Source of the DNA: a virus | Taxonomy: Duplodnaviria > Caudoviricetes | IMG/VR virus record: IMGVR_UViG_3300020598_000119 | DNA length: 64,000 nt | Strand: one strand, 5' to 3' | Notes under the pieces: generated by a model | What the model was told of the DNA's origin: nothing | Databases searched by the model: none | What the model saw: only the letters and a program-made list of their open reading frames with translations | Translations under genes and position numbers: made by a program | Shown: piece by piece, positions 1-64,000 of the stretch | Layout: each line of letters starts with the position of its first letter | Position numbering within the stretch: position 1 is the stretch's first letter

Positions 1-137
1 TGTCTTTCTGTGGCCGCGATCTGCCGTTCTGCACGAAGTTGTGCGTCCGTTGCGTCCCTAATAATTAAGGTTCCACCGCCAAAAAATGCAAACGAAGAGA
101 AAATTAGGCCGACACCTATAGCGGTTCGAAATTTCAC
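1..137 (-). CDS. Partial CDS (runs off window start) with N-terminal transmembrane segment, pilus operon
   Basis: GTG at 137-135 overlaps the TGA of the upstream gene (GTGA coupling); translates MKFRTAIGVGLIFSSFAFFGGGTLIIRDATDAQLRAERQ with no stop. Confidence 0.6.
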   Translation of the reverse strand, partial: MKFRTAIGVGLIFSSFAFFGGGTLIIRDATDAQLRAERQIAATER

Positions 138-1096
138 TTTTTCTCTCCTTCCGTTTCAGCGGCAGGAGTAATCTGATCAGCTCCACCATTTTGCCCTACA
201 TCGTTTGCGTTCTGAGCAGCATTCTTCTTAGCAATCTCTTCCTTGAGGGCTTCGATGCTACCTGCAACCGGAGGAACTTTTGTCTGATCATTAGCCGCTC
301 CTTCAGGCTGCGGACCAGCTGGTGGCGGAACTGGGTCGGCATCAAGGTTCGAAAAACGATCTGGCTCAGCCACAGGCATCGGCTCGATATTTTCTTTCAC
401 TTTATCGAGCAGGCTTTGCGTTTTGTCCTTCAATTCCTGCAAACCTGGAACATCATGGGCACGCATCACTGCGTTCCAATCATTGTCCTTAAATTCCAGC
501 TTGGACACGATCTCAGTCACCTTGGTGTTGGCTACCCGATTCCATTGTGCATGCGGCATCTCCGCAAAGTTTGCGGCTGGAACCGAAGGTCCTGGGTTTG
601 CGACGAGAGCATAAAATGTCAGCGCAGAAATGAAATAAAGCGCACCCGCACCACTCATTGCCATGCCCACGGCCATCGTTGCCGTGCCCTTGCGCTGCGC
701 AGGGTACATCTTCGACTTCGGAAGAAGGGGAGGAACACCAGAGGCAAAGACTTCTTGGCTCTCGCGTTGAGATAGCAAAATGCCAATCGGCTTGCCGTCG
801 CGCATCATTACCCGGAATGCACGGTCGCCTGTCGGGAACCAATACTGCTTTGAAGGGTCTTCGGTCAGCGCCTCTATGACGGACTCAATATACCCCTTGC
901 CTTGACCACCTTCCTGAGCTTCCCAGAAATAGCCGCCAAGGAATGGAGCAACTGCATACCAGCTGGCACCAGACGCGGTAAAGCGCTTGGCAATGTAGCC
1001 CTTGGCAATATCAGCCGCGTCCTTCTTGGTTCCAACGCCCTCGTTCCAGCCAACAACGGCATTGAGCGGCACCCAGTTGTCTCGATTAGCTGCCAT
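134..1096 (-). CDS. Type IV pilus accessory/alignment protein (PilO-like), single TM
   Basis: 320 aa, central hydrophobic helix, begins immediately after the secretin stop codon; function inferred from context. Confidence 0.5.
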   Translation of the reverse strand: MAANRDNWVPLNAVVGWNEGVGTKKDAADIAKGYIAKRFTASGASWYAVAPFLGGYFWEAQEGGQGKGYIESVIEALTEDPSKQYWFPTGDRAFRVMMRDGKPIGILLSQRESQEVFASGVPPLLPKSKMYPAQRKGTATMAVGMAMSGAGALYFISALTFYALVANPGPSVPAANFAEMPHAQWNRVANTKVTEIVSKLEFKDNDWNAVMRAHDVPGLQELKDKTQSLLDKVKENIEPMPVAEPDRFSNLDADPVPPPAGPQPEGAANDQTKVPPVAGSIEALKEEIAKKNAAQNANDVGQNGGADQITPAAETEGEKK

Positions 1097-1097
1097 G

Positions 1098-2699
1098 TCA
1101 CCGCTCCGCTTCGTATACCGTCAAAGTTGGACGGAGGATGATGAAGAGAGCGTTGCGCGTGACATTCCGACTACGAGCACCAGCGGTCTTATCCGAGCGA
1201 CCTGTATCCTGCAGGCGCTTGCGCAAGAAGGCAGGCTCATTGCCCTTGCTTTCATCGCTGTCATACTGGAGACCACCGATAACCACCGTGCGGCCAGCCT
1301 GAACACGAACGATGTCGTTCATATTCTGTTTCTGGACCAGAGGCTGCGTCAGCGTGCCGATCTGATTGCCAGCCTTCAGCTCTACGAACTCAAGGATCGC
1401 GTCGAGCTTGACGTCGACATCGACCGTGACGACTTCTGCATCAGAGTCGTAGTGCGGCTTCATCTCGATAGTGAGTCCAGTCTCCACCTTTTCAGTCTCG
1501 GTCGAGCCAATGGAATTATCGCCATTGTTTGTGTTGGAAACGCCCTTCACATACGGGACTTCCTGACCGGACTGAAGTTTCACCACAGAGCCAGAGAGCG
1601 TCTTCAGTGAGACGTTCTGGGTAATGTTGGTCGTTCCAAAATTCGAAAGGAAGTTCACTGCACCTGCGACCGTCACCGCTCCATATGTGCCGAACACCTG
1701 ACCAAGATTGGTCTTAGACAACGTAAGGCCAGCGTTTGTCAGGTCGATTGCATGACCTACGAGGTCGCCAGGTTCACCGCGTGTCTCACTACTGCCACTG
1801 CCGTTGTCGTTACCGTTACCGTTATTGTTGCCGCTCGAACCAGTACTGGTATCCCTACTACGCGTCAGATCGTCGATGCCCTTAGGAGTGCTATTGAGGG
1901 CGATTTGAAACTTGTTCCAGTCAAAGCCAGTATCGGACTTATCGTTCAATGCAAGGCTAACAACCGCAACCTGAAGGTTGACGACAGCAAGGTTGCGAGC
2001 CATTCGATTAAGGAACGGACCAATGACTTGGTCCTGTGTCGTCGGCGACGCCGTGTAGATGATCTTACCGCCTCGAAGTGAAACGACGATATTGTCCGCG
2101 CCAAGGTTCTTGATCTCATCCTTAACGGAATCAAGTATGTCCTTATTCTGCGGCAGCGTGATCGCATATCGCTCCTGATTTGAAATGTAGATCAGGCCAT
2201 TTTCATACCAAGTCACGATCCCAAGCCCCGTTCGAAGGGCCGACATCATTTCGCCAATCGTGCCCTGGAATGCGAGAAAGGGAAGTTTGCGCTTCAGAAT
2301 ATCCTCACCCTGAGACGGATTACTCCACTGGAACGCCACTTGAACATTCACAGCGCTCAGTGTCTGTACGAGCGAAGAAAGCGTCGCTTCATTATCGGCA
2401 GGGAATTTCACATCAATAGGCATCGAGGCGATATGCGACGGAAGCGGAGCACCTACCGAGACAGCCTTCATCGACGACTTCGGCACCTTGATCCGCTCGA
2501 TGGCGAGAGGAGTGTCGTCAACGAACTGTTGAGCGATTTTCCCTTGCTCTGCCTTTGTCGAGGGAAGCGTGTTTGGCTTCGGCAGCGAAGACGTGCAGCC
2601 AGCCAGGACAGCGCTAATTAGAGCAATGCTTGATGCCGTCGCCGCTTTCCGCCACTTGGAAGAGTGTGTTGTTGCTGTCACGATAAAGCGCCTTTCCAT
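1098..2699 (-). CDS. Lipoprotein secretin (PilN/BfpB/MshL-like type IV pilus outer-membrane channel)
   Basis: Lipobox VLAGC; S/N/G-rich linker; C-terminal secretin motifs GQEVPYV, ETGLTIEMKP, VRVQAGRTVVIGGL, ALFIILRP. Confidence 0.9.
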   Translation of the reverse strand: MERRFIVTATTHSSKWRKAATASSIALISAVLAGCTSSLPKPNTLPSTKAEQGKIAQQFVDDTPLAIERIKVPKSSMKAVSVGAPLPSHIASMPIDVKFPADNEATLSSLVQTLSAVNVQVAFQWSNPSQGEDILKRKLPFLAFQGTIGEMMSALRTGLGIVTWYENGLIYISNQERYAITLPQNKDILDSVKDEIKNLGADNIVVSLRGGKIIYTASPTTQDQVIGPFLNRMARNLAVVNLQVAVVSLALNDKSDTGFDWNKFQIALNSTPKGIDDLTRSRDTSTGSSGNNNGNGNDNGSGSSETRGEPGDLVGHAIDLTNAGLTLSKTNLGQVFGTYGAVTVAGAVNFLSNFGTTNITQNVSLKTLSGSVVKLQSGQEVPYVKGVSNTNNGDNSIGSTETEKVETGLTIEMKPHYDSDAEVVTVDVDVKLDAILEFVELKAGNQIGTLTQPLVQKQNMNDIVRVQAGRTVVIGGLQYDSDESKGNEPAFLRKRLQDTGRSDKTAGARSRNVTRNALFIILRPTLTVYEAER

Positions 2700-3123
2700 T
2701 TACGCAAGAAATGAACTTGGAATTTTCTGGGATATTGCTGGCCACCGGCGAACTTTCAGAACCACCGTTTTCGCCACCGGCGGAAGGCGCAGGGACCTGC
2801 TTAGCAATATCTGCTGACACTTCCTTGATCGCCGCATCAATACGTCTGCGCATTTTGATTTCCAGAGACGCCTGCGCAGCAGAGACGTCCTGCATGATTA
2901 GAGATTTCAGCTCAGGTTGCAGTTCCCACACAATATTGCGCATGCGTTCGTCCTGACGAGCCTGTTCTTCGGCCTCGGTCGGAGGCGCGACGAAGGGATT
3001 GCTGCGATCCTGTGCGTTCGCATTGTTAATCCCGACCATCAATGTGACCGCAGAGATAATTCCCAGCAATTTTCTAGTTAGCATCGGCATCCTGCTCGTT
3101 TTCATATCCATAGATGAGGACAT
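2614..3123 (-). CDS. Exported protein (possible PilP-like pilus component)
   Basis: Signal peptide ending ANA-Q, NPF motif, first gene of the secretin operon; true start may be a downstream Met. Confidence 0.55.
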   Translation of the reverse strand: MSSSMDMKTSRMPMLTRKLLGIISAVTLMVGINNANAQDRSNPFVAPPTEAEEQARQDERMRNIVWELQPELKSLIMQDVSAAQASLEIKMRRRIDAAIKEVSADIAKQVPAPSAGGENGGSESSPVASNIPENSKFISCVNGKALYRDSNNTLFQVAESGDGIKHCSN

Positions 3124-3218
3124 ATTTATCGATCAGTGGTCAAGCACTCTGTGTGGTTTTCTTCTGATCGTGCTAGCGGTTTAATTAAAGGAAAATATTT
3201 AGTCAAGGGAATCGGCGG

Positions 3219-4703
3219 ATGAAGCAGCCGAATAATATAAGATTCGCGGTCAATCAAATTTCGATAATAGCCAATAAATGTCAGGCGTCCATAAGCACGC
3301 GAATCCAAAATCTCAGCGAGAAAATCAAGAATACCAACGAAATCAATCTCCAGCTGAAAAATACGATCACAGAAAGCGCAAAAGGCCCTTCTTGGGCGCG
3401 CATACCCTTGGCCAAAAATATGTGGGAAATAGGTTCCGGGAAAATATGGAACCGCCGCCTGCCGCTTCTTAAAAAGCAATACCTACAAAATGCAAAAGAA
3501 ATGAAGCACCTGAAAAATGTGTTGTCGACCGAAAAGAAGGTGCTCCAGCGCATCCAAGAGATGCTCAAGCGGTTGCAAGATTTGGCAGCGAACAAGGCGT
3601 CCTATGATGAGATGCCACAGGAACTCAGCCAGCAGATGCACGCAATCGTTTCAGACTTGAAGCGCTTTCCGATTGTCACGGAGCACGGTATCGGCCACGC
3701 GATCACGGCTATACAAGGGCTTGCGGATGAAGCAAGGCGACAGCGCCCCATCGTCATGCCTCCCGTGATCAGGAAAGATAAGGCGACTGATCAGCATCTC
3801 CTGCCTTATAAGGCGTCGTATCACGAACCCATCTACCTTCCGATACCGAAGAACCTCGGATTTCATGCCAAGGCGATTGGTGCCCAGTACGATCCTAATA
3901 TCGCCAAAGCAGGGCGCTATTTCGTCCCCGCAAACACCGATCTGAAGCCGTTTGATCGATATCTGCCCCTCGCCTTCAGGCAGGAGCCACCCAAACTTCG
4001 CTTCTACCCACAGGAGCCGGACACCGTAAAAAAGGTGAACCTCAGGACGATCTTTGATGATGTCACGTGGGACTATATTCGCACCACCAACTACGCAAAG
4101 ACCGACAATCGTTGCGTCATCTGCGGCAAACGAAGTGGAGAGTTCCTGGATCGAATGGCTCCAGAGAAGACCCATAATCGAGCTGATAAGGTCGAATGCC
4201 ATGAGGTCTGGGAGTGGTACCGTCCCAAAAAAGATATCTCGATTGGAGTGCAACAATTAAAAGGCCTCTATATCGTATGTTTTAAGTGCCACATGTCGTT
4301 TCACGACGGAATTGCGCGCAGCATGTTGCGAGCCGAAGAAGACGAGCTGCAATTTGCACGAGATCTACACGCACATCGTTCTCACATCACCAGAGTGGAT
4401 CAAGCTACGCTCTACAACGAAATGGTCGATCTGAATAAAAGAACAAAGACGATGAACAAGATCGATTACTGGATCGTGGATTTAAGCCATCTTACCAACC
4501 AGGACTATATGCGACACATCGCACCAATTTTTCTGGAACATAATCGTGCAGGGATTGGCGTAGAGCAGATAGCTGGCTTTGAATTCGCGACTGACACGGG
4601 CGAAAAATTGCCAGCGCGGGGCGTTAAAGAAATATTCTACGAAATGGCACCGCGATACCCCGCGATTTCTGTCGAAAGTTTACTAGCAAAACATCGAATG
4701 TAA
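3219..4703 (+). CDS. DUF5710-like domain plus HNH-type endonuclease
   Basis: YLPIP..AKAIGAQYDP..YFVP segment followed by WDYIR..RCVICG..ECHEVW..LYIVCFKCHMSFH (two CxxC pairs plus His). Confidence 0.7.
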   Translation: MKQPNNIRFAVNQISIIANKCQASISTRIQNLSEKIKNTNEINLQLKNTITESAKGPSWARIPLAKNMWEIGSGKIWNRRLPLLKKQYLQNAKEMKHLKNVLSTEKKVLQRIQEMLKRLQDLAANKASYDEMPQELSQQMHAIVSDLKRFPIVTEHGIGHAITAIQGLADEARRQRPIVMPPVIRKDKATDQHLLPYKASYHEPIYLPIPKNLGFHAKAIGAQYDPNIAKAGRYFVPANTDLKPFDRYLPLAFRQEPPKLRFYPQEPDTVKKVNLRTIFDDVTWDYIRTTNYAKTDNRCVICGKRSGEFLDRMAPEKTHNRADKVECHEVWEWYRPKKDISIGVQQLKGLYIVCFKCHMSFHDGIARSMLRAEEDELQFARDLHAHRSHITRVDQATLYNEMVDLNKRTKTMNKIDYWIVDLSHLTNQDYMRHIAPIFLEHNRAGIGVEQIAGFEFATDTGEKLPARGVKEIFYEMAPRYPAISVESLLAKHRM

Positions 4704-4779
4704 AGGCGAATATTTCCTTCGGAGCATACGTTTTCGATTGACCCACACCGCGCCCACACCGACCATAAATATGTAATTA

Positions 4780-5643
4780 GTGCGGAGAATTATTGTGAAT
4801 AAATTATCCCAGCTCATCGAGAATGCCGAGACCTCCATCCACGAGCTGGCTGAACAGCTAGACGTCGACGTGCTTGAGGTCGCCATGGCCAAACGAGGTA
4901 TTGGATTCACGCATTTCGATACTGTCTGCGCCCTCGCCGATGCGCTCGAATGTGACATTGAGGATATCTACCCTACGCTTGCGGGCCACGTAGAAGCCTT
5001 CGACGAGGAAGGCATCTCGCTGGAAGAAATGCGCGCTCGCATGATATCGGAAGATCACTTGCAGGTTCTCGTCGACGCAGGCATCGATCCTGATCCTGAG
5101 CGCTGGTTCGTCATACTGAAACTTAAGTCTGGCAACGAACGGCGCTATCGTATCGCATCAGGCGATCTCCAGGTGCTCACCGAAGAGATAGAAACGGCGG
5201 AGAACTCCGAAGGCTTCTTCGTCTTCACTGCCGACTGTCGCACGATTGTGCTGCGGAAGTCCGCGATGAAGCAGATTCAAATCCGCAATGAGGCAAGCTA
5301 TGCGCGCTTCTCCTCAAACGAGGATGCAAACCACTTGACCATCGTTTCTACGACGTCGCCACGCCCCGAGGCAATCGAGGTCGAACCAGACCTTCCAGGG
5401 GCAGGACCCGAGTCATGTCCGATCACGATGTTGATCCAGAAAGCCATGAACAACGAGCCTATCGGTCCATACTTCAAGATGGAGGATGAAGGCGATGACC
5501 GTTACATCAACCTCGATGAAATGGAACTTCTGGAAATTCCGTTGGGACTGGTGATGCCGCACCTCTATGAATATGAGGTCGAAGAGGCGTTTTCCGATGG
5601 AAATATTCCTTTGGAGGACATGATTCCAGCAGGCAACGCATAA
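4780..5643 (+). CDS. XRE/Cro-type HTH domain protein
   Basis: N-terminal SIHELAEQLDVD...VCALADALECDIEDIY; acidic C-terminal region of unknown fold. Confidence 0.7.
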   Translation: MRRIIVNKLSQLIENAETSIHELAEQLDVDVLEVAMAKRGIGFTHFDTVCALADALECDIEDIYPTLAGHVEAFDEEGISLEEMRARMISEDHLQVLVDAGIDPDPERWFVILKLKSGNERRYRIASGDLQVLTEEIETAENSEGFFVFTADCRTIVLRKSAMKQIQIRNEASYARFSSNEDANHLTIVSTTSPRPEAIEVEPDLPGAGPESCPITMLIQKAMNNEPIGPYFKMEDEGDDRYINLDEMELLEIPLGLVMPHLYEYEVEEAFSDGNIPLEDMIPAGNA

Positions 5644-5705
5644 TTCCTTTAATTATTCCTTATTTCCCTGTTGCCAGAAATTGAAATAAGGGGAAGCATT
5701 TATGT

Positions 5706-8003
5706 ATGAGTACAGAAAACGCTTCCCCATTTTATGCAGAAACATTTCTGCTTCGCGCTGCCACTGGGCAGAATACGGCCGCTATCGCCAAGAAATTAGG
5801 CGTTAAATCCGCCCAATTGAAGAAGTGGGAGAACGGCGCTGAGCCGACCCCAGTCGAAATTACGACAAAACTTAAGGCTCTTCAGCCCGAGCCTCGACAT
5901 CAAAGTCAGAATAAATTTCGTTTTATCGATCTGTTCGCTGGCATTGGCGGCCTTCGAAAGGCTTTCGAAAATGCAGGTGGAGAATGCGTTTTTACGAGCG
6001 AATGGAACCAAAACGCGCTTGAAACCTACATGGCGAATTACGGCGTTGGGCATCCCGTCGCTGGTGACATCACTAAGGTCGAAGCTTCGGAAATTCCTGA
6101 CCACGACATTCTCGTTGGAGGGTTTCCCTGCTTCCCTGCTGGCACTCTAATCGAGACCGAGACTCGCTTCCGTCCTATCGAAGACATCAGAGCTGGCGAC
6201 ATGGTCGCCACTCATCAGCATCGGCTGCGCAAGGTTCTAACTGCCATGCGCCGCGATGATGCAGAACTTTATGACGTCAAAATAACAGGCATCCCATCGT
6301 TCAAAACGACTGATGAACATCCTTTCTACGTGCGCAAGAAGCAGCGTTCATGGAACAATGCTCGTCGTGGTTATGATTACACATTTGGCGAGCCTGAATG
6401 GATCGCCGCACAAGATCTAACTGGTGATCACTACGCCGCACTGCCTGTAGACACGGAATTTCTTAGCCAAGGCGATGAGCCTTTCAGCGGCAACGCTTTC
6501 TGGTACCTTGTAGGTCGATGGCTAGGCGATGGATGGATCGCCGATTATCCAAGAACAGAAGAAGGGCGAGAAAATTCTCGTATTCGTAAAGTGCTAATTT
6601 GCACTGGCACAGAGGACGCCGACAATCTAGAAACTGCTATTAAGGCGGCGGGGTTCTCTTGCACGAGAGTTACAGAGCGAACCGTCGTTAAATTCCACAT
6701 TTGTTCGAAGGATTTTGTCGAATTTCTGGCTCAGTTTGGTCGCTGTGCTGACGGCAAGCAACTTCCACGACGAATTTTCTCGCTGCCCCTATCCGCACAG
6801 AAGGAGATTTGGAATGGCTGGATGGACGCTGATGGCTACAAGCACAAGGACTCTGAAAAATATTCGGCGACATCCATCAACAGAGCGCTTTCACTTCAAA
6901 TGGCGAGATTGGCTCGCAATGTTTACGGTCGAGTCGCGACGGTTAAGCGATCCAACGTCCCTCCCACGAAGGTGATCGAAGGACGCAATGTAAATCAGCG
7001 CGCTCAGTACCACACGACGCTTGCCCCAACCAATCACGGCCTCACATTTATCGAGGGGAATTATGCTTGGGTAAAGGTGAAGTCCGTCAAAAAGACAGGT
7101 GAAACTGCTACCGTCTACAATATCGAGGTCGAAGAAGATAATTCCTACGTTGCAGAGGGCGTTATTGTCCATAATTGCCAGCCGTTTTCACTGGCCGGAG
7201 TTTCGAAGAAAAACTCAACTGGCACACCCCATGGCTTCGAGGACAAAACACAAGGCACCCTGTTCTTCGACGTCGCGCGCATCATCAAGGAAAAGCGTCC
7301 GAAGGCATTCTTGCTTGAGAACGTTCGAAACCTCGCTGCTCACGACAAGGGTCGCACTTTCGAGGTGATAAAGAACGTCCTTCAGGAAGAACTCGGCTAT
7401 ACAATCGCATGGAAGATCATGGAAGGCACGCCATGGGTTCCGCAGCGTCGTCCTCGCATCGCGATTGTCGGCTTCCGCGACGGTTTCCAGTTCGATTTCG
7501 ACACCGTCAACACCAGAACCAATCGCCAGCCCGTGCTTGGAGACATTCTACATGCGCCAGGCGAAGCTCCTGAAGGCGATGATCGATTTGCAACCGATGG
7601 CGTGGTCCATGACAAATACACGCTGACTGACGGTCTATGGGCATACCTGCAGGCTCATGCCGCTCTCCACAAGGAGAAGGGCAACGGCTTCGGCTACGGC
7701 ATGCATGGCCCTAATGACATCGCCCGCACACTGACAGCTCGATACTACAAGGATGGCGCTGAGATCCTGATCCATCAGGAGGGCAAGAACCCGAGACGCC
7801 TCACACCGCGTGAGTGCGCACGTCTCATGGGCTTTGAGTACCCAGGTGAGGCCGAGATGATCATCCCGGTTTCGGATACGCAGGCGTACAAGCAATTCGG
7901 CAACTCGGTCATCATTCCAATGTTTGCCGAGATCGCAAAGGCCATGGTTCCAACCGTGCTCGAACAGATCGCCGAGGAGCAGGAAAACGAAAAGGCCGCT
8001 TAG
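5706..8003 (+). CDS. dcm: C5-cytosine DNA methyltransferase (Dcm-like) with N-terminal HTH, interrupted by an intein
   Basis: FIDLFAGIGG (motif I), GFP|CQPFS (IV, split by intein), LLENV (VI), QRRPR (VIII), RRLTPRECARLMGF and YKQFGNSV (IX/X). Confidence 0.92.
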   Translation: MSTENASPFYAETFLLRAATGQNTAAIAKKLGVKSAQLKKWENGAEPTPVEITTKLKALQPEPRHQSQNKFRFIDLFAGIGGLRKAFENAGGECVFTSEWNQNALETYMANYGVGHPVAGDITKVEASEIPDHDILVGGFPCFPAGTLIETETRFRPIEDIRAGDMVATHQHRLRKVLTAMRRDDAELYDVKITGIPSFKTTDEHPFYVRKKQRSWNNARRGYDYTFGEPEWIAAQDLTGDHYAALPVDTEFLSQGDEPFSGNAFWYLVGRWLGDGWIADYPRTEEGRENSRIRKVLICTGTEDADNLETAIKAAGFSCTRVTERTVVKFHICSKDFVEFLAQFGRCADGKQLPRRIFSLPLSAQKEIWNGWMDADGYKHKDSEKYSATSINRALSLQMARLARNVYGRVATVKRSNVPPTKVIEGRNVNQRAQYHTTLAPTNHGLTFIEGNYAWVKVKSVKKTGETATVYNIEVEEDNSYVAEGVIVHNCQPFSLAGVSKKNSTGTPHGFEDKTQGTLFFDVARIIKEKRPKAFLLENVRNLAAHDKGRTFEVIKNVLQEELGYTIAWKIMEGTPWVPQRRPRIAIVGFRDGFQFDFDTVNTRTNRQPVLGDILHAPGEAPEGDDRFATDGVVHDKYTLTDGLWAYLQAHAALHKEKGNGFGYGMHGPNDIARTLTARYYKDGAEILIHQEGKNPRRLTPRECARLMGFEYPGEAEMIIPVSDTQAYKQFGNSVIIPMFAEIAKAMVPTVLEQIAEEQENEKAA
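6129..7175 (+). mobile_element. Intein (349 aa) with LAGLIDADG homing endonuclease
   Basis: Starts CFPAGTLI, block B TTDEHPF, LAGLIDADG-like blocks YLVGRWLGDG and WNGWMDADG, ends VYNIEV..VIVHN followed by Cys+1; removal restores GGFPCQPFS. Confidence 0.95.
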
Positions 8004-8073
8004 GGCGGCCTGATAACCTGTTCGTCTGATAGTTTAACAGCCTGCCGAGTTGTCAGCTTGGCAGGCTATTTGC

Positions 8074-9570
8074 TTACAGGCTGAACTGCGCGTTGAGACT
8101 CTGCTCCTCAGCCAGTTGCAGACCCTTACTGACGTGCTGAAGCGCAAGCGTGCCATGCTCATCGGAAAGCTTGGTGCCGTGGCGGGTGACGTAAGAAGCA
8201 ACCCTCGGCTCATTGTCGTTTGTCTCAACGAGCACTATCGCCTTGGAGCCTTCGGTGCCGCCCTTGATCGGACTGACAACTACAATGTTGCCTCGTCCTT
8301 CCAAGGCAGCTGTCAGGTACTATGAGAGATCGGTGTCATACTCCAGCGCGAGGTCGCGCAACGTATGACAGTCGACAACCTCCCAAGCTCGCTCGCTATC
8401 GCTGTAAGTAGGCAGAACATTCAGGCTCGTATCGAACCATTCAAGAGCGCCAGGGGTTCTGCTATCCCATAAACGCAGCGCCTCCTTGACCTCTGCAACG
8501 GACTTAACGAAGTTAGCTGGACAGGCATAATTTACGTCGTGCTTGAATGTCGAGAGTTCCGAATTCCCTCTGTCGTTAACCAATGAATCCAAATTAGCGG
8601 CTTCCACGCGCCTCATGGCATCAATCATTTCAGCTGTCGGCTGATGATGTTTCGCTACCGCCATACTCATATCATACCAAGCTGTTGCCAGATACTTATC
8701 AAGGGCGCGGACGTTTTTCGAAACATGATGGACGAAACTCTTAGCCGTATTATAAAGCATCTCCATATCACCACGGAACTCGATTTCCCATGGGGATATC
8801 CGATCAATAACTACCCGGTTGACAAACTCAATCCCGGCAGCATCTGCAATCCGCTTGCCCTCAACGAGCGCGCGATCCAATTCATCCAAGCCGAACCGCA
8901 TGCCAGAAGCGTCCTCGTTCCTTTGCAGATAATACCTGGTTTTCGAGAGCTGGTTTTTACGGGATTCAGACAAGCAGAGCTGCAACTTGCCTTCGAACGT
9001 GTATGTCAGCAAAAGCGCAGGCTCGACAGTTTTTTCATAGACAAAACCATCGATAATCGCCAGTTCATCGGCATATTTCTGCAGTGCCTGCGTCGTGTCA
9101 TCCAGGAGTGAGTTTACCTTTCTCACGCCGTTTATTTTATTGGCAGTTTCATAGTCCCGGAAGTTCGAGTAAGCCAATGTCTCTTTTTGGTACCGCTTGT
9201 CTCCGAACAAACCAGCTGATCGACCACCATAAGTTCCGCCTGAAAACACATTATTTTCGTCATTCTTGGCACTTTTCAGCTGCTCCATAAGCATATCAAC
9301 AGTGGCGATCTGAACGTAAAGCTCACCTTCAATTGAGCGCACTTCGACAGATTTTCCGTCGATCATTTGGTATCGTGCACGATACTGAAACGAACTGTTA
9401 GGGTCTATTTCCGGCTTCATCTCACCAAGAACATGAACGATAGGTGCTTCATCCGCAGGAACCTCACGAATGTCAACGGCGACCACCGTCGAGAACACAG
9501 CCGTTTCATCATTTCTCTTTTTCGGAAGGAGATATTTCGTTTCATAATGAGTTGGGACTTCAAAGCGCAT
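8074..9570 (-). pseudogene. Conserved hypothetical protein (paralog of 9575-11053) interrupted by an in-frame TAG at 8320-8322
   Basis: ORFs 8320-9570 and 8074-8304 share one frame (TCA TAG TAC CTG ACA GCT GCC TTG); joined length 498 codons vs 492 aa for the neighbouring paralog. Confidence 0.7.
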
Positions 9571-9574
9571 TTAA

Positions 9575-11053
9575 TTAGCTCCCGAGGCTGATGGTTTCGA
9601 ATGCCAGCATCTCTTCTTCCTTGAGCCTGGCCTCATTGGTGACGCGAACGAATTCAGCGAAATGGCCTTCCATTTCCACACGCAGGCTTTCATCAATCGG
9701 AGAAATGATCTCGATGAAGTCATTCTCATCAAGAGTAGCGACCGCATGATTACCTGTTGCGTAGGCGTGAATAGATGCAATTATCCGCTTGCCACTTTCG
9801 ACTGCTCTGGTCGCTGCATCGAGATTCATTCCTGAGAGCTTACAGCAATCAACTACATGCCCTTTTGAACCGAGTTCCATCACACTCCTCTGTCCGATGC
9901 TAATTGAAGAGATAGGTCCTGACAGGATCGGCCACGTTTCATGTTCGTCTCTTTTATCCCAGCGATTGAGAATTTTTTCAGCGGCAGATTTTATGCCATC
10001 TAGGTCATCACGAAGAACTCCTTGTCGAGCGGAGTGAAGATTGTCCTCACTCTTCACTCGGTGATTGAACATGCGATCATCACCTTCACGTATTGCCCCA
10101 ATGCGAATGTCCTCGACTAAGTCATCGCTTAGCTCGATCTCACAAAATTCCTTTACTGCCGCAATCAACCTGTCAGTCACTCGGTTTCCTGCGTCTTCAT
10201 ATGCATCACGGAATTCAAACCATTTCTGAAGGTACGGCAAAGACAAGCTTGCGGCGTCTTTGTCCAGACAATTTCTGAGAGAAGCCGCCAAAAGCATCGT
10301 GTCTCGGTTGTCGCCATCGTATGTAAAAACTGTGGGATCAAAGACCTCTATGTGAGGCATTTCTCTACGATTTTCCCCTTGAGAATGCTTGTGTGCGAGA
10401 TTGATATTACACGTAGTATCGCTTCTGTCGGAAAGTAGGCCGTAGATTGAGTGCTCTTCATAATCAAATCGAGAGAAAGAATTTTGGCCACGACATGTGA
10501 CCGAAGGCTTGTCGGTGTATTTACAAATCGTGAACACAGGTTCGGGGATTTCTTCATAAACAACACCATCGACGATCAAAAGCTGTTCGGCCAGTTTCGT
10601 GAGGCTTTTTGCCATTCGAGCACCCTTGTCGTCACTGATGGTTCGATGAGGTGCTCCAAATGGCTGGGCCGCCAGAATTTGCTCGCCCGTCGTGTACTTG
10701 ATCTCACGTTCAAAAGCCCTCGACACCTTAGGATGGGCTTTATCAAAGAGAGTCCCTTCGAAACCTTTCTCAAGACCCTTATTGAATTCTTCGACCGAGT
10801 ATTTTTCTACAAAATATCGCCCATCTACGAATCGAATTTCACGAGGCTCTTCGCCTTTTTTAAATGAGAAATTTTTGGCTCCATCCTGAATAGAGTTTGT
10901 CTTCTGGCCGATCTTGGCGACCAATGGTGCTTCGCTCGGAGACAGCTCTCGAATTTCGACTTCGACATTCGAACGACCATAAGCCACATCAGGGTTCTGA
11001 TGCCTGTAACGGACAAATGAGATCGTATAGTCGAAATTGATATCCAAACGCAT
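9575..11053 (-). CDS. Hypothetical protein, plasmid paralog family (VxIRE..EAP / IxDGxVY..EP motifs)
   Basis: 492 aa ORF with SD; motifs shared with 8074-9570 and 42889-43908. Confidence 0.8.
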   Translation of the reverse strand: MRLDINFDYTISFVRYRHQNPDVAYGRSNVEVEIRELSPSEAPLVAKIGQKTNSIQDGAKNFSFKKGEEPREIRFVDGRYFVEKYSVEEFNKGLEKGFEGTLFDKAHPKVSRAFEREIKYTTGEQILAAQPFGAPHRTISDDKGARMAKSLTKLAEQLLIVDGVVYEEIPEPVFTICKYTDKPSVTCRGQNSFSRFDYEEHSIYGLLSDRSDTTCNINLAHKHSQGENRREMPHIEVFDPTVFTYDGDNRDTMLLAASLRNCLDKDAASLSLPYLQKWFEFRDAYEDAGNRVTDRLIAAVKEFCEIELSDDLVEDIRIGAIREGDDRMFNHRVKSEDNLHSARQGVLRDDLDGIKSAAEKILNRWDKRDEHETWPILSGPISSISIGQRSVMELGSKGHVVDCCKLSGMNLDAATRAVESGKRIIASIHAYATGNHAVATLDENDFIEIISPIDESLRVEMEGHFAEFVRVTNEARLKEEEMLAFETISLGS

Positions 11054-11318
11054 GTTTCATCTCCAGAGGAAGCTCGCGTCCGATGATATATGCTCGTGTT
11101 GAAAGGAAGAAATCATCCAACGAGCAGTCTGTAAGAGGCCATTTATGACCCGTTATTTGGGTTTATGTGGCCTAAAAGGACATAAATGTCACTTTGAAAC
11201 ACTACCGGACACAACGTGCCGAATTAAGTTGACACCATTTATATAGTCCTGAACCATTAATCATCGCCAGGCAGCGAAAGGTGCATGCAGGGCATGATGT
11301 GAGAAAGGTACTAATTAA

Positions 11319-11846
11319 ATGAAGAAACTCATTATTGCAGCTGGCGCACTCATTCTGGCAAGCGCTCCTGCCTTTGCTGATGGCGCATTCGACGGCTTCT
11401 ACGCAGGCGTTGATGGTCTCTACAGCAACACCAAGATCGATGGCGAGAAGGATGGCTCGTTCTCGGGTCGCGTGAACGCTGGCTACGGCAAGACCTACAG
11501 CAAGATTTACCTCGGCGGCGAAGGCAACCTGGATTTCAGCGGCTTCGACATGTCAGTCGGCGGCGAGAAGATCAAGAAGGACCTCGGTTATGGCGCGACT
11601 GGTCGCCTTGGTTATGAGTTCTCGCCAAGGTATCTCGGCTATGGCCTCGTCGGTTACGAGCGCGCTGACATAGAGGTGGGTGGCAGCAAGGAAACTTTTG
11701 ACGGCATTCGTTTCGGCGCTGGCGTCGAAACCAAGGTTCAGAACAACATCTCTGTCCGCACCGAAGTCAGCCAGTCACGCCTGAAGAACGACGACGTCAC
11801 GATCAAGGACCTGAAGTCCACGGTCGGTCTGGCAATCCGCTTCTAA
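11319..11846 (+). CDS. Outer-membrane beta-barrel protein (Omp25/RopB/OmpA-TM like)
   Basis: Signal peptide (PAFA-D), FDGFYAG, amphipathic Gly/aromatic strands, terminal Phe (GLAIRF). Confidence 0.88.
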   Translation: MKKLIIAAGALILASAPAFADGAFDGFYAGVDGLYSNTKIDGEKDGSFSGRVNAGYGKTYSKIYLGGEGNLDFSGFDMSVGGEKIKKDLGYGATGRLGYEFSPRYLGYGLVGYERADIEVGGSKETFDGIRFGAGVETKVQNNISVRTEVSQSRLKNDDVTIKDLKSTVGLAIRF

Positions 11847-11869
11847 GGCTCCTCTGCCTGGAACGAAAT

Positions 11870-11903
11870 CAGGGGGAGGGTGCAAGCTCTTCCCCTTCTG
11901 TTT
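11870..11903 (+). terminator. Putative intrinsic terminator after the OMP gene
   Basis: CAGGGGGAGGG...CTCTTCCCCTTCTG followed by TTT. Confidence 0.5.
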
Positions 11904-12669
11904 GAAAGGGATCGGTAGGTTGGAGTTTCTGGAAGACAAGATTGTCGATGAGGACGATCAGCGTTTCATTGTCAGATTTTCAGCATGGGAAGGCCCGATT
12001 GAGGCAATGCTGGAACTCGCACGCTCCCAGAAGATCGATCTCCTGCAAATTGATATCCTGGAACTCGTTTCACAGTTTGAAGCCGTCGTCGGCAAGGCCA
12101 TGGCCCTTAGAATGGAACTCGCGGCCGACTGGCTCGTGATGGCATCATGGATGACTTACCTGAAGTCGCGCATCCTGCTCAAACAACCCAAGTCTGACGG
12201 CAAGGAAGAACTCTCTGAAGACGCCCTGGCTTTTCATTTGAAGCGCCTCGATGCCGTGAAAACCGCAGCCGATAAAATCCAGAAGCAAATCATGCTGAAC
12301 AAGGATTGGTTTGGTCCAGGTGGTGCAGGCGGGGCAGGGGTTCAGAGCAACCGTCTGGTTGTGTCCTTCCACGAATTCCTCGCCGCTTATCCAACGCCGA
12401 AAGAAAAAGACTTCGTCGCCGAGCCACGCATCCTGAAGCCCTTTGACCTCGCGTCAGTCGACGAGGCCATAACGCGTCTCAAGGTCGAAATGCCCAGCGA
12501 ATGGACCAACCTTGTCGACCTAATCCCGAAGGCATCCGGTCTACGTCTTCGATCCAACATTGCCACCAGTCTGATCGGAACCCTCGAACTCGCGCGCAGC
12601 GGGATCGCAGAGATTAAGCAATCGGACTTGATGGAGCCAATCTACGTGAAGAGGATCGGCAATGAGTGA
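11902..12669 (+). CDS. scpA: Segregation/condensation protein A (kleisin)
   Basis: WEGPIEAMLEL..QKIDLLQIDI, AADWLVMASWMTYLKSRILL, TLELAR. Confidence 0.9.
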   Translation: MKGIGRLEFLEDKIVDEDDQRFIVRFSAWEGPIEAMLELARSQKIDLLQIDILELVSQFEAVVGKAMALRMELAADWLVMASWMTYLKSRILLKQPKSDGKEELSEDALAFHLKRLDAVKTAADKIQKQIMLNKDWFGPGGAGGAGVQSNRLVVSFHEFLAAYPTPKEKDFVAEPRILKPFDLASVDEAITRLKVEMPSEWTNLVDLIPKASGLRLRSNIATSLIGTLELARSGIAEIKQSDLMEPIYVKRIGNE

Positions 12670-13243
12670 GCACATTCAGGATCACCATTTGGTCGAGACC
12701 ATCCTTGCTTCATCTAAGAACCCGGTCTCTCTGGATGACCTACGCACGCGGCTACCGATAGGCGTCAATGTCGAAGCCTCGCTACGGAGGCTGATGGACG
12801 AGTATAAGGGGCGTTCGCTACAGGTCATCGAAGTCGCAGGCGGATGGACATTGAGAACCAAGCCTGAGCTTTCTGACCTCTGTCGCAAGTTTCTGCGCAA
12901 GCCAATAAGGCTCACCAATGCGGCACTCGAAACGCTGGTCACCATTGCCTACTTTCAACCCGTCACCCGCCCAGAGATTGAGCGCATTCGCGGTGTTACA
13001 GTGGCGAAAGCAATCCTTGATCTGCTCCTCTGGTCCGAATGGATCAGGCCGGGGCCGCGACGTCAAACGCCAGGCAATCCACTGACGTTCGTAGCGACCA
13101 ACAAATTCCTGCAGCAGTTCGACTTCAAGAGTTTCGACGATCTGCCTGATATCAACGAGCTGCGCGCAGCTGGCATTCTCAATGCAGAGAAGGATCTCGG
13201 CATGCCCCTGCCAGACGCTGACTCTGAGCTTAGCGAAATGTGA
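12662..13243 (+). CDS. scpB: Segregation/condensation protein B (KITE)
   Basis: EVAGGWTLRT, AALETLVTIAYFQPVTRPEIERIRGV, TNKFLQQF..DLP; overlaps the scpA stop. Confidence 0.92.
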   Translation: MSEHIQDHHLVETILASSKNPVSLDDLRTRLPIGVNVEASLRRLMDEYKGRSLQVIEVAGGWTLRTKPELSDLCRKFLRKPIRLTNAALETLVTIAYFQPVTRPEIERIRGVTVAKAILDLLLWSEWIRPGPRRQTPGNPLTFVATNKFLQQFDFKSFDDLPDINELRAAGILNAEKDLGMPLPDADSELSEM

Positions 13244-13805
13244 AGTCGTTGCGCTGTTCGGATGCGGCCTGAGCAGCACGCGCCCACTCTTCTACCTTGG
13301 GCTTCAGCTCCTTAATCGGAATACCATATCCTTTCGCCCAAACTACAATCAGGCGATTGATCAAGCGGTCCTTATCTCTCGCCTGAAATCCGTGCCCATG
13401 CTCGATCAAGGTATCGAACTTGCTGTCGATCCCATCCAAATACTCGATCCGGAACTGCCCTACTTCCTGCAGCGCATCCACCATGAGCTGCGCTTCACCG
13501 CGCGAGCGATTTACTGGTTGCTTGGAAACAATCTTCATCTTCTCGATCAAGCAGGCATTCATCGCGGCCCAAATAGCATTGCGCGCCTCACTGACTGCCA
13601 AAGCTCCTGCCTCGATCTTGTCTACGATAGCCGCTTCTTTGGGTAATTCTTTCCGCGCCTTCTCTGGTGTCAGCGTCACCGCGAGATCAAAGAAACGATC
13701 ATACGCAAGAAGGTTGTCGTGGACCAACTTCGCCTGCGCATCCTGCATATCATTTCGCTTGTGGACGGCGTCAGTGTACGGCTTTGCAATTTCAAGATCG
13801 GACAT
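13230..13805 (-). CDS. Hypothetical protein
   Basis: 191 aa helical ORF, co-oriented and close to upstream gene. Confidence 0.7.
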   Translation of the reverse strand: MSDLEIAKPYTDAVHKRNDMQDAQAKLVHDNLLAYDRFFDLAVTLTPEKARKELPKEAAIVDKIEAGALAVSEARNAIWAAMNACLIEKMKIVSKQPVNRSRGEAQLMVDALQEVGQFRIEYLDGIDSKFDTLIEHGHGFQARDKDRLINRLIVVWAKGYGIPIKELKPKVEEWARAAQAASEQRNDFTFR

Positions 13806-13810
13806 GGCAG

Positions 13811-14521
13811 CTACTTCCTAAATGTGTCGTAGATATTATAGGCACGAGTGGCCTGAGCCGCCTTGCTTGGAATAGACTTATCTTCCTTCGGCCCCCAGCT
13901 TCCCTTCTCATAAGAATTGTCGCCATATCCGTACTCGCGATTGGCATCATCGCGATATTCATCACTGCCCCATACGCGACCACCAGAACCTCGGGTCCAT
14001 TTAACGCCATCCAGAGCCTTGAAGAAAATTTTTCCTAGTGCCGTATCCCTTGCGTCATCGCAGGCGTGATTATTCTGGGGAACATCCCAATAAACCTTTT
14101 TGGTCGTATTGTCGAACGTCAGGGAGCAGTTGATATTCGAAAACTCAGTGACATTATTACCGAGTTTCGGAAACATTTTCTGGGTAGGTCGAACAAGTCG
14201 CCGTTTCTTCGTCTTATGGCAATATTCGCTCAGTGCCCACACGACAGTCAGCTCGTCTTGCCTGGACAGGTTTCTATTTGGCTTTACCGCCCAAGGATTC
14301 TCTGGCAGTCGCAGCTTTTCGATTTCCTCAAAGCCAGCATAATTGATGTCGAAATTCTTCTGGCCTTTGGCGAGCACGATCAAACAATCATACAACTGCT
14401 TAGCAATCTCCAACTGGCGGGTATGAAGTTCATTCATCTCCTCGCGAATTTTCGCCTTAAAGCCAGCCCATTCCGCTGATGGTATGGTGAACTCACCTTT
14501 TTCCCATTCATTTCTCGCCAT
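13811..14521 (-). CDS. Hypothetical protein
   Basis: Start chosen at MARNEW because of SD GAAGGAG; protein-like composition. Confidence 0.75.
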   Translation of the reverse strand: MARNEWEKGEFTIPSAEWAGFKAKIREEMNELHTRQLEIAKQLYDCLIVLAKGQKNFDINYAGFEEIEKLRLPENPWAVKPNRNLSRQDELTVVWALSEYCHKTKKRRLVRPTQKMFPKLGNNVTEFSNINCSLTFDNTTKKVYWDVPQNNHACDDARDTALGKIFFKALDGVKWTRGSGGRVWGSDEYRDDANREYGYGDNSYEKGSWGPKEDKSIPSKAAQATRAYNIYDTFRK

Positions 14522-14581
14522 TTCAAAGCTCCTTCGATTTCTCACAGATTATTGAAGAGATTCGAAATTCACAAAATTTGA

Positions 14582-15040
14582 TTGCCTCGTGTCGGTCGCG
14601 CCGCCAACATAAAGGAAATCATGGGTGCGATTATGGACGAGAACAGGCTTAAAATATCAGCTGAAGAACTGGATTATGTAGAAGACATCATAAATCAGGT
14701 GATGGCCTCCCTGCCAGATCTCGGGTTCAGGGCCAGCCACGCGCGTTTTCCATACTCGCTGCATCACGACTACTACCGAACCAGGCTACGCATTCACGGC
14801 CGCCGCCTCCGTCACGAGGAAGTAGCGATCATCCTGAATCAATGGGCCTCAAAACAGGAAAAGCCCGTTGACGCTTACGTCTGGCAGGCCATTTCAGGAG
14901 CAATTCGAAATCTGCAGGGCAGGGAGAAAATCAACATCCCCGACCACATCCGTCAGGGAATGGAAAGCGTTGCCCATGGTGAAACATTCGAAGCATGGGC
15001 TAAGACTTTCCTGAAAGAAGCGGCAAGAGAAAACGCCTAG
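14582..15040 (+). CDS. Hypothetical protein
   Basis: 152 aa ORF filling the gap; real start probably a downstream Met. Confidence 0.6.
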   Translation: MPRVGRAANIKEIMGAIMDENRLKISAEELDYVEDIINQVMASLPDLGFRASHARFPYSLHHDYYRTRLRIHGRRLRHEEVAIILNQWASKQEKPVDAYVWQAISGAIRNLQGREKINIPDHIRQGMESVAHGETFEAWAKTFLKEAARENA

Positions 15041-15864
15041 AGCGCGAACGCCTCATGCAGCGATTCCGAAAGCGCAGCGCCAATCTCTTCTTCAAGCTGA
15101 TCAGAGGTTTTGACGTCAGGCACTTCCATGTTGGCAAGCTTGAAAGGATGCGCAGCATATTTCGAAGCATGATGAGACAGGACTGAAACTAGGCTCTCGT
15201 AGAGCGAGATTTCAACCAAGTTTTTCTCATGACCTTGCTTGCTCAAGTCGACGACACGCTCCTTGAAATGGAAAATCCATTTGGACAGGGAGGATGCCCC
15301 TGCTGTTTTCATCGTTTCAAGTTCATGAATCAACGATGCAACAATACCAAGGCGCTGGTCTACGAGAGCCTTGAACTCTTCATAGTCTGCATCGTTTAAT
15401 TGAGGCTCATTTTGAACCACCTGCTTCTGCCGCCCCATCAGTCGACCAAACCAACCGTCTTGATCTTGCTGAACAACCGGACGGCTTGCCGGAACTCGTT
15501 TGGACAGGGATTCTTCATAAGCGCGGAGCGCCTCGTGGAGCATCTCCTGAATATCGTTGGACTGCCGTGCGAACGAAATCAGAAAATCGTCTTCAAAGTT
15601 CAGGACATCAATTTCTGATTGGACGTCTTCTGCGCTAAGCGCCACACGCTCAACTCGCAACTCCATCAGGCGATCATGCATGCGGCCACTCTGAGCCGTG
15701 ATTACTGTACGATAATTATGAAAGCTCTCCGATAGAGCCTTAATAGATTCATCAACGTTGGAGAACATTTTCTGCCCTTCATAAATGCGTATATGCGTTT
15801 TAATGAGGGTGTCATCAGAATAATAAACGTTCAAGAAAAAAGTGGACGGAATTAATTTTTCCAC
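15037..15864 (-). CDS. Hypothetical coiled-coil protein
   Basis: 275 aa helical ORF; start uncertain. Confidence 0.65.
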   Translation of the reverse strand: MEKLIPSTFFLNVYYSDDTLIKTHIRIYEGQKMFSNVDESIKALSESFHNYRTVITAQSGRMHDRLMELRVERVALSAEDVQSEIDVLNFEDDFLISFARQSNDIQEMLHEALRAYEESLSKRVPASRPVVQQDQDGWFGRLMGRQKQVVQNEPQLNDADYEEFKALVDQRLGIVASLIHELETMKTAGASSLSKWIFHFKERVVDLSKQGHEKNLVEISLYESLVSVLSHHASKYAAHPFKLANMEVPDVKTSDQLEEEIGAALSESLHEAFAL

Positions 15865-15889
15865 CCACTTTCCCGTCTTAAATTAATTT

Positions 15890-16690
15890 TCAAGACATCT
15901 GCAGTTTGACGGCTTCGCGAACAGGTTTTGTGCGGGCAAGAAACCTGTCCAGCACATCACGGATGTCTTGCGACAGCTTTTCTGTACAACGGTGCACGAT
16001 GTCATCAGGAATGCCGAACTTCGGTTCCACGATAGCGCCTGCGATGGCAGCTTGCGTGTCAGCATCGTTGCCAAGCGAGACCGCGTTGCGAACCGCATCT
16101 TCGAACGAGGTCGCTTCCAGTGCGCAGATGATAGCTTCCGGCACGCTGTCAGGGCAGGTGGTCTTGAAACGCGGATAGTTCCAGCGAATACCGTCGACCG
16201 TACGATCAAGATCGTAGCCAGTAAGGTCAGCGATCACCTGCTTGATCTCGTCGTGACGCCCTTCGACCGCCAGACGCACGGCCACGGCCACCGCAACAGC
16301 GCCCTTGATGCCCTCGGGATGTGAGTGAGACGGCATGGCACTTTCGGTTGCCATCTTGATTGCTTCCTCGACGCTGCCAGCGAGCCAGCCAATAGCACTC
16401 ACGCGCATAGCAGAACCGTTGCCGAATGAATCGCCCTGAGTACGTTGTGGATTAAGAAGCCATGCCTTAAAGCCCTTGCCGAAACCGTCCTCTATATGAC
16501 GCAGGCCGAATTCAACGAGAGCATCCTCATAGCTTATTCCCGACATCGCAGCATGTGCAATCGCAGCGGTCAACACCGTATCATCGGAGAAACGTGATCC
16601 GTCACGGAACAAATCGAATTCCTTCGTGCGGATCGGATATTCAAATTCATATGGGCGACCAATCACGTCACCACAGATAGCTCCAAGCAT
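15890..16690 (-). CDS. ADP-ribosylglycohydrolase (DraG/ARH family)
   Basis: MLGAICGDVIG, FSDDT, SFGNGSAMRVS, SHSHPEG, GNDADTQAAIAG; SD before Met at 16690. Confidence 0.93.
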   Translation of the reverse strand: MLGAICGDVIGRPYEFEYPIRTKEFDLFRDGSRFSDDTVLTAAIAHAAMSGISYEDALVEFGLRHIEDGFGKGFKAWLLNPQRTQGDSFGNGSAMRVSAIGWLAGSVEEAIKMATESAMPSHSHPEGIKGAVAVAVAVRLAVEGRHDEIKQVIADLTGYDLDRTVDGIRWNYPRFKTTCPDSVPEAIICALEATSFEDAVRNAVSLGNDADTQAAIAGAIVEPKFGIPDDIVHRCTEKLSQDIRDVLDRFLARTKPVREAVKLQMS

Positions 16691-16870
16691 GAACACCTCT
16701 TTCTTACTCGCGGCGATAAATGCCAAAAATCCTGCGAAATTGCAATTTAATTTTTGTTCTGATTCCAGTTTTAGACGCATGTAGGGGAATTAAGCGTTCA
16801 GGCAAAATCAGTTGACACTTTCTCTTTATGCCCACAGCATATTAATTATCGAGAATTTACCGGGGTAAAT

Positions 16871-18718
16871 ATGTCGGGACTAAATCAGGAACAACGTGCG
16901 GCTGCGTCCCACAATTCAGGTCATGCCATCGTCTTGGCAGGACCTGGCACGGGCAAAACCAGCACTCTTGTCGCCCGACACTCATTTCTCCGTTCTCGCG
17001 GTATTGCCAGCGAACATATTCTGGTTTCGACTTTCACTAACAAGGCCGCCGAAGAGCTGAAGGCTCGGTTGGGCAAAAATGCTCCCTCGTCCGCCTGGAT
17101 CGGCACCTTTCACGGCATTTGCCTTCGACTTTTGAGACGTTTCAACGAAAATGCGAAGCTGAAGAAGAACTTCAAGGTCCTCGATCCAGGCGCGCAGAAA
17201 GAACTGATCGCCAAGGCAGGCATCGTCTGGGATGCGGACGATGGAGACCTTACCGACGTCATCGGCAGGTGGAAGGATTCCCTTGTTTCGCCCGAGGATG
17301 CGATGGCTGAAGCGATCCGCAAGGGCAATTCGATTCTGAGCCTCGCAGCCGAGCACTACCAAACCTATGAAGATGAATTGGCCAGAAGGGGCGATCTGGA
17401 TTTCTCCGACCTAGTCACCCGTTCTCTACAGGTAATGCGCACCTCACCAGAGGTTATAGACTTCATTCGAACTCGCATTACGCATGCGCTGGTCGACGAA
17501 TTCCAAGACGTTAACAGATCTCAGGTAGAGTTTCTTCAAGCACTTGCCGCCGCAGGAACGACGATTTGGGCGGTCGCCGATGACGATCAGGCACTTTATG
17601 GATGGCGCGGCGGCAACGTCCGTTACACCGTCCACTTTTCCCAGTTCTTCAAGGACGCAAAGACCTACACACTCGTCGTCAATTACCGATGCGATCCAGC
17701 AATCATTGCGGCGGCCAATGTCAGCATCGCCAATAACGTCAACCGCGTTCGCAAAGTGCTGAAACCATCTCGCCAGCATAATAAGAACTTTGTCGTTCGC
17801 ATTCGTCCATTCCGCACGGAAAAGGACGAGGCTGAATGGGTTGCCTCATCCATTGAGCGCTATCTGAAACAGGGCGCGAAGCCACGAGACATCGCCGTAC
17901 TGATCCGGACTTCCTCCGTCACACCTGCCATCCAGCAGGCCTTTGAAGCGCGCCAAATCCCATTTTCTTTATCTGGGACTCAGAGCTTCTGGGAGTTGCC
18001 GGAAGTCACAGCCGTTGCAGACGTGCTCAATGCTATCGAACAAGGACAGCCTGGTCGCATTGCCGCCCGCTTCAAGGGCGTTCTAGACCTCGTGAACACG
18101 ATGAAAGGCTCGTCCCCAAAGGAGGCCGCCAGTGCTGTCGGTCGACTAGTCGGAGACCAACCACCTCAGGGTGTAACCGGAGAAAGAGCCGCCTTGTGGT
18201 CAGATGCTTGTGAAGCGGCCGCAGGCATAGCAACGACGTTCAACAGTGCCACAGCATTCATCGGTCACATCAACGAAATGGCTGCGAAGAGTTCCACGTC
18301 GGAAAGCGAAGGCATATCGATCACCACTGTCCATTCCTCCAAGGGCCTTGAATGGCGTCACGTCGTTATCGCTGGCGCTGAAGCATCGTTGATGCCTCAT
18401 CATCGATCTGACGATCCCGAGGAAGAGCGCAGACTGTTTTACGTCGCACTAACGCGCTCCAAGGGGGCCGTGGACATCACCTTCTCCAAGTTCCGGTTTG
18501 GCAAGAGCCAGTCACCATCTCCATACCTCTCCGAAATCTCGAAAGCACCAACAGGAGCGGTCGTGTGGGCGGGTGGAGAGCAACCCCCTGAATCTCAACA
18601 ACCGCAAACATCAACCGCTCCTGCACAGAGGGCGGAACAACCAAATCAGAACAACGCCATGCCGAAGGTCTACAGACGGCGTGGTGGCAAAAGCCTGATC
18701 CCGCCTGAAGAGCGTTAA
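16871..18718 (+). CDS. UvrD/PcrA/Rep SF1 DNA helicase
   Basis: AGPGTGKT, TFTNKAA, VDEFQD, DDDQALYGWRG, NYRC, TVHSSKGLEW, EERRLFYVALTR. Confidence 0.95.
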   Translation: MSGLNQEQRAAASHNSGHAIVLAGPGTGKTSTLVARHSFLRSRGIASEHILVSTFTNKAAEELKARLGKNAPSSAWIGTFHGICLRLLRRFNENAKLKKNFKVLDPGAQKELIAKAGIVWDADDGDLTDVIGRWKDSLVSPEDAMAEAIRKGNSILSLAAEHYQTYEDELARRGDLDFSDLVTRSLQVMRTSPEVIDFIRTRITHALVDEFQDVNRSQVEFLQALAAAGTTIWAVADDDQALYGWRGGNVRYTVHFSQFFKDAKTYTLVVNYRCDPAIIAAANVSIANNVNRVRKVLKPSRQHNKNFVVRIRPFRTEKDEAEWVASSIERYLKQGAKPRDIAVLIRTSSVTPAIQQAFEARQIPFSLSGTQSFWELPEVTAVADVLNAIEQGQPGRIAARFKGVLDLVNTMKGSSPKEAASAVGRLVGDQPPQGVTGERAALWSDACEAAAGIATTFNSATAFIGHINEMAAKSSTSESEGISITTVHSSKGLEWRHVVIAGAEASLMPHHRSDDPEEERRLFYVALTRSKGAVDITFSKFRFGKSQSPSPYLSEISKAPTGAVVWAGGEQPPESQQPQTSTAPAQRAEQPNQNNAMPKVYRRRGGKSLIPPEER

Positions 18719-18720
18719 AT

Positions 18721-19083
18721 ATGAAAAAAATGAAAACTTCGAAGCGCTTCCGTATTTACAAGGAAATGCGTCGTGAACTGATAGAAAAATACCCAGCAGC
18801 TTTTCCTGCGAAAGGGAAACGGCCGCCGTTGAAGGTGGGTATCGTGAAAGATATTTTGGCTGACGGATCGCTAAATTCGACTGCTAATAATCTTCGTATT
18901 TTTCTCTCTATCTGGACGCGCTCGACTGCTTATCTCCAGAGCGTCGCTAAAATGCGACCGCGCATCACTCTAAGCGGGGAAGTATGCGCGGAAATAAGCA
19001 AGGTCCACGCATCAACAGCCGCAGAGATCATTGTCTCCAGAAAAAATAAAAAGCTGAATAATTTGACTTCCACTGGGCAATAA
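18721..19083 (+). CDS. ProQ/FinO-domain RNA chaperone
   Basis: YPAAF..PPLKVGIVKDI..LSIWTRSTAYL..RITLSGE. Confidence 0.85.
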   Translation: MKKMKTSKRFRIYKEMRRELIEKYPAAFPAKGKRPPLKVGIVKDILADGSLNSTANNLRIFLSIWTRSTAYLQSVAKMRPRITLSGEVCAEISKVHASTAAEIIVSRKNKKLNNLTSTGQ

Positions 19084-19114
19084 TCTAAAAAAGCTGTCAA
19101 CATTTTAGATTGGA

Positions 19115-20872
19115 GTGAATATGCTTATTGATCGCGACAACGCACAATTTTGCGGAGAAAAATCCGTAAAAGGCCGTACATGGGCAATCAAGAAACTCGT
19201 TGAAAGCACTGCGATTGAAGGCGTCCATCCTATTGCAACGAGTGTTGCTCTGGCTCGTGGATTCGATCCTGAACGTTTTTTCTCTCCGGCCATCCGCACG
19301 GAAATGCCTGATCCCTATCATCTGAAGTCGATGAAAGAAGCTGTTGAAAGCTTCTGTGATGCTGTTCAGGCTGACAAGAAAATCATGATCTATGGCGACT
19401 ACGACGTCGATGGCGCAACCTCGACTTCACTCGTGCTTCGTTGGCTGACCAGCATGGGCTACTCCAAAGTCCTATACTACATCCCAGACCGACTGGCCGA
19501 AGGCTACGGCCCGAATGCAGATGCAATCCGCCGAGTTCACACGGAAGAAGCCATCGAATATCTCCTTTGCCTCGACAGCGGCACCACGGCGCACGGCCCA
19601 CTCGGAGTCGCTTCTGAACTCGGTCTTGAGATTGTTATTCTCGACCACCACGAACCTGATGATCGTGATCCTCCCGGCATCCTGGTTAATCCGAAGCGTC
19701 GTGATGAAGATCGCAAGTTCGACTATCTTTGCACAGCAGGGCTGGCGTTCCTGTTTCTCGTTGGCGTTCAGCGCGAGATGCGTAATCGCGGATATTTCAC
19801 GACCGAGCGTCCTGAGATCAATCTAATGCAATGGCTCGGCATCGTTGCCCTCGGTACTGTTGCAGACCTTGTTCCACTGGTCGGCCTCAATCGCGCATAT
19901 GTCGCTGTCGGCCTTCCGCTCATGGAACGCATTCCAGGCATTCGTGCTCTCAACATCGCCAACGGTGACGCAGGTTATACTGCTACGACCTGTGGCTTTG
20001 TGTTTGGCCCGTGCATCAACGCAGCTGGCCGCATCGGTGACACCCGTCAGGGAACATACCTGCTCTGGTCTGACGATGAAGCTGAAGTCGAGCAGATCGC
20101 GCAGGCGCTGGTCGAGACCAACAAGGAACGACAGGACATTCAAAAGGCTGCAATGCAGGATGCCATCGAAATGGGCAGACAGCGTGCGGACGATGGTGTG
20201 ATCGTCCTTTACAATCCAGATTGGCATCCTGGCGTGGTTGGTCTGGTCGCTTCCAAGGTCAAGGACGCGCTGGACAAGCCAGCTGTCATTATCGGCGCGG
20301 GCGGTTCGGCATCATGCCGCGCAGTTGACGGGTTCGACATCGGTGGGGCGGTCATTGCAGCTCGTGAAGCTGGCATCCTGCTCAAGGGCGGCGGTCACGC
20401 AGCGGCGGCAGGCCTGACGGTCCTGCCAGAGCGCATCGATGAGTTGCGTAAGTTCCTGTGCGAGCGCGCTATTGGATTCCAGCATCCTGCAACGGAAATC
20501 GACCTTGCCTTCAAGGCAGGCGCACTGAACCCTGCACTGGTCGAGGCACTCGAAACGCTTGAACCATTCGGCATGAAAAATCCGAAACCGCGCGTGGCCG
20601 TTCTCAATGGTCTGGTGAAGTCAGTCCGCATCATGAAAGAACTCCACGTGAAGCTCTTCATTTCAGAAGGTGGGAGCGAAACTGAGGCCATGATGTGGAA
20701 TGCAATCGGCACGCCACTCGGTGATGCATTGTCTGCCTGTGAAGGCCGCTATGTCGACATCTACGGCACTGCCCGCATCGACAGCTTTGGCGGCAAACGT
20801 CGCGCCACAGTCATTGTCGAGGACGCCATCATTGGCCCTTCGTTTGACGCTGTTGACCGGGACGCAGCGTAA
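19115..20872 (+). CDS. recJ: Single-stranded-DNA exonuclease RecJ
   Basis: IYGDYDVDG, PDRLAEGYG, LDHH, LGTVADLVPL, PCINAAGR, GGHAAAAG, LEPFG.KNP. Confidence 0.95.
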   Translation: MNMLIDRDNAQFCGEKSVKGRTWAIKKLVESTAIEGVHPIATSVALARGFDPERFFSPAIRTEMPDPYHLKSMKEAVESFCDAVQADKKIMIYGDYDVDGATSTSLVLRWLTSMGYSKVLYYIPDRLAEGYGPNADAIRRVHTEEAIEYLLCLDSGTTAHGPLGVASELGLEIVILDHHEPDDRDPPGILVNPKRRDEDRKFDYLCTAGLAFLFLVGVQREMRNRGYFTTERPEINLMQWLGIVALGTVADLVPLVGLNRAYVAVGLPLMERIPGIRALNIANGDAGYTATTCGFVFGPCINAAGRIGDTRQGTYLLWSDDEAEVEQIAQALVETNKERQDIQKAAMQDAIEMGRQRADDGVIVLYNPDWHPGVVGLVASKVKDALDKPAVIIGAGGSASCRAVDGFDIGGAVIAAREAGILLKGGGHAAAAGLTVLPERIDELRKFLCERAIGFQHPATEIDLAFKAGALNPALVEALETLEPFGMKNPKPRVAVLNGLVKSVRIMKELHVKLFISEGGSETEAMMWNAIGTPLGDALSACEGRYVDIYGTARIDSFGGKRRATVIVEDAIIGPSFDAVDRDAA

Positions 20873-20885
20873 ACTGCTGAGGTCA

Positions 20886-21767
20886 CTAACCTCTGGTCGT
20901 ACCTCTTGATCTTGCGGCGAATGTCGCAAAATCAGAGGCAACATCATTTATTGTAAATCCGATTCGATAAATCGCATCACGAAAACTTTGATGGTAGCCG
21001 TCCTGAACGTAAGGCTCACCTTCGATCATCTTTGAATTGCGACAGAAGGGCGTGTAATAATTTGGACCATTACCCCATGGATCGGGGAGGGGACAATCTC
21101 CTAAATGGCGGCAAATAACTTCGACTAGATTCACAAATGCCTTCATTTTTCTAGTACCCCAGATATCTTCAACAGAGTATTTGCAGATATCCACAGAACC
21201 ATCATCATTACATTTTATAAACCGCCTGATATCGAACGGGTCAAAGGAGAACCAACGAGGAGCAGTAACTATTTTTTTTGCTTTTGCGTCTGCCAAATTG
21301 CATCCTTCACAAAGAACAACAGTTTGAAACCTTCTCCTAAAACCAAATGGGACACCCTTCTCATTCAGGATGTCAGCTATATGATCATGATGATGAACCA
21401 ACCGACAGTGGATAGTCCCATCATTGGTTTTTCTCATTATCTCAATTTTGTTTCTCATACACGCAGGACATCTCCACCATTGTGGAGTTAGAAGAAATCC
21501 TGCTCGGAAAGACATCGGACCAATATTTGCCTTTAAATCCGAGGTCCGAAGCTTTACTGCATCGCGCCAGAAACCGTCCAATTCACCCATACAAGTGGTC
21601 TGAACATCGGCATCTGACAGAGAAACCAAGTCATTTACGGTATAGATCGCTTGCGGCAATTTCTTCTCCGGCTTCCATCGACCAAATACGGGATTTTGCA
21701 ACAAGTTCATCAATAGAATATATTGAGAAAAGTCTGTTGTAGTCAAACATTGCCTGTTTATGGACAT
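20886..21767 (-). CDS. Zn-binding HNH-like hypothetical protein (AT-rich gene)
   Basis: WRCPACMR..HHHDH..LCEGCN motifs; start uncertain because of overlap with the upstream ORF. Confidence 0.6.
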   Translation of the reverse strand: MSINRQCLTTTDFSQYILLMNLLQNPVFGRWKPEKKLPQAIYTVNDLVSLSDADVQTTCMGELDGFWRDAVKLRTSDLKANIGPMSFRAGFLLTPQWWRCPACMRNKIEIMRKTNDGTIHCRLVHHHDHIADILNEKGVPFGFRRRFQTVVLCEGCNLADAKAKKIVTAPRWFSFDPFDIRRFIKCNDDGSVDICKYSVEDIWGTRKMKAFVNLVEVICRHLGDCPLPDPWGNGPNYYTPFCRNSKMIEGEPYVQDGYHQSFRDAIYRIGFTINDVASDFATFAARSRGTTRG

Positions 21768-22326
21768 TCAAATCACGTCCCCACGCTTTGTGAAGAGCAA
21801 GTATAAATCCGAGTGGCGGGTAAAGTTGTCTTATTGTTTTAACTTCATCCCTTATACAATCATGCAGTATAAACTGAACTAGATTCTCATGTCCTGCGTG
21901 GATGTATTTTCTATTTACTCTCTCAAACCCAATCTCATTCCAAACAGGACTATGAAAAAAGGCCTTCATCCACCCAATAATTGCTTCCTCATGCCACCCA
22001 AGAGGGGCTGCAAAGTATTCTGCGCCACCTCTGCCATCGGAAAATATAAATATAGGCAGGCCAGCAGGATACATAGTATTGTCCATGTATAAACAGGCAT
22101 AGAGCAACTTTTGCCTCAAAACGATATTAAGATCCTGCAGATCATTACCACTCGTGTGCATATAGAAAACTGGATGAAAGGATGGAATATCGTTGGCTAC
22201 AAGCTGATCAATTGTGATCAATTGAGATGGAAAGCTGGGAAAGGGTCTATGAAGTTTCCCGCCCACGACTATTGTCGATACTGAATTCATTCCACCCTCC
22301 CAATAACTTATTGTGAAGTATGGCAT
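21631..22326 (-). CDS. Hypothetical protein (AT-rich gene)
   Basis: 231 aa ORF. Confidence 0.55.
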   Translation of the reverse strand: MPYFTISYWEGGMNSVSTIVVGGKLHRPFPSFPSQLITIDQLVANDIPSFHPVFYMHTSGNDLQDLNIVLRQKLLYACLYMDNTMYPAGLPIFIFSDGRGGAEYFAAPLGWHEEAIIGWMKAFFHSPVWNEIGFERVNRKYIHAGHENLVQFILHDCIRDEVKTIRQLYPPLGFILALHKAWGRDLNVHKQAMFDYNRLFSIYSIDELVAKSRIWSMEAGEEIAASDLYRK

Positions 22327-22367
22327 AAAAACTCATCGGCCAAAATCGGCCAAAACGTGGATAAGCA

Positions 22368-22721
22368 CTATTTTCTTTCGCCATCGTAGTAATGCCAGCA
22401 GCTCGCATGAATTAGCGTCGGAAGGCCAAGGCCATCTGCCTGTCCAACTTGACGATACCCTCGTCTGAGGAGATAGGCCAGCAGACGTTCATTCATGACG
22501 TTCTCATGCAAGAACCTGTATTTTTGCTCATACTCGTCCAAGAATTTCGTGAAACCACCATTACCTGGTTTGTCAGCCTCTGCATTCGCAATTTCGAAAT
22601 CCGCTGAATGGAGCGCTACCACTGGCTTGCGCACATAAATTCGTACGCCGTATTCTTTAACCCATTCAGAGCGACGGAAGAAATCGCTCGCTACAAAATC
22701 ATCAAATCTACGGTAACGCAT
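22368..22721 (-). CDS. Small GNAT-like protein
   Basis: ANAEADKPGNGGF resembles the GNAT motif A (QxxGxG); ENVMNERL..YLLRRGY resembles motif B. Confidence 0.5.
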   Translation of the reverse strand: MRYRRFDDFVASDFFRRSEWVKEYGVRIYVRKPVVALHSADFEIANAEADKPGNGGFTKFLDEYEQKYRFLHENVMNERLLAYLLRRGYRQVGQADGLGLPTLIHASCWHYYDGERK

Positions 22722-22752
22722 ATACGTCCTCGCGAGGCAACCTCGCGTTCAA

Positions 22753-23130
22753 TTAAAACGAAGGAGGACGATTCAGCAAGTCCGGCCTCACTTCACCAAT
22801 TTTGGTCAGTGTATCGAGTAGAATTGAAACCCTATTGGGGTTCGCCGTCATCCGGTTCATCTCAGCGACGGTTTCATCGCAGACAGGAAAGCGAACGATT
22901 TCCACAGGATCGCTATCCTCAATCAGCATGTACTGCGCGCCCTTCTTCTTGAACCACGCGTCGACCGATTTGGCACTGCCCATGTGCAGCATGACGTCAC
23001 CCGCGTAAGCGATAGCCAGTTCGCCGCTGCCATCACATACGTGTCGCAGGCCCGTGCTGAGAGCCGCTCGCGGCCCTTCGCGGAACCAGACATCTCCATG
23101 CTCGATCACGTATGGGCCATCAGTATTCAT
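22753..23130 (-). CDS. Hypothetical protein
   Basis: 125 aa ORF with SD GAGG. Confidence 0.7.
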   Translation of the reverse strand: MNTDGPYVIEHGDVWFREGPRAALSTGLRHVCDGSGELAIAYAGDVMLHMGSAKSVDAWFKKKGAQYMLIEDSDPVEIVRFPVCDETVAEMNRMTANPNRVSILLDTLTKIGEVRPDLLNRPPSF

Positions 23131-23211
23131 ATTCCGGTTCCTCTCAACCTATCATTTTCACAGACTATCAACTCAGCCCTTTGTGAAACACACAAACTGA
23201 CAAGCTGCCTG

Positions 23212-23781
23212 CTAGGAGCAAACTTCTGTGCTTCCCCTTGAAATCACTGGGAGTTTTCCTCCTGGGGACAGCAAACTGACGTCAATCCCCGAGCATTTGC
23301 CAGCCTGCCAAACTCGGCTCATGGCAAATTGATTGCCTGTTTCCTCGTCTACGACCGTGGAGGAACCGCGATATGCAGCCTCGGTGGCAGCACGATCAAA
23401 GCTCTCGCGCATGGTCGCAGGCACATGCCGATCCACCCAAAGCGACTTCTCTGAGGCGACGTTTGCGAACTCGTTGGTTCCGCTGTCAGCTTGAACATCT
23501 GGAAGAGAGCTGCGCTCCATGTCGGGGACAGGCTTTACCGTAAGCTGGTCGTCCTGCGAACCAGTGGCGGGTGGGTATCTCCATGCCGAGTCTCCTCTCC
23601 AGCCCTTCGACTGACGCACTTCTGGTTCATCCTTTTGGGGCATCTGATACGGTTCCCATCCAGCATTTGGAGCTTGAACCGAGGGGCCGACGTTAGCCGG
23701 AGGGACAGGAACATCCATACCGACCGAGCATCCAGCTACGAGAGCAAATGTTGAGATAACAAAAGGCATTCTGAAATTCAC
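23212..23781 (-). CDS. Lipoprotein
   Basis: Lipobox LVAGC; SD AAGGAG before GTG. Confidence 0.75.
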   Translation of the reverse strand: MNFRMPFVISTFALVAGCSVGMDVPVPPANVGPSVQAPNAGWEPYQMPQKDEPEVRQSKGWRGDSAWRYPPATGSQDDQLTVKPVPDMERSSLPDVQADSGTNEFANVASEKSLWVDRHVPATMRESFDRAATEAAYRGSSTVVDEETGNQFAMSRVWQAGKCSGIDVSLLSPGGKLPVISRGSTEVCS

Positions 23782-23792
23782 GAAATTCTCCT

Positions 23793-24386
23793 TCAGAACG
23801 TATCGCCAATATCATCTACAATTATTTGTTGTTTTTTCTTCAATGCCAATCCGGTTGGGGCAGGGCGGTCGAAATTATTCTGTCTCGAAGCTGGTTGCTT
23901 TATAGAATTTGTACTTGGTCTACCTAACCCAAGATTTGTGCCAGACGTCGTATTTGTCGGACGTGAAGCCAAACTATTAATTGCAGGTTTCCCAGGCCAC
24001 AATTTAGCAGCCGCGCTATTTTGCTGGGGCATGGCGTTGCCATTTTGTCTTGAATATGGGTTCTCATTCGGCTTTTCCATCGGCGCAGTTGCGGTCGGCT
24101 TTGCCTTCCCAAAACTCATCCGACCTGTCGGCCTAACTGGTTCATCATCGTCGAAATTGGGCGTAGCAGGAGCCTCAACGACCTGTTTTTGAATGCCTTT
24201 TTCCTCAAGCATTTCCTCAAATGTATCGATAGGATGTATCCCTCGACGCAGAGCGAAAGCTGCTTCGATAATAAATTCTCGGCGATATTCCTCGGGAACC
24301 ATTTCCCATAGATTCAAAGGGATAGACGGCGGGCATTCGACATCCCACGACTCATCGTCCCAAATTGAACCTGCAGTCTCCGACAT
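23793..24386 (-). CDS. Hypothetical protein with disordered C-terminal half
   Basis: 197 aa; P/N/S/T-rich tail. Confidence 0.7.
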   Translation of the reverse strand: MSETAGSIWDDESWDVECPPSIPLNLWEMVPEEYRREFIIEAAFALRRGIHPIDTFEEMLEEKGIQKQVVEAPATPNFDDDEPVRPTGRMSFGKAKPTATAPMEKPNENPYSRQNGNAMPQQNSAAAKLWPGKPAINSLASRPTNTTSGTNLGLGRPSTNSIKQPASRQNNFDRPAPTGLALKKKQQIIVDDIGDTF

Positions 24387-24520
24387 TCAATCTTCCATAA
24401 AGCTTCACTATCAGGCATTATCGATTAATCCCCGAAAAACACAATAATTATTATGGGAAAAATATTGACAAACAAGCACTAATTGGGCATTTATCCAAGG
24501 GTAAATTCGGAGATAACTTC

Positions 24521-27500
24521 TTGAATAACGACAAATATGACATGGGTTTTGATGATGAGTTTGATGATGAAAATCTCGACGACATCCCCGTGTTTGACGA
24601 GGACGAAATTCCGGAGGAGCTGTTAGCGGCCCTCCCTTCTGACACTGACAAGGAATTCGAGACAGCGGTCGAGCACATGTATCGACCCAATGAATCGATC
24701 TTTGGCGCGGTCGCTCGCGACATGGTCAAAGCGGGCTGGTCCATTTTCCCTCAGGAGATCGACGGCAATCGTCGTCCTGGCACCGTTGACGGTCGAATGA
24801 TCAAGTGGTCGGAAGATCACAAACTGGCGACCCAGCTCCCGACCGATGCTGCACTCGATAAGTGGACCGCGCAGTGTCCAAGCCTCAACGTGGCTGTCGT
24901 TCTCGGGGCTGGTAGTGGCTACTCCCTCGTACTCGACGTCGATATTGTGGAGCCAGAACTGAGCCGTCAGGTTCAGGAGCTGGCGGACAAGATGTTCGGC
25001 TACACGCCATTCCGTCGTATTGGTAACTGGCCCAAGATCGCTCTGGTCTATCGCCATGACCCAGATGACGAGATTCCAAACCGCTCGCCAAAATTCGTGC
25101 CATTCGACACACCTGAAAATCCAGACAATGTCGATCAAGGCCTCGAAGTCATTTCTGACGGCAAGCCAATGACGTTTTATGGCAAGCACCACAAAACTGG
25201 TCGCTACTTCCAATGGCTCGACGCAAATCCTCAGTTCTTCGGACCTGAAGACGCACCGCTCGTAACTTCGCAGCAAATCAACGATTTTTTCGATGCCGTC
25301 GACAGCCTACGTCAATTTTCGAAGTCTGCTTCGTTTGACGGACCCATGGCGACATGGGAATGGGATGAAGATGCCCAGATCAACGTCCCAAAGATCCGTG
25401 CCGCTGCGGGTGCCAAGGACTGGACTGAAGATGAAAATGGCAAGGTTGTTGACGGTCGTGAAGCCTATCTGACACGCCTCGCTTTCCGTATCGTGACGGC
25501 AAACCCAGGAACATCGACAACACCTCAGGGCAGAGAAACTCTCGTCAAGATTGTCGTTCAACAATTCATAGACACTGCAGAATGCTCAGGCCGCTGGAAA
25601 GGCAACAACCTTATTCGCGAAGCCAAGTCCAAGGTAAATCGTACTGCCGAGAAGATGAAGGCTGGCCAAATCAAGCCGTTCGTTCCAGCTCGCGACAGCC
25701 AAGGCGATTATATCATTGCGTCTACCGCTCGTGACTATGTGCCTGCGCAGCCTCGCAATCCTGAAGGTGACTCTCTCGATTTTCTGCCACCTTTCGTCGA
25801 TCCGACATCTCCAAATTTCAATCCGAACGCGCCTAACCAAAGGCGTCCAATGCGAATTGAAGTGCTCGGCCACAGCCAAGAAGCCTTCGAAGAGCGCAAA
25901 ATCGAAGAAGACCGTACACGGATCGCAAAAAGCGTTCAGGACGGCCTCTTAAAGGCGTTCAACAGTTTCTGGGATGAAGTCTACGACATGGATCGTCGCG
26001 AATCACGCATCCACATCCTCAAGGCTCCTACGGGTGCTGGTAAGACGTCGCGCGGCATTTCGTTCGTCGCAGAAGACCCGCGCACCAAGGAAGAATATAC
26101 GATCTTTGGCTCAGACGGTGAGATCGAACACCAAGGCCGTTGCCCCGTGCTGTTCCTCCTGCCCACCTACGACAACATCGAAGAACTCCGCCACCGTTCT
26201 CAGGTGCTGAACCTCGATCCCACTCTGAGTGATGAAGACTTGCGTGCTCAGGCAGAATCAATGGGATTGATCCACGCAGATGCTCTCGCGGGTAAGATCG
26301 AAGAACTTCGTCGGGATGCCAAAAATGCAGGCCTGACAACCATGCTCTATCAGGGCAAGCTGCGCGCTGGTTGCCAGATGAAAGAGAAGATGGAAATCGC
26401 TATGGCTGCAGGCATGGGTACGTCACGCCTGTGCAAGGCTGATATCCCAACTAAAGAGAAGGATGATAACGGCAAAACGATCATGGATACCAAGTTTTGC
26501 CCCTTCTACGAAGGATGCCCCGCCATCACGCAGAAAGAGCAGATTCAGAACTCTCACGTCGTTTTCTTGCCGCACGCGTTCTTGGCCCTAAACATTCCTG
26601 ACGAGCTGAAGCACGTCCGCGCCGTGGTGGCAGACGAACGCATCCATCATCTCTTCCTGCACACGACTGAATTTGATCTCGACATCTTCACCTCCCCACG
26701 TAAGCCGCCAAAGCTCACAAAAAAGGAGAAAGAAGCTGGAGAAGATCCAACGTCGTTCAACCCGTTGCGCCTGAAAGCAGCGGGCATTGTAAATCGTGCG
26801 TTGTTGACCAATAAGGACCCTGCTGAGGAACTCCTTAAGGCACAGTTGGAGATTATAAAAAATCTTCCCGAATCGCTGACCCCAGAACAGCGAAGAATCG
26901 AAACCGAGCGAGTATATACATGGATAAAGGCGGCACTTCGCACTTGCGGAGCGTCTCTACAACGCGACGGTGACATTACGCCAGACATCGATATGGAAGA
27001 ACTGCGCATCCTCTGCTCCCAGCCAACTGGCGTACAGGTTCGTGAAGAGCATCGTTTCTGGAAAATCGTCGAGGAACGCTACCTCATGCGCTTGGAAGAA
27101 TACCAGAATGAGCGACTGAGTCCGAATTTTAAACGCAAAACTAAAGGCGACCGAGACTATCGTATCCAGTACGTGGAAGATGTTCGGCCCAATGGCGAAC
27201 CGCATCCAAAAATCCGCATTTCGTGGCGCGACACCCCAAACTGGGTAAACCGCCCAATGCTCCTTCTTGACGCGTCTGCCGCTCCTGAAATGATCAGCAA
27301 AATCTGGTCGGGCAAAGAAGTCGAAGTTCACGACATTCCCGCCGCACTTAACGTGCGAACGGTTGCTATCGCAGATCGAACCTATTCGAACTCCTCGGTA
27401 ATCGCAGCACCTAGTGCATCTGCACAAGACAAGCAGGCGTCAGCGAAAATTCTGACGAACATTCGCCGCGCAATCAGCGCAGTATCAGCTCTATATGGAT

Positions 27501-28828
27501 GGAGCCGCACAGTTGCTGGTGGATCGATCCTCGTCCGACGTGCTGTCAACATGGCTTGGGAAGGCCCACACAACGTCGATTGGTGTCACTTTGGAGCTAT
27601 GCGCGGTCTCGACTTTGCAAAGTACCATTCTGCAGCAATCTCGGTAGGCCGCATGGAGCTACCAGTTCGCACGCTTGATGGTCTGGTTGCGGCATTGACC
27701 TATGATGACGATGAGCCGGAAAAGCCATTCGACAGCCTTGGCACAGGCCTCGGCCGCGATAACCAACCATTGCGAATTCCAACTGGCACGCAACGCATCA
27801 AGATGCGCTCCGGCCACGACATCAACATGCCCGTACCGATGTTTCCAGGTAAGTGGGGGCGCATGATCCAGCGTCAGTACCGCGAGGAAGAACTCCTGCA
27901 GTTCCTCGGTCGTCTGCGTCCGGTGTATCGTGAAGGTATGGCTCCCATCTGGTTTAGCCTGTCGTCGGTTATCCCTGAGGAAGTGATCGTCGACGACCTG
28001 ATCAACATGGAAGACCTGGTCAAGGCAAACACAGGCTCAGTTTGGGAAGCTATGCGTCGTTCGCATGGCATTCTGGACTCTCGTATTGCGGCGGATGTCT
28101 GTGACGATCTCTTCGCTTCTCAAGAACGTGTCTGCTACTTCATGAAGCAGCTTGGCATGAATGACAAAACGGGTGAAATCGACCGTCGCGTAGCTTGGGG
28201 GATCGTATCTTATCGTTGGAAAACGAAATCTGGTGAAACAGGGCATTCATTCGTAAGGGCTGATCTAAAAGATCGCGACGAGGCGTTACGTAACGCCATC
28301 GAGAAGCACATGGAAAGTTCCGTGGTTTCGCTGGAGCAATTGTCGACGCCGCTGCCACAAACTCTCGCCATGGGTCGCAAGGTCGATAAAATCGAAGACG
28401 CACTCGGGACCCATGATGCTCGTCGCGTGATTGAAGAGCAAAATGCACTAGAAAGTGCGATTGCGATTCTCATGTCGACGCCACCAGAGGCCATAGAGCA
28501 TTTGCGGGCCAACAACCTGCGCACGCGTCAGGTTCCGGTCTCGGTGCCGAGTGGAGTGACATACGAGGACGACAAGACAGGGTCAAAGGAAAGCCGGATC
28601 AGCCTGATTGAAGCTGAAACCCGTTTGGCGATTTCAAAGCTATGGTCAACACTGGGCAAGGCAAAGGTCGAAAAGGAAGATCTGGGCGCTGAAGCTGCCA
28701 TCCTTCACGCTGAAACTGGCGTGGCAACAGAGGATACCTATGAGAGCGCTGGCGCGTCGACAAACGACGATACTGGTGAGTTCCAGATCATGGTATTCGA
28801 TAATGAGGACATTTCTATTCCGTATTGA
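24521..28828 (+). CDS. Bifunctional primase-polymerase (Prim-Pol) fused to an SF2-like helicase
   Basis: N-terminal GWSIFP..LNVAVVLG..LVLDVD..GKHHKTGRYFQW; Walker A APTGAGKT; VADE; Cys cluster FCPFYEGC; HFGAMRGLD; LLQFLGRLR. Confidence 0.8.
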   Translation: MNNDKYDMGFDDEFDDENLDDIPVFDEDEIPEELLAALPSDTDKEFETAVEHMYRPNESIFGAVARDMVKAGWSIFPQEIDGNRRPGTVDGRMIKWSEDHKLATQLPTDAALDKWTAQCPSLNVAVVLGAGSGYSLVLDVDIVEPELSRQVQELADKMFGYTPFRRIGNWPKIALVYRHDPDDEIPNRSPKFVPFDTPENPDNVDQGLEVISDGKPMTFYGKHHKTGRYFQWLDANPQFFGPEDAPLVTSQQINDFFDAVDSLRQFSKSASFDGPMATWEWDEDAQINVPKIRAAAGAKDWTEDENGKVVDGREAYLTRLAFRIVTANPGTSTTPQGRETLVKIVVQQFIDTAECSGRWKGNNLIREAKSKVNRTAEKMKAGQIKPFVPARDSQGDYIIASTARDYVPAQPRNPEGDSLDFLPPFVDPTSPNFNPNAPNQRRPMRIEVLGHSQEAFEERKIEEDRTRIAKSVQDGLLKAFNSFWDEVYDMDRRESRIHILKAPTGAGKTSRGISFVAEDPRTKEEYTIFGSDGEIEHQGRCPVLFLLPTYDNIEELRHRSQVLNLDPTLSDEDLRAQAESMGLIHADALAGKIEELRRDAKNAGLTTMLYQGKLRAGCQMKEKMEIAMAAGMGTSRLCKADIPTKEKDDNGKTIMDTKFCPFYEGCPAITQKEQIQNSHVVFLPHAFLALNIPDELKHVRAVVADERIHHLFLHTTEFDLDIFTSPRKPPKLTKKEKEAGEDPTSFNPLRLKAAGIVNRALLTNKDPAEELLKAQLEIIKNLPESLTPEQRRIETERVYTWIKAALRTCGASLQRDGDITPDIDMEELRILCSQPTGVQVREEHRFWKIVEERYLMRLEEYQNERLSPNFKRKTKGDRDYRIQYVEDVRPNGEPHPKIRISWRDTPNWVNRPMLLLDASAAPEMISKIWSGKEVEVHDIPAALNVRTVAIADRTYSNSSVIAAPSASAQDKQASAKILTNIRRAISAVSALYGWSRTVAGGSILVRRAVNMAWEGPHNVDWCHFGAMRGLDFAKYHSAAISVGRMELPVRTLDGLVAALTYDDDEPEKPFDSLGTGLGRDNQPLRIPTGTQRIKMRSGHDINMPVPMFPGKWGRMIQRQYREEELLQFLGRLRPVYREGMAPIWFSLSSVIPEEVIVDDLINMEDLVKANTGSVWEAMRRSHGILDSRIAADVCDDLFASQERVCYFMKQLGMNDKTGEIDRRVAWGIVSYRWKTKSGETGHSFVRADLKDRDEALRNAIEKHMESSVVSLEQLSTPLPQTLAMGRKVDKIEDALGTHDARRVIEEQNALESAIAILMSTPPEAIEHLRANNLRTRQVPVSVPSGVTYEDDKTGSKESRISLIEAETRLAISKLWSTLGKAKVEKEDLGAEAAILHAETGVATEDTYESAGASTNDDTGEFQIMVFDNEDISIPY

Positions 28829-28844
28829 TCGTCCATACCTGAAA

Positions 28845-28878
28845 CATAAAAAAGCTGGCGGGAGCCAGCTTTTTTATG
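28845..28878. terminator. Bidirectional intrinsic terminator
   Basis: CATAAAAAAGCTGGC-GGGA-GCCAGCTTTTTTATG perfect inverted repeat between convergent genes. Confidence 0.88.
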
Positions 28879-28881
28879 AAT

Positions 28882-29736
28882 TCATCGACGATTTCTTGAG
28901 TGCCATTTGCCGAGGACGTCAGGCGCATCAAGACGGCGCGGATATCCTTCACCATTTGCCGCGATCATCTTACGAACGGCTGAATGCCCCTTGCCAGTCT
29001 CTGGATATGTCAATGTGATTTCGACGCCATATTGCAACTCATCGTACCCTTGCCCTGGCTTATCGGTGCGTGCGGTGACGAGAAATGGCCAGCAATGGAT
29101 GGGCATCGGGACGATTGTCGGATCAGCAGCCTTCACGAACGAGAACTCAGCGAAGACCATATTGCCAACGACAAGGCCGAGTTGGTCCGCTTCCTCCGGA
29201 TGAAGGTGCAGGGTTCCCTTGGTCGTGCGACCGACATAGGGTTCTGTGGCTTTCTCAAAGACAGCCTTATCTTCATCCGCCATGCGCTTGATCAGAGGCA
29301 TCACGATCTTGGCGTTTGCGTCACGCGCTGGAATATTCCAGGTCGTCTCACGCGGCTGACGCCCCTTGCGCTTCATCATCTCATGCAGCGTCCAGTTCGC
29401 AACATGACCGTCTGGAAGTGTGATCCGAAGACCACCAGCACCAAACTTGATCGCATATTTCTTTGAGACGCATGCAAAAGCGGAGAACTTCCCTACCGCC
29501 TCTCGCCAGCCATTGGGAGCATGCGACCACAATTCCTTTTCGAAGGCCTCAACAACACTCTCTTCGGTGTTCTTCGTCAGGCTCGGAATAATCACCCACG
29601 ATTTTCTGTCCCCGTTAAATTGAGCCTTAAATCTCTTAGACATCCCTCTAAGCTCACCATGTTCGAATGGGAAAAACACCTCTATGCGGTCAGCATCAAC
29701 GGATAATGTGACGGAACCAAAGTCTACGGTCGGCAT
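28882..29736 (-). CDS. Hypothetical protein (N-terminal FPF..AQFN..KSW motif, HARP/DUF5710-like)
   Basis: 284 aa; SD AAGGAG. Confidence 0.7.
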   Translation of the reverse strand: MPTVDFGSVTLSVDADRIEVFFPFEHGELRGMSKRFKAQFNGDRKSWVIIPSLTKNTEESVVEAFEKELWSHAPNGWREAVGKFSAFACVSKKYAIKFGAGGLRITLPDGHVANWTLHEMMKRKGRQPRETTWNIPARDANAKIVMPLIKRMADEDKAVFEKATEPYVGRTTKGTLHLHPEEADQLGLVVGNMVFAEFSFVKAADPTIVPMPIHCWPFLVTARTDKPGQGYDELQYGVEITLTYPETGKGHSAVRKMIAANGEGYPRRLDAPDVLGKWHSRNRR

Positions 29737-29894
29737 GAAAACTCCTTATTTCGACAAAAATTGTAAGCGGGATGAGAATTTGTCGCAATAATCCGTTTTT
29801 TCTTGATTTTCCTGATTCTTGTCCACATTTTTATTGACATAGAAAATGTGTGGTGCACAATTTAAAGGAAATATCCAACACCAAGGAACGAGTA

Positions 29895-30686
29895 ATGACC
29901 AAAAAGATCAGCACAATTATCGGCTCAGACAAGGGCGGCGTCGGCAAGTCCATGATCGCGCAGATCATGACCCTGATATATGACAAGGGAGGCTTCCCGC
30001 TTCAGGTCATCGAAGTCGACAATCAGCGCAAACTGTCGTCCGTTCTGGGCAAGGATCGCATCAATGTTTCGCTCTCAGCGACACCCGATCTTGAGGACAT
30101 TAGCCGTCGACCACATCAGGCTGAAGCTTTTTTCAATCCGGCCTACATCGAATGGACCAAGGGCGCGTCGTTGACCGATCTCGGTGCTAACGTCACGTCC
30201 TCACTGCTGGCTTGGGTCCGCCACTGCGATATTACCCAGCTCGCCGTTGAAGACGGCATCCACATCCAGTTCGTTGCATGCGCTTCGCCCGACGAGCAGG
30301 CCCTTCGCTCGGCACTGTCGGCAATCGTGGACGCCCGCAACACTCTTGGTGTTTGCGCCAACTATTTCATCGTTCTCAACGAGATGGTGGGTTACAGCGG
30401 CTTTGACCCCTATACCAACAGCGAAAGCTACAGGGAAATCCAGGCAATGGCTCAGCGCGACGAGCTAACCATAATTGACATTCCTTACTGCGACAGCCGC
30501 CTCTTCGAACATGGCAAGGCGATGAACCTCGACATGGTTCAGATCGTCCATGAATCAGACAAGATCGCAAAGGCTGCTGGCTTCGACATGGTCACGACCC
30601 GCGTCCACAAGCGCAAAATGATGGAATGGCTCAAGCAGACCCAGAAGAACATGGAACCGTTGCTACAATCGCCAGAGGCCGCCTAA
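29895..30686 (+). CDS. ParA/MinD/StbB-like P-loop ATPase
   Basis: Deviant Walker A SDKGGVGKS, IEVD, TDLGA; SD AAGGA before ATG 29895. Confidence 0.8.
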   Translation: MTKKISTIIGSDKGGVGKSMIAQIMTLIYDKGGFPLQVIEVDNQRKLSSVLGKDRINVSLSATPDLEDISRRPHQAEAFFNPAYIEWTKGASLTDLGANVTSSLLAWVRHCDITQLAVEDGIHIQFVACASPDEQALRSALSAIVDARNTLGVCANYFIVLNEMVGYSGFDPYTNSESYREIQAMAQRDELTIIDIPYCDSRLFEHGKAMNLDMVQIVHESDKIAKAAGFDMVTTRVHKRKMMEWLKQTQKNMEPLLQSPEAA

Positions 30687-30713
30687 TCCTTCAGAGAAGA
30701 CGAGGAGAATAGC

Positions 30714-31292
30714 ATGACACGCAGTCTGAACTCCCCTCTCTTCTCCGAAGAAGACTTCGCAATGGCTGAACAGGACGTTCGCGAAGCGATGGCTATGAAG
30801 GCGAGAAATACGTCTGTCACCATCCCAGTCGCAAAACCTGCGGCGACGGCCGAACTCAAGACAGCCAACGCAATAGTCCCGTTACCCCCTCATGAAACGA
30901 AATCGGCATCGCCCGTTGACGACATGATGGATATGAAAGGGATACTCACGAAGCTTCTCAATGAAGAGACCCTCGACGTTAAAAATGCAGCCGAAGGTGC
31001 GACTTCGGCTCTGCCGTCCAAACCAACTTTAGAGCCATCTGCAGTTCACAAAATACCGGAGTTTCTGAAGCGAGAAAAAGCCGAGGATCACCTCGATATG
31101 AACGAAGGCTTTCGGATCGTTCAACGAAGCCAAACCGAGAAATCTGGAATTTCTTGGAAACTTCCATATGCGGTTATTGGATCGATAATAACTGCAGCTT
31201 CTATGATTTCAGGAATTGGCTTCCCAACGTTGTTTGCGGTTATCACAATGGCTCCGCTCATCGATGCCGAGTTCTATAAACGGAGCCATTGA
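30714..31292 (+). CDS. Hypothetical protein with C-terminal membrane anchor
   Basis: SD GAGGAG; hydrophobic C-terminus; follows the ParA-like gene. Confidence 0.7.
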   Translation: MTRSLNSPLFSEEDFAMAEQDVREAMAMKARNTSVTIPVAKPAATAELKTANAIVPLPPHETKSASPVDDMMDMKGILTKLLNEETLDVKNAAEGATSALPSKPTLEPSAVHKIPEFLKREKAEDHLDMNEGFRIVQRSQTEKSGISWKLPYAVIGSIITAASMISGIGFPTLFAVITMAPLIDAEFYKRSH

Positions 31293-31298
31293 GTGAAA

Positions 31299-31874
31299 TT
31301 ACATTCCAGGCGGCCTGCCAAAAGCTTTCGCCTGGGATCGCAGCGCAGACTGAACTGGTTTTGCAATGGTCGAACCAAGAAGACTTTCGGTAACAGAAAT
31401 CTCATGAACGATTTTCTTTAAATCATTCAGACTCGCTTCCCCAGGCCGTTCAGGAAAAACATTGAGGCGAGGCTTATACGTTCCACGCCGTTTTTTCATT
31501 CGCGAAGGCGTAAACGACGGCAGACCACCTTTCGATTTTGTGTTCTCAGGCTGGTCAAGATTGAGAGCGTCACGCACGATAGCGTCAGCCTCGGCAAGGA
31601 AGTCACCTTTCACTTGCACGAAACGGAGCAGCCCATCAATAGCTGCTCTAAGCTTGACAGGATCATTGATACCTTCTGGACCAGTAACATCCTTCCCGTC
31701 AGACACCGCACCTGATGCATCCACGGCTTCAAGTGCAATTTGAACCTGCTTCAGCTTGTCCGCAAACTCACTGGTGTCGCCAGAAATTCGAATGCATTTC
31801 GGAGCAGGATTTCCGGTCAGCTCGATGCCAAGCGCCCTGACGCATTCTATCAAATCATGAATTTCTTTCTTCAT
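31299..31874 (-). CDS. Hypothetical protein
   Basis: 191 aa ORF. Confidence 0.7.
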   Translation of the reverse strand: MKKEIHDLIECVRALGIELTGNPAPKCIRISGDTSEFADKLKQVQIALEAVDASGAVSDGKDVTGPEGINDPVKLRAAIDGLLRFVQVKGDFLAEADAIVRDALNLDQPENTKSKGGLPSFTPSRMKKRRGTYKPRLNVFPERPGEASLNDLKKIVHEISVTESLLGSTIAKPVQSALRSQAKAFGRPPGM

Positions 31875-31998
31875 TTTTCGACCCCATTTTCACCTCGAAA
31901 TCATGACTGCTATTTATGAAGAGGTCAAATTTCCAGATGTAAATTGAAATTATTTTAGCAAGGCCACTTGCGGAAACGTTTTTTACAGGGCTAGCTTA

Positions 31999-32706
31999 GT
32001 GTTAATAACTCTGAATTGGCGGGTAATAATGCCAACATCGCATGGAACAATCGCTATTACGGCTCGTGGCGACGGTAGCCGTTGGTATGGTCGAATATCT
32101 ATTTCACTTGAAATGGCGCAGCAAATTTCGATCAAAGAAGGTGACCGTGTTTCTGCTCGATTTACTGAAGAAGGCATTATCATTTACGCGGACGAAAACG
32201 GTCGCATAAAGATACCCGCTGCAAAAGGTAAGAACGACAAAAAGCATGCGTTTGAGGCCGCAACCACCACTCTAGGATTGAAGGAAGTGAAGCTTTCCCA
32301 GCAAGCGGTTGGGACAGAAGTCGTCGACGATACAATCCTCATCAGAGTTCCATCCGAATACCTTGCTGGGGATAACCCTAAGAAGAGAAAGCCGCGCAAG
32401 AAAGCCATAAAAAGCGTACAGCCTCAGCAGAAGCGAGAAATCTACCCAGCCTTTACTCAGCATCGAGTCTTTGGTTCCGCTGCAGCAATCGTCACCGAAG
32501 CTAATCGCTCAGGCAAGAAGGTTCGTCCGATGAACCTTCAAGAAATCATTGATTTGCTTATCAAAGACGGGCAAGATGTAAAGGTACTCGGCCCGAGGTT
32601 CTTCAAACTGAACGGTCAGAGTGTCACACCTTCTGACCTTGCCGACACCGCGAATAAAATTTCCGGTTGCACTGACCAAGATCGCATCATTCTCGTAATG
32701 GACTGA
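31999..32706 (+). CDS. Hypothetical protein, possible AbrB-like DNA-binding N-terminus
   Basis: GRISISLEMAQQISIKEGDRVSARFTEEGIII fits the AbrB/SpoVT pattern; basic linker; start probably 32029. Confidence 0.55.
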   Translation: MLITLNWRVIMPTSHGTIAITARGDGSRWYGRISISLEMAQQISIKEGDRVSARFTEEGIIIYADENGRIKIPAAKGKNDKKHAFEAATTTLGLKEVKLSQQAVGTEVVDDTILIRVPSEYLAGDNPKKRKPRKKAIKSVQPQQKREIYPAFTQHRVFGSAAAIVTEANRSGKKVRPMNLQEIIDLLIKDGQDVKVLGPRFFKLNGQSVTPSDLADTANKISGCTDQDRIILVMD

Positions 32707-32710
32707 TTGA

Positions 32711-33220
32711 ATGGCTCTGAAATACATAGAAGGCGACCTGTTTAAATCGAACCCGAAGGTAATTCTTCATGGATGCAACATGAAGGGTGGTTTCGGCAGT
32801 GGTTTCGCTGGGGTCCTGAAGAACCTGTACCCCGAAGCGGCAAACGCCTATTATTCAGCTTTCAAGAACAATAATCTCTATCTTGGCACAGTACTCTGGG
32901 TTGAAGCACGTGGAGTGCTGATCGGAAATTGCCTAACGCAGCCGACATTTGGACGGGACGGGAAACAGCACGTTAGCTATGAAGCCTTCGAATCCTGTAT
33001 GAGGCATGTTAATCAAGCCGCAGAAGATGGCATCCCTGGAACCAGTTTCGAAGAAGGATTTTCCGAGGTATCAATGCCCATGATCGGAGCCGATCTCGGA
33101 GGAGGAGACTGGAATAAGCTGGGTCAAATCATCGCTGAACAACTGACTGTCGTCCATCCAACGGTCTTTGTTCTTCCTGGCCGTAAATATGATATTTCTC
33201 GCCTGCCTACCTTCGGTTGA
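32711..33220 (+). CDS. Macrodomain protein (Poa1/TARG1/DarG-like ADP-ribose processing)
   Basis: YIEGDLF, ILHGCN..GFGSGFA, MPMIGADLGGGDW. Confidence 0.9.
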   Translation: MALKYIEGDLFKSNPKVILHGCNMKGGFGSGFAGVLKNLYPEAANAYYSAFKNNNLYLGTVLWVEARGVLIGNCLTQPTFGRDGKQHVSYEAFESCMRHVNQAAEDGIPGTSFEEGFSEVSMPMIGADLGGGDWNKLGQIIAEQLTVVHPTVFVLPGRKYDISRLPTFG

Positions 33221-33246
33221 TTGACAAATATCAAGTGATGTGATTT

Positions 33247-33278
33247 AAAACTCCGCACATTCAAATGCGGAGTTTTTT
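33247..33278 (+). terminator. Intrinsic terminator
   Basis: AAAACTCCGCA-cattcaaa-TGCGGAGTTTTTT. Confidence 0.75.
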
Positions 33279-33283
33279 GCTTC

Positions 33284-33883
33284 ATGGCAAGATATGGATC
33301 AGGCGGCAAATATTGGAATGTCGGCCTCAGCAACTTTGGCATGTTGGCTGCGACAGAACGTCAGCAATTCCTCCTGCAGAAGCTAACTGGTATCAGTCAT
33401 CGCAACCGTGGTCTCACCCGCGATCAGGCAGATGAGCTAATCGGCGAAGCCATCAAGGAGCGAGAAAAAAAACGCGAGGGACTAACTGATCTCGCGGACA
33501 AGCTCCTGTCGTCAATATACAAGCAAGCGATTGACGCCGCCAATGAGGCTGGGGAGAAGTGGCTCGCATCTCACCAAGAGATTCAATTCGTCATCAACGA
33601 TCCCGAGACGGGAACCAAGATCGGGGTCTATGGCGAGATTGGGAAAGCATGGATCACCTGGCCTAAACCGACCAGTGCTCTCTACAAATGGCTAATGAAG
33701 GAAATGTACGACGGCCAGAAGAAGGAGATCCGTATCCCACATCGTTACGCTGACAGGCTCGAAGGTGAGCTACAGCTGGCCTGCGAGGCGGCTGCTTATG
33801 CAGCCCTCAAGAGATCAGGAAGCTCCGTTGGCGACATCAGGTTGATGTATCGCCACGAAGACAAGTCACATCAAGCAGCGTAG
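33284..33883 (+). CDS. Hypothetical protein
   Basis: 199 aa ORF; start uncertain. Confidence 0.7.
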   Translation: MARYGSGGKYWNVGLSNFGMLAATERQQFLLQKLTGISHRNRGLTRDQADELIGEAIKEREKKREGLTDLADKLLSSIYKQAIDAANEAGEKWLASHQEIQFVINDPETGTKIGVYGEIGKAWITWPKPTSALYKWLMKEMYDGQKKEIRIPHRYADRLEGELQLACEAAAYAALKRSGSSVGDIRLMYRHEDKSHQAA

Positions 33884-34473
33884 ACGCTACGGTTCTCAAG
33901 CACGCGTTCTAGGAAGCCTCGAACACGGGCTGCCACTTCAGACTCGAACTCACGACGCTTGCCGTCTTCATTCACGATGTCGATGATCGTGAGTTCGTCA
34001 GACTGCACCCAAGTCCGACAGTCATTCGAGAAATCATGGCCGTCCTTGTGAATGCGCAGAACCAGCACGTTCTCCCTACCAAGTGAATTGGCGACAGCCA
34101 GTGCCTCCATGTCATCACCGACGTCTGGATTGAGGATAACAGACGCCTTAGAGGCATGAATGGCTTCGACAAACAGCTTGGCCACGGCGTTGATGCCGCT
34201 CACCTTCTTAAGATTGGTCGATGTGTCGATGTAGGCCTGTCGAGGAGTCTTGCCACCAAATTCCGGCAGAGGCGTATCCTTGTTGATCTCGTATGCGTCC
34301 TGAGCACACTCCAAGCCGTGATTACGGTGCGTGAGGTCTTTGACAGGGCCTGTGAATTTAATGATTTCGAAGTCTTCAACAATCGTGTCGACGAGGGCAT
34401 TTACGGCAGTATCTTTACCAGCACGCGGAGGGCCATTAAATAGAATGGCTATTTTCCCATTTTCATGAGCCAT
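33871..34473 (-). CDS. Deoxynucleoside monophosphate kinase (phage-type)
   Basis: ILFNGPPRAGKDT P-loop, KFTGPVKD, KDTP..GGKTPRQ. Confidence 0.8.
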   Translation of the reverse strand: MAHENGKIAILFNGPPRAGKDTAVNALVDTIVEDFEIIKFTGPVKDLTHRNHGLECAQDAYEINKDTPLPEFGGKTPRQAYIDTSTNLKKVSGINAVAKLFVEAIHASKASVILNPDVGDDMEALAVANSLGRENVLVLRIHKDGHDFSNDCRTWVQSDELTIIDIVNEDGKRREFESEVAARVRGFLERVLENRSVYAA

Positions 34474-34560
34474 TTCAAAACCTTGCAAAATGTGGATTTC
34501 CAGTGTCATTCTTATGCTGGTTTTTCTATCCAAATATGTCAACCAGAAACCCAATAAATA

Positions 34561-35166
34561 TTAGGCTTCAGAAGATTTTCTACGAGATTTAGGAGGCCTT
34601 TTGGCCAAGACATATTCTGTATGGCCATTATGACCACGATCCCATACGCACCAAATTACTTCCATAGTTGGACGTTTTAAATTCATGAAATCCGGACGCC
34701 ATGTAAGTGCAATTATTTTCGAAGGGGGATGCTGTTCAAATAATGCATGTCGCGATTTAGCGTGCCAGAACGACGCTTTAAGCAGCATCGCCATATAATC
34801 GGGCTTCAAAGAAAGGACATGCTTGATAATAGGCCCCGCAATATTGAAAGGCGGATTTGTAATTACGTTTGGAGCTGGGAGTTTTTCCATTTTCATGATG
34901 TCATATTCCGGCCCGTGCCCGACGCCATAGCCTCGATAGTGCAAGTCAGTGCCGATAACCTCGTGGCCGTGCCGTTCCAAAACTTTTGCTAAAGCGCCAT
35001 CTCCGCAACAAGGCTCGGATATTGGCCCCTGAATCCGGTTTAAATGAGGGATAAGCACTTCTGTCACTTCGTCAGGGGTCGGATACCAATCAGCGTGCTG
35101 CCTCGGTCGTTCCGCCCCTGTTCCCCGCTTGCCGCCAGCCATAGCGGCACCAATACCTGTGACCAT
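34561..35166 (-). CDS. Orphan amino (N6-A/N4-C) DNA methyltransferase, phage-type
   Basis: DWYPTP, EPCCGDGAL (SAM binding), VITNPPF (catalytic). Confidence 0.85.
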   Translation of the reverse strand: MVTGIGAAMAGGKRGTGAERPRQHADWYPTPDEVTEVLIPHLNRIQGPISEPCCGDGALAKVLERHGHEVIGTDLHYRGYGVGHGPEYDIMKMEKLPAPNVITNPPFNIAGPIIKHVLSLKPDYMAMLLKASFWHAKSRHALFEQHPPSKIIALTWRPDFMNLKRPTMEVIWCVWDRGHNGHTEYVLAKRPPKSRRKSSEA

Positions 35167-35168
35167 TA

Positions 35169-37802
35169 TTAATCGTCCTCATCCTGCAGAAGGGAGGTCA
35201 GGAAGTCTTCTACAGGCGCACTGTTCGGGTCCCAAGAACCGTCACCACCGTCGTCGTCCTTACCGTCATCTCCGTCATCGTTAAATACATGTACGGCCGA
35301 AGCGGATGCAGTTGCTGAAGTCGCGATATCACTCTTCGTGAAATCAAAATCATCCTCAATCTCATCACCATCATCCGACGAAAGAGCTTCTTCGATATAA
35401 TTATCAACGCTCTCCCTAGTCTCTACTTTTTCATCAAAATTCAGAGCTGCCAAGGTTTTTAGGACATTTTGGTTTGATGACATTCTATCCGTCATCTTCT
35501 GAATATCTCCCCCGACCTCAGTGCCATGAGGAACATCCTTTTTCATACCGCTATTAATCGGCCTCGGGCGCGAAGCAAATGGCGGTCGACCCTGTTCTTC
35601 CGGCTCAGGGCTAAACTCTTCGGGCATAGATTCCGGTCGTGAACGACGAGCGGTTCCAGGTCGACTTTCGCTAGGAACTTTTGCGCCATCGTCGAACGGA
35701 ATATTCTCGATGTCCTGTGGGACACTGTGCTCACCAGGCACCCCTGCCCCAGTAGCCGCACCAATTTCACGCGCATAAGCCTGTGACGTCTTGCGGTTCT
35801 CGGCGTTGAGCTTCGCGTAAGCGATACAGGTGATATCTGCACGGTGAGCTGGGGCACGCTTGGAGGCTTCAATTTCCTTCAGCGAATGCGCGATAATACC
35901 AATGTCAGTATCCGTGGCGATATTCTGCATCGCATTGGCAGCCATGATTTTGACCTGCTTCGCAAATTCTGGGTCAGCCATTTTTGCGATAATTTCAGGT
36001 AATTTCTGTTGTTTTTCGATCTCTTCGCGATCAGGTTTTGCCACTGTGATGAAATAGTTGGCTCGCAGCTTCAAATTGTTCTTGTTAACTGCGCCTTCTG
36101 GATTCGCGTAGAACGATTTTGCTCGAACGACCCAGCCCTTATGAATGATGTGCATTTCACCTTCGTCCTGATCTTTCAGGTCGAGCGGATTAATGCGATC
36201 AACTTCTTCGGCACCAGCCTTCATGTCATCCCGATAAGAGCGGCCGCCAACTTCTCCAGGCTTGCCATCAAAGTTTTTCATGCGGGCTAGCCACATTTTG
36301 CCTGCAGCTTTGACACCAAGTTCTGCAGTGTCTTCGTCTTCAGTTCTCATGATGATCTTGGTGTTGGTGTTACCGCGCACCGAACCAAAAACCTTCTCGT
36401 TCAAGCTCTTCATAGCGTTGATGTCCTGACCCGCGAAGATCAGAGAGAAACCAAGCGAACGAGCCTGCGCAGCCATGAGATCCATACCGTCGACCATGTA
36501 ATAACCCACCTCGTCGAGAACGACGATGAACGGGCTAGGCGAGTTGGTTGGGCGATTGACAACGACGGAGTCCCAAGTGCCTTCAATTTCAGAACCGAGG
36601 GTACCACCCATCATGCCCTTCAACGTGGCCACGACGATCTTGCCGAGGTTGGCAATTTCGTCTCGTGATTTTTCGAGGGCAGGAAGCATAATAACAAGGA
36701 TACGGCGATTAAGAACAACGTCAGCCATATCGATCTCACCATACGGCGTATGGAAGATGTGTCCATAAACGTCAGCAAGAGAACCAAGTATCTTGGTAAA
36801 CTGCATTTCAAGGTAGCCGTGCTGGTCAAGTGTAGTCTGAGACTGTTTGTATCCCTTGTCTTCCTGGAAGCCCGGAAGTGAGGTCATATATGAACGAATG
36901 CTTTTGCGGATTGAAGGCGGCATCTCTTGGTACTTGTCTTTATCTGCCAAGTCGATAATGCGCTTCAACTGAAGATGGTCGCGAATTTCTGAAACGTTGA
37001 GGTCGATATAATTGTTGTCACGCAGCCAGGTCAGAGCGCGCATGACACCCGTAAACATAGCAGCAGCACGACCTTTCCACATCGCCCCGTCGCCGCCAGC
37101 GTCGTCCATAAGGCCGACAACCATCTGAGTGAGCGTATCCGAAGAACCAGTGGCGAACGGGTTCAGCGTGTTGGACATGAGCTTTCCGCCACCGCCGCCG
37201 ATGTCCTGGTTGCCTGTCATGTAGTTGAGAACGAGGAGGTCGTCTTCGCGGCCGAAACGACGGCACAAAGCATAGACCTTCGAAAAGAGAGCAACGTCAC
37301 CCTTACCGTCACAAAAGAGAAAACCGGAACCCCAAGCGACAGCATTAGCTGCGAAGCCGAGCAGGGCTTCGGTCTTACCAGCACCAGTCGTACCCAAAAC
37401 AAGAAAATGCTGACGGCAATCAGAGTTGGTAAGCCAAACTTCTTTTGCCGTTTTCAGCTCATTGCCTAAGAAAAAAATGCCCTGTGCTATCGAAGGCTTA
37501 GAAGTGGCAGGGTGTCGCTCATTAGCGTCCATCATTTTTGATTGAATAGGCAATTTGAGTGGAGAGGTCTCCTCTTGCTTCAAACCAAACCACGTAAATA
37601 AACACGCAAAGATCAGACATAAATCTGCGACGGCTGGTATGATAAATGCGAGCGCAGCAAAAAATAGCAGAAAAGTTGCCAGATTTTGCGGCACCTTCAG
37701 CCAATCGACAATTTTCTTGCTTAGTGGCCGTGCGTCTCTAGCGAGATCTATAGCCCTAATTTCTTGCCTGCCCTCAGGGCCTCGCATTTGTTTCTGGGAC
37801 AT
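35169..37802 (-). CDS. Type IVB secretion coupling ATPase (IcmO/DotL, IncI TrbC-like)
   Basis: N-terminal TMs; HFLVLGTTGAGKTE, DGKGD, SNTLNPF, MWKGRA, LDEVGYY, AQARSLGFSLIFAGQD, NTNTKI; long acidic tail. Confidence 0.9.
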   Translation of the reverse strand: MSQKQMRGPEGRQEIRAIDLARDARPLSKKIVDWLKVPQNLATFLLFFAALAFIIPAVADLCLIFACLFTWFGLKQEETSPLKLPIQSKMMDANERHPATSKPSIAQGIFFLGNELKTAKEVWLTNSDCRQHFLVLGTTGAGKTEALLGFAANAVAWGSGFLFCDGKGDVALFSKVYALCRRFGREDDLLVLNYMTGNQDIGGGGGKLMSNTLNPFATGSSDTLTQMVVGLMDDAGGDGAMWKGRAAAMFTGVMRALTWLRDNNYIDLNVSEIRDHLQLKRIIDLADKDKYQEMPPSIRKSIRSYMTSLPGFQEDKGYKQSQTTLDQHGYLEMQFTKILGSLADVYGHIFHTPYGEIDMADVVLNRRILVIMLPALEKSRDEIANLGKIVVATLKGMMGGTLGSEIEGTWDSVVVNRPTNSPSPFIVVLDEVGYYMVDGMDLMAAQARSLGFSLIFAGQDINAMKSLNEKVFGSVRGNTNTKIIMRTEDEDTAELGVKAAGKMWLARMKNFDGKPGEVGGRSYRDDMKAGAEEVDRINPLDLKDQDEGEMHIIHKGWVVRAKSFYANPEGAVNKNNLKLRANYFITVAKPDREEIEKQQKLPEIIAKMADPEFAKQVKIMAANAMQNIATDTDIGIIAHSLKEIEASKRAPAHRADITCIAYAKLNAENRKTSQAYAREIGAATGAGVPGEHSVPQDIENIPFDDGAKVPSESRPGTARRSRPESMPEEFSPEPEEQGRPPFASRPRPINSGMKKDVPHGTEVGGDIQKMTDRMSSNQNVLKTLAALNFDEKVETRESVDNYIEEALSSDDGDEIEDDFDFTKSDIATSATASASAVHVFNDDGDDGKDDDGGDGSWDPNSAPVEDFLTSLLQDEDD

Positions 37803-38063
37803 TGAATCCCCTTCATAAAACAGCCTATGGAATGAATTTTAAAGCCACACATCCACCGGCAACAGCCTTTCCAACGATTCTGACTAATCAATTGTAATCC
37901 TTCAAGCATTTATTTAATTATCCGAAATCTTCGGTCCACACAGAAGATTAATGCGAATTTCAAAGGAAAAATGCTTGATTTACGGAATTAAAGGGGGTAT
38001 TAAAGCCTTCATGCGCATTGAGCGCCTCAACTATCATCAACATCTAACCGTACTGGAGTAAGC

Positions 38064-38264
38064 ATGCAGGGCCTTAATTCTCGATCTCCCCACCCCAACG
38101 GAATGGCTCAGCGTCGTCGACGCAAGAAATACAAACTGAAACCAGGGCATCCTACTGATCAAGAACTCATTGCAAGCTATCTGGCAAACGAAGGTAAAGT
38201 CACTCAATGCCCTCCTGGTCGCGCTATCGGCTCCATGCAGTCCCAATGTTTCGGACTCGAATAA
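38064..38264 (+). CDS. Small basic hypothetical protein
   Basis: SD GGAG before ATG; IASYLANEGKVTQCP resembles small phage/plasmid proteins. Confidence 0.55.
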   Translation: MQGLNSRSPHPNGMAQRRRRKKYKLKPGHPTDQELIASYLANEGKVTQCPPGRAIGSMQSQCFGLE

Positions 38265-38356
38265 TACCGATTTAATTCGCTTTGAATTGCGGACGCCTCC
38301 AAAAGAACTTGCTCGGCAAATTTCATTTATCAAAACGGCGTTCGCAATCATCATTT

Positions 38357-38932
38357 CTAAGTCGAAAAATCGGCGACAGTTTCAATATCGCCCCGATCAA
38401 TCGCACCAGGAATAATCCTGACTTGAGAGCCAATTGAATATACAAGCGTAGGCGTTTTTATCCCCATCCCAGTATCCCTGATAATTAATGAAGCCAGTGT
38501 CGTCGCTACAAGGTAATCCTGTCTGTCGGCTAAAGGCGTTTCCTCTTTCGTTGACCCCATCTTTATAGGCTGAAACATATCAGGGATAAGAGCAGCGCGC
38601 GGGTCAGCCATAATCTGCTGCACGGCATTACTACCTTCCGGCTGCCCTCCAGAAAATGGTATCCATGCGAAAGTCACCCTTCCGCTTGCAATCACACCTC
38701 TGCTCGCTTCGTATAGTTCTAGCGATTTTGGACACCACGGCGTTGTGAGAACATAAACCACATTCGCTACATGCCCATCCTGCACATGTGGCATGGCTTT
38801 GAATGCGTTTAACAATTCGGGCGATGCGGACCATCCGACGCGAGCAAATGCTTTCGTCACGAACATCGATGCGCCTAGTCCTCCAATGAATCCTCGCCTT
38901 GTAATACGAGAAAATTGTTTATCGATGTTCAT
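38357..38932 (-). CDS. Tat-exported thioredoxin-fold protein (DsbC/DsbG-like, CxxS)
   Basis: TRRGFIG twin-arginine signal; VYVLTTPWCPKS; cis-Pro TPT motif. Confidence 0.75.
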   Translation of the reverse strand: MNIDKQFSRITRRGFIGGLGASMFVTKAFARVGWSASPELLNAFKAMPHVQDGHVANVVYVLTTPWCPKSLELYEASRGVIASGRVTFAWIPFSGGQPEGSNAVQQIMADPRAALIPDMFQPIKMGSTKEETPLADRQDYLVATTLASLIIRDTGMGIKTPTLVYSIGSQVRIIPGAIDRGDIETVADFST

Positions 38933-39020
38933 TTTTAAGCCCTTCCGGCACCAGTGTTATTGAGTAATTATCTAACAAAGAATACCTTCTGAGAAGTCTC
39001 AGATCGGAATTGGAGTAAAA

Positions 39021-39758
39021 ATGCGCTGTACCTTCGCGTTGCTAGGTCTATTGATGTCGATGTCGACTGCTCACACTGCCCCTCAAGGATCGTGGCCGGA
39101 TGAAGCATCCTACATTTCGCTATCAAAAAAGTCATGGGTTCTAGTTATTCCAGCTCGGAGATCCGAAACTGGAGACATCGTTCTCTGGGACAAGGACGAC
39201 GATTGGCTCCAGCAATGGATCGTTCCGCGCCAAACCCCTTCTGGGACGAAGACGGTAGCCATCACTGGTGATGCAGACGACAAACGTATGGTTCTCGGGT
39301 GGCACCTTGAGAACATGGATGTCAACGCGCTGAACAAGCTCGCTGGAAAGTACAAGGCACCCGCTATCGCAGTTGCCGTTAAAGACGCATCGCAGCAAGT
39401 GGCAGTCGCAGGATGGGTGTCAGGAGAAGGCGCTGCCTGGAGATTTGTCAGCTCATCTGGTGCTACACGGGAGTCCGCCCTCGGGGTGATCGATGAAATC
39501 TTCAGCGGGTACTCGGAGCCAAACGAGATCGCTGTCGCCCAAGACAAGGTTGAGATCACAGGCCAGCGTTTCAATGATGGCTGGACCGAATATCGATTGG
39601 AGTCCTTCGATCAGCCATCATTAGAAAGATTATACAGCATTCCAGGCGTAGAGGTGATGGGAACGCTAGATGCAAATAACCCGTCTGTAATCGTCAGAGT
39701 TACAGACGGGAGAGATATTGAGACGGTCTTGCGGTCCGCAGGTATTTCTTACCGGTAG
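39021..39758 (+). CDS. Exported hypothetical protein
   Basis: Signal peptide; SD GGAG. Confidence 0.75.
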   Translation: MRCTFALLGLLMSMSTAHTAPQGSWPDEASYISLSKKSWVLVIPARRSETGDIVLWDKDDDWLQQWIVPRQTPSGTKTVAITGDADDKRMVLGWHLENMDVNALNKLAGKYKAPAIAVAVKDASQQVAVAGWVSGEGAAWRFVSSSGATRESALGVIDEIFSGYSEPNEIAVAQDKVEITGQRFNDGWTEYRLESFDQPSLERLYSIPGVEVMGTLDANNPSVIVRVTDGRDIETVLRSAGISYR

Positions 39759-40336
39759 AACCCTGGAGAAGCAAGCTCTTCTTCATCAGACTGAGAAGAT
39801 GCGTCGAGTGCGACTGCAACGACATTGCGCTGAACCCAGTCAGTCGAAGCTTCGATATCCCAACCATCAAAACTCTCGCGAACGACACCTTCGTTGACGA
39901 TTTCGAGCATTGACGGCGTCAGTGTTGCACCATCACGCAATTCTGCGCGGAACGCCCAACGGTTGCTGTCATCCTTATGAACTGGATACAGAGTGGCAAC
40001 ACCTCCATCATAAGGCAGGAACAGCGTCCCTTCATTGCCCCGACGAAATTGATTGTCTTCGGAGGCGAATTGTAAGAGAGCCGCCTTCATGCGGTTGTAT
40101 CCGGTAGCGTAGTCAGTTCCCTTTTCGTCTACCGACTTGAAGCCAGACTGATAGCCAATTTCCTGCGCGAGATCAGCGGCACCAACGCCCTTGTCGAACG
40201 ATGTTTTGAGCAGCTGATTGTCGTCATGCAGGTCATTTTTGACCTCAGAATAGGTCACACCAAAACGCTGCTGCATCACTGTGTTGATTTCCCTCTGATA
40301 TGCAAAAAATGCTTTCGCATTGTCTCCGGCCATCAT
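39749..40336 (-). CDS. Hypothetical protein
   Basis: Start chosen at MMAGDN after GGAG. Confidence 0.7.
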   Translation of the reverse strand: MMAGDNAKAFFAYQREINTVMQQRFGVTYSEVKNDLHDDNQLLKTSFDKGVGAADLAQEIGYQSGFKSVDEKGTDYATGYNRMKAALLQFASEDNQFRRGNEGTLFLPYDGGVATLYPVHKDDSNRWAFRAELRDGATLTPSMLEIVNEGVVRESFDGWDIEASTDWVQRNVVAVALDASSQSDEEELASPGFYR

Positions 40337-40419
40337 CGTCTCCAATTTTCGCTTCCGCCACCTAGGCGGGGTTCTAAGAGTAAAATCATTCTTCGTCTTG
40401 CAAGGATCAAACGCATTCC

Positions 40420-41751
40420 TCAAAAATTCATCGTGCCGAGCAGGCTTTCGAGCGCGTCCTCGTCATCCGCCGACAATGTGGACACATCGTTTGCTGGCAT
40501 AAACGAAGCTGGACCTAGCTTTCGCTCTACTGCCACCCGCGTGATCACCGTTTCAGGAATACCTTCAAAATATCCCCGCTCACACAGACGATGTTTTTTC
40601 ACGGTGCCACGAAGGACATACGCTTCCCCTTGGTCCAGTTTTGAGGTGCCGCTCGCCTTCCAGCTCAGGAGGTTGTTATCGGCATCTATCATGGTGATGT
40701 AGCTGACCGTGCCATAATGCCCTTCAAACTCTTTGACACTGAACACCTTGCCGACGAATTCAAAACGTTCACCGACGTCACGTACGGGTAGCGAGCGTTC
40801 AACTAGTGAACGAACGTTGGCGGCTTTTTGGTCACGCTTCAGCTTTTCAATATAGGAGCTGGCTGCAGCGGTAAGCATGGCTACATCATGCATGCTGGCA
40901 TACTTCTTCATCGTTGCCGCTACGACATTACGATTGAAATCTCGGTCGGAATTGTTGACGAAATGCTGAACGAGATTGTCGGCCGCGAGAAAGTCCGCCT
41001 CCGTGACCAAAATCTCATCATCACCGAGGTCATCTCGACGATATTTTACGAGATCCGTCATGACATGCCGCCACGAAGCGTCAATGTGATCCAGCTTGGC
41101 CTGGCTGGAACTGACAAACCCATGATCGCTGACATGTCGGATCGCAACCGCGAGAACAAGGCGCACGTCCTCATCAAAAGCCATTGGATCGGCTTCAGGA
41201 TTTTCATCAGCGAACTGCTTGATCGAATGCAAAATCTTGCCGACTTCCTGCAGTCCTTCATGAAACGCATGGCCAAGTCGATAGCCCGTAAAGGCCTCTA
41301 CGCAGCTCGAACCGACTTCAAAATGCCTATCGTCTTTGTTGTTCTGCAAAACCCACGAGATAGAGCGATTACGGCTATAGCCGCAATGGTCACAGCACAG
41401 CTTGTCTCGACATCCAATTTCAACTGGAATACAACCGAAATTCGAAGTGACAACATCACCTTCTTTATTTCGCTTGTAATATCGAGAGCCAACGAAAGAA
41501 AAATCTCCCACGTCAGGCGAAAAGTTTGCCAATCTAACAACTGCCATTCGAGAGACTACACGTCGAGTCTGAGATGAATTCCCGTTGATCCGTGCTAGGG
41601 CGTCGTGAACGTAATGCTCACGCTCAATCACTTGTTCCACATTCATAGTAGGAACAGGCAAACCGCTCTTGCGAGCGCGCAAGGCCGCCTTATTGACACG
41701 CCCTTGCACGCCGATAACCTTATTTTCTGGCAATTCAAATATAAGTTCCAC
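40420..41751 (-). CDS. Hypothetical protein with Zn-finger and C-terminal OB-fold (nucleic-acid binding)
   Basis: CDHCG..R..VGSSC; C-terminal FEFVGKV..YGTV..NLLSWKAS..LRGTVKKH..TVITRV; GTG start with SD GGAG. Confidence 0.7.
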   Translation of the reverse strand: MELIFELPENKVIGVQGRVNKAALRARKSGLPVPTMNVEQVIEREHYVHDALARINGNSSQTRRVVSRMAVVRLANFSPDVGDFSFVGSRYYKRNKEGDVVTSNFGCIPVEIGCRDKLCCDHCGYSRNRSISWVLQNNKDDRHFEVGSSCVEAFTGYRLGHAFHEGLQEVGKILHSIKQFADENPEADPMAFDEDVRLVLAVAIRHVSDHGFVSSSQAKLDHIDASWRHVMTDLVKYRRDDLGDDEILVTEADFLAADNLVQHFVNNSDRDFNRNVVAATMKKYASMHDVAMLTAAASSYIEKLKRDQKAANVRSLVERSLPVRDVGERFEFVGKVFSVKEFEGHYGTVSYITMIDADNNLLSWKASGTSKLDQGEAYVLRGTVKKHRLCERGYFEGIPETVITRVAVERKLGPASFMPANDVSTLSADDEDALESLLGTMNF

Positions 41752-42034
41752 GACTAGGACTCCTATCCGTGAAATCACGATAGGGAGGCACTTTGTAAGC
41801 AACAAGCGGAAAGGAAGAGGCCCTGGCAACTGAATAATTGCCAGGGCCATGCCATCGGTGAAGCGCCAACAACGTCCATTGTCCAGCACTACAATTATGA
41901 TGTTGTAGATTTGTTCCCACATTGGCAAGGGTTTATTTGTAAAAATTATTGACTAAATTCACGGACTTAGAAAATCGTGGTAATTTGCAGAATTTCTATC
42001 CACTCTAATTTTAAACTAGGAAGGCGAGGGTAAT

Positions 42035-42889
42035 ATGCGGCGAGCACAGAGCGTAAAGCTGATCAAGGACGAAAATGGCAACGCATATGCGGTCCACCTT
42101 GAGGCCGACCATTGCGCCGAACACGAATGGGGCATCGAGCGCATCCATATGTTCCTGGAAGCTCCTGTCACTGAACAGGACGGCATTGGTCGCTACACCA
42201 TGGCAGCAGACGACTATACCAAGGAACGCGTGCGTCGCCTGACCGTGGCATCGTCAAAAATCGAGACCTACTACGAATGGAACACCGATACTCATCGCGT
42301 CAGCAAGGTCAAGGGCACCGTTGCGCGGCTTCGTTTCGGCTATCCTGATGAAAAGCCTAGCGGGAAAAGCGACATACGATCTGACACCAAGATGAACGGA
42401 GCCTTCGACAGCGGAGGATTCGAGGTCGCAGGTTTCTCTGATGAATCCCGCGCGTTCATTAAACAACTGCACGCTGCACTACTTGCAGGCGATTTCGCGG
42501 CCCATATGGGCGGTAGAGCAACTCCCTTCGGCGGGGGAGGCCTCAACCTGTCGATTCCTTCATTGATACCAGAAGCCGTGAAGGATGACGTCCTCAACGC
42601 TCATCTTGACCACAAGCGCTTGATGGAAGCTGCAAAGGCAACTGGCATCTATGAGATTCTTGATACTGTCAAAGACCGTGGCGAATTCGGCTATTTTGCT
42701 TTGTCTCCACGCTGGGCATTCGATGATGAGAAGACGGCAACGGATCACCCGGTAATGTTTTGGCTCAACCCCAGTTCGAATACCGCGAACTACGGCTGGT
42801 TCACCGTTGAAGATCTGGTCTCTTGGACCAAAGGCGCAGGTCCCGTGCTGAAAGAAAAGCTCGAAAACACCAACACGATGAAGATGTAA
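42035..42889 (+). CDS. Hypothetical protein
   Basis: ADHCAEHEWGI and FWLNP..NYGWFT motifs; SD GAGG. Confidence 0.8.
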   Translation: MRRAQSVKLIKDENGNAYAVHLEADHCAEHEWGIERIHMFLEAPVTEQDGIGRYTMAADDYTKERVRRLTVASSKIETYYEWNTDTHRVSKVKGTVARLRFGYPDEKPSGKSDIRSDTKMNGAFDSGGFEVAGFSDESRAFIKQLHAALLAGDFAAHMGGRATPFGGGGLNLSIPSLIPEAVKDDVLNAHLDHKRLMEAAKATGIYEILDTVKDRGEFGYFALSPRWAFDDEKTATDHPVMFWLNPSSNTANYGWFTVEDLVSWTKGAGPVLKEKLENTNTMKM

Positions 42890-43908
42890 TGACAGGGACC
42901 ACTATGACGGAAAAGACCATTAGCCTTCGGGCTACACTCCCGCTTGCGAAGCCCGCTCGAAAGCAAGCCTTCGGTTTCCTTTCCGTCGACGTCACGATCC
43001 GCGAACTTGACTCAATCGAGGAAAACTCTGTTCTCGATTATGCGCGGGTGACGATCCTCCATAGAGGTCCCAATCGAAATATTCCGAAGATCGTCGACAT
43101 CAAGGACTTCGAGAACAGCTACTGGAGGAGGGTCGAGAACGACCGCTTCTACACAGAGGCGGCAGAAATTCTCCAGAATTGCAGCGATGCAGGTCTGACG
43201 AAAATACTCGATAAGTCGATCCCGCTCATCAGTGCTGATTATCCAAACCCTCAACCGATATCTGCATTCAAGGCGGATGACGTGCAGGAACTGATGTCGA
43301 ATTTGTCAAAGGCAACTGAAAACCTGATGCTCTTTAAGGGGGAAGTGTTTCGAACCACTCCAGAGCCTACATGGATCGTGACGGAAGCGAAGGGTCATGA
43401 TGCAGGTCTGATCGTCCAGCCATTTCTCGGAACCCCACGGCACAAACAGAACACGGCGTTCTTCGCAGCAGACCAACGAGAGCGAGCTGAAGAATTCGCG
43501 GACACGCTGGCTTGCGAACTGAACGTGACCCGCTTCCCTACCAAAGGCGAAATTGCTGAAGGTGACTTTTTCGGAACCAGCTTCGACCAGACTGCTTTCG
43601 CAAACGAGCGGCTCGTGGACCTTTACCAGCGAGTAGTCTTCAGCCTTCATGGTGACGTACCCGATCATATCCTTTCCGCCGCAATGAGGCTGAAGGAGCA
43701 AGAAGATTCGCCCGCAAAGATCATAAGTGCCCTCATGTTGCATCAAGACCTGAAAGCTACCAACTCAGGAGGCCCTGCCGTTAATGCATTTCTCGGGGTG
43801 GCTGAAAGTTCGGCACTCCTCGTAGCTTCCCTAAATGAAGGACGCGAACTGTCGATGGGTGAAATATCTCTCCTTGACGAAAAACTATCCGAACTAGCCC
43901 TTTCCTGA
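42889..43908 (+). CDS. Hypothetical protein, third member of the 9575-11053 paralog family
   Basis: TAATG coupling to the upstream gene; VDVTIREL and LMLFKGEVFRTTPEP motifs. Confidence 0.7.
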   Translation: MTGTTMTEKTISLRATLPLAKPARKQAFGFLSVDVTIRELDSIEENSVLDYARVTILHRGPNRNIPKIVDIKDFENSYWRRVENDRFYTEAAEILQNCSDAGLTKILDKSIPLISADYPNPQPISAFKADDVQELMSNLSKATENLMLFKGEVFRTTPEPTWIVTEAKGHDAGLIVQPFLGTPRHKQNTAFFAADQRERAEEFADTLACELNVTRFPTKGEIAEGDFFGTSFDQTAFANERLVDLYQRVVFSLHGDVPDHILSAAMRLKEQEDSPAKIISALMLHQDLKATNSGGPAVNAFLGVAESSALLVASLNEGRELSMGEISLLDEKLSELALS

Positions 43909-44879
43909 GCCTGAGACCTATCAACTGGAACAGACAGCCGTCTGAAGAACGGTTTCGGGCGCGAAGTCGTCAATGCAGAGTGGGTAGTTACCCCGTTACG
44001 GATGACCTTCGGGGTGTCATCTCTCCGATTCAGAATAGAATCTGGGTTAAAGGCGGAAATTTCTTTCCGCCCCCCTTCTGGGCACAGTTCTGCCTCATGC
44101 GCCTTCCATGACATTACAGTCAGCGCATCGGCCAGCTGACGAAGGACGGGGTTTGTAGTGCGGCGAGCTAACTTGAACGCCTTGACGTCCAATGGCTCTT
44201 TGTATGGCTCCGGCCTGCAGGCATCTGAAAAGCTGATCTCAACAGTGTTAGGAGACTTCCCTGGCCTTCGGCGGATAAGTCCGGCTTGCTCCAGCTCGAT
44301 GAAATAGTTTCGGATCGTGCGAGTGGTCCGTCCCAACTGCATCGCTATCGAGCACGTGTATGTAATTAAGGTCTTTGCCTTGCCTGCCTTTGACAGCAAC
44401 AACGCGAGGCATGTTTTAGCCCCATCGCGGACAAAGCCGTCCAAAAGCGCGTCGAGCGACATCTTCGGCACGAACATACCGTCAGTCTTTGGCAGGATGC
44501 GCTTCTTGCGACGGTTTCGAGTGAGATAGACTCCACGTGGAGCAGGCCGCTTCTTTGCCTCGCTCAGTGCGATTTGGTTCTCACAGAACGCCTCCGCGAC
44601 TTCGAGAGACCACAGTCCCTCTCTATAGCCGACATAGATCGCCTGCATCGGAGGCATCGAATCTTGGCGCTGACGAATGTATTCTAGGACATGCAGAGGG
44701 ATTGGCTTCGTCTTTGCAAAACGAGGTTCATCGCCTCGCGCAATGACAGCCGCCAATTTGGCCACAATGTCATAGCCGAATTCGCCCCGTGCCGCCGCAG
44801 CTGTTGCTGCGTGAAGGCTCTCTGCAGGGGAACCAGCAATGATATATGGCTCTAGCTCCGCTGGTAACGTTGCGGACAT
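43743..44879 (-). CDS. Winged-HTH protein, candidate second replication initiator/regulator
   Basis: AKTCLALLLS..SIAMQLGRTTRTIRNYFIELEQAGLIRR; SD GGAG before ATG 44879; 3' end overlaps the convergent gene by 166 bp. Confidence 0.7.
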   Translation of the reverse strand: MSATLPAELEPYIIAGSPAESLHAATAAAARGEFGYDIVAKLAAVIARGDEPRFAKTKPIPLHVLEYIRQRQDSMPPMQAIYVGYREGLWSLEVAEAFCENQIALSEAKKRPAPRGVYLTRNRRKKRILPKTDGMFVPKMSLDALLDGFVRDGAKTCLALLLSKAGKAKTLITYTCSIAMQLGRTTRTIRNYFIELEQAGLIRRRPGKSPNTVEISFSDACRPEPYKEPLDVKAFKLARRTTNPVLRQLADALTVMSWKAHEAELCPEGGRKEISAFNPDSILNRRDDTPKVIRNGVTTHSALTTSRPKPFFRRLSVPVDRSQAQERASSDSFSSRRDISPIDSSRPSFREATRSAELSATPRNALTAGPPELVAFRS

Positions 44880-44976
44880 AGCTCCACCCTTCGGAGACGC
44901 AAAAGCACGCCTCTCCTGGCAAGCAATTGGTGTCTCAAGGCACAAAAATTCGTGCTTCCGGAGTCACCGAAAGTGC

Positions 44977-45005
44977 TTGCTCTCCAACGATGTGTGGGCT
45001 AGTTT
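44977..45005 (+). promoter_or_regulatory. Sigma70-like promoter for an antisense RNA
   Basis: TTGCTC-N17-TAGTTT. Confidence 0.6.
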
Positions 45006-45010
45006 CGAAC

Positions 45011-45081
45011 CTGCTTGTGGTGGTCAAAACCCAACCCTATTAAGAGAAGCCTGATGTGCGCCAACACGTCGGGCTTCTTTG
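45011..45081 (+). ncRNA. Predicted counter-transcribed RNA (about 70 nt), antisense to the leader of the wHTH gene
   Basis: Promoter upstream; 14-bp stem AGAAGCCTGATGTG/CACGTCGGGCTTCT plus TT; its two G-U pairs form only on the + strand. Confidence 0.6.
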
Positions 45082-45196
45082 CTTCCAGCCTCAGAAATCT
45101 CTCAAATCACTATCTCCTGCGTACAATGATGCGATTGTCACAAAGGGGTACCCGATTCTTGTCGCAGGAGTCATCGGGAGGTATTGCGGGCACTGG

Positions 45197-46149
45197 GGTA
45201 GGTTTATGAGGCAGATTGCACTTTTTTGAGCCTCGATAGGGAGGTTTTAGAGGCACCTGAAGTTTGCGGGTGCTGGCCTGTGGGTAGGTTTAAGGAGCAG
45301 TTGGGAGGCCGCCTGCCTAGCAGCGATGTCTCCGTAGCTCTCTCCAAAGATGCTCCCGCCATTCATTCCTCGCCGCTGCTGACCTGCCCGCATTTTGAGG
45401 AGGTTTAAGAGACGGTTGGGTTACAGGGTCCCGAAGTGCCCGATCAGCAGGTAGGTATAAGAGGCACTTGGCACCTCACGCCGCCCCTCAAAGGTTAGAG
45501 CCGGGAGGTCTAAGAGGCACTTGCACATTTTATGAGCAGCCATTGGGTAGCGGAGGGGAGGTTTAAGAGGCACTTGGCGGTAACCTCAGCTACTTGGGTC
45601 GGTGACAGGTAGGTTTAAGGAGCACTTGGCTTCCATGCCCTGACGGCCACCCACCGGCATTGATGGCCACGATCAAAGGCTCAATGGCAACCGCCCTTGG
45701 AATGCGCTCGATGGGGAGGAATAAGAGGCCACGCGTGCGCCCCCAATAACCAGGGAGGTCTAAGAGGCACTTGAGAACACTCCGAGCCGTGGTGCCAAGG
45801 TAGGTAGGTATAGGAGGCGCTCCGGTTTACAGCTAGAAATGGGGTCGACTAGGGAGGTTTAGCGGGCGCATGATTCGGAAATGCACTCGTCTCTGATTCC
45901 TCTTCTGGACTGTGCAATGCACGCAGAGGGTAGGTTTAAGAGGCACTTCGAATCGCAAACCCCTCAAAGTTCCTGATCGATAGGGAGGTTTAGGAGGCAC
46001 TTGGCGTTTCAGGCCTGATTTCCTGTGCAACAAGCCTACTTACCTCTTTCTCGATTTCGGATTCCGAAAGAATCGGATTACGTCTTTGAAATGGAAGGTA
46101 TCGCCAACCAGGTAGGTTTAAGAGGCGCATAGGTAGGTATTAGGAGCGC
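45197..46149 (+). repeat. Iteron array / replication origin: about 16 direct repeats, consensus GG(T/G)AGGT(T)TAAGAGGCACTTG
   Basis: Copies start at 45197, 45239, 45283, 45398, 45450, 45503, 45556, 45608, 45714, 45753, 45803, 45852, 45929, 45983, 46111, 46132, directly upstream of the rep gene. Confidence 0.88.
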
Positions 46150-46215
46150 TTATAGATTCTACTTGAAAGCCCCTTCGGATCTATTTATGAGCACTCCTCA
46201 TACGGAGAACAATTT

Positions 46216-47364
46216 ATGGGAAATCAAATTGCGGGTGAATTGACGCTCAAGAACAACGTCAAAATTCTTTCTGATGCAAAGGCGAAGAAAGAGAAGCGCG
46301 AAGTGACTGAATACCTTCAGACATCGCTGTTCTCCTTGCTAGAACAGAACCAGACCAATTGCACTGCCCTATACGACCTTGCCCCGCGTTTCATTAGCCG
46401 CGTTGAGCGGCCGGACGACACGGCGTATTTGGTCGCCATCAAAAAGGATTTCACCTTCAACGGCGAGCCATATCGCGTGACTGTAAGCCCTGCACGCGTG
46501 ATCCAGCAGGATGGCAGTGAACGCGACGAGCTGCCCGGCGAGCGCGAACAGCTTGTTGAAGACGTCATTCGCAGGATGGCGGCTGATTGTATGAAGGTCC
46601 ATCAGGACCAAATTGAGATACCGTTCTCGATCTATGCCATTCATCGGGAACTCATGCGCCATGGCCACACCTTCAGCAAGCAGGAGGTCAAGGAGGCGCT
46701 CATCATCCTGAACAAGAGCAATATCGAGATCACGAAGATCGTCGAGGAAGGTAGCCGCAAGCCGAAGCCCGTTCTGTCGGCCGCTGCCTACCCTGTCTTG
46801 AAGTTTTCGGATGCGAGCGATCCCGAAAGCACGGCGTCTGTTCAGCTCAACCCGCTACTCGTTCAGGCGATCAAGTCGCTCGCTTTCGAGCAGATCAACT
46901 ACGACTGGATGATGCAGGTGAAGGGGTCCCTGCCTCGGTGGATTTTCAAGTACATTTCTTTGATGCTGGCTGACACAACGGATGACAGCCATACGATCCA
47001 ACTCTCAGCGGCCGAGATCGCTCGTTCTTTCGGCCACATCAGGGTGCGCTGGCGGGCCTCTTTGATGGAAGTCGAAAAAGCATTCGATTCCCTCCAGAAG
47101 TTCGGCATCATTGACAGCATCGAGAAGCAGGAAGTCTATTCAGGGAAAAAGAAGGAAGACATTACCTTCACCGCGAAACTCTCGTCAAAGTTCATGGCCG
47201 ACCGCATCAACGCCAAGGGGCGGCGGTCGTTTATCGAAAGTGAAGTGAAGCGGCGCGTGGAACCGAACCAAGTAGCCAAGTTTTACCCTCTCACAGCAAA
47301 CGAAGCTGGTGACCTTGCCAAGTCCTACAAGGACAACGTGGTCGTATTAGGCAAAGCTAGGTAG
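46216..47364 (+). CDS. Plasmid replication initiator protein (iteron-binding Rep)
   Basis: LYDLAPRF, VTVSPARV, LPGEREQLVEDVIRRMA, FSIYAIHREL..GHTFS..EVKEAL, a pattern I associate with megaplasmid Rep proteins; adjacent iterons. Confidence 0.82.
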   Translation: MGNQIAGELTLKNNVKILSDAKAKKEKREVTEYLQTSLFSLLEQNQTNCTALYDLAPRFISRVERPDDTAYLVAIKKDFTFNGEPYRVTVSPARVIQQDGSERDELPGEREQLVEDVIRRMAADCMKVHQDQIEIPFSIYAIHRELMRHGHTFSKQEVKEALIILNKSNIEITKIVEEGSRKPKPVLSAAAYPVLKFSDASDPESTASVQLNPLLVQAIKSLAFEQINYDWMMQVKGSLPRWIFKYISLMLADTTDDSHTIQLSAAEIARSFGHIRVRWRASLMEVEKAFDSLQKFGIIDSIEKQEVYSGKKKEDITFTAKLSSKFMADRINAKGRRSFIESEVKRRVEPNQVAKFYPLTANEAGDLAKSYKDNVVVLGKAR

Positions 47365-48276
47365 ACGCTCGTCCTTCAGACCGTCCCAACCTTCTGACGG
47401 CATCCATCGTGCATCCGTAGCGGTGTCTTCGGACATTGCGGGGATTAAAAATTCGCGCATTTCTGCGATGACAGCGACGAGGTCTATGTCGTCCTTGAGG
47501 TTCGTCTTACGCAGGAATGCACGCCATGCGCGCTCGTTCTCACGACCGAACTCATCTGACAAACCCGGCATGTTTGGATCGATGACACGGCCTTGGTGCT
47601 CGAATGTATTTGCGATAGCCCGCGACAAGACACTTCCTTCTATCTCGTATGAGTTCTGAATACGCCAGATGTCATAGTAATCCTTGTGTCGGGTGTTATC
47701 GCTGCCGAACTGGGCTATCGCATGAAGCTTCTCAGAGACAATGGTCTCAAGTGGGTACCCAGCAATAACAGGGCAGGGGACGACGTCCGGCAATAACGTT
47801 GGGATCTCCATTGGCACGGCGTCAGGCGTTATGACGTTCTGAAAGCCAACGTCCACGCGGATTTGAATACGGGCAGTATGTACCTTGCCTGTCAAAACCA
47901 CCTTGCCACCAGGAATGATGCCCTCACGATCCTTGAGCGTCTTCATGGTATCGAGATCGAAGGTAACACCGTCATCTGGAACAGGCGTCGAAATGGCCAT
48001 ACGGATCGTCTTCTCGATCTCTTCGATGCCGCCTTCCCCGAAGCCATTAAAGTCTATGTCCTCAGTGGGACGCAGGACATCGCCGTTGTTATAGGCGGCC
48101 AGCATCAGACCTCCCTTGAGACAAAAATTCGAGGCGGCGTCACAGACGGAAATCCGATAGAGAAGTCGCTGCTGGGCGTACAGACGAACAAGCGACTGCA
48201 TATCAAGACCAGACGCCTTAGCCTGGGCCTTCAGCTTGTCATAAACGCTCGCTCCGATATTCTTAGTCTCAGCCAT
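47347..48276 (-). CDS. abiEii: AbiEii-family nucleotidyltransferase toxin (type IV TA)
   Basis: FCLKGG, RPTEDIDF, VDVGF, YPLETIVSEKLHA, NTRHKDYYD; SD AGGAG before ATG 48276. Confidence 0.92.
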   Translation of the reverse strand: MAETKNIGASVYDKLKAQAKASGLDMQSLVRLYAQQRLLYRISVCDAASNFCLKGGLMLAAYNNGDVLRPTEDIDFNGFGEGGIEEIEKTIRMAISTPVPDDGVTFDLDTMKTLKDREGIIPGGKVVLTGKVHTARIQIRVDVGFQNVITPDAVPMEIPTLLPDVVPCPVIAGYPLETIVSEKLHAIAQFGSDNTRHKDYYDIWRIQNSYEIEGSVLSRAIANTFEHQGRVIDPNMPGLSDEFGRENERAWRAFLRKTNLKDDIDLVAVIAEMREFLIPAMSEDTATDARWMPSEGWDGLKDERLPSFA

Positions 48277-48342
48277 ATCTTCTCTCCTGAATTCAAGGTG
48301 AGAGACGGCCATGAAATGAACAAGCCGGAAGTGTCTGGAGAT

Positions 48343-49023
48343 TTAGAAGGAAGGAACCTCTGAGCGCACATAACGAACTGTCTTCGTATATGGGCGGATC
48401 GCCTCGTAACATTTAAAAGTTCGAGCAATCGCAGCAACCGTATCAAATGAAAAGTGCTTCATGTTCTCTGAATTCGTTCGGTTCAACGACTCCAAGAACA
48501 TCTCATCCGTGATTCGGACCTGATCCATGCGCATGCTTGGATTAAACGTGCTGTATCTGAAAAGATCGACAAGGGTTCTCTCTGGAGATGTGACTTTGAC
48601 ATTGACGCCGTCGATCACGTGGTCGTCGACACCAATCTCAAACATATCTGGGTTTCGCCACATCAACGTGTCGATCTCAAGCATCCACTGGTTAGCACCC
48701 ATTGAAGGGCTACCCCCCATTTCTCTAGGCACTGCGACCGACAGCTTCCCTGGAAGCTCTTGCGTCATGTTGTGAAATGAAGCGGCCGACAGAAGACAGA
48801 TCACCGACCTCGGGTACTTCTTAGCAACGAGCGCCCAGTCTGAATGAACATTCGTTTCGAACGATGTCAGACGATAGACACCCCAAGCTGGGTTCTCGAC
48901 CTCATTCGCCCTGATCAGAGAACGCATGATGGTCTTCGTGACACCATGCTTTTTGAGATCGGCCATCGTCAGAGGGCCATCAGCAGCCTTCAACAATTCT
49001 AGGGCGGTTTCGCGAGTGGTCAT
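48343..49023 (-). CDS. abiEi: AbiEi-family antitoxin / transcriptional regulator
   Basis: N-terminal wHTH, WGVYRL, VICLLSAASFH.MTQELP, SPERTLVDLFRY; upstream of abiEii. Confidence 0.9.
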   Translation of the reverse strand: MTTRETALELLKAADGPLTMADLKKHGVTKTIMRSLIRANEVENPAWGVYRLTSFETNVHSDWALVAKKYPRSVICLLSAASFHNMTQELPGKLSVAVPREMGGSPSMGANQWMLEIDTLMWRNPDMFEIGVDDHVIDGVNVKVTSPERTLVDLFRYSTFNPSMRMDQVRITDEMFLESLNRTNSENMKHFSFDTVAAIARTFKCYEAIRPYTKTVRYVRSEVPSF

Positions 49024-49037
49024 ATTGCTCCCTTTCT

Positions 49038-49060
49038 ATGACAAGCATATAGTCTGTCAT
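49038..49060. promoter_or_regulatory. AbiEi operator palindrome 1
   Basis: ATGACA-N11-TGTCAT (23 bp) immediately upstream of abiEi. Confidence 0.75.
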
Positions 49061-49090
49061 GGAAAGAAGCAAGAACATAGCACCTTCTAA

Positions 49091-49113
49091 ATGACAGATT
49101 GCTATCTTGTCAT
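49091..49113. promoter_or_regulatory. AbiEi operator palindrome 2
   Basis: ATGACA-N11-TGTCAT (23 bp). Confidence 0.75.
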
Positions 49114-49361
49114 AAAAAGGGAGCAATTCTCAGCCTGATGCATCCAGTTCACAGTTCAGTTTGCCGCCGTCGATCTAAGGACAAGGCTAATGCTTGTTGT
49201 TGCAAGGCACTCCACTGAAAAACTCCAATGAACAAAAAGAGCGAGACGCCCATACCCGTACCTAGAATTATTTTTGATTTATATTCGTGTCGTCGATTGA
49301 TTTTCGATTTAAAACCCGATACGAGGTTCCTCGTAATTATTTCACAATTGAAAGCCCCCTC

Positions 49362-49397
49362 CCTTTCCATGACAAGATGCGTTCTGTCATGGAAAGG
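49362..49397. promoter_or_regulatory. Third, distal copy of the operator palindrome
   Basis: CCTTTCCATGACA-N10-TGTCATGGAAAGG. Confidence 0.65.
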
Positions 49398-49562
49398 CGG
49401 CATTTACGTTTGCGCAAGCCAAGCAACCAAAGACAGTACGCCGAAGCTGGCCGCAGATTACAATGACCCAGGCCCTACGCACAGAGCAGCCATGCGCAAA
49501 CATCCATTTAATTAATGTGATTCATTGATTATCTATGAATTTGTAAACAGAAGGATAATACC

Positions 49563-49709
49563 ATGAAAATTATGAGAGCATACAACAACTGGCGTCGATA
49601 TCGTGACACAGTGAACGAGCTGAACTCGCTTTCCAACCGCGAGTTGACCGATCTCGGCATTTCACGCGCTGACATCCCTTACATTGCCAAGCAGGCGGCC
49701 GTTCGCTGA
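49563..49709 (+). CDS. DUF1127 (YjiS-like) small Arg-rich protein, 48 aa (absent from ORF track)
   Basis: MKIMRAYNNWRRYRDTVNELNSLSNRELTDLGISRADIPYIAKQAAVR; SD AAGGA. Confidence 0.92.
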   Translation: MKIMRAYNNWRRYRDTVNELNSLSNRELTDLGISRADIPYIAKQAAVR

Positions 49710-49724
49710 TGCTGCGCCAACGAA

Positions 49725-49754
49725 AAACGCCCTGACATCGAGTTCAGGGCGTTT
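49725..49754. terminator. Intrinsic terminator after the DUF1127 gene
   Basis: AAACGCCCTGA-catcgagt-TCAGGGCGTTT. Confidence 0.75.
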
Positions 49755-50080
49755 GAATTTGAAGAGAATGCCTTTAGCGACCGCCAGCAGCGTTATCGAT
49801 CTGCGAACGAGAGATACCGATATCGGCAAGAAGATGGTCGTCCAATTGACTGAGCTGATAAACAGCACGGCGATGATTAAGATACTGAGTTACTTTTTTA
49901 CGAATGTTCATTTCTTTTCCTCACATGAATAATCCTCTGAATTATAAATGGGCTTTGGCTTGAATATTTGCTATGGAATAAAACGCACACTAGCTATGCA
50001 TGGGAGGAATGGCTCGCATAATTATTATGCATGGGAAAAACTACAGTAGTGGCGAACTCAACAATCAATACGGAATGTAA

Positions 50081-50156
50081 TGGCGCGACCGGGGAGAGTC
50101 GAACTCCCGACCTCCTCGTTCGGAGCGAGGCGCTCTATCCACTGAGCTACGGCCGC
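50081..50156 (-). tRNA. tRNA-Arg(CCG)
   Basis: Cloverleaf; anticodon arm CCTCG-CTCCGAA-CGAGG; TTCGA; encoded CCA. Confidence 0.95.
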
Positions 50157-50164
50157 ATTTAAGG

Positions 50165-50240
50165 TGGAGCGCACGGCAGGATTCGAACCTGCATAAATCG
50201 GCTTCGTAGACCGATGCCACATCCCTTGGACCACGTGCGC
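50165..50240 (-). tRNA. tRNA-Arg(ACG), atypical D-arm and U73
   Basis: GCGCACG acceptor; TCGGT-CTACGAA-GCCGA; GCAGG-TTCGAAT-CCTGC; ends TCCA. Confidence 0.88.
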
Positions 50241-50281
50241 GAATTATTTATGACGTTTGTCCAGATCGTCATAAAAAGAAG

Positions 50282-50359
50282 TGGCACGTTTGACAGGATT
50301 CGAACCTGTGACCTTCGGTTTCGTAGACCGACGCTCTGATCCAGCTGAGCTACAAACGC
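50282..50359 (-). tRNA. tRNA-Arg(ACG)
   Basis: TAGCTCAGCTGGA D-arm; TCGGT-CTACGAA-ACCGA; ends GCCA. Confidence 0.95.
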
Positions 50360-50414
50360 AATCTCAATTAAAAGGCGGCTGCACCAGCGCCAAATAATCG
50401 AAACCATGAAACTG

Positions 50415-50490
50415 TGGTGCCATCAGCGAGGATCGAACTCGCGACTTTCGGCTCTTCAGACCGACGCTCTACCAACTGAGCTACAATGGC
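50415..50490 (-). tRNA. tRNA-Phe(GAA)
   Basis: TCGGT-CTGAAGA-GCCGA; TTCGA; ends ACCA. Confidence 0.93.
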
Positions 50491-50522
50491 TTAGAAAGGG
50501 CTTTCGCTCTTTCGATGATTTG

Positions 50523-50551
50523 ACTATGCCAGACACAAAAACCTGAGTCAA
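50523..50551 (-). promoter_or_regulatory. Sigma70 promoter of the tRNA cluster
   Basis: TTGACT-N17-CATAGT with an AT-rich UP-like tract upstream, about 33 nt before tRNA-Phe. Confidence 0.75.
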
Positions 50552-50717
50552 CAACAAAAATAAAAAAAGATAATATTTTCAAACGCTTACATGGAAAATC
50601 AGCATGCAAAAAGGCTTCTCGGGAAGTTCGTTCCCAAGCTAAAAATCAAACATTTCGCTCCTAAATCGAGCCTTTTTTCGCCGTCGTCGTCGCATCGCTT
50701 TCTCCAGTTTCAAGACA

Positions 50718-50765
50718 ATAAAAAAGGCTGGGGCTTCGTACCTTCCGGTAGAAGCCCCAGCCTTT
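50718..50765 (-). terminator. Strong intrinsic terminator/attenuator
   Basis: AAAGGCTGGGGCTTC-N13-GAAGCCCCAGCCTTTTTT on the - strand, about 25 nt after the stop of a 28-codon ORF. Confidence 0.85.
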
Positions 50766-50789
50766 GCTTTAACAGTGATCAGTCTTAGA

Positions 50790-50876
50790 TCATGTCATGC
50801 GCAAGCGCGTTGGAAGCCATCCGACCGGATGTCCAATAACGCTAAATCGCCGACGAATGATCAAACCAACTGACAT
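50790..50876 (-). CDS. Putative leader peptide MSVGLIIRRRFSVIGHPVGWLPTRLRMT (absent from ORF track)
   Basis: SD AAGGGA, ATG..TGA, tandem CGT-CGG-CGA codons, internal palindrome CATCCG-GT-CGGATG, terminator follows. Confidence 0.65.
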   Translation of the reverse strand: MSVGLIIRRRFSVIGHPVGWLPTRLRMT

Positions 50877-51335
50877 GTTTTTCCCTTTTAGATAGACCAG
50901 CTTTGGCTTGTTTCATAATTCATTTTCGAATTATGTCCCCACCGCCATTGAGGGGATCCAAATTTGTCATTGATTTGCTATGAAGCACCTCAATGGCGCA
51001 TCTGCACCATGCTTTGACACATAGGGCAGATATTCTGTGCATTAAACGGACAATGCATGATCCACATTAGTATGACCTTGATAATCCACTCACTGTAGCC
51101 ACGTCTCTGCGACGAACGAACCATCTGCGGTTCTTGGTCGAGCAGCTATCAAGCATACTGTGCAAATCAGACATATCCGTTTAATACTATTCACAAATCT
51201 AGCCATATTTAAGAAAATGGCAACTTATTTCTTTTTGCCTTTATGAATTTTTAACAGGGCAATTAAGGCCATCCACGCCATGAGGCGAATTATGAAACAA
51301 GCCACTTATATACAGGTCCCGACAACAGTCAAGAA

Positions 51336-51950
51336 TTATGGTTGCAGCCCCCTACTGTCCTCCAGGGTTTCGTTTAAGCGAGTGATCGTGGAATTAAGAT
51401 ATTGGCTAATGCTCTCAGCAGCTTCCTTCAACTCCGGTTCCATTACCTTAGGTCTGTCAAGAGCAAGTGCGCGCTGGGTAACAACCACCGGCGGCGTCTG
51501 CCCGCTACAGATATATGCGGCTGCCAGATGATCCGACAGGTCTGCTCCACCAGAAGTCAATGCGAAACCGGATATCATTGTGATGTCGTCTACCTGACCT
51601 GAAATCAAAACGCAGCTCAATCCGGCCGCGTACATGGCATTCGCGGCCGCCTGAGGGTCGACTGTCGGCGTACATGGCCAGAATACAGTCATCTGCGGAT
51701 GAAACTGCTGCTTCCACTCATCATGACCAGCCGTCCCCTTGAAGGAGGCGACGGCGAAGCGATAGGCCTCCTCCTCATCCTCTGGAACCACCAAGCCATT
51801 GGCGACAAGGTGGTCGGGGGAATAGTTAGCATCATAGAGATCGTCGTCGGACGGTTCTGGATAGACAATGAGTTTGTCCAGATCGCCGATACAAGACCAA
51901 TTGAACCGCGAGGGCGTTGCCAAAATGAAATCAGTAGATAGCTTGCTCAT
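51336..51950 (-). CDS. Hypothetical protein
   Basis: 204 aa; FALTSGGADLSDHLAAAYI motif. Confidence 0.75.
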   Translation of the reverse strand: MSKLSTDFILATPSRFNWSCIGDLDKLIVYPEPSDDDLYDANYSPDHLVANGLVVPEDEEEAYRFAVASFKGTAGHDEWKQQFHPQMTVFWPCTPTVDPQAAANAMYAAGLSCVLISGQVDDITMISGFALTSGGADLSDHLAAAYICSGQTPPVVVTQRALALDRPKVMEPELKEAAESISQYLNSTITRLNETLEDSRGLQP

Positions 51951-52032
51951 TCAACTTATATCCAATGAGGTTATGCATCCACCTTGAAAGCAATTGACGC
52001 ATAAATCATCTGTCAAGATGGTGAAACGCCAA

Positions 52033-52281
52033 TTACTTCGAGGTGGAGTACGGCGCGTCGCGGTCGATGCTCTTCAACTCGGCTTGCTTTTGTAGGCCAG
52101 TCCTCTTCCACGACTGCCTGGTAGTCGAGGCAATTGGAGCAGGATTGGAAGCGCTCTTGCTATCGACGACCACTCCGTGAGGTGCCGCCACGAGACCAAG
52201 ATGATTTTGCTTTGGGGTCGAAAAACTGCAACCGCCGAGAACCAAAGTTGCCAACGAAACTGCGATAAAAGTCGCACGCAT
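52033..52281 (-). CDS. Small lipoprotein
   Basis: Lipobox LGGC; SD AGGT. Confidence 0.7.
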   Translation of the reverse strand: MRATFIAVSLATLVLGGCSFSTPKQNHLGLVAAPHGVVVDSKSASNPAPIASTTRQSWKRTGLQKQAELKSIDRDAPYSTSK

Positions 52282-52565
52282 AGGTCACCTATAAAAACAC
52301 ACTTCCCAAATTCTGAAGGCAAGGAGCGTCGGCGTCAATTTCAGGGGATAACCCTAATCATCGGAATTCCCACAAAATAATTTACTAAAAAGCCTCGTTT
52401 AATGCGTTGATAAATATGGAATACCACCTTTTATCTGCGACAATTTGGGCTTGTTCTGCTTAATTATGGATTTTCTGTTTGACCTTCCTTTAATTACGAC
52501 CTAATTTCCAGCCCATCCAACAAATGGAACCCAAATGTTTTTGATAGGAATTCGGAGAATTAAGA

Positions 52566-52784
52566 ATGGATGATGCAGATCGCGCAAGTGACATCGAGTT
52601 GGCCCGCGTACAGAAGAGCCTTCTAAGCATTAAAAAGGAATTGAAATTCGAACCTGATGACATTTACTGCATCGAATGCGGTGATGAAATTCCTGAAGAA
52701 CGCCGCCATGCAATGCCGAATTGTATCCGTTGCGTAACTTGCCAGGAACTCGACGAGCGTCCGCGTCGCGTCAAGAGGTACTAA
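52566..52784 (+). CDS. TraR/DksA C4 zinc-finger protein
   Basis: MDDADRA (DxxDxA) and CIECGDEIPEERR..RCVTCQ. Confidence 0.92.
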   Translation: MDDADRASDIELARVQKSLLSIKKELKFEPDDIYCIECGDEIPEERRHAMPNCIRCVTCQELDERPRRVKRY

Positions 52785-52785
52785 T

Positions 52786-53562
52786 TTGTCTGAAAATCTA
52801 CTCGCCGACATGCTCTATAAGAGCAGCATGAGAAATTTCGGGTCCGACGAGCACATGCAGATTGCTGGTCTTCTTAAGGACTCGAAGAAAAATGTCATAG
52901 ACACGCAGTCGGCGATTGAGATCAGACAACTTCTGAACAACGATCCACATGCCATCGAGCGTGGCCTCAATTTCATCCAGCGCCCCAAATCGCCTGTTTG
53001 GTACGAGTGGGGCCTTGAAACTCGATCCGGTCATGGAGGCAATGAGCATGTGAAAACTGGTTGCCTCGTAACTCCTCATGAGTTCGACGAGAACCTCATG
53101 CTGGCTGTCACTGGCTGGTCCACGGACGGTGTAGATGCTCGACATGCATTTGCTGTAGCATTGTTTGACACCGAGACGATGGCGCAGATCTCCAAAATTG
53201 CCAGATCGCGTAGGAATTCAACGGCAGATGCGAGTTTGAGCCGGATCATGAACTGCATCGAAGTTACGATGCCACCTGGCTTCAATGATGAAATCGACAT
53301 TCTGACAGGAAGCGATCCATTTGCAAAAGAGCGGAGCTATCGTGACGCTACGGCGGAAATCCCCTTCCTGCTGACGATTATGCTACTCGAACAAACCAAA
53401 GGTGGTCTGACGGGTACGCAAACGGAAAATGTCACTCGCCAGACATTATCACCCTCTCCTAAGAAGGGTTGCATGCGCGAGTTTTTTGATAATGCAAGGA
53501 AGCGCAAAAATTACTTCTCGATCCCGAATTGGAAGGGATCTTCTCCAGTTTGGTATAGATGA
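52786..53562 (+). CDS. Hypothetical protein
   Basis: 258 aa, directly after the TraR-like gene. Confidence 0.7.
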   Translation: MSENLLADMLYKSSMRNFGSDEHMQIAGLLKDSKKNVIDTQSAIEIRQLLNNDPHAIERGLNFIQRPKSPVWYEWGLETRSGHGGNEHVKTGCLVTPHEFDENLMLAVTGWSTDGVDARHAFAVALFDTETMAQISKIARSRRNSTADASLSRIMNCIEVTMPPGFNDEIDILTGSDPFAKERSYRDATAEIPFLLTIMLLEQTKGGLTGTQTENVTRQTLSPSPKKGCMREFFDNARKRKNYFSIPNWKGSSPVWYR

Positions 53563-53564
53563 AC

Positions 53565-53586
53565 AAGCCCGCATTGAGCGGGCTTT
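53565..53586. terminator. Terminator between convergent genes
   Basis: AAGCCCGC-attga-GCGGGCTTT. Confidence 0.7.
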
Positions 53587-53589
53587 CGC

Positions 53590-55425
53590 TTATCGGAATC
53601 GATAGGCCACAGGATCAGGGGAAATCATCCCAGAAATTGGCGCGACCTCTTCGCAGTCCATCAAACCATCGAGGTTCATTTCTTGATACTTCTTGTTCAC
53701 GAACGGGAACCAGGGCATGACAGCTAGATTCAGGGTGTCGCGGTCCTTCCAGTCATAACCACAGAGCCTCTCAATACCATCATCAGGGATCGGAATATCG
53801 TCGAGGAAGGCGCTGATCAGCTTTCGGTTGAGCTTTACCTGTCCCGAGAGGATTGCCGACATGTACCAAGCGGTGGCGTCTTTTGCCTTAGGACTTGCGG
53901 CTGTATTTCCATGAGCCATGTTCTGCTTAACACGCAGCATGTCGTTTGAAGGATTTAAGGAGTCGAATTCGATTGTCGAATGGCGGCGTTCTATAGCCCC
54001 ATTTTCATCCAACGAACGAACCGACACGATGAACGATTGGCACGTTTCTGCGACACGGGTGTAACCACCGACGCAGTGGTTCATTGCTGCCCCTTCCTGT
54101 TGCAATTCAATCGTACTGCGAAGGGGAACAAGCCACAGGCCGTTGGGAGCCTGAACAGGCTCAGTCAAACCAGGCCAAGTGTTGGCCTCTATCGAGCGTC
54201 TCAGCTCTTGTCGGTTCTCGGCCTCAATCTGCGCCGTGCCACTCAAGATGTCATTGCGGCCAAGGTGGAAGCGACGCTGTTGATCTGCGATGTCGGTCAG
54301 TGATTTGCCAGCAATGATCATCTCGAATGCCGCTGCACGGGCGGCAATACCCATCTCTGGAGTTACCATGACCTCGTCACTGTCACCACCATGGGCGGAC
54401 AGGGGGAGGACTACAAAATTTTTGAAATCCTCAAGCATGTCAGCCGTGTTTCGCATCGCAAGACGGAAGTCTTCCTCAGGATCAGCCATATCTACATCAA
54501 GGCTCTCGGGGATGGTAAGGTGAATGCGGAAGTATTCTTCAAGTTTGGCCTGCTCAATACCCGCCTTCTTGATTACGCGCTGACAAAAGTCTGTCCATTT
54601 ACCTTGTGCTGATTTGACCATAGGCCCCACAGAATGATCACTAGCAGCCAGATCTTCGAATATACCTCCGGCGACCTGACAAAACGAGCGCCAGTCTTGG
54701 CCCGAGGTCGGTATCCAATCTGGCGGAACCAGCGACATCAAACGAACCACAGACGAAAGCTTCACACCGTTCGGAATGGTGTCGGCCGTCGAAAGGCGCT
54801 TGAGAACTGGCTTCGTAATTGAAGCGTCGACGATTTTTGAGAGCAAATTGACAACCGTATCAGCGATTGGCTTCTTACGGTCCACCGCCATTTTTGCAGT
54901 CAAATTCGATGATAAAAGGTCGGCTAGGATCGGATAGCTCGCCGCAGCCTGACGCCGAATAAGGGCGCGATCATTATCGCCAGCATAGAATTCGTAAGCT
55001 GCTTTAGTTTGCTGATAGCTTTTGGCAATAGCATCGAGACCTTTGTGGTCAAAGTTTTTCACGCGATTTTTTTCGCTCGAAATCAACTCAGCAAGCTCAC
55101 TTCTTGCCTCTTCACGAAATTCAAACGGCAGGTTCAATTGATCCATAAGATCATCGACACGATCACCACCAACCATTGCGAACGCCCACGGTGCATGTGC
55201 ACGACTATCTGTCGGGCTTTCCGTAAGGAGACCCATGGCGTCTTCGACGTGGAACTGTTTGAAACTTGTCGCCGAAGAATATGTCAAAGTGCCCTCATCA
55301 TTCCCAACGATTATGCAAACAGACAATTTGACATCGTCACGATAGGAAAGGGCATACCCGTCCCCCGTAGGTGAGGAAATAGAGGTTAATTTAACCCCGA
55401 GTTTTTCCAAAATACTCATGCACAC
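53590..55425 (-). CDS. PcfJ-domain protein
   Basis: PLRSTIELQQEGAAMNHCVGGY..IVSVR..STIE..Q..AHGN. Confidence 0.85.
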   Translation of the reverse strand: MCMSILEKLGVKLTSISSPTGDGYALSYRDDVKLSVCIIVGNDEGTLTYSSATSFKQFHVEDAMGLLTESPTDSRAHAPWAFAMVGGDRVDDLMDQLNLPFEFREEARSELAELISSEKNRVKNFDHKGLDAIAKSYQQTKAAYEFYAGDNDRALIRRQAAASYPILADLLSSNLTAKMAVDRKKPIADTVVNLLSKIVDASITKPVLKRLSTADTIPNGVKLSSVVRLMSLVPPDWIPTSGQDWRSFCQVAGGIFEDLAASDHSVGPMVKSAQGKWTDFCQRVIKKAGIEQAKLEEYFRIHLTIPESLDVDMADPEEDFRLAMRNTADMLEDFKNFVVLPLSAHGGDSDEVMVTPEMGIAARAAAFEMIIAGKSLTDIADQQRRFHLGRNDILSGTAQIEAENRQELRRSIEANTWPGLTEPVQAPNGLWLVPLRSTIELQQEGAAMNHCVGGYTRVAETCQSFIVSVRSLDENGAIERRHSTIEFDSLNPSNDMLRVKQNMAHGNTAASPKAKDATAWYMSAILSGQVKLNRKLISAFLDDIPIPDDGIERLCGYDWKDRDTLNLAVMPWFPFVNKKYQEMNLDGLMDCEEVAPISGMISPDPVAYRFR

Positions 55426-58400
55426 ATCTCCAGGGCTTTAGCCTGATGTTCGTTTTCATCAACAAAGTCACGGCGGTATTTGCTGTCGACGTAGAACGTG
55501 TTAATCCCAGAATTATTCAAAATTTCCAACACATCACGCAAATCATCAACGCTGGTAATCGTTACAGATGAATGAGTGTTGCTGGTCAATTCTCCGCTTT
55601 CAAACAGCTCTTTAAATGCTTCAGATGGCCATTTACGCCCTGCACGGCTATTGCGCGGAGCTGGGATGGTAAGATTCCACGTATCACGTCCAAATGGAGA
55701 GATTTTCAACGCATTCTTTGAAGAAGTGGCCGAATTGGTGACCTCGGCACGTTTATCAACAAGCGCATTGAGAGCCTGTTCAACACCGTCAAGGCGAACC
55801 GCCAATTTTTCGAGATGGGATTCAAAGTTCTTTTTTACCAAAACACCGCGATGGCGATTACCTTCCGAGTCCACGTAGGAAATCATCTGACCGAGATTGT
55901 ACTTGGTCGCCAAACGGACGGCACGGAAAATGTTGGTCGAGAGAATACGAGCAGGCGTCAGTTTCTTTGCTGATGCGCCTTCGAACCTCTCCAGCACCTT
56001 GTCATAATCCGAACCCGTCAGGCCGTCAGATACATTGAATTTAACGCCGCCGTTCTTTTCGAAAGTAGCGACCTGCATATCCTGCAAAAGCGTGCTCAAA
56101 CGAACAGACGTGATGCGTGTCTGACCTGGAATGGCAAGCGAAACTGTGTACTGGCTGCGGAGGTGATGATAGCCAGACGGCGGCGCATATACAGCAGTTA
56201 CGATAGCCTTGACCTTTTCCGCATCGAGGCCATGAGCAAGCTCAACCTCACGACCTGGGATCAGCGCACGCAATGCAGCCGCCGTAATTTCCATATCGCT
56301 CTTGATCTGCATAAGCTTCGGGTTGTTTTTCTCCAGTGCCTCCTGAACAGTTCTAATGTTCTTTGGCATGTAGATTTCGAGATAGACTTCTGGGCTTTCT
56401 GTAATGTTGTCAGCAGCCTTCTCGACTTCACCGTAAACCTCGGTACCAGCCTCAACAGCTTCCATCAGCGCTTCTGAACGAATGGATTCTGCAACTCGTT
56501 CGATAACGACATCACGGATGTGCATCGGGCCATCGAAAGCCGTAACTGCAGCAGAGTTCTCATTGCCCTCAAAGAGACGTGCATCACGAATGTGAACCAT
56601 GCCTTCGAGTTCCTTCGGACGAAGCGGGTTTTCGCCGCGAGCCTCAAGTTCTGCGATATGCAGCTCGTATTCGGCTGTTAGCTCAGACAGAACCTTTTCC
56701 TGATAATCAGTTGGCAACAACGCGAGGCGAGACATGAACTCGTTCGCCGAACGGTCATTGTCCTGACGGCTTTCACTTTCGACATCTTCGTCAGTACCAG
56801 GAACATTCACAACGCCTTCCTCGTCGACATATGAGAGACATAGCTTCTTTACGAGATCTGGTCGCATTTCCGCATATTTGGAGACAACCTGATCGCCGAC
56901 CGAATTGATCAAGTCTGGAATGTTCTTCGTCAGGAAGATGCTGTCACGATTTGATGTCACGTTTGCCGAGAGACGGCGCAGTTTCTGGTTTCTCATAGCT
57001 GCAAGACGCACTTCAACAGGAAGTCCGCTGGAGAGGACTTCAACACGAGATGGGACAACCTCATCGTAACGGCTGACACGACCATAAGCCTGAATCTGCT
57101 TCAGGACATATGCAGGCCCTTGTAGCTCGATCATCACGCGACGGCGCTGATCCTTGAAACGGCGCGAGGCGTGCAGGTCGATGCCCGTGCTACCAGCTGA
57201 GTTGATGACGAGAGCGTCGACTTCGCCAGCGTTGAAGGAGTTTTTGGTTTTGGTGACGTTGCGCTCCTTGCGCGGGACAACCTTGCCGTCGACCACTTCA
57301 AGCACTCGTCCCGTGATCTCCCCACAGGAGAACCCAGCATCACGAATTTTACCCTTAACGACGTCAATTGCCGATGCTGGCAAATCAGGAAGCTGATCGA
57401 TCATAGCGTTGATGTGGGAAAGCGTAGCCTGCACGGCCTCATTGCCTTCTGCAGCATCAACACGGTTCAGACCCCCATCGTCATCAGTGTACGACATCTT
57501 GGTTAGCTGGCCGAGGATGCGTCTCATGACGTCCTTGAAGTCAGGAGCGTCACCGCCATCAAGCTCTGCATCCTTGAGAATGCCTTGAATAGTGTTTTCG
57601 ACGAGGACGATAGGCTTTTCGCCATTCTGCAGGGCGGTTACGGCCCGTTCAGCGGCAAATTCAGCAAGAAGCGCGGCCGAGAAGAGCCGTATCATCGTGT
57701 AAAGCGGAGAGCCGAAGCCCATGCGCTTAAGCTGAATACCCTTCAAAAGGCTGCCATCAGTATTGTTTCGAGCATTGACAACACGGTCCATCTCACCGGA
57801 CAGGACAGCCATCTCTCCTATGACAGCGGCCAAAGCGTCCATGTGATTGCGATTTCTCTCAACGCGTTCGCTATCGAGATGCTGGCTGATCTCCAGCTTG
57901 GACATGTCCTTCTCACGACGGATCATGACGCCATCGGTCACCAGCATAGAAGAGACAACTTCCATGAACTGCTCACCGCCTTTGCGCATCATCGCAGCAA
58001 TTTCAGAGCCGCTCATTCCGTACGGGAACAGCCGTTCAAAGAATGCCATCGCCCGAGCGTCTCCAGCGAATGTGGCTGACGAAAGAACTGGAGGGCCGGA
58101 TGCCTCAATTGCATGCGCAATGTTTTCGGAAGTGTTCGAGTTACCGCTTGCCGCAACGTGAATTTCATCGCCCACCACAAGCGTCTCGGCATCAATGACT
58201 TCGCGTAGCCACGCAGCACGTGCCGAATCTTCTGGCGACTGATTGAACTGGCTGTAGGTAGCAAAGACGACAGGGATGTCGTCCGGCCAGGTCTTATCAG
58301 CGATTGCCTTTTCAAGAATGGAGCGATCCCCGAGTTCAAACGCCTTACCAGTAGATTCATCGATCAGCGAAGCGTCCTGGTTCATGACCACTGGCTTGAC

Positions 58401-60062
58401 ATCGCCGAGTGCGTTGATGTGTTTGAGATCACGCATCAGGTCTGAGAGATTCATTGCCTTTTCAGTAAGCACGAGAACCTTGCGTCCCTGCAGAGCCGCA
58501 CGCTTGACCAGCGCCATAAGGGCACGTCCTTTACCGACGCCAGTGTTATCCGCGAACAGGAACGCACGACCGCGCTCTTCCGCGTGGATTGCCAGACCAA
58601 CACCATCGATCTGTTCTGGAGAAAGCCTCTCGCCCAATTCATCCAGCGGAATGCCGCACTCGATAGAGACACGCTTGTCGACGTCTTCAAAATTTTCGAC
58701 CAAGCGGTTCAGGGCAGAACGAGTCGCCTCGTCCAGTTCCTTCGGCACCATAGTAATTGGTTTATTCGTTTTAGAAGCGGACTTGTACGGTACCTGATGG
58801 GAATTCTGAGCCATTGTAGCGGCCGTAAGCTCCGCTCCCGTAGAAAGGCCAGAGCGAACGCTTTCCATCGCGCGGGCGCGTTCCGAGACCGTAACTGATG
58901 CCCACGACCAAAACGCAGCTTCGTCATTGATCTCAGCGATAGCTGGAATTTCAGCCGGATCACCAATGGAAGACGTCACGACCAGCGACTTGCTCGACTG
59001 ACCGAGATCGACCAATGCCGCTGCTTCGACTGGACCGTGCTTCGCCAACTCTGCCAAGACCACTGACGCAGCGTTCATATCGGCAACAGGAACGAAGCTG
59101 ACAGTCATTGACCTAGCCTTTCGCCCCCGCAGGTCGGCGAGCGCCGTTTCCTTACTGTCTGCAAAAGATAGAACGAAGTCGGCTTCTTCCGCTTTTTCAG
59201 CAGCGCGAACAGCTTTCGGTTTAAACTGATCGAACAGATCGGAGCGACCACCTGACAAATAGATGGAATGACCAAGAAGATCTCGATCCATGCCGAGGAG
59301 GCGGCGTCCAATTACGATCTGATCAAAATTGCTGTCTTTACCGAGATCGTACTTTTCAAAAGCACGAGCGATATCGAGAGAAACAGAGAAGCGTTCGCGA
59401 AGGGTTTTGATGCCTTTGCGGCCGACGAAACGAAGGGCTGCTTCTTTAACTGCAGTAACGAATTCATCCTTACGCGAAGGCTCGACACCAATTGTCTTCA
59501 TGTAGGTATCGATGCTGATCATCTGATCAGTGCCATGCGTCTTTACAGCGGTTTCAACAAAGCCTTCGGCACACATGGTGAAAGAGGTTTCGTCGACGGC
59601 ACGCAGGAACATGCCTGGGCTACTTGCGGCCATGCCCTTCTCTTTGATCTGACGACCTCTGGAGTCGACAAAAACGCGCTCGCCATTTTCTTCAACGATC
59701 TTCTGACCCTGTCTATTGTAGCCCAGGAGGACAGCCTTCTTGATATCTGATGTACTGATCAGATCTGACGAAGCATCAGTGTCCGCAGATGGCTTAGGCG
59801 GCTCGATACGGAGGACGTACTCTCCCTGTTCGTGCTCACGGATTTTCAGATTCGGAAACTCGCGCTGAAATTCACGCGGGTTGAGCTGCGTTGCATTAGG
59901 CTTGATCCAACTATTTCCTGTTGGTCGTTTTTGAAAGCCAAGGCGGCGAACGGCATCAATATGCTGATCAGGAACTTTATCCAACAGTAAAACTTGTGCA
60001 GTCGGCATAACTGCAAGGTGCAGTTTCATCCCATATTCAGATAAATCAAGCCACTTCGCCAT
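55416..60062 (-). CDS. Strawberry-notch-like SF2 helicase
   Basis: ADNTGVGKGR, FATYSQ, GDEIHVAASG, SSATFA, GEITGR, NSAGSTGIDLHAS..DQRRRVM, QAYGRVSR. Confidence 0.88.
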   Translation of the reverse strand: MAKWLDLSEYGMKLHLAVMPTAQVLLLDKVPDQHIDAVRRLGFQKRPTGNSWIKPNATQLNPREFQREFPNLKIREHEQGEYVLRIEPPKPSADTDASSDLISTSDIKKAVLLGYNRQGQKIVEENGERVFVDSRGRQIKEKGMAASSPGMFLRAVDETSFTMCAEGFVETAVKTHGTDQMISIDTYMKTIGVEPSRKDEFVTAVKEAALRFVGRKGIKTLRERFSVSLDIARAFEKYDLGKDSNFDQIVIGRRLLGMDRDLLGHSIYLSGGRSDLFDQFKPKAVRAAEKAEEADFVLSFADSKETALADLRGRKARSMTVSFVPVADMNAASVVLAELAKHGPVEAAALVDLGQSSKSLVVTSSIGDPAEIPAIAEINDEAAFWSWASVTVSERARAMESVRSGLSTGAELTAATMAQNSHQVPYKSASKTNKPITMVPKELDEATRSALNRLVENFEDVDKRVSIECGIPLDELGERLSPEQIDGVGLAIHAEERGRAFLFADNTGVGKGRALMALVKRAALQGRKVLVLTEKAMNLSDLMRDLKHINALGDVKPVVMNQDASLIDESTGKAFELGDRSILEKAIADKTWPDDIPVVFATYSQFNQSPEDSARAAWLREVIDAETLVVGDEIHVAASGNSNTSENIAHAIEASGPPVLSSATFAGDARAMAFFERLFPYGMSGSEIAAMMRKGGEQFMEVVSSMLVTDGVMIRREKDMSKLEISQHLDSERVERNRNHMDALAAVIGEMAVLSGEMDRVVNARNNTDGSLLKGIQLKRMGFGSPLYTMIRLFSAALLAEFAAERAVTALQNGEKPIVLVENTIQGILKDAELDGGDAPDFKDVMRRILGQLTKMSYTDDDGGLNRVDAAEGNEAVQATLSHINAMIDQLPDLPASAIDVVKGKIRDAGFSCGEITGRVLEVVDGKVVPRKERNVTKTKNSFNAGEVDALVINSAGSTGIDLHASRRFKDQRRRVMIELQGPAYVLKQIQAYGRVSRYDEVVPSRVEVLSSGLPVEVRLAAMRNQKLRRLSANVTSNRDSIFLTKNIPDLINSVGDQVVSKYAEMRPDLVKKLCLSYVDEEGVVNVPGTDEDVESESRQDNDRSANEFMSRLALLPTDYQEKVLSELTAEYELHIAELEARGENPLRPKELEGMVHIRDARLFEGNENSAAVTAFDGPMHIRDVVIERVAESIRSEALMEAVEAGTEVYGEVEKAADNITESPEVYLEIYMPKNIRTVQEALEKNNPKLMQIKSDMEITAAALRALIPGREVELAHGLDAEKVKAIVTAVYAPPSGYHHLRSQYTVSLAIPGQTRITSVRLSTLLQDMQVATFEKNGGVKFNVSDGLTGSDYDKVLERFEGASAKKLTPARILSTNIFRAVRLATKYNLGQMISYVDSEGNRHRGVLVKKNFESHLEKLAVRLDGVEQALNALVDKRAEVTNSATSSKNALKISPFGRDTWNLTIPAPRNSRAGRKWPSEAFKELFESGELTSNTHSSVTITSVDDLRDVLEILNNSGINTFYVDSKYRRDFVDENEHQAKALEMCA

Positions 60063-60140
60063 CGATCTTCACTCTAAGTTCAAGAAATACGTCTTTAATC
60101 AAGCTATTAAAAATAGTGGCAACTCACAAAATTTACGCCC

Positions 60141-60989
60141 TTAAAAAAGGGCGACACTCATAATAAGGGCGACAACACCTAAGGTTGCCAGGCCAATTAC
60201 AATTGGGAATTGCTTGCCGGATCTAGCTCCTTCAGATTTCCTGTCCCTGGAAAATTCGACGGAAGCCTCTTTTTTGCTTTTGTCGTGGACAGTGGCTGGC
60301 TTAAAATCGCTGGAAATCAAAATCCGATCATCAAGCAAATGATATGGGACCGTGTTCCAGTCCGTGTCACTCAATTCGACGAATAGGGGAACATTGGAGA
60401 AAACACGGTCTAGCACGTAATGTTCAGGCTCATTCATTGGCCGGGTCAACTCGGGGCCAGCGTCGGACCTCTCAATTGCAAAAAAATTCGAACAGGGTGA
60501 CACAGTCAAATTGACCTTATCGCCTTCTTGCAATCCAAGGCTCTCGGCCAATTTAACACCAATCATCATATCCAGCCCGAAGGTGGTCAGCCGAGCGAGA
60601 ACGCCTCGGTAATAGCGAGGCCCGAAGTCGACATAGCCGATAGCCTGTTCGCCAGCCTTTCTAACAGCCGCGAGCTGGGCAGATTGAGACATGGCAAAAT
60701 CGGCAATCTGAGCAACAGCCTCCAGCTCTGCATCCGCGTCTAGGAGTGCCACCTTACTGGTGTACCCACTTGGGCACACGTCATAGTCGGCGACGGCGGT
60801 CATCAACTCCTCTTTCGTCATGAAGATGAAACACTGCCCGACGCCTTCGTTAATGAGACAGGCTCCATGAAGGCCTTCCACACCTGTGAAGGCCCTCATC
60901 TGCTCAGGTCCAACGACCACAGCCACACAATTTTCAATTGTCACTGTCTGAGATCCTTTCTCCTGCCTGAATGACCAGCAAGCTGACAA
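60141..60989 (-). CDS. Hypothetical protein with C-terminal membrane anchor
   Basis: 282 aa; probable GTG start near 60944; hydrophobic C-terminus. Confidence 0.7.
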   Translation of the reverse strand: MSACWSFRQEKGSQTVTIENCVAVVVGPEQMRAFTGVEGLHGACLINEGVGQCFIFMTKEELMTAVADYDVCPSGYTSKVALLDADAELEAVAQIADFAMSQSAQLAAVRKAGEQAIGYVDFGPRYYRGVLARLTTFGLDMMIGVKLAESLGLQEGDKVNLTVSPCSNFFAIERSDAGPELTRPMNEPEHYVLDRVFSNVPLFVELSDTDWNTVPYHLLDDRILISSDFKPATVHDKSKKEASVEFSRDRKSEGARSGKQFPIVIGLATLGVVALIMSVALF

Positions 60990-61671
60990 ACTGCGTCAGG
61001 CGAGACTCCGCGATCCATGAAATTCCGTCGCCCAATGCATCGCTCGCAAGATTGGCAAGCCAGACACGGCCGTAAGGCCCGATGGGGAAAACGCCTGGAA
61101 CCTCGTCAAGCAGCTTCAGGATATCCGAAACGAAATGATCGGTTGCGGACCTATAGAGATGACCTGCCAAACTCGGACGCTCTTTGGCTGTCTGAAGCCG
61201 TTTTTCAACCTCACCAGAGATTTCGCACCCCCAAACGTGGCCTGTATCGAGTGCCGACCAGATTTCATCTTTGATGTCCTCCATCTGCTCTGCCAGATTG
61301 AACACTGCCAAGCAGGAGAGTGCGGTGTCTTTGCCTTGAGTCACAAGGACTGAGGAGAAGGCAGATAGGTCAACTCCTCTGCATTCCGTGGCTGGAACGG
61401 CCAACAATTTCATTCCTGAGACAGCTCTGGCGGCAATCAATTTTTCAGGTGATGTCGCACCATTATCAAACTCTCCAAGTGTTTCAAGCACTGCCTCAAT
61501 GTCGTCTTCGTCGACTGCACCGGCAATTAATTGCTTTGCAATATCTAAGTGTGAAGAAAAAATAGAAGGCGAAGAAACCCGTTGCATGCCTGATTTTCCA
61601 ATGACTATAGAATTATTCTGCAGATCAAATGCCTTGAGCGCAATCGCCGCTTGCCATATTTCCCGCTCCAA
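60934..61671 (-). CDS. Hypothetical protein
   Basis: 245 aa ORF; start uncertain. Confidence 0.65.
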   Translation of the reverse strand: MEREIWQAAIALKAFDLQNNSIVIGKSGMQRVSSPSIFSSHLDIAKQLIAGAVDEDDIEAVLETLGEFDNGATSPEKLIAARAVSGMKLLAVPATECRGVDLSAFSSVLVTQGKDTALSCLAVFNLAEQMEDIKDEIWSALDTGHVWGCEISGEVEKRLQTAKERPSLAGHLYRSATDHFVSDILKLLDEVPGVFPIGPYGRVWLANLASDALGDGISWIAESRLTQFVSLLVIQAGERISDSDN

Positions 61672-61704
61672 GGCTTAACTGGTATTAAGGAGTGAATTTT
61701 CGCA

Positions 61705-62898
61705 ATGACGTCAGCCAAGGGCTATCGATTGAAACTCAACAACATAATCGAGTTGTCAGCTTGGCTTGACGACTATCGAACCACGTCGCTGCGCCATCTC
61801 GGCAAGTTATACGGGACCTTGGTCGCCCATAAAGCAGTTGAATACCTAGATCGCGACAGAATGGGCATCACTGATTTGCCTGACGACGTTTTTGCCGTTG
61901 CATGCTCGGATGTTCGAAAATCTCTTGGCCGAAGCGCGACGGGGATCATCGCACCAGACCTCAATTGCTCCATAAAGTTTCATCTGGTCCATGATGCAGT
62001 CCTTGCCACGTTTACTCATGGGAATGACGAATACCTGAAGGCATGGGAAGCTAACAAAGCGGTTGTGAAATGGGGGTGGGCTGCCGATGCTGAGCCTGGT
62101 GGAATCCCTGAACAAGCCTGGAAAGTGCGTGAGAAATATTGGTCAAAGGCTAACTCACGAAAACTTGGTGGGGACCTTCAATTTCTCTTGGTAGACAAAC
62201 CATTGCCGGACATTGGATGGGGTGCAATTTGGCGGTATTTGCCGTCAAATGAGCAACGAATTTCTGTTGCGGTCGAAGCGTTGAAGGAGTCTGACCCAAC
62301 AGGGCTTATGAATCGCTATTCGGGCCAGAAGCTCAAAGAAATGGTCCTTCGTTCGATTGAGCAAGAGGTCAATAAGAATAGCTTCCTGAAATCGACCCGA
62401 AACAGGATGTCAGGCGCTAAGAAAATTCGACAAGATGTCGCCGCCGCTCGAAAGCCATCAGTGGCCAAAGACATTCAAGAGAAGATTGAGGCAAAAGAGC
62501 GAAAGCCTGCACGAGCTTCTGAGATAGACCACGCTGACATCATTGTGGCCTCGGATAATAAAATCTTTGTCGCCGTTCCCTATGTTGGCCTCGATCCCGA
62601 TAGCCGAGTCTTCGTTCAGGTGAGCGATAAGCATGTTGCTTTTTCACAGAACGGCGTTCAGTACGGATTTGTTGATAACGTGAAACGCTCAAGCCTCGAC
62701 GTATTAAAGACCACCAACCAAGTGATTCTTATCGAGATTGAAAAAAACTTCGATGAGCGCTTGCTTCGTGCAAAGCACATGGCCATTGTCACAGATATCA
62801 GTCTTCAAGACGGGTTTGGCTCGGCTATCAATCGCTTTAAACAAATCGCCAATACCTCCATGCGCGAAAAGGAATTAAAAGAATGGGAAAAGCATTAA
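61705..62898 (+). CDS. Hypothetical protein
   Basis: 397 aa; SD AAGGAG. Confidence 0.8.
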   Translation: MTSAKGYRLKLNNIIELSAWLDDYRTTSLRHLGKLYGTLVAHKAVEYLDRDRMGITDLPDDVFAVACSDVRKSLGRSATGIIAPDLNCSIKFHLVHDAVLATFTHGNDEYLKAWEANKAVVKWGWAADAEPGGIPEQAWKVREKYWSKANSRKLGGDLQFLLVDKPLPDIGWGAIWRYLPSNEQRISVAVEALKESDPTGLMNRYSGQKLKEMVLRSIEQEVNKNSFLKSTRNRMSGAKKIRQDVAAARKPSVAKDIQEKIEAKERKPARASEIDHADIIVASDNKIFVAVPYVGLDPDSRVFVQVSDKHVAFSQNGVQYGFVDNVKRSSLDVLKTTNQVILIEIEKNFDERLLRAKHMAIVTDISLQDGFGSAINRFKQIANTSMREKELKEWEKH

Positions 62899-63182
62899 AT
62901 AACCAGATAATCGATGAATCCTTTGCTGGTCTCATGGACCCCAAGGAGGTTCACGAGCTTGGTCGCGAGGACATAACCAGCGGTCGTCCTGGACAAAGCC
63001 TATTACAGATAGTCCAGGAATTTGGTCACGAAGGGTTCAAGCAAATCGTTGAAAACCGTGCCAAGGAACGCGCTGCTCTAGCAGCCTCGGATGCGCCAGA
63101 AGCAGGAAAGAAACTTGCGGATTTTGGCCTTAATTCCAAGTCGGATGGCCCTGCAAAGGACATGGCAATTAGCGACGAATAA
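62883..63182 (+). CDS. Hypothetical protein
   Basis: 99 aa, overlaps the upstream stop. Confidence 0.65.
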   Translation: MGKALNNQIIDESFAGLMDPKEVHELGREDITSGRPGQSLLQIVQEFGHEGFKQIVENRAKERAALAASDAPEAGKKLADFGLNSKSDGPAKDMAISDE

Positions 63183-63251
63183 TCGTAGAAAAATGTTGAC
63201 GCATTAACAATGAATAAATACCCTTTATGCAGACAGTAAAAGGGTATTTTA

Positions 63252-64000
63252 ATGGAAAAAGCAGAGGTCTCTAAAGGTGCTTCCCAGTTCACTCCAGAGC
63301 TAAAGAGCGCGTTTGAGCGAGCTAAAGCCGAAGTTGAGCACCGTGGCGCGGCTCATATCGATCTTGTATTCGCATTAAATGCGCTGCTCGACGACAAGTC
63401 GGTTGTCAAGGCGATGGCCGATAAGGGCATCGATTGCAACATGCTTCGGTTCTATATTGAAAAACACCTGGATAGCCGTAATTACCCTGAAGAAGTCGGT
63501 CGAGACGGCGTTTCATTGTCGTCTATTCTATTTAAGGCGATTTCTCAGGTTTTTCTCAGAAAGCCACAGCAGGAGGTCACCAATCTCGATTTATTGAACG
63601 AGATTTGGAATGTCCCTCCGACACCTGCCCGTGAATATTTTGCTATTTCTGCAATTGAACTGTGCCTTGCACAGGACGTTGAAACGATCAGAAATTGCTC
63701 CCGCGCGAACTTCGTTTTTGAACCAACTGGTTTGCCCGATAATGCGCAATCCGAAACGCGGCACGAAGGCATGCTCATTCCTTCACAAAATGTCGGCGCG
63801 AACCCCTCTTCCAACCACGCTACAGTGAATAACCGCGTGTTCAAGGACGTCGAATTCTGCACCAATCTTACGAATCAAGCCTTCCTGAAAAAGATTGACC
63901 CGGTGTTCGGTAGAGATCAGGAAGTCGACCGTATGACTGAGGTCATCACGCGCCGTAAGAAAAACAACCCTATCCTGCTTGGCGAGCCAGGCGTAGGTAA
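63252..64000 (+). CDS. ClpA/ClpB-family AAA+ ATPase (partial, runs off window end; absent from ORF track)
   Basis: Open frame from ATG 63252: Clp-N-like start, then FCTNLT..KIDPVFGRDQEVDRMTEVITRRKKNNPILLGEPGVG. Confidence 0.9.
   Translation, partial: MEKAEVSKGASQFTPELKSAFERAKAEVEHRGAAHIDLVFALNALLDDKSVVKAMADKGIDCNMLRFYIEKHLDSRNYPEEVGRDGVSLSSILFKAISQVFLRKPQQEVTNLDLLNEIWNVPPTPAREYFAISAIELCLAQDVETIRNCSRANFVFEPTGLPDNAQSETRHEGMLIPSQNVGANPSSNHATVNNRVFKDVEFCTNLTNQAFLKKIDPVFGRDQEVDRMTEVITRRKKNNPILLGEPGVG

Follow-up and report, generated by a model that had tools for sequence, protein, structure and literature searches.

A candidate ribosome-mediated attenuator in front of a tRNA-Arg/tRNA-Phe gene cluster on a mobile element

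Results

Organization of the tRNA cluster and its leader

The window, i.e., the whole stretch of 64,000 nucleotides that we analyzed, carries four tRNA genes on the minus strand: tRNA-Phe (GAA) at 50490-50415, two copies of tRNA-Arg (ACG) at 50359-50282 and 50240-50165, and tRNA-Arg (CCG) at 50156-50081. The D-arm of the second ACG copy is atypical, and this copy scores lower in Rfam. Overall, the tRNAs of the element are 79-85% identical to chromosomal tRNAs. The original prediction, read from the letters of the window, had placed a short Arg-codon ORF and a terminator with a U-run upstream of these genes, and ORF, terminator and tRNAs are all present where it had put them. It had overlooked a Phe codon that directly follows the Arg run of the ORF, as well as a second ORF rich in Arg and Phe codons.

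The leader ORF (ORF1, 50876-50790, minus strand) comprises 28 codons (MSVGLIIRRRFSVIGHPVGWLPTRLRMT). It follows a 5′ untranslated leader (50877-50903, minus strand) with a Shine-Dalgarno sequence, AAAGGG, at 50888-50883, 6 nt upstream of the ATG. This short ORF near the 5′ end of the transcript is presumably translated. Codons 8-11 of ORF1 (50855-50844, minus strand) read CGT CGG CGA TTT. The tRNAs that decode them, Arg-ICG, Arg-CCG, Arg-ICG, and Phe-GAA in this order, represent all species of the downstream cluster; two further CGC codons lie 3′ of this run. Runs of at least four consecutive codons from the Phe/Arg set occur in 8% of the 400-nt windows of this DNA (P 0.08), so that the RRRF run is not significant on its own. 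The combination of a run of at least five with a second run of at least four such codons is found in 0.2% of the 400-nt windows.

Transcription of the leader may start at the putative promoter P1 (51332-51305, minus strand), which we assigned by its match to the consensus: TTGACT at 51332-51327, a 16-nt spacer and TATAAG at 51310-51305. P1 begins 4 nt past the stop codon of an upstream gene that encodes a 204-aa protein and lies on the same strand as the leader. Downstream, an intrinsic terminator (50765-50718, minus strand) separates ORF1 from the tRNA genes. Its hairpin (50765-50723) starts 27 nt past the ORF1 stop codon and is composed of a 5′ arm at 50762-50747, a loop at 50746-50743 and a 3′ arm at 50742-50726, followed by TTTTTT up to 50718; the stem of about 16-19 bp has a ΔG of -31 kcal/mol.

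Alternative pairings in the leader RNA

The leader RNA is predicted to fold with -77 kcal/mol, corresponding to a z-score of -7.3 against 200 shuffles. In the predicted fold, a long hairpin joins the Arg codons to codons ~22-26 (1:2 pairing), and the terminator (3:4) comes next. Constrained folds further predict that region 2, the 5′ strand of an antiterminator (50829-50811, minus strand; TCCGGTCGGATGGCTTCCA), pairs with 50762-50744 (2:3). We modeled a ribosome stalled on RRRF with its A site on codons 7-10, counting the start codon as 0, which corresponds to the control codons. With the ribosome in this range, codons 16-22 were predicted to pair with 15 of the 16 bases in the 5′ arm of the terminator while the 3′ arm is still to be transcribed. 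For a ribosome positioned at the ORF1 stop codon, none of the 16 arm bases paired with region 2. In silico, the antiterminator is thus free at a stalled ribosome and blocked at a ribosome that has reached the stop codon.

The pairing of region 2 stabilizes the RNA more than expected from its dinucleotide composition: the ΔΔG was -15.6 kcal/mol, compared to -7.8 ± 2.3 kcal/mol for 300 dinucleotide shuffles, two of which were as low. None of the 300 shuffles reached 15 of 16 paired arm bases. Equilibrium folding gave a terminator probability of ~1 at any ribosome position. Because the terminator always wins at equilibrium, we used co-transcriptional folds, and the proposed switch depends on a kinetic argument. 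As modeled in these folds, the leader has the full 1:2/2:3/3:4 geometry of an attenuator.

Conservation of the leader and insertion of a MITE

A related element is present in Mesorhizobium sp. SP-1A. The 5′ untranslated leader (27 of 27 bases), ORF1 (87 of 87), and the terminator (49 of 49) are identical in the two elements. Metagenome contigs showed a single, synonymous change in ORF1 (50838, GTT>GTC). In the comparison with SP-1A, leader and terminator together differ at 1 of 186 nt as against 43 of 281 in the rest of the non-tRNA DNA at this locus (Fisher P 2e-9), a level of conservation equal to that of the tRNAs themselves. All copies of the leader are near-identical and thus permit no covariation test.

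In the window, P1 is split from the leader by a MITE-like insertion of 401 bp (50904-51304, no strand assigned), whose terminal inverted repeats are 18 bp long (TGGCTTGTTTCATAATTC) and which is flanked by a target duplication of 3 bp, AAG. The insertion separates the -10 box of P1 from the leader and is found at this site in this strain only. It is absent from the orthologous site of SP-1A, and contigs from three metagenome runs contain the MITE-free junction 50900/51305. A second copy, 88% identical, sits elsewhere in SP-1A (C2:316227-316632). An 11-bp inverted repeat upstream of ORF1 (50998-50988/50953-50943), to which the original prediction had drawn attention, does exist but is part of this mobile MITE and not an operator. 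In SP-1A, P1 is located ~10 nt before the conserved 5′ end of the leader and ~35 nt upstream of the Shine-Dalgarno sequence. A P1 transcript in the window would have to cross the 401-bp MITE to reach the leader; we looked for a terminator-like site within the MITE and found none.

Seven codon-matched leaders in Mesorhizobium sp. SP-1A

The tRNA genes of the SP-1A element form seven clusters, and every cluster is preceded by a separate leader and terminator. Altogether it encodes ~46 tRNAs for all 20 amino acids and, in addition, an ArgRS: the argS gene of the element is preceded by an Arg-rich leader of its own (MLNPLKIFVLRRRRR-stop). Matching leaders to clusters, the true assignment was the best of 5040 permutations, both by the fraction of cognate codons and by the longest run. 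An unbiased version of this test, using all three frames and no ORF requirement, ranked 2 of 5040. Long cognate runs were found in the leaders of the 13-tRNA cluster (16 codons) and of the Ser/Gln (15), Trp/Thr/Cys/Arg-TCT (9), and Tyr/Leu/Pro/His (8) clusters, whereas the Lys and Glu/Asp clusters were not significant individually. Summed over the seven attenuators, antiterminator stabilization amounted to -67.3 kcal/mol, compared to -41.9 ± 6.4 kcal/mol for shuffled sequences, with 0 of 200 shuffles reaching the observed value; the Glu/Asp figures within this sum are unreliable because the wrong T-run was picked as terminator. The ORF1 unit is one of seven such codon-matched candidate gates on a conjugative element of ~50% GC.

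The region between terminator and tRNA genes

About 230 nt, containing a second ORF (ORF2), a second hairpin and a putative promoter, separate the terminator from the tRNAs of the window. In three of the sister clusters of SP-1A, the first tRNA directly follows the terminator, and no second promoter is visible. The putative promoter, the P2 module (50582-50523, minus strand), consists of an A/T-rich UP-like stretch, a -35 element, TTGACT, at 50551-50546, and an extended -10 element, TGgCATAGT, ending at 50523. Its spacing (TTGACT-17-CATAGT, 50551-50523) is promoter-like, and the module is common to four clusters, since it also occurs upstream of three other tRNA clusters in SP-1A. The reservation of the original prediction that the tRNAs have their own promoter stands. 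Because P2 is located downstream of the attenuator and upstream of the tRNAs, it would allow tRNA synthesis in the absence of any read-through, and the contribution of the attenuator in this cluster is limited to an increment over basal expression.

ORF2 (50695-50639, minus strand) has 18 codons (MRRRRRKKARFRSEMFDF) and a good Shine-Dalgarno sequence, GGAG, at 50705-50702. Nine of 17 codons are cognate to tRNAs of the cluster, including five Arg codons in a row (CGA CGA CGA CGG CGA, 50692-50678), one more CGA, and three TTT. Hairpin 2 (50638-50618, minus strand), a non-canonical terminator with a T-run 5 nt away, abuts the ORF2 stop codon. This arrangement raises the possibility that ORF2 is the main or a second sensor, acting on read-through transcripts via hairpin 2 or Rho. 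Its Arg run is invariant in SP-1A and the metagenome contigs, and the pairing of hairpin 2 is preserved in SP-1A through a G-C to G-U change. Equivalent second ORFs are also enriched in cognate codons, with 10 of 24 in the Glu/Asp cluster and a 7-codon run in the 13-tRNA cluster, and a shared (GAC)n DNA yields CGA (Arg) codons in the frame of ORF2 and GAC (Asp) codons in that of the Glu/Asp cluster. However, the (GAC)n tract is also present in the 13-tRNA cluster, where it is non-cognate, and the ORF2 stop codon is lost in one metagenome contig. Furthermore, ORF2 is not followed by a canonical terminator, its region is not specially structured (z -1.3), and a ribosome terminating at the ORF2 stop would melt the adjoining hairpin, giving regulation of the opposite sign. 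We regard a sensor role of ORF2 as uncertain and rather unlikely.

Distribution of the locus and a similar leader in phage CcrColossus

SP-1A was the sole match in a DNA search of 41 relatives, and among 202 Mesorhizobium genomes it alone contains the neighboring 204-aa gene. Searching PLSDB with the DNA of the locus matched only tRNA genes of unrelated plasmids, and a protein search with the 204-aa gene retrieved two distant plasmids. Homologs of the 204-aa protein are encoded by jumbo phages of Alphaproteobacteria. The P2-module pattern was found in SP-1A alone among 185,579 species genomes, apart from chance matches. In JGI metagenome contigs, the same pattern gave 28 stretches, none of them real; one that we inspected (L038) was unrelated. 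An Rfam scan of the window at the gathering score, and of 49800-51400 at E-values up to 10, detected tRNAs only and no speF, T-box, or other leader family, so that the resemblance to the speF leader suggested by the original prediction was not borne out.

Caulobacter phage CcrColossus (JX100810.1) has a leader beginning MMTYRNNVRQIRVRQFN, in which a stretch of 11 consecutive codons accounts for all tRNA species of the Val/Ile/Gln/Asn/Arg cluster downstream. The leader contains a perfect 11-bp antiterminator, and the terminator is already annotated in JX100810.1. Judged by its sequence, CcrColossus is an independent case of the same leader/terminator design before a tRNA cluster.

Discussion

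The codon match, the alternative pairings, the conservation and the seven units of SP-1A support the view, put forward in the original prediction, of a leader-peptide attenuator that senses tRNA-Arg supply. We consider it likely, with a probability of roughly three in four, that ORF1 and its flanking RNA form a classical ribosome-mediated transcription attenuator which regulates a tRNA cluster instead of an amino-acid operon. According to this model, transcription would start at P1 and ORF1 would be translated. When charged Arg-tRNA(ICG), Arg-tRNA(CCG), or Phe-tRNA(GAA) is scarce, the ribosome would stall on CGU-CGG-CGA-UUU (codons 8-11) and cover region 1, leaving region 2 (50829-50811) free to pair with the emerging 5′ arm of the terminator, so that RNA polymerase would continue toward the four tRNA genes. 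During fast decoding, the ribosome would cover region 2 on its way to the stop codon, the terminator would form, and a leader RNA of ~160 nt would be released. P2 would supply basal tRNA expression, to which the attenuator would add a demand-driven share. This mobile element of Mesorhizobium would thus probably step up the production of these tRNAs only in response to their shortage at the ribosome.

An attenuator of this kind could also respond to general amino-acid starvation, the tRNA clusters being part of a starvation or stringent-type program and not a means of sensing tRNA loss. The mechanism would be unchanged and only its trigger and purpose would differ. Work on the trp, his, and phe attenuators has established that a stalled ribosome cannot separate a missing from an uncharged tRNA, and the Arg-rich leader of the element's argS recalls pheM before pheST. 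Yet extra tRNA does not relieve a shortage of amino acids, and the leaders match tRNA species by codon, with CGG for the CCG tRNA and CGU and CGA for the ACG tRNA. In the 13-tRNA and CcrColossus leaders every anticodon is covered, which fits an interrogation of the tRNAs themselves. We therefore think it unlikely that starvation is what the attenuator senses.

We find it less likely still that ORF1 and its terminator stand alone, as an sRNA, as a gene for a small protein, or as an sRNA that derives from an attenuator, such as rnTrpL of Sinorhizobium, with the tRNAs of this cluster transcribed from P2 only. P2 with its UP-like element does lie downstream of a very strong terminator and recurs in four clusters, the leader RNA is highly structured, and attenuator RNAs that act in trans are known in Rhizobiales (PMC6614838). 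However, each of the seven clusters shows a codon match with the leader next to it, three of the clusters have no P2, and the antiterminator sits at precisely the place that a ribosome stalled at the control codons would leave accessible. It is highly improbable that the arrangement arose by chance, with the hairpin merely ending transcription of the 204-aa gene upstream and ORF1 being a spurious frame that contains RRRF: although this gene has the same orientation as ORF1 and requires a terminator, and although four-codon Phe/Arg runs are not rare in this DNA, the promoter-like P1 lies between it and ORF1, ORF1 has a Shine-Dalgarno sequence, the leader RNA is far more structured than its shuffles, ORF1 and terminator are far better conserved than the neighboring spacers, and the pattern holds across the leader family in the seven-cluster permutation tests.

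The prevailing view is that the expression of bacterial tRNA genes is set mostly at initiation, through growth rate and ppGpp. For the accessory tRNAs that plasmids and phages carry, codon usage is the usual explanation; lately, they have also been seen as spares against tRNA-cleaving defenses. To our knowledge, no tRNA gene is under leader-peptide attenuation, and our literature searches found no published account of leader-peptide attenuators before tRNA genes. The ORF1 unit shares with the enterobacterial leaders trpL, hisL, pheL, thrL, ilvL, and leuL a Shine-Dalgarno-led ORF, control codons, a 1:2 hairpin, a 2:3 antiterminator competing with a 3:4 terminator, and a switch set by ribosome position; the multivalent leaders of the larger SP-1A clusters resemble thrL and ilvL. 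In contrast to these systems, it would regulate tRNAs and not biosynthetic enzymes, so that the product is the sensed molecule and the feedback loop is direct. It also resides on a mobile element, where seven such units lie in parallel, and here has a second promoter behind the attenuator. In E. coli pheM/pheST, a gene of the translation apparatus likewise follows a leader with many cognate codons. A close analog of this system is the argS gene of the element, whose leader contains RRRRR, whereas the ORF1 unit precedes tRNA genes and pheST encodes proteins. T-box riboswitches also tie translation genes to the state of one tRNA through the choice between terminator and antiterminator, but they bind uncharged tRNA directly, with neither ribosome nor ORF, and the ORF1 leader has no Rfam T-box match.

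The trn operon of Anabaena sp. PCC 7120 is similar in that an accessory set of 26 tRNAs is carried on a megaplasmid. The operon is silent or weakly expressed unless translational stress induces it (PMC8421152, PMC10272220), and its control is exerted by a protein repressor, TrcR (PMC10272220). It forms one long operon, whereas the SP-1A element has clusters sorted by amino acid, each with a matched leader; no leader, attenuation, or terminator is mentioned for the trn operon in PMC8421152.

If the attenuator model is correct, it would represent a direct, species-specific feedback in which the ribosome gauges the performance of a tRNA and the cell raises the production of this tRNA alone. It would also explain why tRNAs are sorted into amino-acid groups on these elements, make the sensing and repair of tRNA loss by mobile elements testable, and provide ready-made codon-specific sensors for synthetic biology. 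A broader, tentative reading is that the element as a whole is a self-contained, demand-driven spare decoding set of ~46 diverged tRNAs, whose seven clusters are each gated by an attenuator that interrogates exactly the tRNA species of its cluster. The loss of particular host tRNAs would then turn on only the matching replacement cluster. Possible causes of such loss include anticodon nucleases and tRNA-modifying toxins, such as the AbiEii/MenT-type enzyme that is encoded 2 kb from the locus; host tRNAs that poorly fit the low-GC codon usage of the element may be another trigger. The presence of this device in jumbo phages as well would make it a general module of large mobile elements for counter-defense and host independence.

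The leaders of CcrColossus and of the ORF1 unit share a design but have no sequence similarity, and CcrColossus is a lytic phage whereas the ORF1 unit lies on a conjugative element. The CcrColossus genome paper mentions neither leaders nor attenuation (PMC3556154). As the design occurs in a cultured, published phage with a model host, experiments are within reach. We also noticed a second leader in CcrColossus, which we saw as an ORF translation only.

Anatomy of the window locus

The tRNA cluster lies on the minus strand and consists of tRNA-Phe(GAA) (50490-50415), two copies of tRNA-Arg(ACG) (50359-50282 and 50240-50165) and tRNA-Arg(CCG) (50156-50081). It is preceded on the same strand, in 5'-to-3' order, by ORF1, a 28-codon leader ORF with a Shine-Dalgarno (SD) sequence (MSVGLIIRRRFSVIGHPVGWLPTRLRMT; 50876-50790), a strong intrinsic terminator (dG -31 kcal/mol; 50765-50718), ORF2, another short ORF preceded by a good SD (MRRRRRKKARFRSEMFDF; 50695-50639), hairpin 2, which abuts the ORF2 stop codon (50638-50618), and an A/T-rich stretch with the promoter-like site P2 (TTGACT-17-CATAGT; 50551-50523). 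The leader's own promoter-like site, P1 (TTGACT-16-TATAAG), is found at 51332-51305. The ORF, terminator, tRNAs, promoter and inverted repeat of the original prediction were each located where it had placed them. The possible likeness to the speF leader raised there proved unsupported, as an Rfam scan with E up to 10 matched the tRNAs and no other RNA family.

The closest genome to the window, which has a GC content of about 50%, is contig 2 of Mesorhizobium sp. SP-1A (G001). The orthologous locus is 94-95% identical and carries four tRNAs of identical type (Phe, Arg-ACG twice, Arg-CCG). Element tRNAs share only 79-85% identity with their counterparts on the G001 chromosome, where the second tRNA-Arg(ACG) has no look-alike. 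That tRNA is conserved at 100% in G001; its D-arm is atypical, and its score of 49.9 bits compares with about 68 for the adjacent tRNAs.

Geometry and conservation of the ORF1 leader

The ORF1 leader RNA (50905-50718) has a predicted folding energy of -77 kcal/mol (z -7.3, 200 dinucleotide shuffles), with the Arg codons paired to codons about 22-26 in a long hairpin and the terminator downstream of it. Since the terminator always wins in the equilibrium fold, the argument for attenuation is a kinetic one, as it is for classical attenuators. Co-transcriptional folding was modelled by removing ribosome-covered RNA and folding only the RNA present before the terminator 3' arm. With the A site on the control codons CGT CGG CGA TTT (codons 7-10, start codon = 0), 15 of the 16 bases of the terminator 5' arm were paired with 50829-50811, i.e., ORF1 codons 16-22. 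This pairing dropped to 6 bases with the A site from codon 16 on, and a ribosome at the ORF1 stop codon left no 5'-arm base paired with upstream sequence. The antiterminator contributed -15.6 kcal/mol, against -7.8 ± 2.3 when the upstream segment was shuffled 300 times; two shuffles were as low, and none gave 15 paired bases.

Comparison of the window with G001 shows a single difference across the 186 positions of the 5' leader, ORF1 and terminator, against 43 across 281 positions of the remaining non-tRNA locus (Fisher P 2e-9). All copies of the leader are very alike. Among metagenome contigs of four studies, the one variant listed within ORF1 is synonymous (GTT>GTC), and the stretch from ORF2 to P2 is variable.

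Codon matching across seven tRNA clusters

Taken by itself, the Phe/Arg cluster of the window provides modest evidence for a codon match: of the 400-nt windows in this DNA, 8% contain a run of at least four codons of the Phe/Arg set, 1.5% a run of at least five, and 0.2% both together. The evidence that settles the match beyond chance is the family of seven clusters in G001, which has about 46 tRNA genes for all 20 amino acids at 935-1066 kb of contig 2. All seven clusters have, upstream and on their own strand, a promoter-like site, a short ORF led by an SD, and an intrinsic terminator, and every leader is composed in the codons of its own cluster. Consecutive cognate codons number 16 in the leader of the 13-tRNA Asn/Val/Gly/Ala/Met/Ile/Thr cluster (AIAINTINVTANMAGG), 15 in that of the Ser/Gln cluster (QSSQQQSSQSSSSSS), 9 before Trp, Thr-CGT, Thr-TGT, Cys and Arg-TCT (TRTTWTCWR), 8 before Tyr/Leu/Pro/His (HLLPLPYL) and 4 before Phe/Arg (RRRF); matches are shorter for Glu/Asp/Glu (EE..EDD) and Lys/Lys (K.K).

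When the seven leaders were permuted over the seven tRNA sets, the true assignment was the single best of 5040, both by summed cognate fraction and by summed longest run. An ORF-blind variant, scanning three frames over 600 nt upstream, gave 2/5040. Tested singly against the island background with the ORF-blind scan, four clusters reached P about 0.001-0.003, the Phe/Arg cluster P 0.02 owing to a five-codon run in ORF2, and the Lys and Glu/Asp clusters were each non-significant alone. The antiterminator sum over the seven attenuators was -67.3 versus -41.9 ± 6.4, a value reached by none of 200 shuffles. Geometry, codon-matched family and conservation thus bear out the idea of a leader-peptide attenuator before the tRNA cluster. 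Judged from its sequence, the window leader is a real, well-built attenuator of this kind, and this predicted attenuator belongs to a codon-matched system of seven such units carried by a mobile element.

P2 and ORF2

The caveat in the original prediction that the tRNAs have a separate promoter was confirmed to the extent that P2 is promoter-like. Because P2 lies between attenuator and tRNAs, the window attenuator can only add to P2-driven expression. A clearly paralogous P2 module also precedes the Lys, Glu/Asp and 13-tRNA clusters of G001; the other three clusters have none, and their tRNAs come after the terminator.

In ORF2, 9 of 17 codons are cognate to the Phe/Arg tRNAs, and its sister ORFs in two other G001 clusters are enriched in cognate codons too. 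Caution is warranted because no canonical terminator was found after ORF2, a ribosome at its stop codon would melt hairpin 2, and its (CGA)n tract is a DNA motif read elsewhere as (GAC)n Asp and present also where it is non-cognate. The structure of the ORF2 region is unremarkable (z -1.3). Three clusters carry the tract in their second small ORF (window 50639-50695, minus strand; Glu/Asp and 13-tRNA clusters in the G001 stretch L012), where it is read as Arg in the window and as Asp elsewhere; in the 13-tRNA cluster it is found again downstream of P2.

A mobile insertion between P1 and the leader

Homology between the window and G001 stops at 50903. The interval 50904-51304, directly after the -10 box of P1, is a MITE-like insertion of 401 bp that has terminal inverted repeats of 18 bp (TGGCTTGTTTCATAATTC) and has duplicated 3 bp of its target (AAG); a second copy, 88% identical, lies at G001:C2:316227-316632. 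In G001 the P1 site just precedes the leader, and in contigs from three metagenome studies, unrelated to one another, 50900 adjoins 51305 (empty site), so the uninterrupted locus exists in nature. The 11-bp inverted repeat noted in the original prediction lies inside the MITE and is therefore ruled out as an operator of the leader. Within the MITE, no terminator-like site was found in the leader's direction; hence transcripts from P1 could still cross it and reach ORF1.

Candidate leaders of similar design before a synthetase gene and in a jumbo phage

The arginyl-tRNA synthetase gene of the element (Pfam tRNA-synt_1d, Arg_tRNA_synt_N; minus strand, about 1445-3 in G001:C2:829816-832830) is preceded by a 15-codon ORF, MLNPLKIFVLRRRRR-stop (about 1545-1498), whose last codons are AGG CGA AGA CGA CGT; a small hairpin comes next. 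This Arg-rich ORF looks like an Arg-sensing leader, so the leader logic would extend to a synthetase, as in pheM-pheST, where a leader likewise precedes a synthetase gene.

A gene for a 204-aa protein (51336-51950, minus strand) lies immediately upstream of the window leader. The protein matches no Pfam family; homologues are encoded by Caulobacter and Brevundimonas jumbo phages and by megaplasmids of Methylorubrum extorquens AM1 and Rhizobium leguminosarum. One carrier, the published Caulobacter jumbo phage CcrColossus, was examined (JX100810.1, 58000-70000; local coordinates). It has a codon-matched leader, MMTYRNNVRQIRVRQFN..., with terminator and antiterminator at 10149-10302, before a cluster of Val-GAC, Ile-GAT (two), Val-CAC, Gln-CTG, Gln-TTG, Asn-GTT and Arg-ACG (two). 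Eleven consecutive cognate codons cover every tRNA species of the cluster. A stall within this run would free a perfect 11-bp antiterminator (CTTGGCGGGCC / GGCCCGCCAGG); the terminator is already annotated in the database record JX100810.1. A second leader of like kind appears to precede a Pro/Lys/Leu/His/Ala/Ser block (about 3265-3384).

Relation to known systems and genomic neighbourhood

By analogy, the predicted mechanism is itself classical attenuation; tRNA genes as its target, and the direct tRNA feedback loop, appear undescribed. We found no description of leader-peptide attenuation of tRNA genes in full-text literature that covered few subscription journals. The repressor TrcR controls trn of Anabaena, the accessory tRNA operon studied in most detail (PMC10272220); the window and G001 clusters have predicted leader-peptide attenuators. 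Leaders and attenuation are unmentioned both in the first description of trn (PMC8421152) and in the phiCbK/CcrColossus genome paper (PMC3556154). The natural trigger may be tRNA loss, poor charging or amino-acid starvation, three states that sequence cannot separate.

The window encodes a type IV coupling protein, a secretin, a Strawberry-notch-type helicase, PcfJ and an AbiEii toxin, and therefore represents a conjugative mobile element. The AbiEii-family nucleotidyltransferase toxin (Pfam PF08843, E 9e-34) and its probable partner gene (47347-48312 and 48343-49023, both minus strand) lie 2 kb downstream of the tRNA cluster. MenT, relatives of AbiEii, modify tRNA 3' ends, so the toxin may conceivably be connected with the tRNA system. 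An intein (Hint and intein-splicing domains) interrupts a C-5 cytosine DNA methylase gene at 5706-8003 (plus strand). Just downstream of the tRNA cluster, two small convergent ORFs (49774-49911, minus strand; 49563-49709, plus strand) share the motif ...L..L.D.GISR..I..., which we take to resemble the DUF1127 small proteins of Rhizobiales.
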